DNA of 63,258 bases, filler included, from Sphacelaria rigidula (GCA_964200075.2; 11 parts of 11 records of this genome joined end to end with filler, not necessarily neighbours in it); one strand, 5' to 3'; shown: positions 1 to 63,258, counted from the whole stretch's first letter. The notes: generated from the sequence alone by a model not told the origin. Translations and numbers: made by a program.

Positions 1-47
1 CGAGGTCGATGGTCTTATGACTATGGCATGCATGATCATGAGTACAC

Positions 48-536
48 CCAAGGTATATACGTGTGCTCATACCTGTAATCGGGTACGTCTACAACGGTAT
101 ACCCTAACCCCGGGTACGGTATGGGAGGCTTACACAAGAACCGCACCGGCAATCGAGTATTTCTTTAAGAGCATACCCGCGCTCCGGGTACGGGTAAACA
201 TTCTGTACAGAACTCACAGAACTGTTGGGTAAGGGTACGGGAGGCTTACAGAACTCACAGAAACTATCGGGTAGGGCATGGAGGTAGCGCAGAAAACTGT
301 ACCCGCAATCGGGTATCTTATCAAGAGCATACCCGTGCCCCCCCGGTAACGGTACGGAAGTCTTACAGAGATCACATAACTATCGGGTAAGGGTGTGAAG
401 GTCTTACAGAGATCATAGAACTGTCGGGTACCGGTATGGAAATCTTACAAGAGTCACAGAATTGTCCGGTACGGTGAATACCCGGCAACATACCCCGGGT
501 ATACAGAAAACCGTACCCTACAGAACACAGCCTTGG
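48..536. repeat. Non-coding repetitive element built of degenerate ~40-bp units (GGGTAcGG..CTTACAGAaCTCACAGAA)
   Basis: Motifs cttacagaactcacagaa / cttacagagatca and atcgggta recur many times between ~120 and 470; short ccaagg/ccttgg ends. Confidence 0.55.
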
Positions 537-984
537 TATATTCATTTATTCGTGTATATGTATACTGCTGCTGCATTCCGGGAGAAACCACCAAGACGAG
601 ATGTTTGTCAGCCAGGTGACCTCGGGTAATCATCGCTATTAAAGAAGAATGTTGCTGATGAGGGTAATACCTAAAGTACAGTACTCCCTCTGTGCCATGA
701 GTGTAGTCTTTCACGGGTGGCAGATAGTGTTTCCCCAATGGAGATGCTCACGATGCTCTAGTAGTCGGGTTTGTTGAAAGAACAATCATGGTCCTCGTCG
801 AAAAATAATAACGATTCAAACGTACGAATTATCATTATTCCACTGAGAAAGTTGGGGGTGAAATTCGGGGAGTTTTGGAGCGTCAATGTGGAGCGGGCCG
901 GGGTACGCTGTACACGTGCAGGCGGCACCATCCTGCCCTTCTTTCGTGCCGGATTCTTCCTTGGCATGGGACCTAGGGGCGGCC

Positions 985-1500
985 AAAACGTCCACGGGTC
1001 GGACGAATCAATGATTCGTCTGAAAGTTACTTGATTTTAGTGTGATTGATTCGTACCGTACGAACAAATCCTTGGGCTTTGTTTTCAGCGTTGCAACTCA
1101 GGTACGCGCAGCCCAGGCACACGGAATCGCGCAAAAGTTGCGTGGAAACATTTTTGACCATCGGTGGGCTTTTTCTCTCTCCTTCGAGCAATCAGGCCTG
1201 AAAAAATTGTGGATTTGGTGATTCGAACCGGCGATAATTCGTCCGAACCGTGAAAACATCCGAGGCTACTTATGTTTGTAGTACGGAAAAATCTCTCCAA
1301 AAAGCCTTTTTTGGCGATTCAGCGGATTGTGCCACCTCAGAAATACTTGTCGCTGCACTCTCTTCGAGGGTTCTAGCGTACTCTTCCAATCTCTAGTGCG
1401 ACCAGTTTGACCTTACGCCGGGCGAACGTTTTCTCAAGCAACCCCGAAATCGTACTATCTTGTTTTACTGATACCACTACCATTTTCGAACCCGTGGTCA
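985..1500. repeat. Dispersed repeat, probable non-autonomous TIR element
   Basis: 1075-1250 is clearly homologous to 28802-28975 (ggctttgttttcagcgttgcaac...ggatttggtgattcgaacc). Weak inverted ends ccacgggtcg / cgaacccgtgg. Confidence 0.45.
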
Positions 1501-1889
1501 CAGACGTAGGCTTCGCCTTTCCAGTACCGTCACCACTATCCCTTGCATGAGATAGAAGCGCTCATCGAGCGGCTTCGTCTGAGACTCCGAAAACAAAGCA
1601 AAATTAAGACAAATCAACAAGAGATGGACCCCGAGGAAACAAAAGATAACCCCCCCCCCCTCCGAGTTGGTCGCAGTGTAGTAAAACAAACAAATCAGGC
1701 CTGTCAAAGGAGAAAATACATGAAATAGAGACCGAGGGAGAATCAAACAACATCCCACGGTACCCACGGAAAAACAAACATCAAAGTTTTCATGAAGACG
1801 GCAGACACACGAGCAAGTATACTACTTGATGGGCTACGCGATATGAATTAGCGACCTTTGATAGACACAGAGGAAACTCTCGTAGTAGG

Positions 1890-3385
1890 ACAGCGAAAAG
1901 TTCATGTGCATGGCGCTCGTTGCTCTAATAATCTGCCATGCGCTTCTTAGCCCCTTCCTCTACGACCCGTACCACCCGGAATCATCTTGCGCAAATTGCG
2001 TGCACAATGTCGCGTCTATTCCGAAGGTAGAGTAGTACTCTGGGACACCACGGTGTTGCAAGCGTTTCGCAGATTGGCCTGCCTTCTTCTCCCCTCCCAC
2101 CATTTCTCCACGCACGACGATGTCGGGGAGGCGCTCGTCGTGCTTGCGCGCGACGTGGCCGGCACGTAGTACGGTTTGCCTCGATACGGGTACCCTCGAT
2201 GCAATCGCAGCCAGTTCTCTCGAGAGTCTGGCGGTAGGCATCATGGGGTAGTGAGGGGCGCTGTGGGTCAAGGTATGCTCGTCGAAGCACCTCAACAGTA
2301 GCCCGCGGTGGGCTTTGCGCAACGGACTGGAATGATTGGATGAAAACATTAAGATCATGCAGCCGTCAAGCATTATTTCAGTCACTTCTGCCCCAGGAAA
2401 ACGAACATTTTCGGCCAGGGGAATGTACGCGTTGTCGTCTATCGGTCTGCTGTGCTTGACGAAGCACTTCCAGGCCTAGCCATTGCCACGGTTGACGTCA
2501 GTGGTGATATCACCGGTGCTGTTGATGGCACCGCAGAGATAGACGAAAATACCCCACTTGCTTGCACGTTTGGCCTGCTGCCCCCACCTCAATTACATCC
2601 GCTTTCATATTTGGGGAGCGTATGTGTATGGTTACCGTCTTCTTTCTCGCCACGACGAGACCGGACGCCGCACAGACCTCGACGATGACGGTGATAATCT
2701 TTGTCAGGCTTATCTGAGGTCACGACGCGATGCCAGGGTCGTCGGCGTGCATGGCCCGAAGCAACTCGCAAAGCACGTTCCTGGTGTTCCCACGCCTGGC
2801 AGCGATGCGAATGAAGTCATTCACCGCAGCCTTACTGATCGAGAAGCGGTCCAACGTCACCCTCACCAATACCGCGAAGAAGATGCTGAACACGTGGGCA
2901 ATCACAATCACACAGCCTTGGCAGAGGCCCTGGGTAACGTCATTATACTCTGAAGTCTCGCCGCTGTCAAGGCGCCCGCACGCCCGCGTGTCATCGTGGA
3001 ACTGGCTGATGATGGAACTCATCTGGACGGGGACGCCGTATCGTGCGAGCACCTTCCAGAGAAGAGTGTGGTCAACTGAGTCGCACGTCTTCCGGAGGTC
3101 GATGAAGCACATGTACAGCGGAACATTCTCGTCTCTGGCCAGTTTTTGAAGTCTGCGCATAGCGTACATTGTCATGTCGACGTTCGACCGGCGGGGTCGG
3201 AAACCGCGCTGAGCTTCTGGGAGGGCTCTCTCCCACTCGCAATATTCACCAAGGCGAATCGTTGCTATCTTGAGAACCACCTTGCCCTCGTGGGACCCTA
3301 GGAAGATGCCGCAGTATTGGCTACATTTGTCGGAGTCCTTTTTCTTGAACGGCACCGTGAGAACAGCGTCTTTGTATTCGTTGGT
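1890..3385 (-). mobile_element. RTE-clade LINE reverse transcriptase remnant (frameshifted)
   Basis: LPEAQRGFRPRRS, LYMCFIDLRKTCDSVD, GLCQGCVI, degenerate YADD (HADD), C-terminal AGHVARKHDERLP; split across frames. Confidence 0.92.
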
Positions 3386-4259
3386 AATCCTACGAAAGGG
3401 GAGGGGGGGTATTTTCGGGCCGTTCCTCCCGCGAAATTCCCCTTCGAATCGCCGTCGAAAGTAGCAACCACCTGTTGTTCGAACGCGTTTGTTACCGATA
3501 GATATCACTCACTAATTCCGCTTGACACGGGTTTCCCCAAATGCGAGCGTGCCGCGAGTGTGTTGGGTCGTCGCACACACCTACGAGTCCATTTTTTCGT
3601 GAAATCGCCCACCCCCCCCCCCTCATCGTTGCCTAGTATGGACAGAAAGCCAACAGACGAGAGGTAAAAGAAATAGGCGGGGTAGGAAGTTGTACAAATA
3701 ACAGCCGACCATCGAAATTGAGGATGGAGCTTTTCATTGAGGATGAGAACCCGGAGGATTAAAATCTTCGTAGAGTCATCCTACGATATGGGGGGGGGGG
3801 AGGGGGGGGTATTTAATTGCACGAAAAAAGAGGCTCCGATGAACCACACCCTCGTGGAAGGGGGGAGCGGCCCAAGGCACCTACGGCTAGGGGCGAACGT
3901 CGGAACAAGAGGCATGACAGGGACTCAGTAGATGACAGGATAAAGTCTGCACCGATAGATTCTACTACACCAGAGTACAGCCCGAACATACGCATAGATA
4001 TGACGGAACTCATCGTCGTTTTTCGCATTAACCAGAACAACACAGCCCGGATATAGACACGAAATAGGGGGAAAAACGGTTATATTTCCCCATCTCTAAG
4101 CGGAAAACAACCGAGATTGCCACATTCCATGCATCAGCAGCAACAGTTTCACTTGAATGTGATCCACCGCTGCATCATCCGCCACTCCGCTTCATATCCC
4201 ATCGTTCGCTTGCCACTGACAGAACAGCCGGGGTCAACGGTCTCACCAACGAGGACAAC

Positions 4260-5075
4260 GTGGGCCTCGGTGCAAGTTTATCTGCCTCTGCCTCCGCACC
4301 AATAATACCGCCCCTCGATTTGGCCTCGTTTGCGGACATGGGCTTCATCACCTTCGACGATGAGAAAGTTATGGAGTATGCCGAGGCAGTGCGATATAGC
4401 CCGCTCGAGCGCGACAACGCTGACCGCACACCAATACCACCCCTGGAGATGACCTCGTCCGCTGACGTGGGCATCATCACCTTCGACGATGAGGTATTCA
4501 CGAGGTATGCCGAGGTAGTGCGAGCCAGCTCGTGCGTGGTGCTACGGTAGGGGTGCACAAATAATCTCCGAGGTTTGAGTTGTTAAAAGCGCCCAATTTC
4601 ATTCAGAAAACGACTTATGAAATATGCGAGAGCACACTACGGGCTAGCGATATCCCGAATGAATTCGGAAACGGGAATGCCCTGATCCATACTCTTGTGT
4701 GGCTCCTTACTTTGTAGGTCCCAAAATAAGCAAGGTTAAGACCCAAATGTGCAACCCCTACCGTAGCATGACTCTCGTTCGAAACCCACATCGGCAGCAC
4801 AGACGATACCCTCGTGGGTGGTAATTGCGCTCCCAGTGCCCCCAGCACCAACGCCGACGATGCTTTGTGATCTCCGTTCACCCGCCCCCCCTATCCACGC
4901 ACTCGGCAGAGGGTACGGTTCCACCGCGACAGTACCGCGTGGTGCAGGCGGAACATTTGACGAGAAGGCAATAACGGTTGATCCCGATGACATGGTCGAG
5001 GTTTCCGAGACTGCACCGACTGTTTTCGACTGGGCCGAGCACTCCAGCGACCGCGCGATGCTTCGTTCTCCATAG
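4260..5075 (+). pseudogene. Unknown GC-rich coding-like segment with internal ~120-bp duplication, interrupted by a MITE
   Basis: IPPLDLASFADMGFITFDDEKVMEYAEAVR repeated as IPPLEMTSSADVGIITFDDEVFTRYAEVVR; coding-like sequence resumes after 4768. Confidence 0.3.
4540..4768. mobile_element. MITE (229 bp), TIR TGCTACGGTAGGGGTGCACA
   Basis: tgctacggtaggggtgcaca (4540) vs tgtgcaacccctaccgtagca (ends 4768); the same terminus recurs at ~51883-51901. Confidence 0.8.
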
Positions 5076-5574
5076 TGAGATCCTTCGCGGAGTGCAGTTG
5101 CTGGTTAACGAATTTGAAAAATCTTCTAGGTACCGTGTAATTGGATTGTTAATTGCTTCTCTACTCCCACAACTGTTCTCCTTTAGTTAGGTGAACTATG
5201 TTTGTACAGGCCCTTACCCGCGTCCGACTCATTTTTCGTTTTTTTTCATCATTTTTTTCAGTTGAACCCCATTCTTTTGTTTCACCCACCTTCATTTCCA
5301 CCAAGCGACCGGGCGACCGAAATGTTTGAGCCGGCCCGAAAACGACTGTATTTCACCCGCATCACGGGGGCTGAAAAACGTTGGAAAAATAGTAAATAAC
5401 TAAATACTGCAATACTGTAGTAAGCCGTCCTCGTCGTGACTGGGGCTTGTTGCTAGATAGTCTCAAGCCGTTTTGAAGGCCTCCTCATCGTACTTTACCA
5501 CCCTTTCCGACGCCCTCGCCCTCTGCCGGGCCCTTACCCCGGTATTCCCTTTTATTCTCCCCCTGTACCCCCGG

Positions 5575-5661
5575 GCGATACCACAGAACAAAGCAACTCA
5601 TGGTTGGCTGTCATCCAAATGCAAGATAATCAGTAAGCTTTGGGCCGAACAATCTTGGCAG
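5575..5661 (+). repeat. High-copy repeat matching the sequence 5' of the RTE LINE ORF (further copies 14140-14280, 16990-17181, 40330-40480 rev, 44200-44370 rev)
   Basis: Shared gcaactca..gtcatccaaatgcaagataatcagtaggcttcgggccgaacaatcttggcag; at 14140-14280 it directly precedes the LINE endonuclease. Confidence 0.75.
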
Positions 5662-5761
5662 NNNNNNNNNNNNNNNNNNNNNNNNNNNNNNNNNNNNNNN
5701 NNNNNTTAATTAATTAANNNNNNNNNNNNNNNNNNNNNNNNNNNNNNNNNNNNNNNNNNNN
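5662..5761. other. Artificial contig linker (N44-TTAATTAATTAA-N44); identical linkers at 11422-11521, 17182-17281, 22942-23041, 28702-28801, 34462-34561, 40222-40321, 45982-46081, 51741-51840, 57500-57599
   Basis: Ten identical 100-bp N blocks with a six-frame stop spacer. The intervening segments are 5661/5660/5659 bp in descending order, i.e. size-sorted concatenated contigs. Confidence 0.98.
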
Positions 5762-5959
5762 GAAGATTTTAATCCTCCGGGTTCTCATCCTCAATGAAAA
5801 GCACCATCCTCAACATAGATGATCGGCTGTTTTGAAGTGAGATGCGTAGTACTTTGAAGAACATTCTTCGAACTAGTTTCACCGCATAGGCTGTATCGCT
5901 GAGACAGAAGGGAGAAGGCATGACCTCACAACTCGGCCAGAAGAAAAGCTGTCACTGAC

Positions 5960-6121
5960 CTCCCCCCCAGACGGCCTCGTTCTCTGTGAAAGTGGATCCT
6001 TCGAAAGAAGCCACCGCAATAGTACAGTATATTCCACCCCCCGATCCAGTCTTGGCTTTGTTACTGTTGAAGTTCGTCGCTCCCTCTGCTACAATTGAAG
6101 AGCTATGCACGACGATGGCAC
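5960..6121 (-). CDS. Exon of a polymorphic-membrane-protein/adhesin-like beta-helix repeat protein
   Basis: GAIVVHSSSIVAEGATNFNSNKAKTGSGGGIYCTIAVASFEGSTFTENEAVWGG (FxxN and GG(A/G)I motifs), bounded by AG and GT. Confidence 0.7.
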
Positions 6122-6423
6122 CTTGCGAAGCGAAAGGGCAGTTTACAAGGCGAAGCGACGAAGTAAGGGCGGGGGGTGCAGTATCTTCGGGGCGGTTTTG
6201 TCTTCGCCACATAAAAGTTACGCATCTAGATAACCTACAATACAGAGCGAAAACGCCCCACACAAAAGCGTGTGCTCGGTAAGCACAGTGCGTACTCGAG
6301 CTTTCGTTCAGCAAACGAAGCGAACCGCATGATCGAGCGCTAGTAGTTCCGTAACGCTGCATCCAGGAGGGGGTGGGGATTCCGTCGGCGACCCCAGATA
6401 GGAAGATTCGAAGCGAATGTTTG

Positions 6424-6628
6424 TGTAATGCGTAAGGGGACCGCGTGCTTAGAGGACCGCACCGTAGTTCAAAACACCGCAGGATCGACGTTTTTCAAAA
6501 CCCATCGAGCCAGTCCCTGGAGGTATCATGCCCCTGACCATAACCATAACCATAACCATAACCCTAACCATAGAGAAATTCAAATTCCGATGCGGTCCTC
6601 TAAGCGCGCGGTCCTCTCACGCATTACA
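6424..6628. mobile_element. TGT...ACA MITE with internal telomere-like hexamer tract (copy 1)
   Basis: ~35-bp TIR tgtaatgcgt..gaccgcgtgcttagaggaccgc / gcggtcctctaagc.cgcggtcctctcacgcattaca; internal (taacca/taaccc)n. Confidence 0.85.
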
Positions 6629-6909
6629 ATTTGTTCCCTGCTGTTTCTCGCGTGAGCTGTAGTGGGCCGTACTTATGCACTGCCTCTGGAAACGACAATA
6701 CCGAGAGCACTGCACGACACCGGACTGTTCCCTGACAAATATGGTTTCGGTGTGTAACGGGGATCACTTGACACCGCCCGCCCGCTCATACGGCCGCCAT
6801 CCAGGTGTAGATTTCGTTACATTTAGCCTCCATGACACAATACGCTCGACGTTCGTTGTAACTCTACTAAGAACGTCGTCAGGACTCGAGGGAGAGTTCA
6901 CGCTTTTTG

Positions 6910-8287
6910 CCAGACATCTCGTGTGGTGACAATGCCCATGCCTTGGCCTCTGTTCAGCATGGAAGACTCTTCACTGCTCAGCTTGTTATTACCAGACAGG
7001 CCGGCGAAGGGCCAAGTCATGGCACACTTCACTGTTTCATGCGTGTTGACCTGTGCTACGACGCGGTCCATTTTTTGGGTTCCCGGCTCAATCAACAACT
7101 CCATCAACTGAATTCTGAAGTCGGTTCAGATGATGTTCATCCCATAAGATTTCGCAGTGTGCATGTTCGCTGTATTCCTTGAACAACAAGCGACACAACA
7201 GCGGGGTGGAGAATACGACAAGTGTCGTAGTTTATCGTGTTACTCTCGTGGGTCAGCCTCATCCAGATCCGCAGTCTCGTGAGACATGTGAGACGAGGAA
7301 GTCAGCACCACCACGGCTGTGGGCAAAATACACCAGCCCTCAGTGTCGCTGACTGGTGTTGTTGCGTCATCCCCGAGAAGCACTAACCCTACCTCCCGAA
7401 GGGGAACCTCGTAGCATATGCCAACGTACATAAGTGCGTGGTCCACACTAATAACAGTACAATATCCGAGAGAATTCCAACTTCAACAGGGTAGGGAAGG
7501 TTAGGGAAGAGGGGATGCGGAGAGTGTCAGGACGTCATAAGTTCCACTGATCTCCCTTGCGGGAACCCAAAAGGCGTTCGATATTTCGGAATTGGTCAAA
7601 GTACTGCGCGATGGATTTGAGGTGGCGTCATCGAGTTCGACGTTGTCGGGACCCACGACATCCTGATACCCTCCGCATCCCCTCTTCCCTAACCTTCCCT
7701 ACCCTGTTGAAGTTGGAATTCTCTCGGATATTGTACTGTTATTAGTGTGGACCACGCACTCATGTACGGTGGCATATGCTACGAGGTTCCCCTTCGGGAG
7801 GTAGGGTTAGTGCTTCTCGGGGATGACGCAACAACACCAGTAAGCGGCACTGAGGGCTGGTGTACCTTGCCCACAGTCGTGGTGGTGCTGACTTCCTCGT
7901 CTCACATGTTTCACGAGACTGCGGATCTGGATGAGGCTTAACGACGAGAGTATCACAGTAAACTACGACACTTGTCGTATCCTGCACCTCGCTGTTGTGC
8001 TGCTTGTTGTTCAAGGAATACAGCGAACATGCACGCTGCGAAATCTTATGGGATGAACACCATCTGAACCGACTTCAGAATTCAGTTGATGGAGTTGTTG
8101 ATTGAGCCGGGAACCCAAAAAAATGGACCGTGTCGTAGCACAGGTCAACACGCATGAAACAGTGAAGTGTGCCATGACGTGGCCCTTCGCCGGCCTGTCT
8201 GGTAATTACAAGCTGAGCAGTGAAGAGTCTTCCATGCTGGACAGAGGCCAAGGCATGGTCATCGTCACCAGACGAGAAGGTGTCTGG
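6910..8287. repeat. Long inverted repeat (foldback): arms ~6910-7536 and ~7657-8287, ~120-bp spacer
   Basis: Arms are near-identical reverse complements, seen also as mirrored ORFs (6898-7107- vs 8102-8434+; 7240-7446- vs 7747-7941+). Confidence 0.92.
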
Positions 8288-9499
8288 GATGCGTCATTTC
8301 CAGATTACCGTAGCGAGGACATACTTCCCCATGTGACCCAAAATATGAATCCCAAAGCAAAGTTCACTCGAGGGGAGGTAGCCCAAACTTCAGGAGTGCC
8401 AACGCGTCGACACTACGCCCATCCAGGACACTAGTCCTTTAATGAGTGTTGCTTTCAACTTACCACCCTTGTTCGGAGACCTTTGGCGGCCCTGAATCGG
8501 ATGGACACGACTTTATCAACAAGTGGGCGACACATGCCGCGGGGGGGAAGAAAGAAAGAAAAGCTTCAAAAAGGAGCGCGTTCTTCACGTCATAACGGCT
8601 ACACAGGTGACGAAGTTACTTTGTGGGGCTCGTGGAGAAAAGGTTTTTCAGGGTGTGAAGAGGCTGCTGGTATTAATCCACACGGTTAGTTAAACACCAA
8701 AGACTTGGGGTTGAAGTTCAGATTGAGATTGGATGATGTCTTAACGCTCGTACACAAATTCATTTCGTGATTTCGGTGATTGAGTAGAAATGAGTCGCTT
8801 GGTGTGTATACTGTTCTCCAGCGGTTGCGTAGTCCTCCTGTGTTTAGTGGTGAAAAATAGTCATGGACGAACATTTCTCTAAGTGCCTAGAGGAGTTGCC
8901 TACTCCTCCTGCGAATAGGGTGTAGGCAATGGGGACTACACGCACTTGTGGCTTGAATTCATGAGTTGGATTTGATTCTGGAATTTTGTCGGGAATCGTT
9001 CAATACATCATGATTGGCTTCGTTGAATTTCGAGTGAGGATTTGTTGAAGAGAGCGAATGCGGATAGAACCGCCGGCAATCAAAATTGAGGATGAAGCTT
9101 GTCATTGAGGATGACCGGGAAAATTCAAACTTGCGTATGCGCACCATGGCTTGGGGACATGGCTGCCTTCCTTCACCCGCTGGTAGCTAATGACAACTAC
9201 TACACGCCATACAAACTTTAATTTCCGACAATCGAAATTTTGAACGGGTCACTGGGATTCCCCAGAATAGTATTGTCACCCACGACCCCCAAGTTTTGGT
9301 TATCGGAATCCAGGTTTGTATGATGTGTAGTACTTATCAAAAGCTACCAGTAGGGGAAATAATACAACTATATTTCGAAGAATCAGTGTTGTTCCTTTTT
9401 AAAGTTATGGAGGCATTGTACTGGCATTATAATTCATCATCCGCGGCGTCAATTGAAGACGGTCATACTCTAAGGCCTAAAATATGCTGAGACGAAAGA

Positions 9500-9960
9500 G
9501 GGCGGACGTCCTTGGAAGAGAGGTCTCCACACCAGCACGGATACCTGGCGCTACAGACCAGCTTTCGCGCGTCTGACAGCCGGATGGGAAAGGATGCCTA
9601 TCACTACGAATGCAGGAAGCGTTCATTGCACGATATGTATTCGCGCAAGTGTAAGTTGACACGGTGTGTTTCCAGTGCCATAACCACGAGTACTGTAGAA
9701 CTGACTGTACGATGCGAGCCACGGCTCGACAGGGCTAGAATACCCGCGATCCATTCGTGCAAAAAAAAAAAAATGCAACTCGCGCTCTGTTCTACTATGG
9801 AACCAAGTGAAAACTCTGCACAAGGGTGATCACACGCCTGCCAGAGAAAGGTGGAAGTCTTCACGTGGGAGCACACCACGGAAGAATATCTGATTGATTC
9901 TGATAGAAGAAAGCTACAGCAACTGTTCCTGTCATTTTCAGACCGTCGTGGTAACGCCCA
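9500..9960 (+). mobile_element. Possible decayed MULE/FAR1-type transposase N-terminus
   Basis: HGYLALQTS...YHYECRK...SRKCK followed in another frame by CHNH, loosely like the FAR1 C-C-HxH finger; heavily disrupted. Confidence 0.25.
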
Positions 9961-12778
9961 AGCTAGGTCTGGCACTGTGAGGGAGGAGATGTTGCCCCAT
10001 GCCCGAGCAGGTCCGCAGTGGTCCTTGACAGAAGACACTCATCTCCTTGGCTGCGTTGTGGGGCCGCGTCTTGCTCGGCACGGCGTAAAAAGCTCAGGGG
10101 TATCTGCCTCAAACACACGGAGAACCTAAACTAGCGGTTTTTTCCGGCCTTGGTGCCAGCCTCGACCAACAGGGGGGCAATGTAAACAACAAGGATGGCA
10201 AGATCTACTCTTGTCTCGGCGCGGATTTCATACCGTTACCCTCTAGAACTGTCATCAGAAAGTGTTCTTGTTTTCGGAATCACTACAGCATCGTGCATAA
10301 TCACCCTTTCAAGCCACGCAGCGCACTAAACGCCCTGGTTCACCGAAACTGCTGCGTCAACACCTACCTGCGGCTTCAGTCCACACATACGTCAAGTTTC
10401 AGTATCACCAGACGCGTGGTGTACTATGTGTTGGGGCGCCTAATCTCCAAAAATACCGCCTCCATAGAATTGAAAAGGAATGACACTGGAATAGGTGTGG
10501 ACACGAATATTTGTTTTCATGGGTTTTCATCCTCAACGAAAGTCTCCATCCTCAATAATCGGCTATTATTTTTGGGTTTTATCTCTTTTTTCGGGACGTG
10601 ACTGTGCAATATGATAACGGGGATGTTTCAGTGTGAACAATACGCCACAACACCTACACATTGTCGGATGACACGCCAAATAGTGAGGGAAGAAATGCAC
10701 CTCGTTGAAGCTGGCTGTGTCTGAATAACCACCTTACTCGCGACTGTCATTGCCAGTAGTTCGCTTGTACTCTCCACGACATGCGCCGCCTGCTGCTGTG
10801 TTGATGTGTATTTTATCAACAGCACATAGCTTTTTTTGAATTACTCGATTCTACGTTCATGAAGTTGAGTCTCGTACGTACCGCTGTATATTTCGTACGA
10901 CGTTCCTATTTCTTCTGCACCTCGGCTCAGATACACCCCTGCTGCTCTCCAGTGTTGTATCTGTACTTTCAACACCCCCGCTCGTCATGACATATGACGG
11001 ATTCCGACATGTACTCAAGGCGATCGTATCGCGGAATACGTCCCTGAGTAGTAGAGTCAGTTTGTGCGTATTTTGGCAGGGTGATTGCACCTAACACACG
11101 TATCGGCGAATAAATAGACATGACTGGTCACGAACCAACGAAGTTTTATCGTACCGCGCACGAACACCGCGTGAAAAAACTCTATGCCCGTGGAGAAATG
11201 TGTGTCCAAAGCCGTTCTTGACGTTTGGGATAATTCGAGGGTCGTATTGTGCATCATGAAAACAATTGGCATGGATTTTGACCTCAAAGAGGGATAATAT
11301 CGCAATCACAGAGTCATCCTACCAGAGGCGGAGGGGGTAAGGAGAGGGTGAGGAGGGGGGGGGGAGGGGGGGGGGGGGTACTGGTTTGGTGCTTGCGTTG
11401 GTTATTTGACCATTGGCAAAGNNNNNNNNNNNNNNNNNNNNNNNNNNNNNNNNNNNNNNNNNNNNTTAATTAATTAANNNNNNNNNNNNNNNNNNNNNNN
11501 NNNNNNNNNNNNNNNNNNNNNACTAAGGCAAGCAACAAATGAGTATCCCTCCCCCCTCCCCCCCCTACTCCTTATAGAGCCACCTTCATGAGGAGTAGAG
11601 GAGGGGACGGTGCTCCGTCTCGAAAGGGATGCCTTGCCAATGGTGGAACGACTAAGGCAAGCAACAAATGAGTACCCCCCCCCCCGCCGCCGCCTCTTTA
11701 TTTTAGGCTTTCGGGGTCGTCCTCATAGCCATTGGTTCCGCCGTGTGCTTACCTCTGGCACTACCCTACCTACTGTGCTTTCATCTTGTAACCACGTCTA
11801 GCGTAATAACCAATGACCATAATGTAAGGTAACCAATCACTCAACCAATCACTCAACCGAGTTACTTGGAAGGGCGTGTTCACTGCCCACGGGTCTGAAC
11901 CGCGAGGGGGGGAGGGGGGGGAGGTTCATGCGCTGATAAACAAAAGAAACTGACCAGCAGCGAGCGGAACCAAGAGACGAACGATGACGTGCCCGGGTCT
12001 CAAGTGGAACCAGTCACTGGTCACTCCGCCCATCCCAACGCCACCTCCAGGTCCAAAAGCATCGTGACCGTTGTTGTGGACCGTACCCGGGGCGATGGGT
12101 AGCGATGCGTGAGGGTGTTGCCTACTGGCCTATTTACAGCAGGACGACGAGGAAAATAGGTATACAAATACGGAGGGCGGGAAAAACGAAAGGATACGTG
12201 AAGCGTGCGTGCTTTCTGTGCATACAGTGGGGTCCCACTACGCTGCGGTCCCACGTAGTGCGGGGTCACACACCACAGTGCGGTCGAAATCACCCTGCCA
12301 CAAGTCCAATCTACTCTTGATTGATTGATTGATTGTCGCACTTATACTACACTATTGTCAAGTGATCGCACTATAACAGCATAGAGCATGCGAGGCTGGC
12401 AGCTCACCGCATTATGCTTGGGCCCCCACCGTGTGTATGTGAATATACACGGTCTGTGCTCTTCTGAAAGAAATAGCAACAACACGGTCGGCAACTTTCT
12501 TTTCATGCTATCCCCTCCTCCTGCCCTTCCGCACTATATCACAGTGGGATCTCGAGCCTCTCCTGTTCTCTTTTCAGAGGTAGAATCCAAGTGGCTGTGT
12601 ATAGTGTTAATTTTCACACCACACGCGATGAGTACACCCATTATACCATCGTGGCACTGTCCCTCTTCGCTTCCGCAGACATAAGCGGACGCCGAGTGGC
12701 TACGCAGTTCAAGATCAAGACCCTGTATTCCCCTCCCACTGCGACATGAACAGCAGCAGCGTTACCGAACACACGTAC

Positions 12779-12946
12779 CTCTGTTAGACGGCGGAGCATT
12801 TCAGATACAGCCTCCGCCACCATGGCAGGCTTTTCTCCTTGCACTAGGGCCACGCGGTCGTGCGTGCCCGGGAAAAATTCGTCTTTCTGGGACAGCTTCA
12901 CGCGAGTGCCCGTACTCGTCTGCAACTGGCTGATGATACGTCCTCC
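12779..12946 (-). CDS. KH-domain RNA-binding protein (Nova/BTR1-like), exon with second half of KH1
   Basis: TAG|GGRIISQLQTSTGTRVKLSQKDEFFPGTHDRVALVQGEKPAMVAEAVSEMLRRLTE|GTACGT; phase 0, joins the upstream exon ending IGK. Confidence 0.88.
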
Positions 12947-13834
12947 CTAAAGCAGGGAGCATTTCCGGAGAGGTGGAACGACAAGACACGAAAAAAACGC
13001 CATTGTTTCAAATATAGATTTACACAAACAATAATTTTGGCTTCACTTCTGTAGTCTCCTCCCTGTTCTGATTCGTTCTCAACTGTTTTCTATATATGTG
13101 TGTTCTTTCCCGCCAATGTAGGCCAGAGCAATGTGGTACCTCGCTTCATTGTATTTCTTCGTAGATGAGAAGGACCATACCCTAAATAGAGCGCTTGTAG
13201 TGAATGAACTGCAACCTTTTTCTTCCCACGGTATTTTGTTTGGTCCGACTGGGTATGAGTATGGTTCTACGCAAGACCTTGCACGCTGAAGCCGTGTGGC
13301 AGGGAACGGCCATTTTCTTTCTGTGCCTTCGTTTCCTTTTATTTCTTCTTCTGTTATTTTCTTTGTTTCTGTACTTCCTAGTCTACTATGTCGTTCCGTT
13401 CAACTTTTCCCCCCGTGTTTCCTCTTCTTCTTCAGCGAGTGAGTCAGTTTCGCTGTGTCTTCGGGTCAGCTAAAGTGCAACATTTATATCAAAATAAAGG
13501 ATCACTCATGTGCGACAATCATCACATCCAGTTAATCAATACAGACGCGCCTCGGTGGTCTAATCGTACAACTTACACCAATATTTGATCCGGGAAAATG
13601 CAGATTCTATTCCCGGTACACGCGTCTGGTATACCAGGTACAGTTTTTCCTAAAACAATCTGTATATGATTATCGTTTAAAAATCGCTAAAAAAACTACC
13701 CCACCGCCGTTCGGTGGCGGAGACTATCTATGATGTCCGTCTGATTGATAGACCGACCGTCATCTTCATTTTTACTCGATACTATCGTCTGTAGAAGAGG
13801 ACGTTGACAGGAACAACACGCCGTACAAATATAC

Positions 13835-14040
13835 CTTGCCGATGAGGCAGCCCGCAGTAATCCCTGGCACTAGCACCTTCAGCCCGAACTTGGGCTGAGG
13901 TTCCCGTTCAAGGTCTCGTTCGTTGTCATCACCCTGAAGCACACCAAGCAGATCGGACGGCGACGGCGGGTGGTGGTGGTGATGAGAAGTTATCCCACCA
14001 TAGGAGAGGGACAGGAGCGCGCGGTTCCCTTCATGTGCGA
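13835..14040 (-). CDS. KH-domain RNA-binding protein, upstream exon (5' boundary uncertain)
   Basis: ...EPQPKFGLKVLVPGITAGCLIGK|GTATAT; splicing to 12946 rebuilds the KH signature IGKGG. Confidence 0.8.
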
Positions 14041-14139
14041 CATACTTTTGTCAACCTCTTCCTTTACTAGGGACGACACTTTCTACGATAGCCCCCACCT
14101 CCCCAGAACAAAGTGCGGTGAGACGGTGTGGTGAAACAC

Positions 14140-16990
14140 CCATGAGACGGCGTTTTAGCCGTGGCTGTCTCTGGAAGTGGCGATAACAGATAATCAAGCA
14201 ACTCATTGGCGACTGTCATCCAAATGCAAAATAATCAGTAGGCTTCGGGCCGAACAATCTTGGCAGGATGCAGCTAGGTCAGATATAGGGACTTTGTTCC
14301 TTCTAGCTCTACCCTTCTTTTGGCCACAGCCAGGTCAGGTATAGGGGAGATGAATGTGACGACCTACAACGCCCGTACACTGTGCCTCACGGGAAAGAGC
14401 GGGGCTGGCCAACCGAGTTCGTTGCCTCTCGGTGCCGTGTGTTCTGCTGCGAAGCCGAAGGTAGCGCGGTAAGGGCTGGACAATATGGGGGTCGCATTAG
14501 CAGTCACTGACTCGATCATCAATTAGGCAACATGGAATCAGGGGACTCAGCAGCGAACGCCGAATGTCGATGACTTCCAAACTCGCAGGCTAATCGAATG
14601 CCTTCACGCTTGTAGTTGTGTGAGCCCCAACAGACATATCAAGATCAAGAGAAGGTGGAGATAGTTTTCTCGAATGAGTTGGACACCTCTTTGAACCGAT
14701 TCCCTTCCCTAACCACCATCACCTCTGTTATTGTGATGGATGCCAACGTTAGGACTGGGGTATTCACAGAAGAGGAGGACTGTGAAGTAGTGGGTGCATA
14801 CGGCCGGGACTCCCGAGCCGGTGACAGCAACGGCACCCCTTCGCCACAAATTACGGGTAACAAAGGACTTGCTCTGCTCAACATGTTTTTTTCCACCCCG
14901 AAAGAAGGCACATCGCGTGCGTTCCGAGGGGTTGCGGTCGTCCCGCTGACAAGAAACACATAGACCTCATATTCACACGGCAAGATCGCCGAAGGCTTGT
15001 TTGCAATGTCACCATCCACCTTCAACCACCCAACTCGCCGAACTCTGACCCCAACACCGTGTGCACCTCAGTGCGGCTCCTTGGTCGCGTCGCACGCAAC
15101 AAATCCTGGCGAACTCCGACTGAGAGCAAACCGATCGACAGGCGGGCGATAACATCCGACGCCCATTGGCGTGAGCGACTCCCCCAGCTCAATATCAGCA
15201 AGCTCAAGCAGAATACAACTGGCGATACGGTCAGTACATTGGCTGTGAAATTGGCCGACATACTTCTGAGCTCTGCTGCGAAGGTGGTACCCCGTACCCC
15301 GAAAGCCACGTATATAATGTGCGGAAATAGTACAAAATGATATAATAACAATAGGGATGGTGAGTATAGTTAAAGTAATAATAGTCGGGGTGGTTCGAAG
15401 ATGCTGCGATCCGAATGCACTTCGAAGAGGCCTGGAATGAGAGGGAATAGACGAAGTGGGCAGCGCGAATGGAACCGACAGATAACCCCTCATGGCGCAC
15501 CTCGCGAGCAGCGTTCAGGAAACTTAAAGAGATTATTCCCACTGGGGTGGACAGGTATCTGGAGGTGTGTGCGAAAGAACTGGAGGAGAAGAAATCGAAT
15601 TGAGGACATGATAGTATAGTGCAGACACATAGAAGAAGGGTGGAATCTGGCGGAAAATAACGTAGAGAGCAGGCAGTTTGTCAAGGACGAGGACGGGAAC
15701 ATAGTGCGGGACACGGGTCCGATTTGCGAGAGACGGGTACGATACTTCTCCACCTTGCTGGATGCCATATCCTCAATTATCGGCCGAGCCATCATCGAGA
15801 ACAATGCGCAACGACCGATAGCAACGTCACTTGGAGACTCGCCAAGCCGAACTGCCAAGCTCAAATGTAACTGAGGATGCCCTGAGAGCTATGACGAACG
15901 GCGAAGCGATGGGTACGGATTGTCCACCTGCTGAACTCCTCAATCTTGGGCTGGTCGGGGAGCCTTGGGAGATTCCGTACCACTTTCACAGCATCATCAC
16001 TTCGGTCTGGACATCTGGCGAGGTGTCGCAAGAGTGGGGAGATACCACTATCAAAGTGCTACACAAGAACGATCGGACCGAGTGTGGCAATTACAGGGGC
16101 ATCTCCCTCACGACAAATGCTGGTGAGGTTCTCCTCAAAATCGTAGCCAACAGGCTCAGTAGCTTCAGCGAGGAGGCAGGGTTTTCCCCTGGAGAACAGT
16201 GCGGATCCCGGCGCCAACGATCTAGCACGGACACGATACTCGTGATACGCCGACTACAAGAGGTAGGACGGGTGAGCAATACCCCACGTAACATGTGCTT
16301 TATCGATCTGCAGAAAGCCTACGATTCTGTAGATCGCACGCTCCTGTGGGAAGTGCCTGCCTGATTCGGATTCCCGCCGCCGATGATCAAGGTTACACGA
16401 ATGATGCACAATGGTTTTCGAGCTCGGATGCAGCTGATTGATGACGATATATAAGCGTGGTTCCACGTCTGCCAAGGACTCAGGCAAGGATACGTTTCGT
16501 ACCCGCTATTGCTCATCTTCGGCGCAGTCTTGGTGAAAGTGATCGTACAGCAGTTCGCAGCAAACCCACCCATCGTCTCGGGTCAGTTAATTTCTTGATG
16601 ATGCTCCAAGGTGACGATGGTGAACCTCTGGAAGCGTCTCCCCATGGAGAAGGTGCAGCGCGCAATATGGACTATGCTATATGCAGATAACGCAGGCATG
16701 GTCTCGAGGGCCACAGACGGGCTTGCTAGAATGATGACAGTGATGGGATCGGACCTGTCAGGAGTTCGAACTGACTGCATCTGACAGCAAGACAGAGTCC
16801 ATGCGTCTGGGGTTATTACCCAGCTTCACAGAGACTGCTCTGCACATCGAGGCGGCAGGCCAACGGTATAAGCAGACGGCCAAGATTTCCTACCTTGGTG
16901 ATGCTGTCAATTCGGATACGAATATTTTCATCAAAGTCAACTGTCGAATCAGCGCTGCGTGCGGACGCCGCCGGAAGTACGACTACCACT
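14140..16990 (+). mobile_element. Near full-length decayed RTE-clade LINE (APE endonuclease + RT), 3' truncated
   Basis: TYNARTL (14350), MDANVRTG, DRTECGNYRGISL, EQCGSR, FIDLQKAYDSVDR, GLRQG, MLYADN, YLG; many stops and frameshifts. Confidence 0.92.
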
Positions 16991-17281
16991 GACATCCATG
17001 AGGCAGTGTAAAAGCCGTGGCTGTCTCTGGAAGTGGCGATAGAAAAGAGAGCAACTCAATGTTGGATGTCATCCAAATGCAAGATGGCGATACAAAAAAA
17101 AGCAACTCAATGTTGAATGTCATCCAAATGCAAGATAATCAGTAGGCCTCGGGCCGAACATTCTCAGCAGGATGCAGCTCANNNNNNNNNNNNNNNNNNN
17201 NNNNNNNNNNNNNNNNNNNNNNNNNTTAATTAATTAANNNNNNNNNNNNNNNNNNNNNNNNNNNNNNNNNNNNNNNNNNNN

Positions 17282-17389
17282 TACACGCCTCTCATGTGGG
17301 CGAAATAGCTGCAAACGAGCACAATAGTGGGATCGCAGCCGGTTCGTTGGATGGTGCCGGTGCACTTTTCGTGGGGGGCTATCTCGGCA
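17282..17389. mobile_element. Right end of the MITE family also inserted in the gypsy pol (24714-24949)
   Basis: Matches 24841-24949, ending gggggctatctcggca. Confidence 0.8.
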
Positions 17390-17604
17390 TTAGTCAGGTG
17401 TGCAATCCAGCGCTGCAGCAAGCAGCAAGCAGCAAGCAGCAAGCAGCAAGCAGCAAGAGCTGCACGTCACGAGTACTATGTGCGAGGGGACACACAGGGC
17501 AGAAGCTTCACAGTAGCTTGAGAACTGACCATTGAGAAAGCCGTAAAGAGCAAGAAGAGATACGTTTGACTATTACTGTACCTGAACCGAACAAAACCAC
17601 GAAG

Positions 17605-17670
17605 GGCGTACTCATTTGTTGCTTGCCTTAGTCGTTTGACCATTGACCACGCATCCCTTTCGAGACGGAG
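17605..17670 (+). repeat. High-copy short repeat (also 34378-34450, 44382-44450, reverse at 11522-11680)
   Basis: gggcgtactcatttgttgcttgccttagtcgtttgaccattgaccacgcatccctt.cgagacgga in four different contigs. Confidence 0.8.
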
Positions 17671-19305
17671 GGAAGAAGTTGGTCACAAAAACTGCACGCG
17701 TGCAGCTCGACAAGCAGGGATGCAAATCGGTGTCAAGAAGGGAAACACAATTGCAAAAGAAGAGACGGCTTAGTCGAACGCCGAATGAAATGAGGTTACG
17801 GTGCTGTCATGGCAAGCACAGGCTCAAAAGACAAGGCAAGGGTCCAGTCCGTAGGCTGAACAGCCAGATGGAATAACAGAAACCGACTCACACAAGACGA
17901 GTTCGGCAAATGGCGAATGCCTCAGAATGATCTCACACGCAGGTTGTATCTTCTTGTTCATTGTCTGGTCTCTACCTTCTAGTATCCAATCAATCAATCC
18001 AATCTCACGCTCAGTCAATCAGTCTCACCGATGTTACACTGCTTTGCCGGAAGCGGGTAGAAGAGAGTAGTGGGACGGTAGGCGCTAGATCTGCCTATTG
18101 TGCGGATCTAGCCGTCGCCATCTTTACCACATACAAGCTCATATTCGTACCCGACCAACTCTGAACAGACCTGCAGTCTTGGATATCTGAATATCCGAAA
18201 TACCGATAGCCAACAGGCTAATATGCCTCTGAAGCGGCATGACAACAGGCTCATATGCATCTTCATGACATAGATCTTGTTGCTTTTGATGTTTTGGTAA
18301 GCACGGGACTACAGGGTTTTCAGGATTCTCATGTACAGCGTAGGAAGATACACATGCTGCCGTCACTTACCACAGCTGAGCTCAGCCCGGGGAAGTAAAC
18401 ATACTGCCGTCGCATCACTACATGCTGCCGGGTTGCTTACAGTGTGTCGAGAACAACGTTATGCAAAATGCTGGTGAACGTACCAGGGTTTGCGAATGCT
18501 GCACAGGAGTTCTCACATAGACTGTGAAGAACCCTGTGCAGCACGCCCTACAGGATGCTATCTGTCCACGTGTAATAGCGTTTGGTATACAAAAGAGTCG
18601 CCCAACGATAGCGAGGGGGTAGTTGACTGCACGGAAAACGAGGCTCAAAGGTGTGGCAGGCGACCTGCCACAATCGTGATGCCCTTGTATTCAAATGAAA
18701 ACGGTGTCAACCTGTATGAATGGGCGTTGTACATCTATAAGAAGGTCGTTCGAACAACCGTTGCTGAGTTGGCTCAGACTTTCGTGCACGAAGAGCTCCA
18801 AAATACCCCCTTCCCCCCCGCCTCCCACGTTATCGTCGCCTGGTCCGGCGAGAACCTGGCGTGCTCCGTCCCGGATTTGTAGGGGCGGAACCCCGATGGC
18901 GTTGGCGTCGGTTGGCGATAACACTAAAAAACACGCCACTAACTGCATAAGCTAGGTAACCAGGCTACCGAGTTTTTTGCGCGCTTGCGTTCTTTTTGCG
19001 AGGGCCATGATGATAGTCGAGCTAAATCATGTTGTGCCGCGTGGGAGAACCTCAACTCCGCACAATGGGTATGATCGTACCACGTAGTGTTTATATGGTA
19101 AGACACTCATGAGGCAGTATAATATGGTATCAATTGGCTAGAGCCCCAGAAGAAACGACCCGGATCTGTTACTCTGTGATTCACCCGACGTGTGGAATAA
19201 TCAAACTTCATCGCCCTGTTTATTCATCACAAGCGGGAGGCGGCTCGGTCTTCTCCTGCCCCTCGAACACTCAGCTTTGTGCCAGTCCTGGTACCGTGAT
19301 GGGCA

Positions 19306-19866
19306 ATGTTCGGCCTTTCAATAACCCAACAAAACCTCGTGCAGCACCTCAAGTCTTGCAAGTCGTGTCAGCAGCATTTTACTTGTACCAATGTTTTCGT
19401 GAGATCGAGAGTAGAACGACGATCAAAAGTGGGTTTCATCATTCGCTTCAACTTGGCCAAGTTTTTATGCCGTGCGCGGTTACTTTTGCCTGTATCACTC
19501 ACGTGTGCTCACAGCCACACGTCAACATTCTACTCGGGCATATCAAGGGCTTCGGTAGCAAGCTACCCAGAAAACATATCGGGCCTTATGGAGGAGCATC
19601 TCGGAATAGAAGCAATTCATTCACTAATGGACCGCTTTTCACTCCTCAACCGTATCCTTTACGTTCCATCTGACGAAAACACTGGTTTTTCGCGATTGCT
19701 GGTTTCTGGGGCGAACACCGATCGACGGAGACGAAGGGCATCGTTCGAACAACTGTTTCAAAGGCACGCCCTAATCGATATACAGTGCGGTATGTGTCGT
19801 ACGTCAAGCTTGTCGCCACCGCACCTAAAACATTGTAGTGAATGCCGGGCCATGTCCAGCACATGA
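19306..19866 (+). CDS. Unidentified Cys-rich coding segment of a multicopy family (diverged homologue at ~48470-48640, minus strand)
   Basis: YSGISRASVASY...GLMEEHLGIEAIHSLMDRFSL vs YSGISKASVASY...GLVEGHFGTEIIHSLIDHFSL, with mostly synonymous differences in the first block; CxxC pairs at both ends. Confidence 0.5.
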   Translation: MFGLSITQQNLVQHLKSCKSCQQHFTCTNVFVRSRVERRSKVGFIIRFNLAKFLCRARLLLPVSLTCAHSHTSTFYSGISRASVASYPENISGLMEEHLGIEAIHSLMDRFSLLNRILYVPSDENTGFSRLLVSGANTDRRRRRASFEQLFQRHALIDIQCGMCRTSSLSPPHLKHCSECRAMSST

Positions 19867-20249
19867 GGCAAATACCTCACCTGTCTCTGACCTCAACCAT
19901 TCGGCCTTCGGTGAGAGCCACGTGTACCTTTGACGGTCACCATACATGCGCATTTTTTTTCTTTATACTTCGTTTCAATTAGGGAACCTATTTCTCACTT
20001 TTCAGGGACCCGTGGGGGTTCGGTCACCTGGGCGGCACCCTTTTGGTTTTTCGATACAGTGGGTGGCCCTTTTTAAGGCATCCCCTTTTTAAGGCACAGG
20101 TCCGTTTAAGGGCACGCTTTTTCGGTTGCCCCATCTCGTGTCCACTTTAAGGCACAGTGTGCCTCCAAAGGGGCCACTGTTGAAAAAATGTACAAATGTC
20201 ATGTTCTAGTAGTCGAAGAAGGTCGGACCCGCGCACTTCGCTGGAAACC

Positions 20250-22581
20250 ATGCCTTGCGCAGCAGGGGAGCAGTGCAAACTGCCAAGTCTTACCCCTAGC
20301 ATGTCAACAGTCGGCACACATTTATGTCGTGGAGGTTGTGGGGGCTACCTTCATGGTTTTCGCGGTGCCCAGGATTCCGCAAGCATATACGACACGCACA
20401 GGATTTGCGACAAATGCTTGAGGGCACAGCACAGTGCCGATGCGGGGATGGACGAGTCGTCGAGCAGTTACGACGGCTCATCGAGCAGCTCATCGGGCAG
20501 CGATGAGATCTTCACAAACACCAAAAAGAAGAAGCAAAAGTAGCAGAAGGCCACCGGCGCCAAAACGCGCAGGCGGCTATCGATGGAGGAGAAGGCGGAG
20601 ATGGTGAAGCTGATGGAGAACGGCATCAACCGCCCAGAGGTAGCCAGGAGATTCAAAGTCGGCCTGCGGACCGTGGCGCGCGTGAAATCCAACGCATCCG
20701 ATATCAAAAAGGCGGCGGAGAAAGGGGTCGGTGGAAAAGCCAACAGTCAGATGAAACCACTGTGCCAGGAGGTGAGATCTTGTTGTAACTGTTGTGGTGC
20801 AGGCAGTCGTCTGTACGTACGAATACCATCCCGTGATGTACTGTACAGACCGTACTGTACAGCACTGTACTAATGTACTGTAATGTACTACTACTGTAGT
20901 GTAATAATGTAGTGTAGTGCCCTCTACAGTGCTGCACAATCTGTACTGTAATGCGTGAGAGGACCGCGTGCTTAGAGGACCGCATTGGAATTTGAACATG
21001 CCCATGGTTAGGGTTAGGGTTAGGGTTAGGGTTAGTGTTAGGGTTATGGTCAGGGACGTAGTACCTGCAGGGACTGGCCTGATTGGTTTTGAAAAACATC
21101 GATCCTGCGGTGTTTTGAACTACGGCGCGGTCCTCTAAGCACGCGGTCCTCTCACGCATTACATGTACTGTGTAGAATATTTTCAACATTCTTTCGTAGA
21201 CGCCCGCACATTTGAGTTGGCGGCCGTCGAATCTTCTACAAAATTCATCCACGAAGTTGTACAGCACCGCCGTAGGCGGCAAATTCATGAATATGTCGCT
21301 GAACCACCGCTTGTGCCCGTCATCTGCCGTTGAGAGTGTTGGATGCAGAGAACAGCATACAATACAGTACTGTACCGTACTGTATTTGCACGCGTGTGTG
21401 TGGGACACTTCACGATACAATCCAGTGCATGTATCGTATGTCTACCTGTACTGTAGTGACTGGGAGTATCATACGGTACAGTGAACAACAGCAAATGAAT
21501 TCGATAGCAAGGGTGGTTCAGGAAACATGGCGTAACGCTCCTCTTTTAACCAAGCCCGCGATCTTTCCCAGTGATTGTATTTCATATTGTCCGCCAAATA
21601 TTATCAGGTGGACAACCGTGTCCTGGCTTTCATGGACGAGGCCCGTCGGAGTGGGATGCCGGTCACACGAGATGTAATCCAGGTGTTCGGGAAGCGGGCT
21701 GCGGGAGATATCATAGCCCCCTCAAACATCTCCGCGGGCCTCAAGAACAAGGTCAAAGGGTCTTCAGCGGGTGAGAAGTGGGTCCGCAACTTTGTCTCCC
21801 GCAACAACCTGAAGAGCAAGGCGCTGCATGGCGAAGCCGCCAGTACGGATGTGAAAGCTCACAGCGCTCGTATGCAGGAAATTCGCGAGCTGTGCATCAA
21901 GTACGACATCAGTAATATCTACAATGTCGACGAAACTGGCCTCTTCTACAAACTACCCCCGAAACGCACGTACCTGTCTACAGTGGAGTCAAGGAAACCG
22001 GCCGGGGTAACAAGGATATGAAGAGCAAGGACCGCATCTCTCTGTACGTGTGTGTCAACGCCGACGGTACGGTCAAGGTACCCATGTCAGTAGTCGGCAA
22101 GGAAAAGAATCCGCGCTGTTTCAAATGCAAGAAGTGCCCCATCAAATACTTCAGTCAAGCTAACGCATGGTCGGATTCAGCCACCTTCGAAAAATAGTTG
22201 TTAGGAGATTTTTCTGCCGTGCATTCGGCGAAAGACAGTAGATCTGGTTCTACTGCTGATGGATGGATGCGCTTCGCATAGTGATCTACTGGATCCGAAA
22301 GGGCAAGTGAGGGTGGAGACTTACCCGCCGAACTCCACCTCCGTGCACCAGCCCGCGGATATGGGTATCATCGCAGCCATGAAGTTACAGTACAGGAGCA
22401 GGCTACTCAACACCCGAGCAAACACCATGTCTATCACCTCAAAGCTTCGTGCCCAGGCGAAGGAGCGGAAGTTGGTGGCTGTAGAGGCCGGGCTTGCCGA
22501 GGGCCATAACGCTCACCTGCTGGATGCGTGCGAGCTTGTGAAATCGGCGTGGGATGTGACAACCGAGACGACGATCGTCAG
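20250..22581 (+). pseudogene. Spliced pogo transposase (exon 20250-20771, intron 20772-21607, exon 21608-22581) with N-terminal Cys/His finger
   Basis: GAG|GTGAGA...TATCAG|GTG phase-0 intron joins HTH1 to HTH2 (VDNRVLAFMDEARRSGMPVT); stop at 20541 and frameshifts near 22010 and 22200. Confidence 0.85.
20947..21163. mobile_element. TGT...ACA MITE (copy 2) nested in the transposase intron, 5-bp TSD TGTAC
   Basis: Near-perfect TIRs, TGTAC on both flanks, internal (TTAGGG)n. Confidence 0.92.
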
Positions 22582-23499
22582 GTTTGTGTTTCGAACATTT
22601 GTCACAGTACAGTATTTTTTCAAGTGTCGGTTAGACAAACATAACCACGTTGTTCGTGATCAGTGACAGTACATACCGTACGGTAGTACGTATTACTTTG
22701 GGTTGCCTTGTGATGTGGAAGGTGGGGCCGTAACATATTTCCTATATACAGTGTTTGACAAGCTTTTGATATGAGTAGCTGTCACAACAACAGCAAAACA
22801 TGCCGTGGTACATGATTACTTCTTGCGCTGACTTTCCGTGTTTCTCTCTGTCCTCCCCCCTCGGGCGCACGTCAACTCCGCACAATGGGAATGATCGTTC
22901 CACGTAGTGTTTAAATGGTGAGGCACCCATGAGGCAGTGTANNNNNNNNNNNNNNNNNNNNNNNNNNNNNNNNNNNNNNNNNNNNTTAATTAATTAANNN
23001 NNNNNNNNNNNNNNNNNNNNNNNNNNNNNNNNNNNNNNNNNAAGCACAACGCAAGTGTGGAAGGATGTCTGACACACTTATGAGCCTCGTTTTTCGGGCA
23101 ACCAAATACTCCCCCCCCTATCGTAGGATGACTCAACTTGTCGCCTAAGTTTCACCAGTGGGCGCTAAGATTGATGGAGTATGATATGGTCCTCAAGTGG
23201 AGAGCTGGACGCGAACACCGGTTGCCGAACGCCCTGTCCCGGCTGCAAGGTAGCCAGCCCAGGGGAAGTGACATTGACGTGTCATTCCCTGATGATGATA
23301 CCGAAGCTGGCCTTGGCGGAGGGGGAGGACCGCAAGGACCCAAACTGGACGGGATGTTACTGAAGGAACTGGAGGCTGAGTATCGACAAAATCCGCAGAC
23401 GTGATGACATTAGCGTTGGAGGAGGTCCGCATTGTATCCACCGGAAACGGGGGACGGGGTTACTATTGACTCAGAGAACCCTGTGACCGGATCGGTTAA

Positions 23500-24400
23500 G
23501 CAACGCCCCCCCGCTTTGATTGTCCATTGTGGAGGCGGGGGAAGCATTCTGGCCACGGAGAAGTTCTTAAAGGTGGTAGTAGCTACCGATGCAGATTGAA
23601 AGGCGTTGGATTGTGTCAGAATGAACCAAATTGGGAAGGGGATCAAGCTTGTACGTACAACTCCAGGGCGCTCTTCTTTCCACAACTTGGTGGAGGAGGT
23701 GCAACCAGAAGTGCTGGTAGGAGATACGAGTAGAGTTGCCTCCGTTGGTAAAATGGCGGGGAAGTCGGAATCCGCAGAGATGGTGTCCGAGAATTGGTCG
23801 AGTGGTTGCTCTCCTCAGTCTCGGCGACAACGCTGATCTTGGAGAGTACAGGTGTAATGGTGCACTCTCCGGGTTGGAAGGAGAGCGTGGCTCCGTTGCT
23901 GAGCGGAGCCGGCTGCTGCATCGAGCAGGCATCCATCTCCGCCGTGCAGGTGGGCGTCCCGTACCGAAAGAGACGGACATATGTGGTCGCTCTGAAGGCT
24001 GGTCGGCAGGGAGAAGAACCACTGCGCGCATGGAGGCAGCGAGTGGAAGCGTATGTTGTAACCTGCCCCCCGTTGGGTCAGCTCTTGGGGCGGACGGGGA
24101 CCTATTTCTTAGAGCCGACGGGGCAAGGCAAGGCTATTCACAGTTTCGAGGATCCGATGCCCAAGTTAACTCGTCCTCGGCTGACGAGAGGGAAAACTCG
24201 ACGCGAGGACTTCACACCCCACAGGGCGGACGCAGGGGTATGGGAGGAAGCAGTAGAGCTGGAAAGAGTCGACTTCGTGAGATTCGCGACCACCCTCGAC
24301 CACTACGAGACCCCACCCACGGTAAACCCCGACGCTATGCCACATATTGTGGCTAGTTTCGTTCATCCGTGGACGATGGGGGCGGTTTTATCAAGCTCAG
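23500..24400 (+). pseudogene. C5 cytosine DNA methyltransferase-like domain within gypsy pol (catalytic motifs divergent)
   Basis: Motifs in canonical order: I ALIVHCGGGGSILA, II VVVATDAD*KALDCVRMN, IV-like PEVLVGDTS, VI-like TLILESTG, VIII SISAVQVGVPYRKRRTYVVA, TRD-like SFEDPMPKLT, IX/X-like ELERVDFVRFAT..DHY..IVASFVHPWTMGAVL. Confidence 0.72.
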
Positions 24401-24713
24401 AAGCGGAAGGTTTGTTGAGCTTGACTCAGATTCGGAATGAGGAGGTAGGTCTGAGTGCGCTAGCGGCGATATGGCCGCATAAAGATGAGTTGCCAGAGAC
24501 TTGGGGAGCCGCCGTAACTCGCTCGTCGGTTCCCGAAGCGGAACATAAGTCGGACCAGGACTCTGGGGGGGGGGGGCTTCAGCTGAGGAGCCAATACCAG
24601 GTAAAGGAAACCCTAGAACCGTTCTCGAACAAGCGAGGGTGATCGTGATGGACAAGCCACAACTCGCTTTATTACAAGAGCGGGACTTCCGTCTTGCACT
24701 CATCAAGGACTGC

Positions 24714-24949
24714 TACCGAGATAGCCCCCCCCCGAACCGGCCAAAAACGTGCACGGAGGCGATGATCATAAACGCCCTTAGAGCTGGCTTGGTGCTGCAC
24801 GACGCGACTCATTTGGGCGTTATAGCTGATTCCGGACTCCTACATGCCTCTCGTGTGGGCGAAATTGCTGCAAACAAGCCAAATAGTGGGATCGCAGCCG
24901 GTTTGTCGGATGGTCTCCGGTGCACTTTTGTGGGGGGGCTATCTCGGCA
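24714..24949. mobile_element. MITE (~236 bp) inserted in gypsy pol
   Basis: TIR taccgagatagccccccc / gggggggctatctcggca; second copy at 17282-17389; removing it joins LIKDC|LVQG. Confidence 0.85.
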
Positions 24950-25016
24950 CTAGTCCAAGGATAGGTTAGGACAGGGGCCTAAGGATGAAGGAGATGACAA
25001 GAGGTGGGATGCGCAC

Positions 25017-26140
25017 GTGCTAGGAGAGAGTAATCTTTTATGGTACACCTCCCCTCAGGAGCCAGCCAAGTTAGCTATCCCACGCAGCCTAGCGCCAGGG
25101 CTGCTGGCGTGGGTGCACACTACGCACGGGCACGCCGGAGTAATGAGGACGACTGCAGTAGTCAACGCACGGTACGAATGGCCTGATCTTTTCGCTAATA
25201 CTCGCAAATACGTGTTGTCTTGTGGATGTCGCCGACGCAAGCGTACCAACGGTCACACCCTAGCGATGCGGCCCGCCCGATTCCTGCGGGCATGCGAGGT
25301 GTTGAAGATGGACATATCGGACATGAAGCAGGCTTCCGCCTCGGGCAACAGGTACTTGTTGATCATCGTGGATCGAGCAACCAAGTTTCTCTTTGCTTCC
25401 CCATTGGCTGCCAATCTCACGGTACCCGTAGCAAAATGTCTGCTGAAGCCCTCCTTGACGTTTGGGGTACCCTACTTTTTGAGGAGTGACGCTGGGGGGG
25501 AGTTCACGTCGGAGGTAGTGAACCATGTATGCCAGTGGATGAAGGTGAAGCTGGATCATGGTCCGGCAGAGCACCCTCGCGGTCAGGTACGGTAGAGAAG
25601 TACGGGGGATGATTGCACGACGTTTTGGCCGAGCTCTGTAAGCAATGACCGGAAAGGTGAGATGAGTACGTGGACCCCGCTGTGTGGATTCACCGTACTT
25701 CTCCCGATCCTTCATTGCCTAATAACCCGACTCCATTTAAGCTGCTTTTTGGGCGCGAGCAACGCACCTAAATAGACGCTGTATCACCTGAAGCGGAGTC
25801 TCCACCGTTGAATAACACGGTGAAACAACAGCGCCAAAACCTGAAGGAGGTTCACGAGCTGTTGATCCAACGCCACAAGCAAAGGGAAGAGGTAAGATCG
25901 GCTAGAAATGCCGAGCTGAGTCGCCAGTCGGCGGGGTCGCGAGCTCAGGTAGGGGATCTGATGTTAGTGAAGGAGTACGACAGCCCCCTTGTACACGAAG
26001 ATGTACCGACTAAACTAGTGCACGACTTGTAGACGGGACCATGGACGGTACAGCACGTGGTGATATCTGGTCTTAGCCTTAAGGTCAGCATGCAGAGGCG
26101 TAAGGTACGAGAACGGACGGTGTCGGCAGCCAATGTGAAA
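25017..26140 (+). pseudogene. Gypsy integrase (H2C2 zinc finger, rve core, GPW/SH3-like region)
   Basis: See element entry; includes TPFKLLFGR and *TGPWTV; several premature stops. Confidence 0.92.
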
Positions 26141-26900
26141 AATTTCATGTGCGCCCTGAACAGCTGCGACACCCGTTTCCAGACGAGTACTCTCAGTTAG
26201 TATGGGGGGTTGATTTGGGGTTGGCTGAGGAGATTGCATCCGTCCCGCAGCTGTACCCATTGACAGATAGGAAGGCGGTGCTAGGATCAGGATCGTCATG
26301 GAAGTGGACTTATCGGGGGTTATTTCATGACGGAGTCGAATCTCACTGGCTTTCTGAGGAGAAAGTGTTGGACAGTTTCACTGGGCTGCAGCTGGACGTG
26401 TTTCATGCTTTGTGGGGACTGTATCACCTGCAAACCAAACCACGCCCATCGGTTACGCCATCTCGAGCAGAAAGAGACTCTATTTCTCGGGATGAAGCTT
26501 TGCGACAGATTCCCCGAGGGACTAAAATCCGCAAACGGTTTATGAACAGCCAAGGTGAGCAGCAGGAGTTCGATGGGTGGTGGTCGATTTCCGTCAGCCG
26601 TATTATCGTATCAAGTATGAGGATGGGGATTGAGAAGAGATGGCGCCGTTAGAGGTGCGAAGATATGCGGTGAATGAGCAGGACACCGGAACCGTTTCGG
26701 GGTCTAATTGATGAAGAAAAGGGATCGTTTTTGCACGGTGTTTAAATTTCCTACGTGGTCTAACCCGGCGGAACGGTCATCAAGATCGACGGCTACACCA
26801 AGACGCCGAGTACTTGCGAAGAGGGACATGGTAACGCGGCGATCCATCGTGTAAACCACGTTCAGTCCCAGGGTTTTCCAGCCCTAGGACTGAGGGGGGG

Positions 26901-27449
26901 TGTTACGGATCGCGGCGTGGCGTGGTGGATAAGGGTAGTACGATGATGGACCGTCGATTTCAAAACGACACTACGCGCCCGGGGGGCTGATTGCGGGAAC
27001 TGGCTACTACCGCAGTCAGGGGTGAGGGAAGATGTAATCCGTCAAGAGACGGAATACATAAGCATGCCTCTTTACATCTGGTTGGATGGATCCGGTTCTT
27101 TCCAGGGATCGATTCAACCAAATATCACCCTGGTGTTGACTTCTTGGAAGTGCGAGTCAACACCACCAAGAGAAGAAGATAAATCGAATCGGCCTAAAGC
27201 TCTGATCAAGAAATATCCTGACGTTCGTCGTGTACCGTTCTGCGTTGCACTTTCCCCACGTGCTGCGAGCTTACGATTGTTTCAGGAATAATGGTGAGAC
27301 TGGAAATATGTTTGATTCAAGCAGTGAGCAGATGCAAGAAGGTCGACATAGTAGTCAGAGACGAACGATGTGCACAAATAGATGCTGAAATGTGTAACCA
27401 TATAGTAAAAGTAAGTCGTATTTACGTGAGCTAGCGAGACACCGTAACT
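26901..27449 (+). repeat. Probable 3' LTR (~550 bp)
   Basis: Starts TGTTACGG immediately after a polypurine tract; ends ccgtaact, an inverted match to the start with one mismatch. Confidence 0.65.
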
Positions 27450-27629
27450 TGCATGACCGAAATGCTATTGTTGCTTCGCTCTAGTACTCGGCTTGCACAG
27501 TAGAGACACACAATGTGAGCAACAACTATGCACAACACTATCCTGTTTGTATCATAAAAAGGTAGTTTTGAACATGAACTTTGAACCGCTCCCATTAGAG
27601 TCGGTCCAAGACCCACTGTGATGGCGAGC

Positions 27630-28393
27630 ACGAATCTTGAATTTTCGAAATCGGGGGGGAAAAAATCGAGGAACGCATTGTATTAACACGGATTTTGGAC
27701 CAAAATCGGGAGCGAAAAAATCGAGGGGTCACGATCTCAGAACGATTGTTTGAGGTGACGTACGGGCATTAACGTACAATGCTAGAGTACAAGGCGTGTG
27801 ATATTTTTGCAACGGCAGCAGAAGACAGTTTCGTGACAGCACAGGGCGTGCCTACTGCCCGCCCCAGCTGCTGAAGTAACTTCGCACGGGGTTTGACAAA
27901 CGGGTAATAGGTGCTGATGCCATACCCTGCCGCGATAGTAATATTTAATACTGCGCTGCGCTGCCACATGTATCACTATAGAATAACGAACGCTACTGTA
28001 CTCTCGTAGCTGTTGTTGCTGTGCTTGAGGGGTGATGTACGGCACTGCACTACTGAACTCTGCTCGCGCACAGTTTGCTCTCTGTTCTCGCAATGCCGGC
28101 TGTACTATCGACCACACGGCATTATCATCTACTGCACTGCTCATGTAGCGTCCTGCGCTGTATTACCCTAGGGTACCAAGGTACGACACTGTACTCGAAG
28201 GATTGTTTACCGCCTGCCTGCTCTTCGGCTTCATGCACAAGTACGCAGTACCACACTCGTGGAGAAAATGACCGTCTGTGTACAGAACCGTTTCACAGAT
28301 CTGTGATACGGTTTTGTCTGTGCTATAAAAGGGTCCCCTCGATTTCGAGCACACGAATTTGAGTCCCCCCGTCCCAAAAAAATCGAGATTCGT
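27630..28393. mobile_element. Non-autonomous element with imperfect TIRs
   Basis: acgaatcttgaatttt vs aaaatcgagattcgt; subterminal aaatcgagggg / cccctcgattt in inverted orientation. Confidence 0.5.
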
Positions 28394-29502
28394 CTTGAAA
28401 GTTGGTCCAACTCTTCGAATTACCAATGGCATCTCCACTTTTCGTTCAAAATCATTGTCAGCTGGCTCAGCTCGTGCACGTTACACGTTTACGTTCCGTT
28501 TGGCGCGTAAAAAAAGGTCAATGTCTAGGCTACTTCTTATGTTCGAAATGACCAAGAACACAGAGTCATCCTACGATAGGGGTGGGGGTATTTTGGGCCA
28601 TATGTTGCTCGAAATTTCGAGTCATATCGTCGTTGAAAGCAGCAGCGGTTGTTCGAACAAGCTTGTTGTGGATTAATAACGCTCATCCATACTGCCTGAC
28701 ANNNNNNNNNNNNNNNNNNNNNNNNNNNNNNNNNNNNNNNNNNNNTTAATTAATTAANNNNNNNNNNNNNNNNNNNNNNNNNNNNNNNNNNNNNNNNNNN
28801 NGGCTTTGTTTTCAGCGTTGCAACCCACGTACACGCAGCCCAGACACGTGGTATGGCGCAAAAGTTGCGTGGATACCCCTTGGACCAGCGTTCAACTCTT
28901 TTCTGCCTTTTGGGCAATCAGGCCGAAGAACTCGTGGATTTGGTGATTCGAACCCGTGATGATTCGTTATAACCGCCGATGTTTTGCCAGCTAATCAGCC
29001 GATTAGCTAGCAAAACATCGGCGGTGATACGCGAGCCTCAATGCCCCCCCCTCCCCTCGACTGATAAGGGAGGCCTCGCGGGAGTGCCGCCGGAGGCAAT
29101 AAAAAATACGGTATTTGGCTTGTTCTCCCTTCAAAATGTGGACAGTCGTAAAACATGTGGCCCTGACACTGAGAAATACCACCACAGAGCGCCAGACCTA
29201 TGCTGTAGAAGTCGACCGAAACACGGAAGACAAAGCAAGAAGCTGTGCACCGCTGCTTCACGCGTCATCTACGCAAACAATTTCCGTCGACGCCTTCGAA
29301 GCGCCCTCCGTCTCAAGTGATACCCCATACTCCTCTGCAACTGTAAAGCGCAGGCCTCATTTATACGGTCGATTTGTATATAATGGTGAAATTATCGTTG
29401 TTATAAACTCACCATACCAAGATTGGAATAGAAAATAGCCGGTAACGGCAAACCTCAAATAGTCTGGATAAACTGGCTCCCTCGTCACCAGTTCCAGTTT
29501 AA

Positions 29503-30244
29503 CCCGTAGACAGCGAGGGGCGCCTCGGAACAGTTCCACAGGCTGACAGTCCGGAGACATCCGGGGTTTTCCAGTCGGCGGGGGGGGTGGTGGTTTTTGA
29601 CGAAGGGGGGGGATGTCCGCAGAGCAGCCGGAAAGCTCACAAAGTCAACCATGTGTATATGGAAGTTTTGGCGGAATATTCTCAGCGAGGAACGAGGCCC
29701 GAGAGGCGCGGAATGATCATTGTGACCAATCACGGCTATTAAATATGGCCACTTTGTTCCCCTAAAGGTGGACCACAGGTGCATTACTTGGCTCTCTAGC
29801 CGTATTTCTTATTTTCATCATGGCAATTCAACCATAGATTACACGGGCACAAACAACATGCTTTTTACTCTACTTGTGGTTCATGCCGTCTGACTCTCCC
29901 CTCATGTGTTGCTAGCATAGCTTCACACTATCTGTAATGTTGTGAAACACTAGGCAGAGACATCAGCAGCATGCAGTAGATTGTTGAGTGAAGAGCGATG
30001 GCACGCTGACCGTTTCCTGTCGTTGTATCCAGCGAAGACATACAGCACACAAACTGACTTCGCACGCAAAGTCTGCAGGGTAAAACTGGTCAGAGATTAC
30101 CCGAGCCTATTTTATATATAGATGCCTAACATCCACATGTTTATGAAAAAAAGGCGCTTTGTGTAACGAGAAAAGAGCCGTTCTGAACCCTAAATGTAGC
30201 GCAGTCAAACTCAGTCCACCTCCGGGGGGGTCACTGTCTAAGGG
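29503..30244. mobile_element. piggyBac-like non-autonomous element
   Basis: TTAA|CCCGTAGACAG ... CTGTCTAAGGG|TTAC: 10/11 TIR match, CCC/GGG ends and a TTAA-like target site. Confidence 0.6.
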
Positions 30245-30420
30245 TTACCTTCAGTTCCAGTTTGGTTGACACTGTAAACTGGTCCAGTTCACAACCCTCC
30301 GTACTCATTATTCTCTATACCTATTCATTCTTCGCACATCCAACACGAAAACGGCGTAGATTTTGATAAACAACATGGCAGTACGAGCTGGGCCAGCCTA
30401 CGGGTGAATTTGTAGTTTGC

Positions 30421-31168
30421 GGGCCCATTCGCCGGCCAATATTTACAGTTGGACCCTAAAATTCGGTATGGACAATGAATAGGGCATGATGGAAAAAATT
30501 ACGCGTGTACCCAAGTGTAATTTTTTTCCATGACGCAACGGCATTTTCCTGAGGCCGTTCATTGTAACAAAAATAAAAATCTGGAAAAGTGCCTTTTCGG
30601 AACTTCTACGTCATTTTACGCCCCAACAGAGAGCTAGGCAGACTTTGACACCTTGGAATGACTTACTCTACTCATTGAGGTGGTTTCAGGACATCTTCCC
30701 GTTCTCCGGCCGCAGGTTTTATTTTGGCTAAGCAAGAATTATTGTCCAAGAATGGTCGAAAACAGTCAAATCTAGAAAAAATTACAAGGTCCTCCGGGCT
30801 TGACCATTCTTGGAAAAAAAACTTGTATGGCCAGAATAAAAACTGCGGCCACCCGAAAACGGCAAGATGTCCTGGAATCGCCTCAACTAGTTGGGCAAGT
30901 CATGCCAAGGTGTCAAACTCCGCCTACTGCAGCCCTCTTCTAGGGCGTGAGACGACATACAAGCTCCAAACAGGCACTTTTCCAGATTTTTATTCTTCGT
31001 TACAAGGAGCGGCCTCATACCTGAAAACTGATTATTGCCCTGAACTTATGAACAAAAAGTGTGCACGCTTAATTGTGTCATAATTCCCTATTCATGGGTC
31101 ATACCAAATTTTAGGGTCCAGTACCAAATTTTAGGTCCAATTCTGGATACTGGCCGGCGAATGGGCCG
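30421..31168. mobile_element. Foldback element with diverged arms (~30421-30760 / ~30800-31168)
   Basis: Colinear inverted blocks: ggcccattcgccggcca/tggccggcgaatgggcc, aaaaatctggaaaagtgcc/ggcacttttccagattttt, tttgacaccttgg/ccaaggtgtcaaa, ccaagaatggtc/gaccattcttgg. Confidence 0.8.
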
Positions 31169-33429
31169 TTTAAAAACCTGGCGGGCAGAAATTCGGAACA
31201 GTATTTTGCAGGCCGCTTACCGACCCACCTTTGGTGTCTGTGTATCGATTTTTTTGTGGGCCCTCACTAGGGCGTAATGAACCCAAAGCATCGGGTCAGG
31301 TTGTATTTTTTTCTTTTTCTTTTCACTGGTTTAGAGCGTTTTAGTGCGGTAACGACCATTTTTCTACGAGAACGCCCGAACCTCTCCCCCCCAAAAAAAA
31401 ATTGAAGGCTCATTTTTTCATTTAGCATACCTTTGTGGTTCTCCATGCTAAGTTTCAAATCACCATTCTAAAAATTGAGCTACAGAATGAGATAAGGCCC
31501 AAGAGCAACGTTCATTTCTCCTCAAAATTTTCCAAAAAACGAAGAACAAAAAAACACCGAGGTAAATGAAAACACTGTTTCTTTTTCATTATCATCACTA
31601 GCGGTTCTCTTTACGATTTTTTCTAGCACAACTCTCAAAAACTGAGAAGCGGTACCCAGATTTAGTTCATCAGGTGCCTCTGTTCGTAATATATTGATAT
31701 CAGTCCAGGACCTTATGTGCGCTATATCTCCAGATAGATAACGAATGAGGTGAAGGTGAGGGTATCCACCGTCTCCTCGTGCTCCAGGGAATGTCCACAC
31801 CACAAGTCGTTGTCATCGGCTGAGGCCGTGTAATATCAAATTGTTTTTGACTCGAAAACGTACGGTGGAATCAATTTGCTCGTGCCTGATACGTCCACGG
31901 CATTCATGTTCTCAACCATCTCAGAAAATTGGTAGCGTGGACGAATCAGAAACGAGCTTATTCGATTCGAGCGCACGTTTTCGACGCGGAAACAATTTGA
32001 TAAGACACGGCCTGAATATGGTATATCGTTCGGGGTTTCACGAAGACATTGCGTAGCATGGACGCTATCTCCGTACGGTATAGAAATTACTAGACATGGA
32101 GTTTAATCGACGAGAGGATATTGGCCCAGACTTTTGAGCAGACGTGCACCTTCCCCTTGATCAGGCATCATGGTCCAACACGTCTGTGTCGATGAGATAT
32201 TGCTTTGAGAGTTCCACCCCGTTTCTACGATGGCCCAGCTCGTAAAACTACACCAGTTGCATCACCTTGATCTCTTGATATCCGTGACAGATACAGTAGT
32301 CAGAACGATACAACAGTATCATTTATAGCATGAACTTTGCATGCGCATACCTGGCCATTGAAGGCCACCGTTTGTGGAACATGAGCTTCCTCACGGAGGT
32401 TCAAACCACCACGCTCACTATCACTGCTACTTGTCCCTCCACCTAGAGCCAGCGCCGGCGGCGCCTCCCCCGCAGCAGAGTAGGAGCGCAACGCTGTCGT
32501 GCTAAGCGGTGGCGAACCAGCTTCACCGCCACCCCTGGCGGTCGAAAATAACCCGGCAGCGTTGTACCTCATCCGCAACATATCCCTTCGTGTTCTACCA
32601 GTCCCGCTGTGCTTGTTGCTAGGTCCTGCTGATATCGATACGGGGGGGCAATTGGCTAGGGGCGAGAAGCAGCAGCTGCAGGCTACACTGTTTTGAAGTT
32701 GCAGTTGTGGGGCCGTGACACGCATCTGCATTCTAAGTTAAATCGACGGACACAGCGAGCGATTCCCCGTTGTTCTAGCGACTTCGTCTCCGAAGCTGAA
32801 AAGTGTGCTGTACACGTGGAGATTATGCAGCCATCGTGTTTGGTGCGCTTCGAGCTTCCACGTGTGTACCGTGGACTGTGCTCATGAAGGTTGATGTATT
32901 GTACTGCTACTACTCGCACCATGTGCGAATGTGGAAATAAGGAAATATGCGGCACAACTAAGTATTTCAAAATGTCATCATTCATGTCATTTCTCCGTTT
33001 CCTGAACATGAAGACCTGTAAAGACTGAAGAGTGTCCCCGAGATGCCCCAGCGGTAACAGGCACACATACAGCAATAGAGCGAGAATGGTCGTGCCGCGC
33101 GAATTACTTCGCGGAAAAGTTATTTTCGACCCAAGTTTTGAAGCGGGTATCAGACTAACTACTGTGCGCTTCGAGTGGTCCCGGTATCGCGGGTTTGAAA
33201 AAAATGAGCAAATATAATAAATATAAAAATATCGAATTTCCGTCACCAGCTCAGGGAGTAGTCGATTGCCTCGTCTTTGTTCGAGGCAAGCCGTCGGCAT
33301 TGTGTGAGTACAATCCGGCGACAAATAAGGGCCCTTTGGGATTTATTTCAGTACGGTAGAATCATTGACAAATATACACACCAGGTAATCTGAACGTCGG
33401 CATTGTCGGTTCTGCACAGCTCTGTGCAG

Positions 33430-33694
33430 AGCTGAAGGGTGACGATATGGCCGGGCAACTCACCATGTCCGAGTCAGAAACTCTAATCCGCGCCGCCGCA
33501 GTCGTAGCTGAGGAAAAAGCCAAGCCGGAAGCGCAGTTGGTGGTGATCAAGGTCCAGATCAAGGGGGTTGGGGCGTGGACGCTCGACTCCACGGGCGAAA
33601 TTCGCGAGCAGGCGTCAGCGATAGCGGATGAGAGAGAGCCTAATGTCCAGCTGAGCTACTCCTCGGACGATGTGTTCGTTGGCCTGGCGCACAG
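33430..33694 (+). CDS. Putative exon, unknown protein
   Basis: Open GC3-rich frame LKGDDMAGQLTMSESE...VFVGLAH bounded by CAG and GTACAA; no family recognised. Confidence 0.35.
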
Positions 33695-34579
33695 GTACAA
33701 CACGTACTCCTCAAGTCATGCGCGCGGGTAAATGATTTGAGCGCCCGCGAGTATTGGGTGTCGAGCGACGGAAAATTGCTTCTGTACTGTTGCATGAGCA
33801 GTCAGACGGGATGCTGTTGCTCTGTCCAGCCCTCGTATGTCGGGAAATATCGGCGTCTGGTAGGTAGCCGTAAGAATCCTAATCATCACGCAGAGGTGCG
33901 AGCGAGTTTCCCCGCCATCTCGACAACGGAGAGGGTGCGGAAGTTGATGGGCCATTTTTTGGAAAGGCCCCGGCGAGGTCTTCCCAGTAGTACCCTGCCC
34001 GACACTCGCACCCTCCCCCTTGTTGAAATATTGGGCGGATGAATCCATTTGCATCCCTGTCCGAGGACGCGCATTCTTATGGCGGTGCATCTGCGACTGC
34101 TTTGCTCAACTACTCAGCCAACCCGTCGTACGTGGGAGATATGACCGGGGAATTGCACATCTCCGGTTCGTTATGGATTTCGTCGATGACAGACACACGG
34201 AGGCCCGCGCCGCCTGGCTAACAGCGTACGGATCGCGAGCAGTGGATACACGAGAAATTATCAGAGCTATGTAGTGGCACCGATACATGTGATGCTATCG
34301 GTCGGTGTATGTTGAATCGAAAATCGAAAAATCCTCCCTAAAATATGACGGATATATATATATATATATATATGGGCGGGGCGTACTCATTCGTTGCTTG
34401 CCTTAGTCGTTTGACCATTGACCACGCATCCCTTTCGAGACGGAGCACTATATTTGGGGGGNNNNNNNNNNNNNNNNNNNNNNNNNNNNNNNNNNNNNNN
34501 NNNNNTTAATTAATTAANNNNNNNNNNNNNNNNNNNNNNNNNNNNNNNNNNNNNNNNNNNNTGAGTACGCCCCCCCCCC

Positions 34580-34876
34580 CGTTCGCCCTCGTTGCTCGTG
34601 CGCCTTGATAATTCCCACTGTGCCAGGGTCGTCGTATGCGAGCACAACCAGCTCTGTGCCGGCCTCTGTCCATCCAGTGCACACCTTCGCCGCGCGGTAC
34701 TCGTAGGCTTCGACTGCCGAATATCCACCCTCTGTGATGGCCTGAGAAGGTTTCCTGTGCGCTTCCACGGTAAAGTCGACGGCATGACCCTACGCCATGT
34801 AGTATGGATCCAGCTGTTCTGCGTCGGGGCAGGCAGGTCTTATCCACTGCAAGACTTGCGTTCGAGTGCCCTGAAC
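34580..34876 (-). pseudogene. Putative disabled exon, unknown protein
   Basis: CAG|VQGTRTQVLQWIRP...YMA*GHAVDFTVE...LVVLAYDDPGTVGIIKAHEQ; one in-frame stop. Confidence 0.25.
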
Positions 34877-37800
34877 CTGAGCAGGCAACACGGCGGAAAC
34901 GAATCAAGCGGGCAACGGGGTGGTATGGGCGAAACATGAACGTACGTCAGGGGGATATGCTTCGATTTTTCTGCCTTTTCAGAACACTCACGATGAATAT
35001 TTACTGAACATCGTCACATCGGTATACCACGGCTGAAGCGTTCCTGCCTACACAGTCAGAGTCAGGATGCGCATTGCCTGAGGCCGAGACGGCGGCGTGT
35101 CCCGTGTGTACACCTTGGTCGCCCAGGTACTAGAGACTGTAGGTAGGGCCTCCCCTGGGCGATCGACTCTCCACTCCTGAGGTGTGGTTACCACTTGTTC
35201 GATGAAGAAATTTCTCGGAAACATATTATTCCGAACTAACCCGAAACCCAACCCCAACCCATGACATACTGAGAACCCTCGGGTTAGGGGGATGCGACCC
35301 GTTCCCTAGGCAAACTGTGGCGTTGGTAGCACATTTGGACAAAAAGGCGTTGAGCGCACGCAGTTGGGGCTGCCAACCCCACTAAAAATCCGAATATCGG
35401 TGTTTCCACTCAAATCAAGTGATAAAATTCCAGGAAGCTTCTCATCGACCAAGTGGTGAACACTACTGCCACTTCTTCACTCTGCGAGCTTCAACGAGGG
35501 TCACCCGCCTTCACCACGCCCTCGGTTTCTACGGGTGCATGATCAGCGACCGCGCCTGGCGCTCCAGTCACTGAACAGTGCGATCACCCTGTATTTCCCA
35601 TCGGACTGGGGACTCAGCTTCTCTCATACTGCGCCTCCGTCGCCGGCTTGGCCCTCGGTGAAGCCCTTATACTTGTCTTGGACACTGTCCATCGTATGAC
35701 CACGGCTGGATCCCTGGGGGTCACTTAAAGTAAGATAATCAATCAATCAATCAACCAATCAACCAACGAAAAAACTGCACGTTCCAAGTCTATCGGTCGG
35801 TAACTTCTCTTGGGCACGATTGTGGCATGTTTCGGGCGAGATGACAGCCGAAGATATGCAAACATTTCACTGCCTGCTGCCTGGATGACATGAAACAATG
35901 GCATGTGGGTGCAGGATCTCACTTTCCTGCCATGTTTAAAATTTTCAAGTGTCGGAGTGGAGGCTTCTTGTGCACGTGTATTCTCCACGCATGCAGGCGT
36001 CCTGCGTTTCGTTCAAAAGCCACAGTCATCAACTGAAGGGAAGCAGTGAGGAGCGTGCGATCATCCCCTTCGATAGTTCTCAGGGTATTTCCACAAGGGT
36101 AGACTGAAGATTCTGTTACCTCGGGATCGCTATTGGTGTCGTATGTGACACTCGTACTGCCCCGGACGGCGTCTCAGCAGGCGCCCGGACGCTGCATCCC
36201 AAGAGTTGAATCTAGGGATCCTCCACATTTGCCGTGAGTATACGTCTGGGAGGGTGGTCAGGTCGAGGGTTAAACATGAGCGTGTTCGATCAGGCGGGTC
36301 ATCAACCCTGCCTTTCTCATGTCACCGCGGGATATGCCGACTGAGGCACATATTCTCTATAGCATCTGACGGTCGCGGCGTGCGATCGTGATACCTGTAG
36401 CACCACTGAAATTGACAAGTAAGTCGACATCTATGCCCATGTCAACTCCGGATATCTCTAGCCAAGTCGAAAGTTGTTTGATCTCGGGTGTCAGATTTCC
36501 AAGTTGCACTCCTTCTCCCGCTATGGACACTAAGAGCGAGTTGAATATTCGTGCGTGTGTAACGCGAGTCCCAGACTTACGACCATCCGCGGTTTGTAGG
36601 AGCATTAGAGCTAATAAGTACGTTTTCATCACTGCCATATACTCATCTATACTATACATATGAGTTTTTTTTCAGCTTCGTATGCGCTTTTTTTTCAAAT
36701 TATGCTTCCTTTTTTTATAACCGTTTTTTGCTTGTTTCAAGCCCCATTTTAAGCTCGCTCGTAGTCACTCCTCGCTGCTGCTTTCACTGATCATCCCTTC
36801 AAAACGTGTAGGTTGTACCTTGTTCAATGTACAATGGGCCCACGGTCCCACGTACAATTGTTGTACAAAATCTTCATTACATTTTTCATTTCAACATGGT
36901 ATCATGTACAGTAGTGGGCGGTCTAGCTATTCAGCGGGGTTTGGGACTTTTCCTCGCGTACTACTCTTCGATAGAACTCGAAATTGCTAGCGTCGGTAGA
37001 TTTTGGTACAATAGACAGATCATACTCAAAACACATTGCCCAAGTCAGTGCTAGTTGGTGTTATCGGGCGAAACGAGTAAATACCCCGTTCATCAGCAGG
37101 GTGTAATTGACCGTGAAACACAGTTTTTCGACTCTAGTGCAATGAGTAGGCAGGTTTTCAAAAAAATACAACCGTATGTCTTTTTTTTAAATATGAGCGA
37201 GACAGGCTCGATTGACCGAAGATGCCAAAGAGTAAGAATTTGGGCTGAAACGTCGCAGGACCCCCGATGACCGTTCAGCCCGTGAGTCACTCAATATTGA
37301 GTACAGACGGTTTTTTATTCTTGGAATATGGGGCGGATATAAATATCTGCAGATCCCCGTTGTGATGAGCGGTGGCAAGCGAAAAGAGCCCAAGGAAATC
37401 GCCAATTACGAAGAAATCACAAATTGCCTCAAAATGAATAGTTAGACCGCCCACTACTGTATATGAAATATACAGCGAAACGTTTTTCGATCCGACCCGG
37501 AACGATGACAGTTTCAAGTATTGAAGCCTGTCTGGTGAAGAGTCACGCAATAGGCCACAGGGGGCACGTTCAGGCAACTTTATGCGCATTTGAAGCACGT
37601 TATATAAGCTTTTCAGAAAGTTTAAGATCGTTCTAAGCTTTAAAAATATATATTGTTTTAAAGCCAAACCCACCAAATCAAGCTAACCTTTACGCGGCAT
37701 TTTCTTCTTACTGTCGACCCACTTTAGCACAAAACCATTAAGATACTTCCTCTGTCCCATAAGTCTGGTCGGGTATGTTTGTACGAGCCCTTAACGTTGT

Positions 37801-38135
37801 CCAATCTGATGTTTGATGTTTTTTTCGATTTCTTCGCCGTTTTTCGAGGGAGAACATTTTTTTTTTGCAGCACGCTGTTGAACAGTGCGGCCGAACGGCC
37901 GCAAAAAAATCAGTCGTTTCGCCCCTTTCCCAGAGGCAAAAAAGTATTGGAAAAAAAAAGGTTTTATTAACCGTCCTCGGCCTCAACCAGGAAGTCCCAA
38001 GCTCTTTTAAAGGCATCCGCATCGTATTTGACCACCCTTTCCAACGTCTCCGCCCTCTGCCGTACCTTCACCCCGGTTTGCTCCACACTAAAGTCGTTAT
38101 CGCCCATCTTTCGGAGTGATCGGTCATAAAAATTT

Positions 38136-39726
38136 CACACCCTGGACAATACAATATGTAATATATATATATATATATATTGCCCGCTCAATATATCGAG
38201 GCGTCGGGTGGTCAATATATATTGGGCGAGCATGATGACACGAGAGAGGGTCAATATATATTGTGCCATCAATATATCAAGGCTCGCGACATGCAATATA
38301 TATCGACCGGAAATATATATCGCGACACGCGCCACCTCAATATATATTGGCCGACTAATATGTTGGTGCGAGAAGGCACCAATATATATTTATCGGGCAA
38401 TAGATTCGCTGCCACCCGAGGTCAATATATATTGACGATTCAATATACTCGACACCCGAAGCGCCAATATATATTGGGTGGACAATACACGAGGGAACCG
38501 ACGGTCACAATACATGTTGATGTAGCAAAATATATTGATCTTCAACATTTAGATTGGAAAGTGTATTGGAATTAGTATTGTGGGCAGTTCTTTGTTCGCG
38601 GTCGCCATTCAAAGGCGTATTTTACATGCCGAAAATGCTCAACGTATTCCTCCGCAAGCGTGTTCAATATATATTGGCTGCACAATAGCTATCCGATCAG
38701 CGTGCGCAGTATATATTGGAAAAACAATGCTTCTGCATGGTTTGCGTTCAATATATATTATGGTAACAATATGCTACGCATCGCCTCGACTCAATATAAT
38801 TATTGACGCTTCAATACATACACGGCAGCCATGCACAATATATATTGACATACATCACTTCATGATCTATATGGTGTTGCTTCAATATCTCCGAGGACAT
38901 CTCAACACAATATATATTGAAAGGACAATATTTGCGCTGGCTCCAACACAAAGTATTGGTATCATATTGGAACATACTATATTGTCCAGGGTATCAGCAA
39001 CACAGCCCCGGTGACCACAGGGGTACCAAAAGGCGCATATCGACCCGCGTTTTCTGCCGTCGTGATGTTTAGCCAAGATATTTATATTACATGCTGGAAA
39101 GGGTATGGGCGGCCCCGCACCGGTGACCAGATGGGTATCAGGAAGCATATATACCGGGTCGCCTCTTCTGTCACCATATTTCCTAGCCAGTATATATATA
39201 TATATATATATATATCGAACGTATTCGACAACTTTCCGTAGTAATGCACGCGAACTTCTACGGCTCCCTTTAAAGCTTTTCCCAATCTTCACGGGCTCCG
39301 GCATCCATCGCGTCTGGATCTCTCCTAGAGCGTACACGATACCTATAATATCTCGTATATATTGACCGGCCAATACATTGTCACCCACGCAGACCCAACA
39401 TATATTGACCGGTCAATATGTTCTCATCAATGCGACCCTAATATATGTTGGTCGTGCAATACATTGTCGCCCACGCTGCCCCAATATATATCGATGGGAC
39501 AATATGTGTTCAACCCAGTAGTACCGATATATATATATATATATATGGAGCGGGCAATATGTATGCAGTCCCACGATATCAATATATATATATTGGGCGC
39601 GCAATACATGTACAGTCTAAGGGTACCAATATATATATATATATATTACATCGGCAATATATCGCGCCATTCCAATATGATCGACTAATATATATATTGG
39701 AAACATATTGTATTGTCCAGGGTGTG
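38136..39726. mobile_element. TIR element(s) with CACACCCTGGACAATACAATATGT ends and dense CAATATATATTG subterminal motifs (CACTA/EnSpm-like architecture)
   Basis: Perfect 24-bp inverted termini; extra internal right-end copy at ~38980-38992; another left end at 50911. Confidence 0.8.
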
Positions 39727-40221
39727 GAAAAGATTCAACTAGCTCGTAGCGTTGGCCAGCTGCCTCCTTCTCGACCGTATCCGCCTCTATGTCCGGGGAG
39801 CGCATGTGCATGGTGAATGTCTTCTATTACGCCACGACGAGACCGAATGCTGCACAGACCTCGAAGATGACCGCCATCATCTTTGACAGTCTTTCTCGAG
39901 ACCGCGAGCCCACACCAGCGTCATCGGCGTAGAGCATGGCCCAGAGCACTTCTCTGAGCTCGTCCTTGGTTTTCCCGCCTCTTTGAGCGATTCGGATGAA
40001 ATCCTGCACCACCACTTTATTGATCGAGAAGCGGTCGAACGATACCGTCATCACCGCTGCGAAACAGATGTTGAGCAGTTCGGGGGAAAGTACACAACCT
40101 TGGCAGAGGCCCTGGTTTCCACTCAAATGCCTCGCCGCTGTCTAGGCGTACCCATGCCTGCATGCCGTCATGGAATTGGCGGATGATGGAAATTACCTTG
40201 GCGGGTATACCGTAGCGTGCT
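39727..40221 (-). mobile_element. RTE LINE RT fragment
   Basis: ARYGIPAKVISIIRQFHDGM, QGLCQGCVLSPELLN, MLYADD; close relative of 2600-3100. Confidence 0.93.
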
Positions 40222-41175
40222 NNNNNNNNNNNNNNNNNNNNNNNNNNNNNNNNNNNNNNNNNNNNTTAATTAATTAANNNNNNNNNNNNNNNNNNNNNNN
40301 NNNNNNNNNNNNNNNNNNNNNGTGGTGTGTTCGGCTAGTCGCATGAAGGGTGAGCTGAATCTTACTAAGATTGTTCGGCCCGAAGCCTACTGATTAACTT
40401 GCATTTGGATGACAGCCTACTATGAGTTACTTCATTCTCTGGTATCGCCACATCTAGAGACAGCCAGGACTTATAGGTGTCTCATCATGGGGAGGGGGGG
40501 GATCACAGTAAGTGCCGGTGATTCCACGGGAAATAATAACGCTAGCAAGAAACGCTTGGACACTTGCAACCGCTCGTCAATCGATTCTCCACCTCTTTCG
40601 CCCACCACCTCCCCAAGTGGATCCTGAGTGGCCCGCCGGGAAAAAGATAGAGCACAACTGCTCCGGCAAACAAATAGCATTAGTGCATGGATCAGGGCTT
40701 GGAAACCACGGGATACATATTATTCCGGTGATATTGTCACTAGGGGGTGGTGGCCGCAAAACTGACATGAGCCGCTCAGCTACTGCGCCGGGATTACCGG
40801 CACCAAGGGTCGACTGAAGATGCTGTTGCGAAAAAACGGTCCGGTGCACACAGGTGTACATGTACGATGCTCCAGCTACGAAGGTTCTGACAAGCTTCGC
40901 CGTCAGAGAGCTCCAAAAACTCCCGAACGAGAGGACCGTTGCAATCTCTCGCGGGTTCGATCAACGATGGCCCCATGCTACGAAATCCACTTTTGAGTAC
41001 GTCAGGGCGGGGTTCCCGACTTGAGCAAACAGAAAAAATAGGGCGTGTTTTTTTCATCTCCCATACGATACGATTTGAAAAACCATGCCACACAACGACC
41101 CTCTTAATGGACAAAGTCCAAGGTGTTTGCGTGAGCGTCATCCTCCAACTTGTGTATGCGCGCGTCATACTCCAG

Positions 41176-41221
<46 letters not shown>

Positions 41222-41249
41222 TCCTTTTGAGCTACGGCAGGTACTGTAC

Positions 41250-43986
41250 CTGCGGCGAAATCCTTGATACTCGCAAGCGTGCTCCCTCTCGATGGTAATC
41301 GTGGCCGTTACCGTATCCCCCACTGCCACTTGGCTCTCACCCCAAGTTTCCGCCACGATGCTTTTTACCTGAGAAATAAAGTTGATCAGGAAATAAATAC
41401 GAAATAAATACAAACGAAATCAACGGACCGATGGGCGAACGGACGCAAGCTTTGGGATGTTTCTGGCCGTTTTTGTGAACGAATGCGGCAAGAAGTGGGC
41501 CCTAACATGGAGTAAGAGAAACTGGAAAGAAATAGAGTTTTCACAAAGAAACAACACTATCGGTCGAGAGCAGACGATGCATGGGCTTGGGGATAATATT
41601 TCGCCGATTTTTTTCGGCAAACGAAAGAAGTGGCCCTCAACACTTGGCCCAACAAAATACTCGTATCCAGGGAAGGGCGGGGGCTTGCGGTGAGGCTGAC
41701 CAAACCGAAAAAGACAAGATAGTACTCAGGGGGGGGGGGGAATCGAACGTTGTTTCTCCCTTGATTCCCCAGAAAACATGAAAAAGACGTGCCACAGCGA
41801 AGCTTCCACCTTGTCTTGGACGCAGTGGGCTACCAGCCTGGCAGAATTGCACCACGACAAGGCCTCGTACTACACTGGTGGATTACAGTTTTCAAAACAT
41901 CGTTCAAGCAACTTTCGACCACCGACATGCCCTCCAAGCGAATCCTACGAGCGTATTAAGAAGTGGGTCGGGGCGTAACAGTACCGGGAGACGAAAAACA
42001 CGCAGCACAGCACGGAAGCTGACAAAAAACATTGGCGTAGCCGCCGCTGCACACCAGTAATGGGGTTACTCGAGTACTGTACGGTGGCGGATTGGACATG
42101 GGACCAGCGATCTTGACGGCGATGCAAGAGACTGATACGCCCCACTTCGAGTAACTTTGCATCTGCATAGTACCCGACTGCAGTCGAATTGGTCCACCCT
42201 TTGCAGCGTATTGCCACAGAGACCTTCACCTTTACTCGAGGGACAGCCGCATCCAGGTCAAGATCGGTCTCTGCCGCCTGCGCACTCAGCGCCTCGCCAT
42301 CTTCAGATGACCACAGTCGGCGCCGCAGCATCGCCTTCGCCTCGACCACCGTGCCCAACAGCCGAGGCGACTCTCGCTCCGCCGCGACCCGGAGACACGC
42401 ATCCAGCAGCGGCTCGGCGAGGCCAAACAGAGCCTCCTGCTCATCACTCAGCGCTCGCGCCGCCTGCGCCTGCGCCTCCGTCATCGCGGCGGCCCCTGCA
42501 AGACCACCCGAAGCAATTCCGTTTCCCTCAGTGGCCCCCGTCGCCGTCTCTGCTGCGGATTTTTCATCATCACCATCCCGATGAGGCTTATCCTCGTTCC
42601 CGGAATCATCGTCAGCACTGTTGGACGACGCCGTGTCGCTGTCGACCGCGGAGTCGACAACCACACCCTCTCGGTACAACGCACTCAGTAGCACGATCAG
42701 ATTGTGCGTCATCACCTCCTTCAGATCGGACGAAGAGCGCGCCGCCCTGCGGTTGCCTTCGCCTCGCCTCCCCTTGCTGAAGAACTCCTCCTCTACCTCG
42801 CCCGTGTCCTCCGTAGCTTCACCGACACCGACACTCTCTTCCGCGACCGCTCCATTGCTGCCGCCGCTCCCGTGTTTCCCTTTGCCGGCACTGCTACCGC
42901 CTTTTCCCTTCCCTCTACCCTTTCCTTTTCCTTTACCACCGCCGTTGCGAGCAGTGCGTCCGGACTCTCGCGGCACCGCCGAACGCAGCGAAGACGCCCC
43001 TCGCGCAACGAGTCTCCGCAGGATAGGCTTGGTCGTCGGCGACATGTCTTTGGCGAGGGCTCGGCGCTCCTCCGTGCATAGCTGCGGGCAGGCCGCCAGA
43101 CACTCGATCACGTCTTCGGTGGAACTAGACTCGTCTAGGTTGTTGAGCAAAGCCTGACGTTTTTGTTTGTGTTTGTTTGGGATTTTCGTGAGGGAAGGAG
43201 GAGGGGGAGGGGGAGGGGTAGGAAATGTACAGAACGACGACATTTGAGCATGTGAGCGTTTAGGGTTGGCGTCTCCGGGGTGAGTGAACTACTATGGGAG
43301 CCGAAGACACTCAACAATACAAAAAAGACGATTTCGGCACAACACAAGAATTTGAAAACACAGAATACGCGTGTTGGGCTCACCGTCAACTTTCACTTCC
43401 TCCCGCTAGAAACATTGAGGTCGCATAGACGCGAACACAAACAAGCCGCGGGTGTGATTGAGAGGTGTTTTGATTTTGGGCCGGAGGCTGGCGGAAAAAT
43501 CTCCCGCCCCCCTCGCCAGCCAATTGAGGAGGACGAACACACGTGGAAAACACACGCACGCACGCACATACACACACACACACACGCACGCACACAAGAA
43601 ACATGCATGCAACCGCCGCGTTGGGCTTGTCCTTCCCACAAACCCCTTCTTCCATTAGCGGTCGTTTTCTGTTGAGCCTGCGGCAGACACGGACAAGAAG
43701 AAAAACAAAACTGATCTCTGAACCATTGCAGAATACTATCCTACGGAATAAATATATTGAGCGCCCGAACGGCCAGCCATCGGCCAATTTACGCCTATGC
43801 TATTGCCATTCTCCCAGAGTCAGCGGAACTGTCAGATCCGTCAGTTGGCCGCGGGCGCTACAAGGGTTGATGTCGCACCTGCACGTCTTCTTGAGTAACC
43901 TTAAATGCCGGCGCCTTTTGACGTGAATTGGGGTCCAGCATGTCCAGGAAGGCTTTCACGCTCACCACGAACCCCACGAGAACCGC
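41250..43986 (-). CDS. SEC63-like protein, internal exons 43986-43879, 43153-42230, 41368-41250 (probable further exons at ~40450-40990)
   Basis: GT-AG, phase-compatible exons: hydrophobic AVLVGFVVSVK, then ALLNNLDE..DVIECLAACPQ, helical region, and VAETWGESQVAVGDTVTATITIEREH resembling the start of the Sec63/Brl Ig-like subdomain. Confidence 0.6.
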
Positions 43987-44781
43987 CTGTAAAGAAACCA
44001 AACAAAAGAAGGGAGCGTCAGCAAAGTGCAGAGCGCAAGAGGGGGGGCGGGGGCGAGGGTGGGGGGGTTCTCATGATCTCGCATGTCGTATGACTACCAC
44101 GACCATTGACCTCGCTTTCATACGAAGCCGGGACGGAGCACGCCGGGTTCTCGACGGACCAGGCTCGCAATCAATCATCAAGCAAAAGCACCCTGATATG
44201 TTGGGCAAGTCGCATGAAGGGTGAGCTGCATCTTGCTAAGATTGTCCGGCTCGAAGCGTACTGATCATCTTGCATTTGGATGACAGCCTACAATAAGTTG
44301 CTTCATTTTCTGGTATCGCCACTTCCAGAGACAGCCACGTCTTATACACTGCCTCATGGATGTCTCACCAGCGGTGGAGGCGGGCGTACTCATTTGTTGA
44401 TGACCTTAGTCGTTTGACCATTGACCACGCATCCCTTGCGAGACGGACCACGCGGGGGGGCGGGGTTACCAGTTCTAAATGCTTGTGTAGCGTCCGCAGC
44501 ACGTGTTTTTTCTCAAATTCGCGCCCCCGGCGCCGATTCAAACCCTACCAGCGCACGCTTCGCCCAAGGACACCACTTACATCTCCCTTGCCCAAGGGTT
44601 CTCGGTTTGCCTCGGGTTGGGACCTATAGTAGGTTACGGTTAAAGCCTTCAGGACTGACAAGAAGAAAGGATGTCTCAACGAACAACAGATTCTTGGCGA
44701 GAGATTCCCGTAAACCCATCTCAACCAGTCCCGTAATCGATTGAAAAAAACCACAAGAGTTGCTCCGCAAAAGCCCTTCAC

Positions 44782-45042
44782 CTCTGCCTCCAGCACCTCC
44801 GCATCTGATCTCAGAACAGAATATGATGTCACCACTACATTGGGCATCCCGCCGCTCGCTCCCCCCACACACCACCCGTCCCCTCTTCTCTTTGCAGCCC
44901 CCCCGGCGGTCGGTCGATGGCCGGCGCTGGCGCCGGGATCGGTGAGTCCCATTTGCGCTGCTAGCTGTTTGCGTCTGGACGGCGAACCAGTATATGCCAC
45001 TGGACGGAGTAGGTCCTCCTGGAAGTACCGTGAGCACTCAGC
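44782..45042 (-). CDS. Single exon of a SNF2 ATPase most like BTAF1/MOT1
   Basis: CAG|AECSRYFQEDLLRPVAYTGSPSRRKQL...NVVVTSYSVLRSDAEVLEAE|GTGAAG, the segment between motif Ia and the DEGH box. Confidence 0.72.
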
Positions 45043-48000
45043 CTGATTTGGAGGGGGGGGGGAAGATGGAAGGATGATTATCTATCGGAATCTGAGGGGC
45101 ATGAATAAGGATAAGTAGGCAGTGTCCAGGAGTTTTGTCTAGACTTGTACAGCATGACCAATGCTGCAACCAGATGCACCTAGCGACAAGCCGTCACCCA
45201 TGCCGTTGCCCCCCAAGTTTGTGACATCAACACATGGATTAAGACAACGTCGACGCAGAGGGGGGATAGACTAGGTGAAGCTTTGGAAGTGAGCATCAAA
45301 CACGGTTCTACAGTGTTAGCAGTGCTACCTTCGTGCTTTGTACTTGCTCATACCACACAACAATGCCAGTCGGGGAGTGCCAAATTAGAAAAATATGCAA
45401 CACGTACTTACGATTTCTAGAGATTTCGATATATTTTACTATTCATGTGAACAAAAAGCAAGGCCGTGGAGCAGGATGCGACTATTAATGAGCTGTCTGA
45501 AGGCCGTACTAGCGGGCAGACATTCTTTCAGTCGCTGTAACTATCATTATTATTTCCGCACATTAGCCTGATCTCTCGAACCCGATGTAACAGACATAGG
45601 TTCGCCTTCCCAATACCATCCCTGCTATTCCTTACAAGAGATAGAGCTCTCATCGTTTCTTCTGAGACCCCCCGCCCGAAAAATAAAGTATACACATATT
45701 TATGTATATACTTCTTCTGTCCCATAAGTAAAGGTACCTAAATTTGTACGGGCCCTTCACGACGTCCGATCGTTTTTATTTTTATTGTATGAACTCTACG
45801 GTGCTTTTTGGGTTAAGAAAATGTGTTTGAAATTTGCAGCTCGTGCTTGAACCACGCCGCCGAACGGCTGCAAAAAAAGTAGTCGGCCCAAAAATGGCCG
45901 ATTTTTGCCCCTTTCCGAGGGGAAAAAAAGTGTCGATTTTTTTTGATGATTTTTTTTTAAGCCCTAGCTAGACAACAGGACNNNNNNNNNNNNNNNNNNN
46001 NNNNNNNNNNNNNNNNNNNNNNNNNTTAATTAATTAANNNNNNNNNNNNNNNNNNNNNNNNNNNNNNNNNNNNNNNNNNNNCGCACCCCTACCTGATGCG
46101 CACCGTCTCTTTCCCCCCGCTGTCACTGACACCTTTTCCACGAACCAGACGAACCTCCCCGACGGAGACACGATCGAGCTCGACCAGGCCTTGGAGGATG
46201 TCGTGTCTAATGTCGCCGGAGTCGAGAATGCCCAGCTGCTCGGCATGATGAGTCCAAGTCTTTTCGATCGTGAGTACCCGCCTGGCGTTGAATGTGTCGG
46301 TATCGTCATCGCGTGGTGCCAAGCAAATGGATACGTTTGGAAGCATCATTCTCACACGGGACAGAAGGACGTCCTGTTTGCGCCAGTTTCTAGTTTGAAG
46401 TTGTTGAAATTGGTCCAGCTGTATTGAAGCGCCCGATTTATCGACTGCAACCTGCCCCATTAACTCTTGCGATCACCCGTACCCTTCGACGCTGCCCCCG
46501 ATCAATCATTTCCGCAGGATCATGCAGAAGACGTGCGAGACGCATCTCTTCAAGTGTCGACGCTCGGCGTGACATCAAATTGCGCAGAGTCAGCGGTTTG
46601 TGTAGGCCACGTACCGTCCCTCAAGGAAGGGAGCACGGATGGGGTAGAGGTGGAGCAGGAGCGGTGGTCTTGGAGTCTACCGAGACCCAGCGTCCGGTGT
46701 TCATTGTACCGTTGATTGCTGTTCAGCACAGCATGATGTTTTTTTTGGTTAGCCAGTTTCAAGTGCTCCCGGTGTTTCGCAGTTAATTTGCTGATGTGGT
46801 AGTATGTGTTTTCCCGTGTTGATGGATTATGAGCTATTCTTGATGGGTCCGTCGGCACATGTTTTGAGTGCATTTTCGGAAATCCGATGCGGTTGGCGAG
46901 AGTCCCTGGCAAAATCGATTTGCTGCAGCTCATAGACGGGAGGCGCTCCATTGGCTTCGTGCAAGAAAATTTGTTATGATCCTCTGCCATCGAGGGTGAG
47001 ATCATGGAACAGAACCCAGGGTCCCACCACGTTTTGCGACTTTTCTCGGCACGAAAAGGCGGGGTATCAGCAATCATATCACACGCGATGACTTGCGCTT
47101 TCAAAAACAACGACGGAAACTGCGGCGAAATGTTTGAACAGAAAAGTGATTTCAAGATATCCACGAGTCCCAAGTCCACACGACGAATGGTGTCATCAAC
47201 TGCATTTATTTGCGAATGAATTCTGGCACACCCTGGCTAAATCGTATCTTTTACTCAAACTGCACGACTCACACTACTTTGGAGACCTCTTGAACGGTGC
47301 ATTTTCCCACAAATGCGACCTGTGGGCCAGTGCGCAACATTTTTCAACATTATTCTGCCATTCCATTCAGGCAACGGGTGGCAAGAATGTTCCAACATGC
47401 TACACATGTAAACTTTTCGTCTCATCATCGGAACCGGGGCAGCGAGACATGTTATGAATAAAACCTCCCTCTCAATCGTACTTTCAACGCTCGATTTCAC
47501 GGAAACATTGTTAGGTTTGCCGGCAGGATTTTGCACCAATGTGCGAGGGAAGCGTTTTGTTCATTAAATGATGCAGACACACCCGGCCGCTGAAAGCCAT
47601 GAAAATCCTGCTCTCTATCGTATCCTAGATTCTCGATCTCACGAAAACATTGTTATAGGGTGCTCTCTTCTTATCCGGTAAAGGCCTGACTCACGATAAT
47701 GTATACCGGGTCTCCCTCCGATATCATTGTAGTGCATGCATGGTGAAGCGGCATGCTATGATGACGTCTCGAGGACAGTCCGAAAGACGTCACATCATCA
47801 CCCATATATATTTTCATTAACGGTTGTTCATCGCTTTGCACCCTTTCGGAGGCGAGGCGCGCGTACAGTAGTAGCAGCCGTACGTCTTGATTTATGCCTA
47901 CACATATGCAATACGTGTTACACTATTTCGTCGTGCTGCCTTGAAAACCCGATCACGACCAGGATGGTTCATCTGAATCTCGAACAACAAACGCTCTTGA

Positions 48001-49594
48001 AGTCACGAACAAACGTTGATTTCACAAATGATATCCCTGACTTCACAACAAACGAGCGTTATCATGCTATCGAAGTGGGCACAACGCACCATACAAAACA
48101 CAACGTCCTTGCGCATGCAAACAGAACAACGCCTCCCAACACAAACTACCGTACACAGTAATGCTGCCTGCTGTGGAAATCTGGTCGATACTATACGCCA
48201 TATCATTTCGTCTCGCTCCACTCTCCCGCGTTTCACTTTCCCATGTCTACCCCATGACACATGCCCCTGCCCACACAATTTTCCTACTACCGATTCAACG
48301 GTGAACGAACACTTTGGGTGGAGGAAACAAACACCTGCGGGAGAAGAAAAAAAAAAGACCACCTAAGGCATCGGAAGACGAGGTTGACGCATCCCAGCTG
48401 CTAGTAAATTCAGTCCTTCAAGTAAATCATGCACCAGGAAAAACACGGGCCGAGTACATAAAAAAATGATTTCATGGGATTGAGAGTAGCGGATACTATT
48501 GAGAGTGAAAAGTGGTCAATGAGCGAATGAATAATTTCAGTTCCGAAATGCCCCTCCACGAGGCCCGATGTTATTTCTGTAGTAGCTTGCCACTGAGGCC
48601 TTCGATATCCCTGAGTAGGATATCCACGTGTAGCTGTAAGCAGCCGGCAGTGGAAGACGCAAAGAAAAACACACACGGAATGAAAATTTGTCGAAGTTTG
48701 AGCGAATGATCACAGCCAATCTCAATCAGCGCTCTACTCTCAATCTCACGAAAACGTTGTTAGAAGTTATAACCCGTTCCAACTCACACGCCGAATTCAC
48801 GCCACGAAAGATACGGTGCTGTCACGACATATGTGGTGTTGGTGACAAACCCATGTCTTTGACGCTGCTTTTTTTTTTGTTCGTATTTCGTCAAATAATT
48901 ACTGAACATGCCGCGCCGAGCGAAAGGCCCAAAGTTCCCGAGAGCACAGCAGTACAACGAACAGTACAGTATATCTTGGACAAGGTTGGCGAAATACAAG
49001 AAGAAACTAAAAATTACATATTGAAAAGAAACAGAAACAGGCGAAACAAAAAGCGACCCATCTACCCATCTCTTCCTGCAGCGAAATTTCAGATGAGAGC
49101 GTCACAAAAAAAAACTCGTGAAACATCACCAAAAAATGGGGAAAACAGCTCATGCCCGCCGACCCTTCCGTCGTCCTCCACTGTTATCTAATATTTCAGA
49201 ACCACAACACTACAACCATGTCCCTCTACGCCTCCCCCCCCCTTGCCCCACCGTTCATCATTGTTCAGGGTCAATTCATGTATCCACCCATGAGCCTGAT
49301 CAGAATAGCCCACGCCATATAAAACCTCCTTCCAACGTGACGCCAACAATTGGAATATCGGCTCCACAGCAGTCGGACCCCCTCTTTCCGAGTAGATTTC
49401 GTCAGCATTCGTCAGCATTCGTCAGCTCCGATTTGCCCTCCCATTCTGCTCTATCTGTTGATGATACCGGCAATTATTTACTCAAAAAGCTTGCACGCCA
49501 TTCTACGTTCGGACCATTTCCTTCTTCACTGTACTCATCAAGCCCCCCCCGCGCGCGTGCTTCTCACCGCGCCCCTTGTTCGTCACCCCTTAAA

Positions 49595-50130
49595 TCACGC
49601 GCAAGCCTCTTCTGACCGTGGCAAGCGTTCCGCAAACCGACCTCGCTCTTGCGCCTGCGCGTGACCGGAGAAGCACCCTCCCCCTCCCCCTCCCCCTCCC
49701 CCGGCTCCTGCCTCACCGCCCACCCCTGCACCGCCGCCCCTATTACTTCCCCCCGAGCCCCCAGCGTCACTGCGCGAGCCGTCAATCTTTTCAACGTCGG
49801 CCATTATCTGATCGGGGGGCGTTGCCGCTGCTGGGGCGTCGTTGAATCCGGTGGCGTTCGGTTCGCTGCGAGAAGCAATCGCGTTTGGGGTCGTTGGTTG
49901 TCGAAGAGGGGAGAGGGAACCTCCTGCTTGTTGTTGTATCAATTTGGTGACCGCAGTGGGTGTAGTGGTAGCAGTGCTGTCGCTACTATTACCATTGTTG
50001 CCGTTTCGGTTGCTCCCACTATTGCCGCCGCCGCCGTCTTCGCCGCCGCTCTCGTTCAATCCGTGTTCATGTCCCACCAGCGCCGAGAGAAAACTGGGGT
50101 GCTGCATGAGAGCAGATAGGCCCTCCTTGA
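49595..50130 (-). CDS. Putative low-complexity (Gly/Asn/Ser-rich) exon, unknown protein
   Basis: Long open GC-rich frame LKEGLSALMQHPSFLSALVG...; pyrimidine-rich sequence upstream. Confidence 0.45.
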
Positions 50131-52751
50131 GCTGCCCATATGCCAAAAGACAACCGACCGACGCACCCGACGCCGAAAGAGCGCAAATACGAGACAGTAC
50201 AGGGCGGGGAGGAGGGGGGGGAGGAGAGAAAAGGAGAAAACATCACTAGAGGAAAACAAGGTGAAATCATGGGCGGCATGCGAGACTGCACTGCACGGTA
50301 AGATAACGCCCCATCCTCCTCGTCTCAGCAACCACGCGCGCCCCCAGATGTTATACCTCGCACGCACTCTCAAGAAAAAAGGTGTCAACAAGGGACAGTA
50401 TCTCCCAAAATACGTGCACGGCATCGTTAGGTGCAGGAAGGGATACTGGACAAAAACTTTTGAAGGCCGAGATCTTTTTCACACAAATGTTTTATTCTGT
50501 CCCTTCTGCTCTGACTGGGTTCGGGCATTCTGCGCGGTAACCAGAGACGGAGAGAAGGCAACGTGGAATACTTTGCCGAGAGCGTACCTGCAACATCGAT
50601 CGGTACGGCACAGCCAGCACTCTCGGGCGGAGGTTCGCGAGGAGTTAGAACGCCACCTCAAGACTAAACATGAGACTCTGTGGAACCAAAGAAGATGCCT
50701 CCGACACAAAGGCTGGGATGGGCGTCCCATCATATTTGTTTTCATTTTCTCTGTAAACCTCGGCTTCAGTTCGGTATGCGCGATTTTTCTCAATATTATT
50801 ATTTTATTTATTTATTTCACGCTTTTTTTCTTCAATCCCAGCTTGAACTCTTCAAGCGCAAACTAGGCGCGCTTTATGCGCCTCATTCCCGTCCTTGTTG
50901 TGGTGTTGTGCACACCCTGGACAATAGACGGCATCCATTGCAATAGCAATAGAATTTAGCGCAGTAGATGCAGATATTGTCGTCCGTAATGCCCGTCAAT
51001 CGACAAGTTTCCCTTTTTATTGTCATCGGCAATGTTTATCAGTAGAGCGCTTTCCCACACTATTGCTCGGGCAGCAGTTTATTGTGGCCCTACACCTAAA
51101 ACTGCTGTGTACAACATCTATTGAGGGCGGCAATGAATATCGATAATTACACTCCAGAATCTATTGTGGTACGGTATACAGTGCCGGGCGATATTCTCTG
51201 TCATCGAATGCCACACCTATAGCACATTGCAACATACCATGTAGAGAATATATTATACTCTGTTGAAGCTCGGTAGGGAAGCCGCAGGTGAACATACAGT
51301 GGTTATATGATGACACTATTTGTGAAAATATAACGTCACGATTCTGCAAATTTGGAACCGTTGTATGATGTAGGAACCCGCAATATGTGTGGACAAAAAT
51401 TTACAAGTTTGTTGTCAGTGTGATGTCGGTCCTCAGGGTTCATTCCTCTGATGGACATGAGCGCTTACAAACACGAGATTTTACAAATTGGGGATGGATT
51501 TTTACTGGGGATGAAAGCCCGGAAAATTAACATCTTATCCACAACAAATTTTCGATGCGTCGATTTCTTCACTTGCTGGTAGCTTTTGACAACTACGACA
51601 CGCCAAACAAATTTCGGTGGGTTTCAGGTGTCCGATCGGACGCCAAAATTGTTTCTTCACCCACGAGCTGGGCCAGCTTAACCCTATTGGGACTGGGCCT
51701 CCACAACGATCAACGAGGCTGGTTAGGAATGACGTGTCCTNNNNNNNNNNNNNNNNNNNNNNNNNNNNNNNNNNNNNNNNNNNNTTAATTAATTAANNNN
51801 NNNNNNNNNNNNNNNNNNNNNNNNNNNNNNNNNNNNNNNNATCGTTAGGAGCCTCTCAACCAGACAAAATTTCGCGAAAAAAGTGCACCCCTACCGTAGC
51901 ATTGCTCTAGACATTTGTGGAGTTTGAGCATGGCTCGAGATATTTCTGTTTTTGTGTCGTATTATTACTTTTCCATTCCGGTTTTCGACGGTATAGGTTT
52001 TCAAGTCATGGCTGAGCCGTGAACGGGGGGGCTAGTTGACTATGCTCACGCTCTGCCATGAACAACGCTGACGTAGGATACAGTGCGGTACAAATAACAT
52101 GCACCATGTTGCAATTGCGGAGGATTTGGTAACCAATCAGAGGAGTAATGTCTATGACGTAGATTATGCGAGTACAGTCACGTGTGCAGTGCGAGCAGCT
52201 GGGTTCCCCATCCCCCACTTCGATCATTCCCTCTTGGTCCATCTTGGTTCTCTGGGTGCCATCTACCTGCCTTGCTCTGAGGGTTAACATACGTGTATGT
52301 GGTGAGTCTGTGCGCGTGTGGTATTGAGTGGGAGAAATTGAGCATGTATTATCGTGTGAGTGAGGTTGATTGGAGTGTGTGAAAGTAAACAGGGTGAAGT
52401 GAAGAGATAATCGAAACGTGTTCTGGAACCATCTATAACTACTACTTATTACCTGAGCTAAGGTGCTGACCCCTGTTCACACACTTGAATTTTGTGGACG
52501 CTTACCCGTAACAGAGCGGTCGATTATCCCCAGGGTCTTCTGCCGGACTGTTCCTGCGGGCTAGTTCTTACCCTTGGTTCCAAGAAAATTCGCAGTCATG
52601 GCTATACTGTTGTGGAGTTCTTCTCATTCATTCATTCACCATGAGCGTGACACTTATTTATGAATATCAAGGAAATTCGCTCCACTATATCTCCAACTAC
52701 TGCGGGATGGATGTCACACTCGCACAAAAAACACGAGGGAATTATCCGTAC

Positions 52752-55700
52752 CCGTTTGCCATGATGACGCCCAGACCAGGCACTCTTCCTTTGTCGTTTT
52801 TTTCCGAAAGGGCAGTGACGCGATCCTTGACCTGCTGGCGGATGACCTTAGCGGCTAACTTTCCATTCAGCGGAAGGGCTGGGACTCCCACCTCCCGCAC
52901 CATATGAGTTGGCGTCGTGCCGAGGGAGGGGCTCTGCGCATATAGACGAAGTTCGCAGGAGGGAAAGACAGCAGAGCGGGGGAGATGTGATAGGAAGGCT
53001 GGCTGTGTTGCCTCATCCAGGCGTGAAAAGAGGGATTCTGATGTCGGAAGGCGCCGTGTAGATGTGTTTATGGCACGCAACGTGGGAGTAAAAACTAAGA
53101 GTTCGCACTGCCACGTGCCATCGGAAGTGGGTGTGATGCGTGAGACGACCGCGTGCTTAGAGGACGGCATCGGACTTTGAACATGCCTATGGTTAGGGTT
53201 AGGGCTAGGGTTAGTGTTAGTGTTGGGGTCAGGGGCGGGGTTCCTGCACGGACTGGCCCGTTTGGTTTCGGAAAACATCGATCGTCAATTGTTTCGAGCC
53301 ACGGCGCGGTCCTCTAAGCATGCGGTCCCCTCACGCACCACAGGGGTGTCATGTATGGTTGCTTGCACCCCCAATGCACGCAATAATCGCACCTGCATGC
53401 TAGTATTCAGCTTCCACCCCTACGTCGGTCGTTATTTTCAGGGTTCGTTAAGTTACACGTTACACATTACGTCACACATGTGACGTATGACACATTATAC
53501 GTTACGTCACGTCACAATTTATGACGTATGCAATTGTACGTTACGTCACGTCACATTTTGTTTCGGGTACATTACGGTACGTGACACTTGCGACGTATTA
53601 AAGAGTTATACTTTACGTTACGTCACAGTAACGTATTTTGAAACGTTTCCCGTAACGTGTAACGTATTTAATACGTTACACGTCGGAAAAAAGGATACAC
53701 GTCACTATGAACGTTACACGTAACAATGAAAGTTACACGTCACATTACTATACGTTTGTGACGTCTGAATGAACATCACAAATGTCACACGCTCAAGTTG
53801 TACCACAATTAGTGTGAGATTAGCATATGTGATACTCGCATGATATGATACATAGACTCAAGAAGAGTGTGCGTACTTCATCATGATACCCACGCGATGT
53901 GAGCGCAAGTTCAGCGCCACGGCAGCATGCACCGACACACCCGACCATAGAACATAGAACAAGCGAATATCGGAATCCGGAAGCACGAGTTTCGAATTTC
54001 CGACTTCGATAGCACAGACGGGGCGTGAGCGACGTGTGGTGTAACAATGCACGGGGCCCAGGATACCGTAACGATGAGCGAGCTGAAACGCTTTCGTACA
54101 TGTTGACATAGCGGGCAGAATGCGCCTCATGCTCGAACAAGGCAGCCACCGTGAACCTCCCGTACCAAGTTGCGGTACATAAAACCTTCCACCGTCGTAC
54201 GTGACGTTCATTTGCCCTCAACAGGGTCGAATTGTAAGTTCTTATTTTACGTCTCACGTCACAAACGTAACGTATATTATTCGTTTCACGTCACAATAAC
54301 GTTCCAAAATACGTTGCACGTCACAAACTTAACGATCCAAAATACGGTGCACGTCACAAACGTATAATAATGTGACGTATTGAAAAATTTATGGTGACGT
54401 GTAACGTATAGAGTACGTTACACGTTACATGAATCGTTTCTAAATAATACGTCAATGTGGGGTATAAACAAAAACGTCCCGTCACGTCACATTTGTGACG
54501 TATTGAAAAATTTAACGTTACGTAACGTCTTTTTTTTACCGGTACGTTACGTCACGTCACAGTTGTGACGTAGTCGAAAAAAATATGTTACATTATGTCA
54601 CACCCTTGCTTGTGACGTGTATCGTACGTGTAACGTGTAACGTTAAGAGCTCTGGTTATTTTGGTGATACCATTGACGTGTTTCCGAACGGCTTGACTGC
54701 TTAGAACTCCTGCTACGTGGTGCGTTGTATGCGATTGCTTGTGTGCCTGCCGCTCAGATGGCCGCTGGCACACGTAACCTTACGACAGATTATGAGTTAA
54801 TCGAGCGACATGCGTACAGCGCGAATCGGACTCTGACCACACCCCGTTTTCGCGTCGTGTAACCATTTTCAACCCGTCTATACCCTGAGATATCTGTTTT
54901 GCAACAAGGTTGGCCCTCTACGCTTGCTGTTCAACTTGCCGATAACCTAGCGACGTTCCAAAATACGCATCGTACTTCATACCTTGAAGACGAAACGACG
55001 ACGAGCGTCGTTATGCCATGGGCTGGAGAAACATTCTCGCATCTTCGACAGTTCCGATGCTCTGTACCTCTCAACCTACGTGTGGCACAGTATATCGACA
55101 TCAGTGAAAGCAAGTAGGTACGAGTCAGAGTTCGGCTGCGAGCTCTGCACAGCCTCACATGTTTCCCCAAAGTACGGGTGAATGTTGGTTAATGGAACCC
55201 ATTCGTAGGAGCACCCGAAGTCACAGCGATCGCAACAGGGTGGGGAAAAGAAAGCGAGACGTAAGTGAACGTGTCCGCCCGATCGAAGAAATGTATTCGT
55301 GGATCATAACCACGAGTGGGTGTGGATCTGGCATCATTTGTTGACTAGGTGTTGGTGTGATGGGATTCGAAGCCATCACGACGAAATGAGAGGAGCTGCA
55401 AGTCTCTATGCCATCGCGAATTTCTCACCCTTTGAAACCACGCAGTGTCTCTCTCTTGCTTCTTTGCAGCGATAATTTCCTCGGCCATACCACTTGCCAA
55501 GAGTTCCTGAGCGCGGCCTCGGATATAGCATGCCTAGTTCAATTTCGAAGAGCAGAAAAATGGTCCCGTTTTAAGGGCAGAATAGACGAGGCAGATGATC
55601 GGTCTCGCTGTCATAGGTTGCCCGCTTTTCAACTGACAGTGTCGGTGGGTATGGATTGCACTTGCGAAACAAGAGCGAAGATCTAAGTCATGGATGTTAG

Positions 55701-57499
55701 CGCCGCAACGGAGAAGGATATCAAATTTGTTTGGCCACACTCTACACCTCCCCTCCTTGGGACGAGGAACGGGCCTGGTCCGGCGAAAACCCGGTTCCCT
55801 CCTGGCTTTGTAGGGGTGCGAGGTCATAGGTGTCTTATGACTACGGCATGCAAGATCATGAGTATATCCCCCCCCCCCCCCCCCCCCCCCCCCCTCCACA
55901 GACGAGTCCGTTGTCTCAAAGAAACAAGCAATCTCTGCCCACTACAAGCCTTGCATTTCTATCTCGCAGGTTAGATCAACACTCGCGTACTGGGTTAGCG
56001 CTCGACAAACACACTTAGCCAACTACCTGTTGCTTACTCACGTACCCACGCTTTCAACGGTGAAAATCAGGTACTTCGAAGGAAAACCCAACGTTTCTGG
56101 CGGGAATCGAACCCACAGTCTCTACACCCTCATGGTGCCAGTCGGACCATTACTTACGCCACGGGGGTGCGGCGGTCTATTACACACCAAGTATTTTGAC
56201 CCGTCTTACTGTCACACATGAATGAATGACAAAAGATAAAGACGTATCCCATACTTTGCCGTCGGTTATGCTCCTCATTTTCGAGCTCGAATTTCTCGCG
56301 CATCGTTCTCCGCTTGCTTCGGAAAACACAAACAGTACAGTTTCATACCTCCTCATGGAAGGCCAAGCTTGGCGAGTAGCGCATCAAGTCGTCCACCATC
56401 CCAAGGGCTAGCGCTTGACTCGCCGTGATCGGTCGGGTGCTATCTGTGAGTTCCTTCGCTGCCTCCTTACCCATCCTTGCTTGTAAAAAGAATGACCAGT
56501 ATTCCGAACCCGTCAACTCCATGGTCTGTCAATCCACAAGTTCGCGAAGTACGAGGATCATTCTGGTGGTAGTGGAGTGGAGGGTACGTTTAGGATCGGA
56601 CAGCGCTTCGCAAAACCTGCGCGCAACGCTTCACGATTGTTTCTTCGGGTGATGTTTTGAGGGCAACCCGATGTCGCGTGAAGAAACAACCGGTCTCCAA
56701 GTTGTCCAGGCAATAAAGCTACGCGCACACAAAAAACACCTTTGTGGAGCTGTCTACTGGTCAAACCCGCGGTCGTCCTCCTGATAGCATCGATAGTCTT
56801 TGGGGCGGCGTTGTCGCGCCCTTCGTGGTAATTGTGCGCTCTTTTACGACAACGCATCTCAATGCTCAAGCGTACCTTATAGTGGGGATTGAGGATAATG
56901 TTTTCGTGAGCCCACACGAGATCGGACGACATTGCTGCCATTGCCCCGCCGGCTCCGGCATTGCCCCGCATGGCGCTGATGACGACCTTGTCCGTGATAG
57001 AGAACGCTTCCATGATCGAGTCGTTGATCGCGTTGATGTTCCTCCACGATTCCTGCATAAACGCGACATATAATACCACCGGCCGGTGATTCACGTGGCG
57101 ACGGCGGTCGATCTGTATGTGACACCAAATGTCTCTTGTATCATGTGAGCTAGAACAGTCGGCCGTATAGATGTGTTAGAGGGAGATTGTAGCGGCTTTT
57201 GTAACGCTTCTCAGTTGCCGGTATGCCGCGCTCCGACGTCCACAAGTCGACAGAGCGACATTGACATGGTGTGATATGGACGAAAAAATGAAAGCGGGAG
57301 CACTACCATGTGCTTATGTCGGATACGGTATGTCGCTACACACCGTTGCCGAATGGTGCGCGATAAAATTTGACTCATTACCATCTGGGGATCAGCGCTG
57401 GTCTCGATGACGTTGAGGTTGATCCCGTTTCCACAGCTGTGCTCATTGCCCATAAGCACCAGGGCCTTTACGTCATCTCTCTCTCCTATCTCGCGGGTA
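52752..57499 (-). CDS. hypX: Partial spliced gene: HypX/HoxX C-terminal crotonase-like domain fused to FolD-like N-terminus; exons 57499-57382, 57052-56876, 56525-56349, 55533-55429, 55075-54983, 52933-52752
   Basis: All five introns GT-AG phase 0, no stops: LVLMGNEHSCGNGINLNVIETSADPQM|ESWRNINAIND..AMRGNAGAGGAMAAMSSDLVWAHENIILNPHYK|TMELTGSEYWSF..ALGMVD..|..|YRASELSKMRECF..HNDARRRFVFK|SPSLGTTPTHM..LNGKLAAKVIRQQVKDRVTAL..VPGLGVIMANG. Confidence 0.88.
53132..53342. mobile_element. TGT...ACA MITE (copy 3), intronic
   Basis: Same TIRs and internal TTAGGG-like tract as copies at 6424 and 20947, more diverged. Confidence 0.85.
53439..54654. mobile_element. Non-autonomous hAT-type element (1216 bp), intronic, 8-bp TSD GTTATTTT
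   Basis: GTTATTTT|CAGGGTTCGTTAAGTTACACGTTACAC ... GTGTAACGTGTAACGTTAAGAGCTCTG|GTTATTTT; subterminal ACGTCAC/GTTACG arrays. Confidence 0.9.
55755..55866 (+). repeat. Dispersed short repeat (also 1-45 and reverse at 44066-44170)
   Basis: cgaggtc..ggt.tcttatgacta.ggcatgca.gatcatgagta shared between three contigs. Confidence 0.65.
56080..56168 (-). repeat. tRNA-derived SINE-like head (intronic)
   Basis: Minus strand has an A-box-like TGGCGTAAGTAATGG and a B-box GGTTCGATTCC; no convincing cloverleaf. Confidence 0.5.
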
Positions 57500-57599
57500 N
57501 NNNNNNNNNNNNNNNNNNNNNNNNNNNNNNNNNNNNNNNNNNNTTAATTAATTAANNNNNNNNNNNNNNNNNNNNNNNNNNNNNNNNNNNNNNNNNNNN

Positions 57600-58190
57600 T
57601 GGAGATCGTCTCTCAGGCACTTCAGCCAGTTTTGTTCCGGGCACCCTGGTCCTGGATCCTCCCCCCCGACAAGTGTTCCAAACGCTATTCGCTTCGGCAA
57701 TCGTCCCTCCGGTTGTCTAGCCAGGGCTCCCGCGAACAGCAGTCGTCTTTGCCGGACGATGGCTTCCGCACTTTGGCATCCGGTCTTCTTGAGGGTCTGT
57801 GCATACGACAGCTGTCGGTATGTGCCGCGCACTCGGCGGTACCCGATGAGGCGCAGGAGGAGCCGGTAGTGCACCATTCGAAGCAAGTCGTAGTGTTCGC
57901 GGCGTGGGGCCCACGTCGTGCATCCGTATAGTAGGGCCTCCATCGCCCCCGCTTTCAGCAGTCGGACCGTGAGTCCCCATTGTGCTTTCGGTCGGTCAAA
58001 GAGCTCCCGGGAGAACTTCCTAATGCACGCCCACGCTGCTCTGCTCCGATTGCTGATTTCTTGCTTGAGTTCACCCTCTTCGTTAACGAGCCCGTCCGAA
58101 TATCGGAAACTACGTATCTGGGCGTATTTCTGGCCCGATGCTTCGATGATCAGCGGTGTGAGACATATTGTGCGCGCCTTATTTCTAGAC
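57600..58190 (-). mobile_element. RTE LINE C-terminal fragment
   Basis: EASGQKY, EALLYGCTTW, RQRRLLFAGALARQPEGRLPK; homologous to 1960-2560. Confidence 0.9.
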
Positions 58191-58702
58191 GATAAGGAGT
58201 TAGCTGAGGTTAGCGATTGCTTTCCCGTGCCCGAAGGAATGTTCACACCAAGAATCAGCGTCATCCGCTGTTAGTATCATGGGGTTTCACACAGACTTCA
58301 GTGTCGAGATGATTCCCCACGTTACGGGATTACTCGACATGATGTTTAAGGGGTACTACAAACGGGGCGGTTTCCCCCCCGAAATCTTTGACTCTTTTGG
58401 GGGGGAAAACGCCCCCCCGGAAAATTTGACAAAAGCTGTCTTCACCAGGTCAGGCCATTTAAAGAAGATTTCTGACAACGTAGTGCTCCGGAAATCTAGA
58501 CTCGATTTTCTTATCCGCAGTTTTTGTGGAGAGGTCGGAAAAGACTTCATTTTTTCCCGATAAAATGTGAAAAATAGTCCCGTTAATAATTCTCCTCAAT
58601 CAAGGAACGAAACAACATTTGGCCGAGCTGTTGAGTAGATGTAGATCTGCCCCTTGTGAAGAAGATTCGACGAAATTATGGGTCACTCCAGGGGGTGCCT
58701 TC

Positions 58703-59239
58703 GCACATTAGTTTCCGATCGAAAAAGTGCGGTGGAAACAAAAATCCCGATCTGATAGGTCGTAATTTCGACCATCCTTAATTTTGAAGACGGCTGAAAT
58801 CACGACCTATCAGATCGGGATTTGTCTTTGGCCGTGTCTTAGCACATCAGTTTTCGATCGAAAAAATGCGGTGTAAAACAAAAGTCATGAACCTGATAGG
58901 CCGCGAATTCAACCATCTTCAAAAATAACGACGATGGTTGAAGTTACGACCCATCGGATCGGGATTTTCGTTTTCCACCGCACAATTTCGATCGAAAACT
59001 CGTGTGCTAAGGGCGTGTCTTTGTGAAGATGATTGAGATCACGCCCTATCCGATCGGGATTTTCGTTTTTCACCTCACAATTTCGATCGAAAAACTAATG
59101 AGCTAAGACACGGCGTAACACACGCTCTTAGCACATCATTTTCCGATCGAAAAAGTGTGGGGGAAAATAAAACTCCCGATCTGATAAGTCGTGATTTCTA
59201 CCATCTTTAAAATAAACGACGATGATTGAAATTGCGACC
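58703..59239. repeat. Array of ~85-bp modules in alternating orientation forming successive hairpins
   Basis: cttagcacat..tttcgatcgaaaaa.tgcggtg..aatcccgatctgataggtcg..accatc and its reverse complement occur about seven times. Confidence 0.8.
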
Positions 59240-62200
59240 TGTAGCCAAAGGATACCAAGCCGCAGGGTTCAGTATAAGCGCATGGATGATTGGAACAGTG
59301 GCAGGGGACAGGGGATCCTGGATTGATGGTCCTTATCTCTGTGGCCCCTTGCTGCTGGCTCGTGATGTGGTCTGTTGAGGATCACTCCGTGATAATAACA
59401 AGTGAGAAGAAAGGACTCATCGAGCAAGAGGCCAGTGCTACTGGAGGAGTCCCTCGTTGACAGTTCTCTTGTCCAGATCGTCTGGCAGAGGCTATACTAT
59501 CTAGATATTCTTGCGGGCCTCTGTTAGAGACGTTTGGCTGAGGAGAACAGTGGGCCGCAGCTGGAAGCCAGTTTAGCCCGCAGACAGAGAGACCAACTTG
59601 AGGCGCACAGCAGTGGGTGACGCTCCGTGGGCTGGAGGACGCACAAGTCAGGCAAGAGTCTCTCAGTGAAGTGCTGAATCCTAGACGACATGGCTCAAGC
59701 GGCGGCAGCGCCGCTGGTGTTAGGTGAGCCTCTAGAACTGCCAAAGTATGGCGAAGTGTTGACAGAGGAAGCCTTAAAAACGTTTTGGCCAGATATGTCG
59801 ACTATTTAGAGAGGTTGCATTTGACCAATGCATCAGGAGTCATAAGGCATGCCAGGGTGGGCATCGGACAACTTATTCCAACATATATTCACCGGTGCTT
59901 TGAAGGCATGTTCAAGGACCGTCGGACTATGACCCCCGATGAATTGCTAGGTGCTGTGAAGCAGCATGCCGGGTACACCACAACCGACGGTAAGCATGAC
60001 ACTGCGCGGGTTGCAGCAGACCTGCGTAAAGTACTTACGATGCAGCCAAGCGATGGAGCATCCGTCAAGAGTAGAGCGATGATGGTCAATTCGTCGATGG
60101 ACAAGTTCTTCGCTAAAAACCTGACGGTGCAAGCCATGCACCGTGCGGACAGGAGCTGGTTGCCAGGTCCGACCGAGTCGGTTTCCACAGCTTTGTTATA
60201 CTACATTTCGCCTCCGGAATTCAAGGCGTATGTTAGAAGCGTGCTAACGTATGTAGACGGATGGAAGAAGAACCCGACGGTGGTGTTCCACAAAATATTT
60301 GATGCCGCCGACCAGCGGAAGTTCATTCAAGCACATAGCCGGCGAGATTCTGCAACATGTGCAAGTGGTGCACGCCGTAAACAACGACAGCAACAGAAAT
60401 AGCAGCCGTCTTCGCGAGCGTCGTCCACTCGCGCGTGTTACGATTGCGGCGACAGCGGACACCTGATTAAGGACTGCCCCAAGCCTCGTACTCACGGCGC
60501 TGCTCAAGGAAATGCGCGAGATTCATCAGAATTTCGAGGCGGTCGTCACGGTGGACGGAGCCGTGCCAACCAGGGACACGGGCGCGTCGGCCGCGGTAAC
60601 AATCAATCGGCGGCGGATGGTGGTTTTTCCGCTCCTGTTTCTTCCACTACGTGACCAGGTGGTGACTCTGGAGCTTATGGGTCGTCCGTAGCGGGGCGGA
60701 CAGTGTACGTGGGAAATGCAAATACTTCGGTGGAGAGAGCTGGAGCGAATAGTTCGCAACCCCTCGGCCAGGCAGGATCCGTGTCTGGTGCATCTCCTAC
60801 TGCTGCGACGGCTGTAACATAGCCGTCTGCATATTCGTCGACTTGGTCTGGTTGGACCGACGATTCTCAGTCATCGATGTCAAGTGCTGGAGGGTAGCCC
60901 TGGCGTCAGGTGACTCTTGGTACCGACTACGGTTCTTCGGCAGGTGTAGTACCTGTCGATCGCAAGGCTGAGTGCTTACGCGCAGAATTTTCCTTGCCTG
61001 GTTCCGTAGGTTCGTTCATGGCCCGCGTGATTCTGGATTCTGGGTCCGTGCTCACATCGATCGGTGTGGGGTTGCTAGAACAAATGTCTTCGCAGTTTGG
61101 CGGCGCTCAGCTTCAGATTCCGTTCGAAAACGGACCGCAAACGACACAGACCGCCACGGGTGTTCCTGTGACGGTTACACATAAAACGGTGCCGATTACT
61201 CTTAGCGAGCGTACGCCGTGGGGGGCTGTAGAGATGCAGCCCATTACTTCCGCTGTCATGGTTCTATTCGGGATGGCGACGATGAAGGAGCTCGGGATTG
61301 ATTTGTACCCGCTGGCGTTGGATAAGTTACGCCCGAGTGCTGTGCCGGTGCAGACCGGCGTGGAGAATCCCAGCTATTTTGCTGCAAGGCGTGTGACCGT
61401 ATCCACACGGTCATTCCAGAGCGCCAATGAGGAGGAGGCTCCTGCGGATGAAGCGGTAGAGCGCTTGGTCGATCGGGGGGCCGATATATTCATGGACCCA
61501 GCGGAGGAGAGAGGTTCGAGAGAACGTGCGCTTGAGGATAGCGTGTAGCAGGCCGAGCAGAAGGGCCTGAGCGCCGATGGCGCACGTTGTCTGCGTGATA
61601 TTTTGGCTCGTCGCGTGGATACATTTCGTCGTGCGCTGCGTGGTGATCCGCCAGCGCGCGTAGAGCCCATGAGGGTAAACCTCAAGCCAGAGGCAAATAC
61701 GGTGAAGGTCAAGCCCAGACGCTATGATCCGGTGAAGACCGGGGGGCTTGCCTCATGCATCGCAGCTTTGGTGGCGTTTGGTTTAGGGGTCAGGAACATC
61801 CAGGCTGTGTGGGCGAGTCCGGCGATGACGGTGCCGAAGAGTGAAACATTTCGTTCGGTCAGCGACTATCAGGCGGTGAACGCGCAAGGGCAACAGTCTC
61901 CGGGGGTGATGCCAAGCCAAGAAGACACGCGGGAGTTGCTGGGAGCCCAATGCTTCGGTAAGTTGGACCTGCTACAAGGGTATTGGCAGATGCTCCTGGC
62001 GCCGGAGGCTCAGGATATCTCCTTACGCCTACTCGTGTCTTGCAGGGCGTGTTGAACGCCACGGCGTATTTGCAGCGTGCACTGACTGACATTTTGCGAG
62101 GTCTAGATTGTAAAGTGTGGGTGGGTGGCGTTTTCTATTTTGCTGAAACTGAAGAAGCACTGTTAGCTTTGCTTGACGAAATTCTTGGCCGCTTGGAGAG

Positions 62201-63258
62201 TGTTGGTCTGTTCGTCGCTGCGCGTGAGTGTACGTTTTTCGCCCGCGAAGTGGTTTGGTGTGGTGAGGTGTACTCCAAGGGTACTGTTTGGCATGATCCC
62301 GTCCGTATTCAAGGTTTGAGCAATAGGCGACGTCCTCAAACCGCTAGTGAGCTGATGCCGTTTATGCAGGCGGTGAATTGGTTGCGGACTTTACTTCCGC
62401 GCATGGCACAAGTAGTTGCGCCGCTTCGAGTTTTTCTGGAACAACTTATGGTCGGGGCTTCGCGTCGGACCAAGCGGGTGGCGCGTAATCGTACAATCCC
62501 GGAGGACGCTTGGACGGAGGATCGTGTGCGGGCATGGCGTGCTGCGCAAGATTTGGTGGCGCAAGTGGTGCCGCTGCATCATCCTCGTCCAGGGTGCGTT
62601 GTTCTGATGCTTCCAGATGCTTCGGATTTTCACTGGGGTAGTTTTTTGACGCAAGTGCCTGTCGCAGAGTTTAGTAGTGGCATTGCGCTCGAAAATATGT
62701 CACACAAACCGTTGGCTTTTCTGAGTGGTAGTTTCAAGGGTTCACAGTTGCGGTGGGCAATAGTGGACAAGGAAGGTTTCGCGATAGTCAATACATGTCG
62801 AAGGCTAGAGTACTTGCTTTGGAGTGGTGTTCGCATTTTCACCGACCATCGCAATCTAAAATACATCTTAATCCCGGAGAGTGCGTCACATCGGTGACGA
62901 AGGCCATGGCGCAACGGCTTGAAAATTGGAAAGGAGTACTCGGCCAATGTCGGTATGCCATTGAACACAGTCCTGGAGAGCGCAATTGTTGGGGAGATTT
63001 GTTGTCTCGCTGGGTGAAGGTTCCCACCGTGCCTGTTCGTTCTGTTGCCGTGTACAGCCCGTGTGATGCCGATTATTCGCTGCCCTCGTTAGATGCCATT
63101 CGTACCGCGCAGCGCAAAAAAATCGGCGACGGTGTTCATTCTTTTCCTACGACCTTCGGTCAAGCTACTTTGGCTGACGATGGTTTGTTTCGCGTGCGTG
63201 TTGGCAGTAGTGATGTTTTGTGGATTCCGTCGGATGATAAGGGTCTACAAACTCGCTT
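59240..63258 (+). mobile_element. Second Ty3/gypsy retrotransposon, decayed: putative 5' LTR, gag, protease, RT, RNase H
   Basis: TG start truncating the hairpin array; CCHC knuckle CYDCGDSGHLIKDC (~60435); protease ILDSGS; RT WASP, LDLLQGYWQ, QGVLNA, VWVGG (DD lost); RNase H DASDFHWG, KEGFAIV, FTDHRNL. Confidence 0.93.

What the first reader, a model, noticed from the sequence alone, without database searches (positions are those of the whole stretch)
52752..57499. Intron-containing HypX/HoxX fused to a FolD-like domain: a possible self-supplying formyl-THF to CO enzyme in an alga
Seen: six exons splice cleanly (five phase-0 GT-AG introns, no stops) into the HypX C-terminal domain (NGINLNVIE, ESWRNINAIND, GNAGAGG, LNPHYK..GSEYW, R..EL..M...F...R..FV.K..TP.H). 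This runs straight into LNGKLAAKVIRQQVKDRV...PGLGVIM, the typical start of FolD methylene-THF dehydrogenase/cyclohydrolase. Known: bacterial HypX converts N10-formyl-THF via formyl-CoA to CO for aerobic [NiFe]-hydrogenase maturation, and FolD produces N10-formyl-THF. The Tyr of NPHY and Glu of GSE, proposed as catalytic in Aquifex HypX, are retained here. Inference: the fusion would channel one-carbon units to CO (or formyl-CoA) in an organism not expected to have a [NiFe]-hydrogenase, implying a different role such as haem-independent CO production, signalling or C1 overflow. The N-terminal formyltransferase domain and the rest of FolD lie outside the contig.
Basis: partly seen in the sequence, partly recalled or inferred. 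Interest (0 to 1): 0.85.

Follow-up and report, generated by a model that had tools for sequence, protein, structure and literature searches.

The report
Brown-alga HypX–FolD fusion gene fragment
A brown-alga gene fragment encodes a bacterial-type carbon-monoxide-making enzyme joined to the folate enzyme that feeds it, pointing to an unstudied, haem-independent way for algae and other eukaryotes to make CO.

Summary
Six minus-strand exons (57499-52752) are separated by five GT-AG, phase-0 introns. They give 284 codons without a stop, collinear with residues 344-627 of a 911-aa brown-alga protein (82% identity). A 3380-nt intron-less contig, from a run only guessed to be RNA, joins exactly these six blocks, including the 54983|52933 junction.

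The protein is a HypX-type formyl-THF decarbonylase. Its C-terminal tail runs, inside one exon and after about 7 linker residues, into FolD. The proposed decarbonylase Tyr and Glu are present in the window. Full-length relatives keep the formyltransferase triad and the FolD catalytic residues.

The contig (51841-57499) ends on both sides, so the N-terminal domain and most of FolD are missing here.

The fusion is not unique. It occurs in other brown algae, Chrysoparadoxa, a dinoflagellate, a heterolobosean and, separately, in Chloroflexota. Unfused "HoxX-like" genes sit in cnidarians, amphioxus, mosses and others.

No paper in the searchable library describes a eukaryotic HypX.

The most likely function is mitochondrial conversion of methylene-THF to CO. 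This is inferred, not shown.

The parts
57382..57499 (-). Exon 1 (cut by the contig end at 57499): start of the HypX crotonase-fold domain, with GNGINLNVIE
   Evidence: tblastn to P0004 residues 344-382, E 5e-16; block 57499-57381 of the spliced contig X3 record 14; GT donor at 57381
57053..57381 (-). Intron 1, 329 nt, GT..AG, phase 0
56876..57052 (-). Exon 2: ESWRNINAIND, GNAGAGG (oxyanion-hole region) and NPHYK, whose Tyr is the equivalent of Aquifex HypX Tyr416
   Evidence: Pfam ECH_1 E 3.6e-4; 97% identity to a Sphacelaria rigidula partial protein; residue mapping through the 6j0p alignment
56526..56875 (-). Intron 2, 350 nt, GT..AG, phase 0
56349..56525 (-). Exon 3: GSEYW, whose Glu is the equivalent of Aquifex HypX Glu426
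   Evidence: tblastn E 1e-27; Pfam ECH_1 E 0.033
55534..56348 (-). Intron 3, 815 nt, GT..AG, phase 0; holds a poly-G run near 55870-55900
55429..55533 (-). Exon 4: helical C-terminal part of the HypX domain
   Evidence: tblastn E 1e-8
55076..55428 (-). Intron 4, 353 nt, GT..AG, phase 0
54983..55075 (-). Exon 5: last helix of HypX up to the FV.K motif of the C-terminal tail
   Evidence: tblastn E 3e-13, 94% identity to P0004
52934..54982 (-). Intron 5, 2049 nt, GT..AG, phase 0. It is enlarged by a repeat element bounded by inverted repeats (53439-53465 / 54628-54654) with ACGT-rich subterminal repeats, plus a high-copy stretch at 52975-53352
   Evidence: depth in DNA run X4 is 2,700-71,000 here against about 100 over the exons
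52752..52933 (-). Exon 6, the fusion exon: end of the HypX C-terminal tail (..TP.H, about 52933-52904), about 7 linker residues, then the first ~43 residues of FolD (from about 52882). It ends in phase 2 at a GT donor
   Evidence: tblastn E 7e-25; Pfam PF00763 positions 1-36 of 115 at 52870-52754, E 0.0063; the Aquifex tail aligns across the junction in P0004; block 52933-52751 of X3 record 14
51841..52751 (-). Start of intron 6 up to the contig end; no further FolD exon lies here
   Evidence: sensitive tblastn found nothing; the spliced contig continues 1777 nt that do not lie on this stretch
57500..57599 (.). Artificial linker (N44-TTAATTAATTAA-N44) between unrelated contigs; an equal one lies at 51741-51840

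Best explanation
The stretch is the middle third (six exons, about residues 344-627 of a 910-980-aa protein) of an expressed nuclear gene. The organism is a brown alga, Sphacelaria or a close relative.

The gene encodes a three-part enzyme: a HypX formyltransferase domain (outside this contig), a HypX crotonase-fold decarbonylase domain (exons 1-5), and a complete FolD. FolD is attached directly to the HypX C-terminal tail inside exon 6, and most of it lies outside the contig.

Proposed mechanism:
- FolD oxidises 5,10-methylene-THF with NAD(P)+ and opens methenyl-THF to N10-formyl-THF.
- The HypX N-domain (His-Asp-Asp triad) passes the formyl group to its bound CoA.
- The crotonase-fold domain (Tyr of NPHYK, Glu of GSEYW) decarbonylates formyl-CoA to CO and CoA.
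- The net reaction is methylene-THF + NAD(P)+ + H2O -> THF + NAD(P)H + CO.

The enzyme probably acts in mitochondria as a branch of serine-derived one-carbon oxidation. No [NiFe]-hydrogenase is expected in the organism, so the CO, or the release of THF, is the end in itself.

Shown: gene structure, splicing, the fusion, conservation of all catalytic residues, and wide occurrence.
Inferred: the chemistry (from bacterial HypX and FolD), the compartment, and the physiological role.
For: Gene and fusion:
- Six collinear exons with GT-AG introns and no stops.
- Intron-less contigs join exons 1-6 (X3 record 14, 3380 nt) and exons 2-5 (X1 record 5, 577 nt), while DNA run X4 carries the introns.
- Of the 27 listed differences between that contig and the window, 18 are synonymous and 9 are not, so both copies are under protein-level constraint.

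Identity (orthologue P0004):
- Residues 1-575 align with Aquifex HypX 6j0p, E 7e-105.
- Residues 584-891 align with FolD structures 4a26, 1a4i and 1b0a, E about 1e-57.
- The HypX tail aligns across the exon 5/6 junction.

Catalytic residues (Muraki 2019 PMC6802093 passages):
- The equivalents of His74 and Asp80 are present in 90 of 94 aligned rows; the other 4 rows are N-truncated.
- The equivalents of Asp109, Tyr416 and Glu426 are invariant in 94 of 94 rows.
- The FolD Ser49, Gln100 and Asp125 equivalents are kept in 35 of 35 fused rows.
- Lys56 is kept in all 17 eukaryote-type fused rows.

Same architecture elsewhere:
- 31 of the 120 best hits to P0004 carry ECH plus FolD Pfam domains. They include Ascophyllum, Cladosiphon, Undaria (partial), Chrysoparadoxa, Togula and Pharyngomonas.
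- Chloroflexota MAG contigs encode a full fusion (L001, all five Pfam domains).
- On the HypX part these bacterial fusions sit apart from the eukaryote-type ones. A single clade of all fused rows is rejected on a 36-row subset of the 94 rows (p-AU 1.3e-8). So the same pairing arose or was kept at least twice, which argues for a functional link between the two activities.

Compartment:
- 22 of 34 rows of the eukaryote-type clade, against 1 of 60 rows of the bacterial clade, carry a basic, acid-poor N-terminal extension of 15 or more residues.
Against: - No enzyme activity, CO measurement or localisation was tested.
- The window holds neither the formyltransferase domain nor the FolD catalytic motif, so for this very gene they are inferred from orthologues and from the unseen rest of the spliced contig.
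- The runs with the spliced contigs are only guessed to be RNA.
- Those contigs differ from the window at 37 of 853 letters. They therefore show expression of an allele or close strain, not strictly of this copy.
- In the same runs, contigs identical to the window run unspliced from intron 5 into exon 6 (52826-53177). These could be pre-mRNA, DNA carry-over or an internal start.
- The presequence reading rests on composition alone and on automatic gene models.
- The AU test used a group named after the tree was seen, a subset of rows and a simple model; the full-set test did not finish.
- The one recent proposal I read for a eukaryotic CO-filled float (Physalia) names haem oxygenase, not a folate enzyme.
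Confidence: 0.6

Rival explanations
1. The chemistry is the same, but CO is only the waste form. The enzyme is a one-carbon overflow valve that frees THF from 10-formyl-THF, doing the job of formyl-THF dehydrogenase (ALDH1L) or hydrolase (PurU). It would then have no signalling or buoyancy role.
For: The fusion to FolD and the likely mitochondrial presequence place it in the one-carbon oxidation path. The gene occurs in algae without floats (Sphacelaria-like, Cladosiphon) and in many unrelated eukaryotes. The HypX N-domain is homologous to the hydrolase domain of formyl-THF dehydrogenase (Muraki 2019 passages).
Against: Releasing a toxic gas instead of CO2 + NADPH or formate gives up energy. 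Nothing here separates role from chemistry.
Confidence: 0.22
2. The protein does not release CO. It shuttles formyl groups between CoA and THF, for example salvaging formyl-CoA from alpha-oxidation or oxalate breakdown into the folate pool, with FolD then reducing the product to methylene-THF.
For: Formyl transfer and both FolD steps are reversible in principle (established enzymology, recalled). Eukaryotes do make formyl-CoA (recalled).
Against: The two residues whose mutation abolishes HypX function in Ralstonia (the Tyr416 and Glu426 equivalents) are invariant in 94 of 94 rows, including all eukaryotic ones. In HypX, CoA is a constitutively bound prosthetic group, not a free substrate (Muraki 2019 passage).
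Confidence: 0.1
3. The alga, or an organelle or partner of it, has a CO-ligated metal centre such as a cryptic [NiFe]-hydrogenase, and the enzyme serves its maturation as in bacteria.
For: This is the only proven role of HypX (review PMC12134894 passages).
Against: [NiFe]-hydrogenases are described for bacteria and archaea only (abstract of PMC12134894). HoxX-like genes sit on chromosome-scale contigs of Hydra, corals, amphioxus, a tardigrade and mosses, where no such enzyme is known. I could not search this genome for hyp genes.
Confidence: 0.04
4. These are two neighbouring genes, or a FolD-only gene starting at the in-frame ATG of exon 6, wrongly read as one; or the contig is bacterial contamination or a dead copy.
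For: An in-frame Met lies about 11 codons before the FolD start in exon 6. Contigs identical to the window run unspliced from intron 5 into exon 6 in X1-X3, so a FolD-only isoform from an internal start is not excluded as an addition.
Against: The HypX tail continues into exon 6 and aligns there with the Aquifex tail. Spliced contigs bridge the junction. Orthologous single ORFs of 908-1008 aa come from transcriptomes, and P0004 is 911 aa on a 3562-nt contig. The stretch has five spliceosomal introns, its best hits are brown algae, and 18 of 27 differences are synonymous.
Confidence: 0.04

Closest known systems
Bacterial HypX/HoxX, the formyl-THF decarbonylase of aerobic [NiFe]-hydrogenase maturation (Aquifex aeolicus, PDB 6j0p; Cupriavidus necator HoxX)
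   Same: Both have a formyltransferase domain plus a crotonase-fold domain. P0004 residues 1-575 align end to end with 6j0p (E 7e-105). The window's 284 residues are 40% identical to Cupriavidus HoxX over 238 residues (E 5e-46). All five proposed catalytic residues are kept.
   Different: The window's gene is nuclear, has spliceosomal introns and a probable organellar presequence, and is fused to FolD. The host has no expected [NiFe]-hydrogenase, so there is no HypCD acceptor for the CO.
FolD / MTHFD dehydrogenase-cyclohydrolase (E. coli 1b0a, human MTHFD1 DC domain 1a4i, Leishmania 4a26)
   Same: The fold and motifs match (E about 1e-57). The Ser49, Tyr52, Lys56, Gln100 and Asp125 equivalents and the PVPGGVGPMT loop are kept in the orthologue.
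   Different: Here FolD hangs on the C-terminus of HypX. It is neither free-standing nor N-terminal to formyl-THF synthetase as in eukaryotic C1-THF synthase (the latter recalled). The alignment shows about 12 extra residues before the NAD(P) domain. Only the first ~43 residues lie in the window.
HypX-FolD fusions of Chloroflexota (L001, L002; protein cluster around P0134, about 861 aa)
   Same: The five-domain order is the same. HypX catalytic residues are kept.
   Different: They form a separate, well-supported clade inside bacterial unfused HypX (18 rows, SH-aLRT 100). The FolD Lys56 position is Ile in 18 of 18 rows. They have no N-terminal extension.
Unfused eukaryotic 'hydrogenase maturation factor HoxX-like' proteins (Trichoplax, Hydra, Nematostella, corals, Branchiostoma, Hypsibius, Bradysia, Pinctada; Ceratodon, Calypogeia, Chara)
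   Same: They fall in the same HypX clade as the brown-alga protein (34 rows, SH-aLRT 98). The catalytic residues and the N-terminal extensions are the same.
   Different: They have no FolD domain. Function is unknown in all of them.
10-formyl-THF dehydrogenase (ALDH1L1/FDH)
   Same: The logic is the same: a formyltransferase-like domain hands the formyl group of 10-formyl-THF to a pantetheine thiol, which carries it to a second catalytic domain, where the carbon leaves as a gas and THF is freed (Muraki 2019 passages).
   Different: In FDH the second domain is an aldehyde dehydrogenase and the product is CO2 + NADPH, not CO. This is not a family membership.
Haem oxygenase
   Same: It is the accepted enzymatic source of CO in eukaryotes, and it is the one proposed for the Physalia float (PMC13579702, section 8).
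   Different: The fold, substrate and carbon source are unrelated. It cannot by itself account for CO carbon coming from the one-carbon pool.

Membership tests
HypX/HoxX (formyl-THF decarbonylase) | C-terminal crotonase (ECH)-fold domain of the HypX type | tested here: met
   Exon-wise Pfam ECH_1 hits have E 3.6e-4 and 0.033; they fall below the family cut-off because each exon is a fragment. 2162 of 2178 candidates matched exon 2 at E<=0.001, and the best 120 listed were mostly HypX/HoxX-type proteins. The spliced 284 residues match Cupriavidus HoxX with E 5e-46.
HypX/HoxX (formyl-THF decarbonylase) | Tyr416 and Glu426 (Aquifex numbering), needed for function | tested here: met
   NPHYK ends exon 2 and GSEYW lies in exon 3. 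They are mapped onto Tyr416 and Glu426 through the P0004-6j0p alignment. Both are invariant in 94 of 94 rows.
HypX/HoxX (formyl-THF decarbonylase) | N-terminal formyltransferase domain with the His74-Asp80-Asp109 triad | not testable with these tools
   It lies beyond the contig end at 57499, and no match exists elsewhere in the window. It is present with the triad in orthologues P0004, P0005 and P0006. The spliced contig has 750 more letters upstream, but I could not read them.
HypX/HoxX (formyl-THF decarbonylase) | Works with hyp genes / a [NiFe]-hydrogenase | not testable with these tools
   No whole genome is held for this window. From established knowledge no eukaryotic [NiFe]-hydrogenase is expected. 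The short Chloroflexota contig L001 showed no hyp neighbours either.
HypX/HoxX (formyl-THF decarbonylase) | Releases CO from N10-formyl-THF via formyl-CoA | not testable with these tools
   This needs a biochemical assay.
FolD (methylene-THF dehydrogenase / methenyl-THF cyclohydrolase) | Catalytic N-domain (PF00763) | tested here: inconclusive
   The window holds only profile positions 1-36 of 115 (E 0.0063, 17.2 bits against a cut-off of 32.8). The full domain is present in the orthologues.
FolD (methylene-THF dehydrogenase / methenyl-THF cyclohydrolase) | Ser49-Tyr52-Lys56 motif, Gln100, Asp125 (human numbering) | not testable with these tools
   The motif starts just after the end of exon 6, outside the contig. 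In the orthologues it is met: Ser, Gln and Asp in 35 of 35 fused rows, Tyr in 34 of 35, and Lys in 17 of 17 eukaryote-type rows.
FolD (methylene-THF dehydrogenase / methenyl-THF cyclohydrolase) | NAD(P)-binding domain (PF02882) | not testable with these tools
   It lies outside the contig. It is present in the orthologues and in L001 (E 1e-58).
Eukaryote-type HypX-FolD fusion proteins (unnamed family) | HypX tail, short linker and FolD start in one reading frame, collinear with the fused orthologues | tested here: met
   Exon 6 matches P0004 residues 562-627 (E 7e-25) and Ascophyllum residues 647-711 (E 3e-23) across the junction. Spliced contigs bridge exon 5 to exon 6.

The most novel reading that the evidence does not exclude
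HypX-type enzymes form an overlooked, haem-independent, folate-dependent CO synthase of eukaryotes. They are fused to FolD in brown algae and several protists, and unfused in cnidarians, amphioxus, bryophytes and others.

In brown algae the fusion would turn serine-derived methylene-THF into CO in mitochondria. It would then be the source of the CO long known in kelp floats. Its cnidarian counterpart would explain the classic finding that siphonophore float CO derives from L-serine, a route for which a 2026 genome paper offers only haem oxygenase.
Probability: 0.3. Interest if true: 0.9.

Novelty: new variant of a known kind. Interest (0 to 1): 0.72.

Why it matters
HypX is so far known only as a helper of bacterial O2-tolerant [NiFe]-hydrogenases. 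Finding it intact, spliced, under constraint and welded to its substrate supplier in an alga means a second enzymatic route to CO may exist in eukaryotes besides haem oxygenase. The same holds for the many eukaryotes that have no such hydrogenase.

That would give a candidate gene for two old physiological puzzles:
- CO in bull-kelp pneumatocysts (passages of PMC9601103 citing Liggan & Martone 2020).
- Serine-derived CO in siphonophore floats (passage of PMC13579702 citing Wittenberg 1960).

It would also add a new exit from mitochondrial one-carbon metabolism. The idea is directly testable with one recombinant protein and a CO assay.

Tried and rejected
- Whole-genome search: no genome is held for this window. 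The missing exons, hyp genes and hydrogenases therefore could not be sought.
- Rest of the gene in the window: sensitive tblastn with P0004 and P0005 found nothing beyond the six exons; the best other hit had E 0.23.
- RNA holders: no listed holder is on record as RNA. X1-X3 are guesses and were used only for what their contigs bridge.
- Atlas search with P0004: not available. The stored homologue P0011 was used instead.
- Earlier findings of this scan: none.
- AU test on all 94 rows: not finished after three runs. It was replaced by a 36-row subset with a simpler model.
- Gene context of the bacterial fusion: L001 shows a STAND/TPR protein and an Fmt-like formyltransferase but no hydrogenase genes, which is uninformative on a 7-kb contig.
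- tRNA scan of the contig: 0 genes, although intron 3 has a B-box-like GGTTCGATTCC.
- Bacterial contamination: rejected (introns, brown-alga best hits).
- Literature: ten searches found no paper on a eukaryotic HypX. Three of the ten were on kelp or siphonophore CO and gave context only. Subscription journals are not covered.
- Loewus & Delwiche 1963 and Langdon 1917 on algal CO are recalled only and were not read.

Full report
**What the window is.** The 63-kb window is not one piece of chromosome. Ten identical linkers (N44-TTAATTAATTAA-N44) at a 5760-base period join contigs of about 5660 bases. The finding lies in the contig 51841-57499. The neighbouring contig (57600 onwards) carries a retrotransposon pol fragment (RT_RNaseH, E 1e-14) and is not physically linked. 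No whole genome is held for the window.

**The observation.** tblastn with three brown-alga proteins returned by the first homology search gives six collinear segments: 57498-57382, 57052-56876, 56528-56349, 55533-55414, 55075-54983 and 52948-52751. For P0004 these cover residues 344-627, with E from 1e-8 to 1e-27. A more permissive search found nothing else in the window; the next best hit had E 0.23.

With canonical boundaries, all five introns are GT..AG and phase 0, with lengths 329, 350, 815, 353 and 2049 nt. The joined frame has 284 codons and no stop, while the other two frames have 10 and 7 stops. A GT donor follows exon 6. The joined product is 81.7% identical to P0004, 71% to the Ascophyllum nodosum protein, and 97.5% to a 119-aa partial protein of Sphacelaria rigidula. 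So the organism is a brown alga close to Sphacelaria.

**Is the junction used?** Of six runs that hold words of this stretch, none is on record as RNA. Three small runs (X1-X3) are guessed to be RNA.
- Laid on the contig, record 14 of X3 (3380 nt) lies on exactly six blocks that are contiguous in the record: 57499-57381, 57051-56875, 56524-56348, 55532-55427, 55073-54983 and 52933-52751. It has 750 more letters before and 1777 after.
- Record 5 of X1 (577 nt) joins exons 2-5.
- DNA run X4 covers the introns.
- An intron-less form next to an intron-bearing genome is what an mRNA gives.
- These contigs differ from the window at 37 of 853 letters, so they come from an allele or a close strain. 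Of the 27 differences listed by the tool, 18 are synonymous and 9 are not, which indicates constraint on the protein.
- Independent support comes from orthologues. P0004 is a 911-aa ORF on a 3562-nt contig, and transcriptome ORFs of 908-1008 aa have the same architecture.

**What it encodes.** P0004 residues 1-575 align end to end with Aquifex aeolicus HypX (6j0p, E 7e-105). Residues 584-891 align with FolD structures (4a26, 1a4i, 1b0a; E about 1e-57). The last aligned HypX residues, the C-terminal tail (FV.K...TP), straddle the exon 5/6 junction. About 7 residues later FolD begins, all within exon 6. This is a tight, in-exon fusion, not a readthrough of two genes.

Counting along the 6j0p alignment (the chain carries a 20-residue tag), the Tyr of NPHYK is Tyr416 and the Glu of GSEYW is Glu426. 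Both are in the window. Muraki et al. 2019 (PMC6802093; passages read) name His74, Asp80 and Asp109 as the formyl-transfer triad, and Tyr416 and Glu426 as the decarbonylation residues. They report that the corresponding Ralstonia mutants are HypX-negative.

In my 94-row alignment:
- Asp109, Tyr416 and Glu426 equivalents are invariant.
- His74 and Asp80 equivalents are present in the 90 rows that are not N-truncated.
- The FolD Ser49, Gln100 and Asp125 equivalents are kept in 35 of 35 fused rows, and Tyr52 in 34 of 35.
- Lys56 is kept in all 17 eukaryote-type fused rows but is Ile in all 18 Chloroflexota-type rows.

In the window itself, Pfam sees only fragments: ECH_1 at E 3.6e-4 and 0.033, and THF_DHG_CYH positions 1-36 of 115 at E 0.0063, all below the family cut-offs. 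The formyltransferase domain and the FolD catalytic motif lie beyond the contig ends.

**Who else has it.**
- Of the 120 best hits to P0004, 31 carry both ECH and FolD Pfam domains.
- Named fused forms are Ascophyllum nodosum, Cladosiphon okamuranus, Undaria pinnatifida (partial model), Chrysoparadoxa australica, the dinoflagellate Togula, the heterolobosean Pharyngomonas kirbyi, and a Neocalanus copepod transcriptome. For the last, food or symbionts cannot be excluded.
- The exhaustive representative search lists at least 8 full-length fused representatives of 858 aa or more among its best 150, plus fragments that cross the junction. In total 1935 proteins matched at E<=1e-30.
- Two of 78 loci from the one-genome-per-species scan, both Chloroflexota MAGs, match the 861-aa metagenomic fusion over its full length. 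L001 encodes an 851-aa ORF with all five Pfam domains.
- Unfused relatives named 'hydrogenase maturation factor HoxX-like' sit on chromosome-scale contigs of Hydra vulgaris, Nematostella, Montipora, Oculina, Branchiostoma (several copies), Hypsibius, Bradysia and Pinctada. Others are in Trichoplax, the moss Ceratodon, the liverwort Calypogeia and Chara.
- The Atlas adds a cluster whose commonest phylum is Cnidaria and a 206-member Ascomycota cluster (leads only).

**Tree.** The tree was built on the HypX part (94 rows, 561 columns, quick IQ-TREE).
- A 34-row clade (SH-aLRT 98) holds all 14 rows with a eukaryote source name, fused and unfused, plus 20 unnamed rows including P0004.
- The 18 Chloroflexota-type fusions form their own clade (SH-aLRT 100) inside the 60-row bacterial side.
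- The fusion label needs 6 changes on this tree, and at least 4 are forced by well-supported branches.
- On a 36-row subset (LG+G4), a tree with all fused rows held together is rejected (delta lnL 223, p-AU 1.3e-8).
- Caveats: the group was named after seeing the tree, and the full-set test did not finish.
- Within the eukaryote-type clade the fused forms are scattered and mostly early-branching. An ancestral fusion with later losses of FolD is therefore as possible as several gains. The root is unknown.

**Compartment.** 22 of the 34 rows of the eukaryote-type clade, against 1 of 60 bacterial-side rows, have 15 or more residues before the conserved HypX start. These extensions are rich in Arg, Lys, Ser and Ala and poor in acidic residues at their beginning. 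That is the make-up of mitochondrial presequences. It also suggests that most unnamed rows of this clade are eukaryotic. No predictor was available, so this is an inference.

**Mechanism proposed.** FolD makes N10-formyl-THF from methylene-THF. HypX transfers the formyl group to its bound CoA and decarbonylates it to CO. The HypX chemistry is established for the bacterial enzyme (review PMC12134894, passages). The same pairing occurs in two separate parts of the HypX tree, which is the classic sign that the two activities work on one pathway. [NiFe]-hydrogenases are described only for bacteria and archaea (same review, abstract). The eukaryotic enzyme therefore has no known acceptor for CO, and either free CO or regenerated THF is the likely purpose.

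**Known or new?** The gene models exist in public catalogues, so the sequence is not new. In the searchable library (PMC open-access and bioRxiv):
- No paper combines HypX with eukaryotes, brown algae, Trichoplax or moss.
- 'HoxX-like' occurs only in two Chromobacterium papers.
- The 37 papers since 2019 that contain 'HypX' are, by title, either about bacterial hydrogenases or use the word as an abbreviation for hypoxia or hyperoxia.
- Neither the HypX structure paper nor the 2025 review contains 'eukaryot'.

**Link to old physiology (lead, not evidence).** Bull-kelp bulbs are reported as high in CO (PMC9601103 passages citing Liggan & Martone 2020). [quoted passage not shown] That 2026 paper attributes the CO to a horizontally acquired haem oxygenase and mentions neither folate, formyl nor HypX (section 8 read, supplements not seen). 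A kelp (Undaria) has the fusion and a hydrozoan (Hydra) has the unfused gene. Nereocystis and siphonophores themselves were not examined.

**Limits.**
- This contig shows one third of the gene.
- Activity, compartment and role are untested.
- The RNA status of the runs is a guess.
- Subscription literature was not searched.

Noticed in passing
window 5662-57599 (ten sites, period 5760): The window is an artificial chain of ~5660-bp contigs of almost equal length joined by N44-TTAATTAATTAA-N44 linkers. Neighbouring stretches are therefore not linked in the genome.
   Followed up: yes
window 53439-54654 (inside intron 5): A repeat element is bounded by inverted repeats (27 nt, 81%) and filled with ACGT-rich subterminal direct and inverted repeats (GTGACGTAACGT-like). 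Its depth in DNA run X4 is tens of times the exon depth, so it looks like a non-autonomous DNA transposon that inflated this intron.
   Followed up: partly
window 51841-52029 and 52975-53352: These are very high-copy stretches: word depth in X4 is 620,000 and 40,000-71,000 against about 100 over the exons. Many contigs break at 51905-51909. A short telomere-like CCCTAA-type run lies near 53190-53235.
   Followed up: no
window 52815-53177 and 52235-52300: In the putative RNA runs, contigs identical to the window run unspliced from intron 5 into exon 6 (X1 record 3, X3 record 15). X2 record 12 further joins 52815 to 52300 without GT-AG ends. This could be pre-mRNA, DNA carry-over, an internal start giving a FolD-only product, or a chimeric contig. 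It is unexplained.
   Followed up: partly
window 52751-57499 (exons): The spliced contigs differ from the window at 37 of 853 letters. DNA run X4 shares some of these letters but has contigs identical to the window elsewhere, so two diverged haplotypes or strains of the same organism are present. 18 of the 27 listed differences are synonymous.
   Followed up: yes
L001:373-2928 and proteins P0125-P0137, P0143, P0147, P0157, P0158, P0227, P0228: The Chloroflexota-type HypX-FolD fusions have Ile at the position of the FolD catalytic Lys56 in 18 of 18 rows, with a Lys two residues earlier. Their FolD part may have changed or lost the cyclohydrolase activity.
   Followed up: partly
proteins: HypX-like genes are widespread in eukaryotes without known [NiFe]-hydrogenases: cnidarians, amphioxus with several paralogues, a tardigrade, a fungus gnat, a pearl oyster, bryophytes and Chara. 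The Atlas also shows a 206-member Ascomycota cluster with ECH_1 + Formyl_trans_C.
   Followed up: partly
window 55860-55905 and about 56100-56160 (intron 3): Intron 3 holds a run of about 30 G and a tRNA-like B-box (GGTTCGATTCC), perhaps a SINE remnant. ARAGORN finds no tRNA.
   Followed up: partly
window 61962-62897 (+): An LTR-retrotransposon pol fragment (RT_RNaseH, E 1e-14) lies in the next, unlinked contig. The ORF at 59728-60402 has a CCHC zinc-knuckle-like motif but no Pfam hit.
   Followed up: partly
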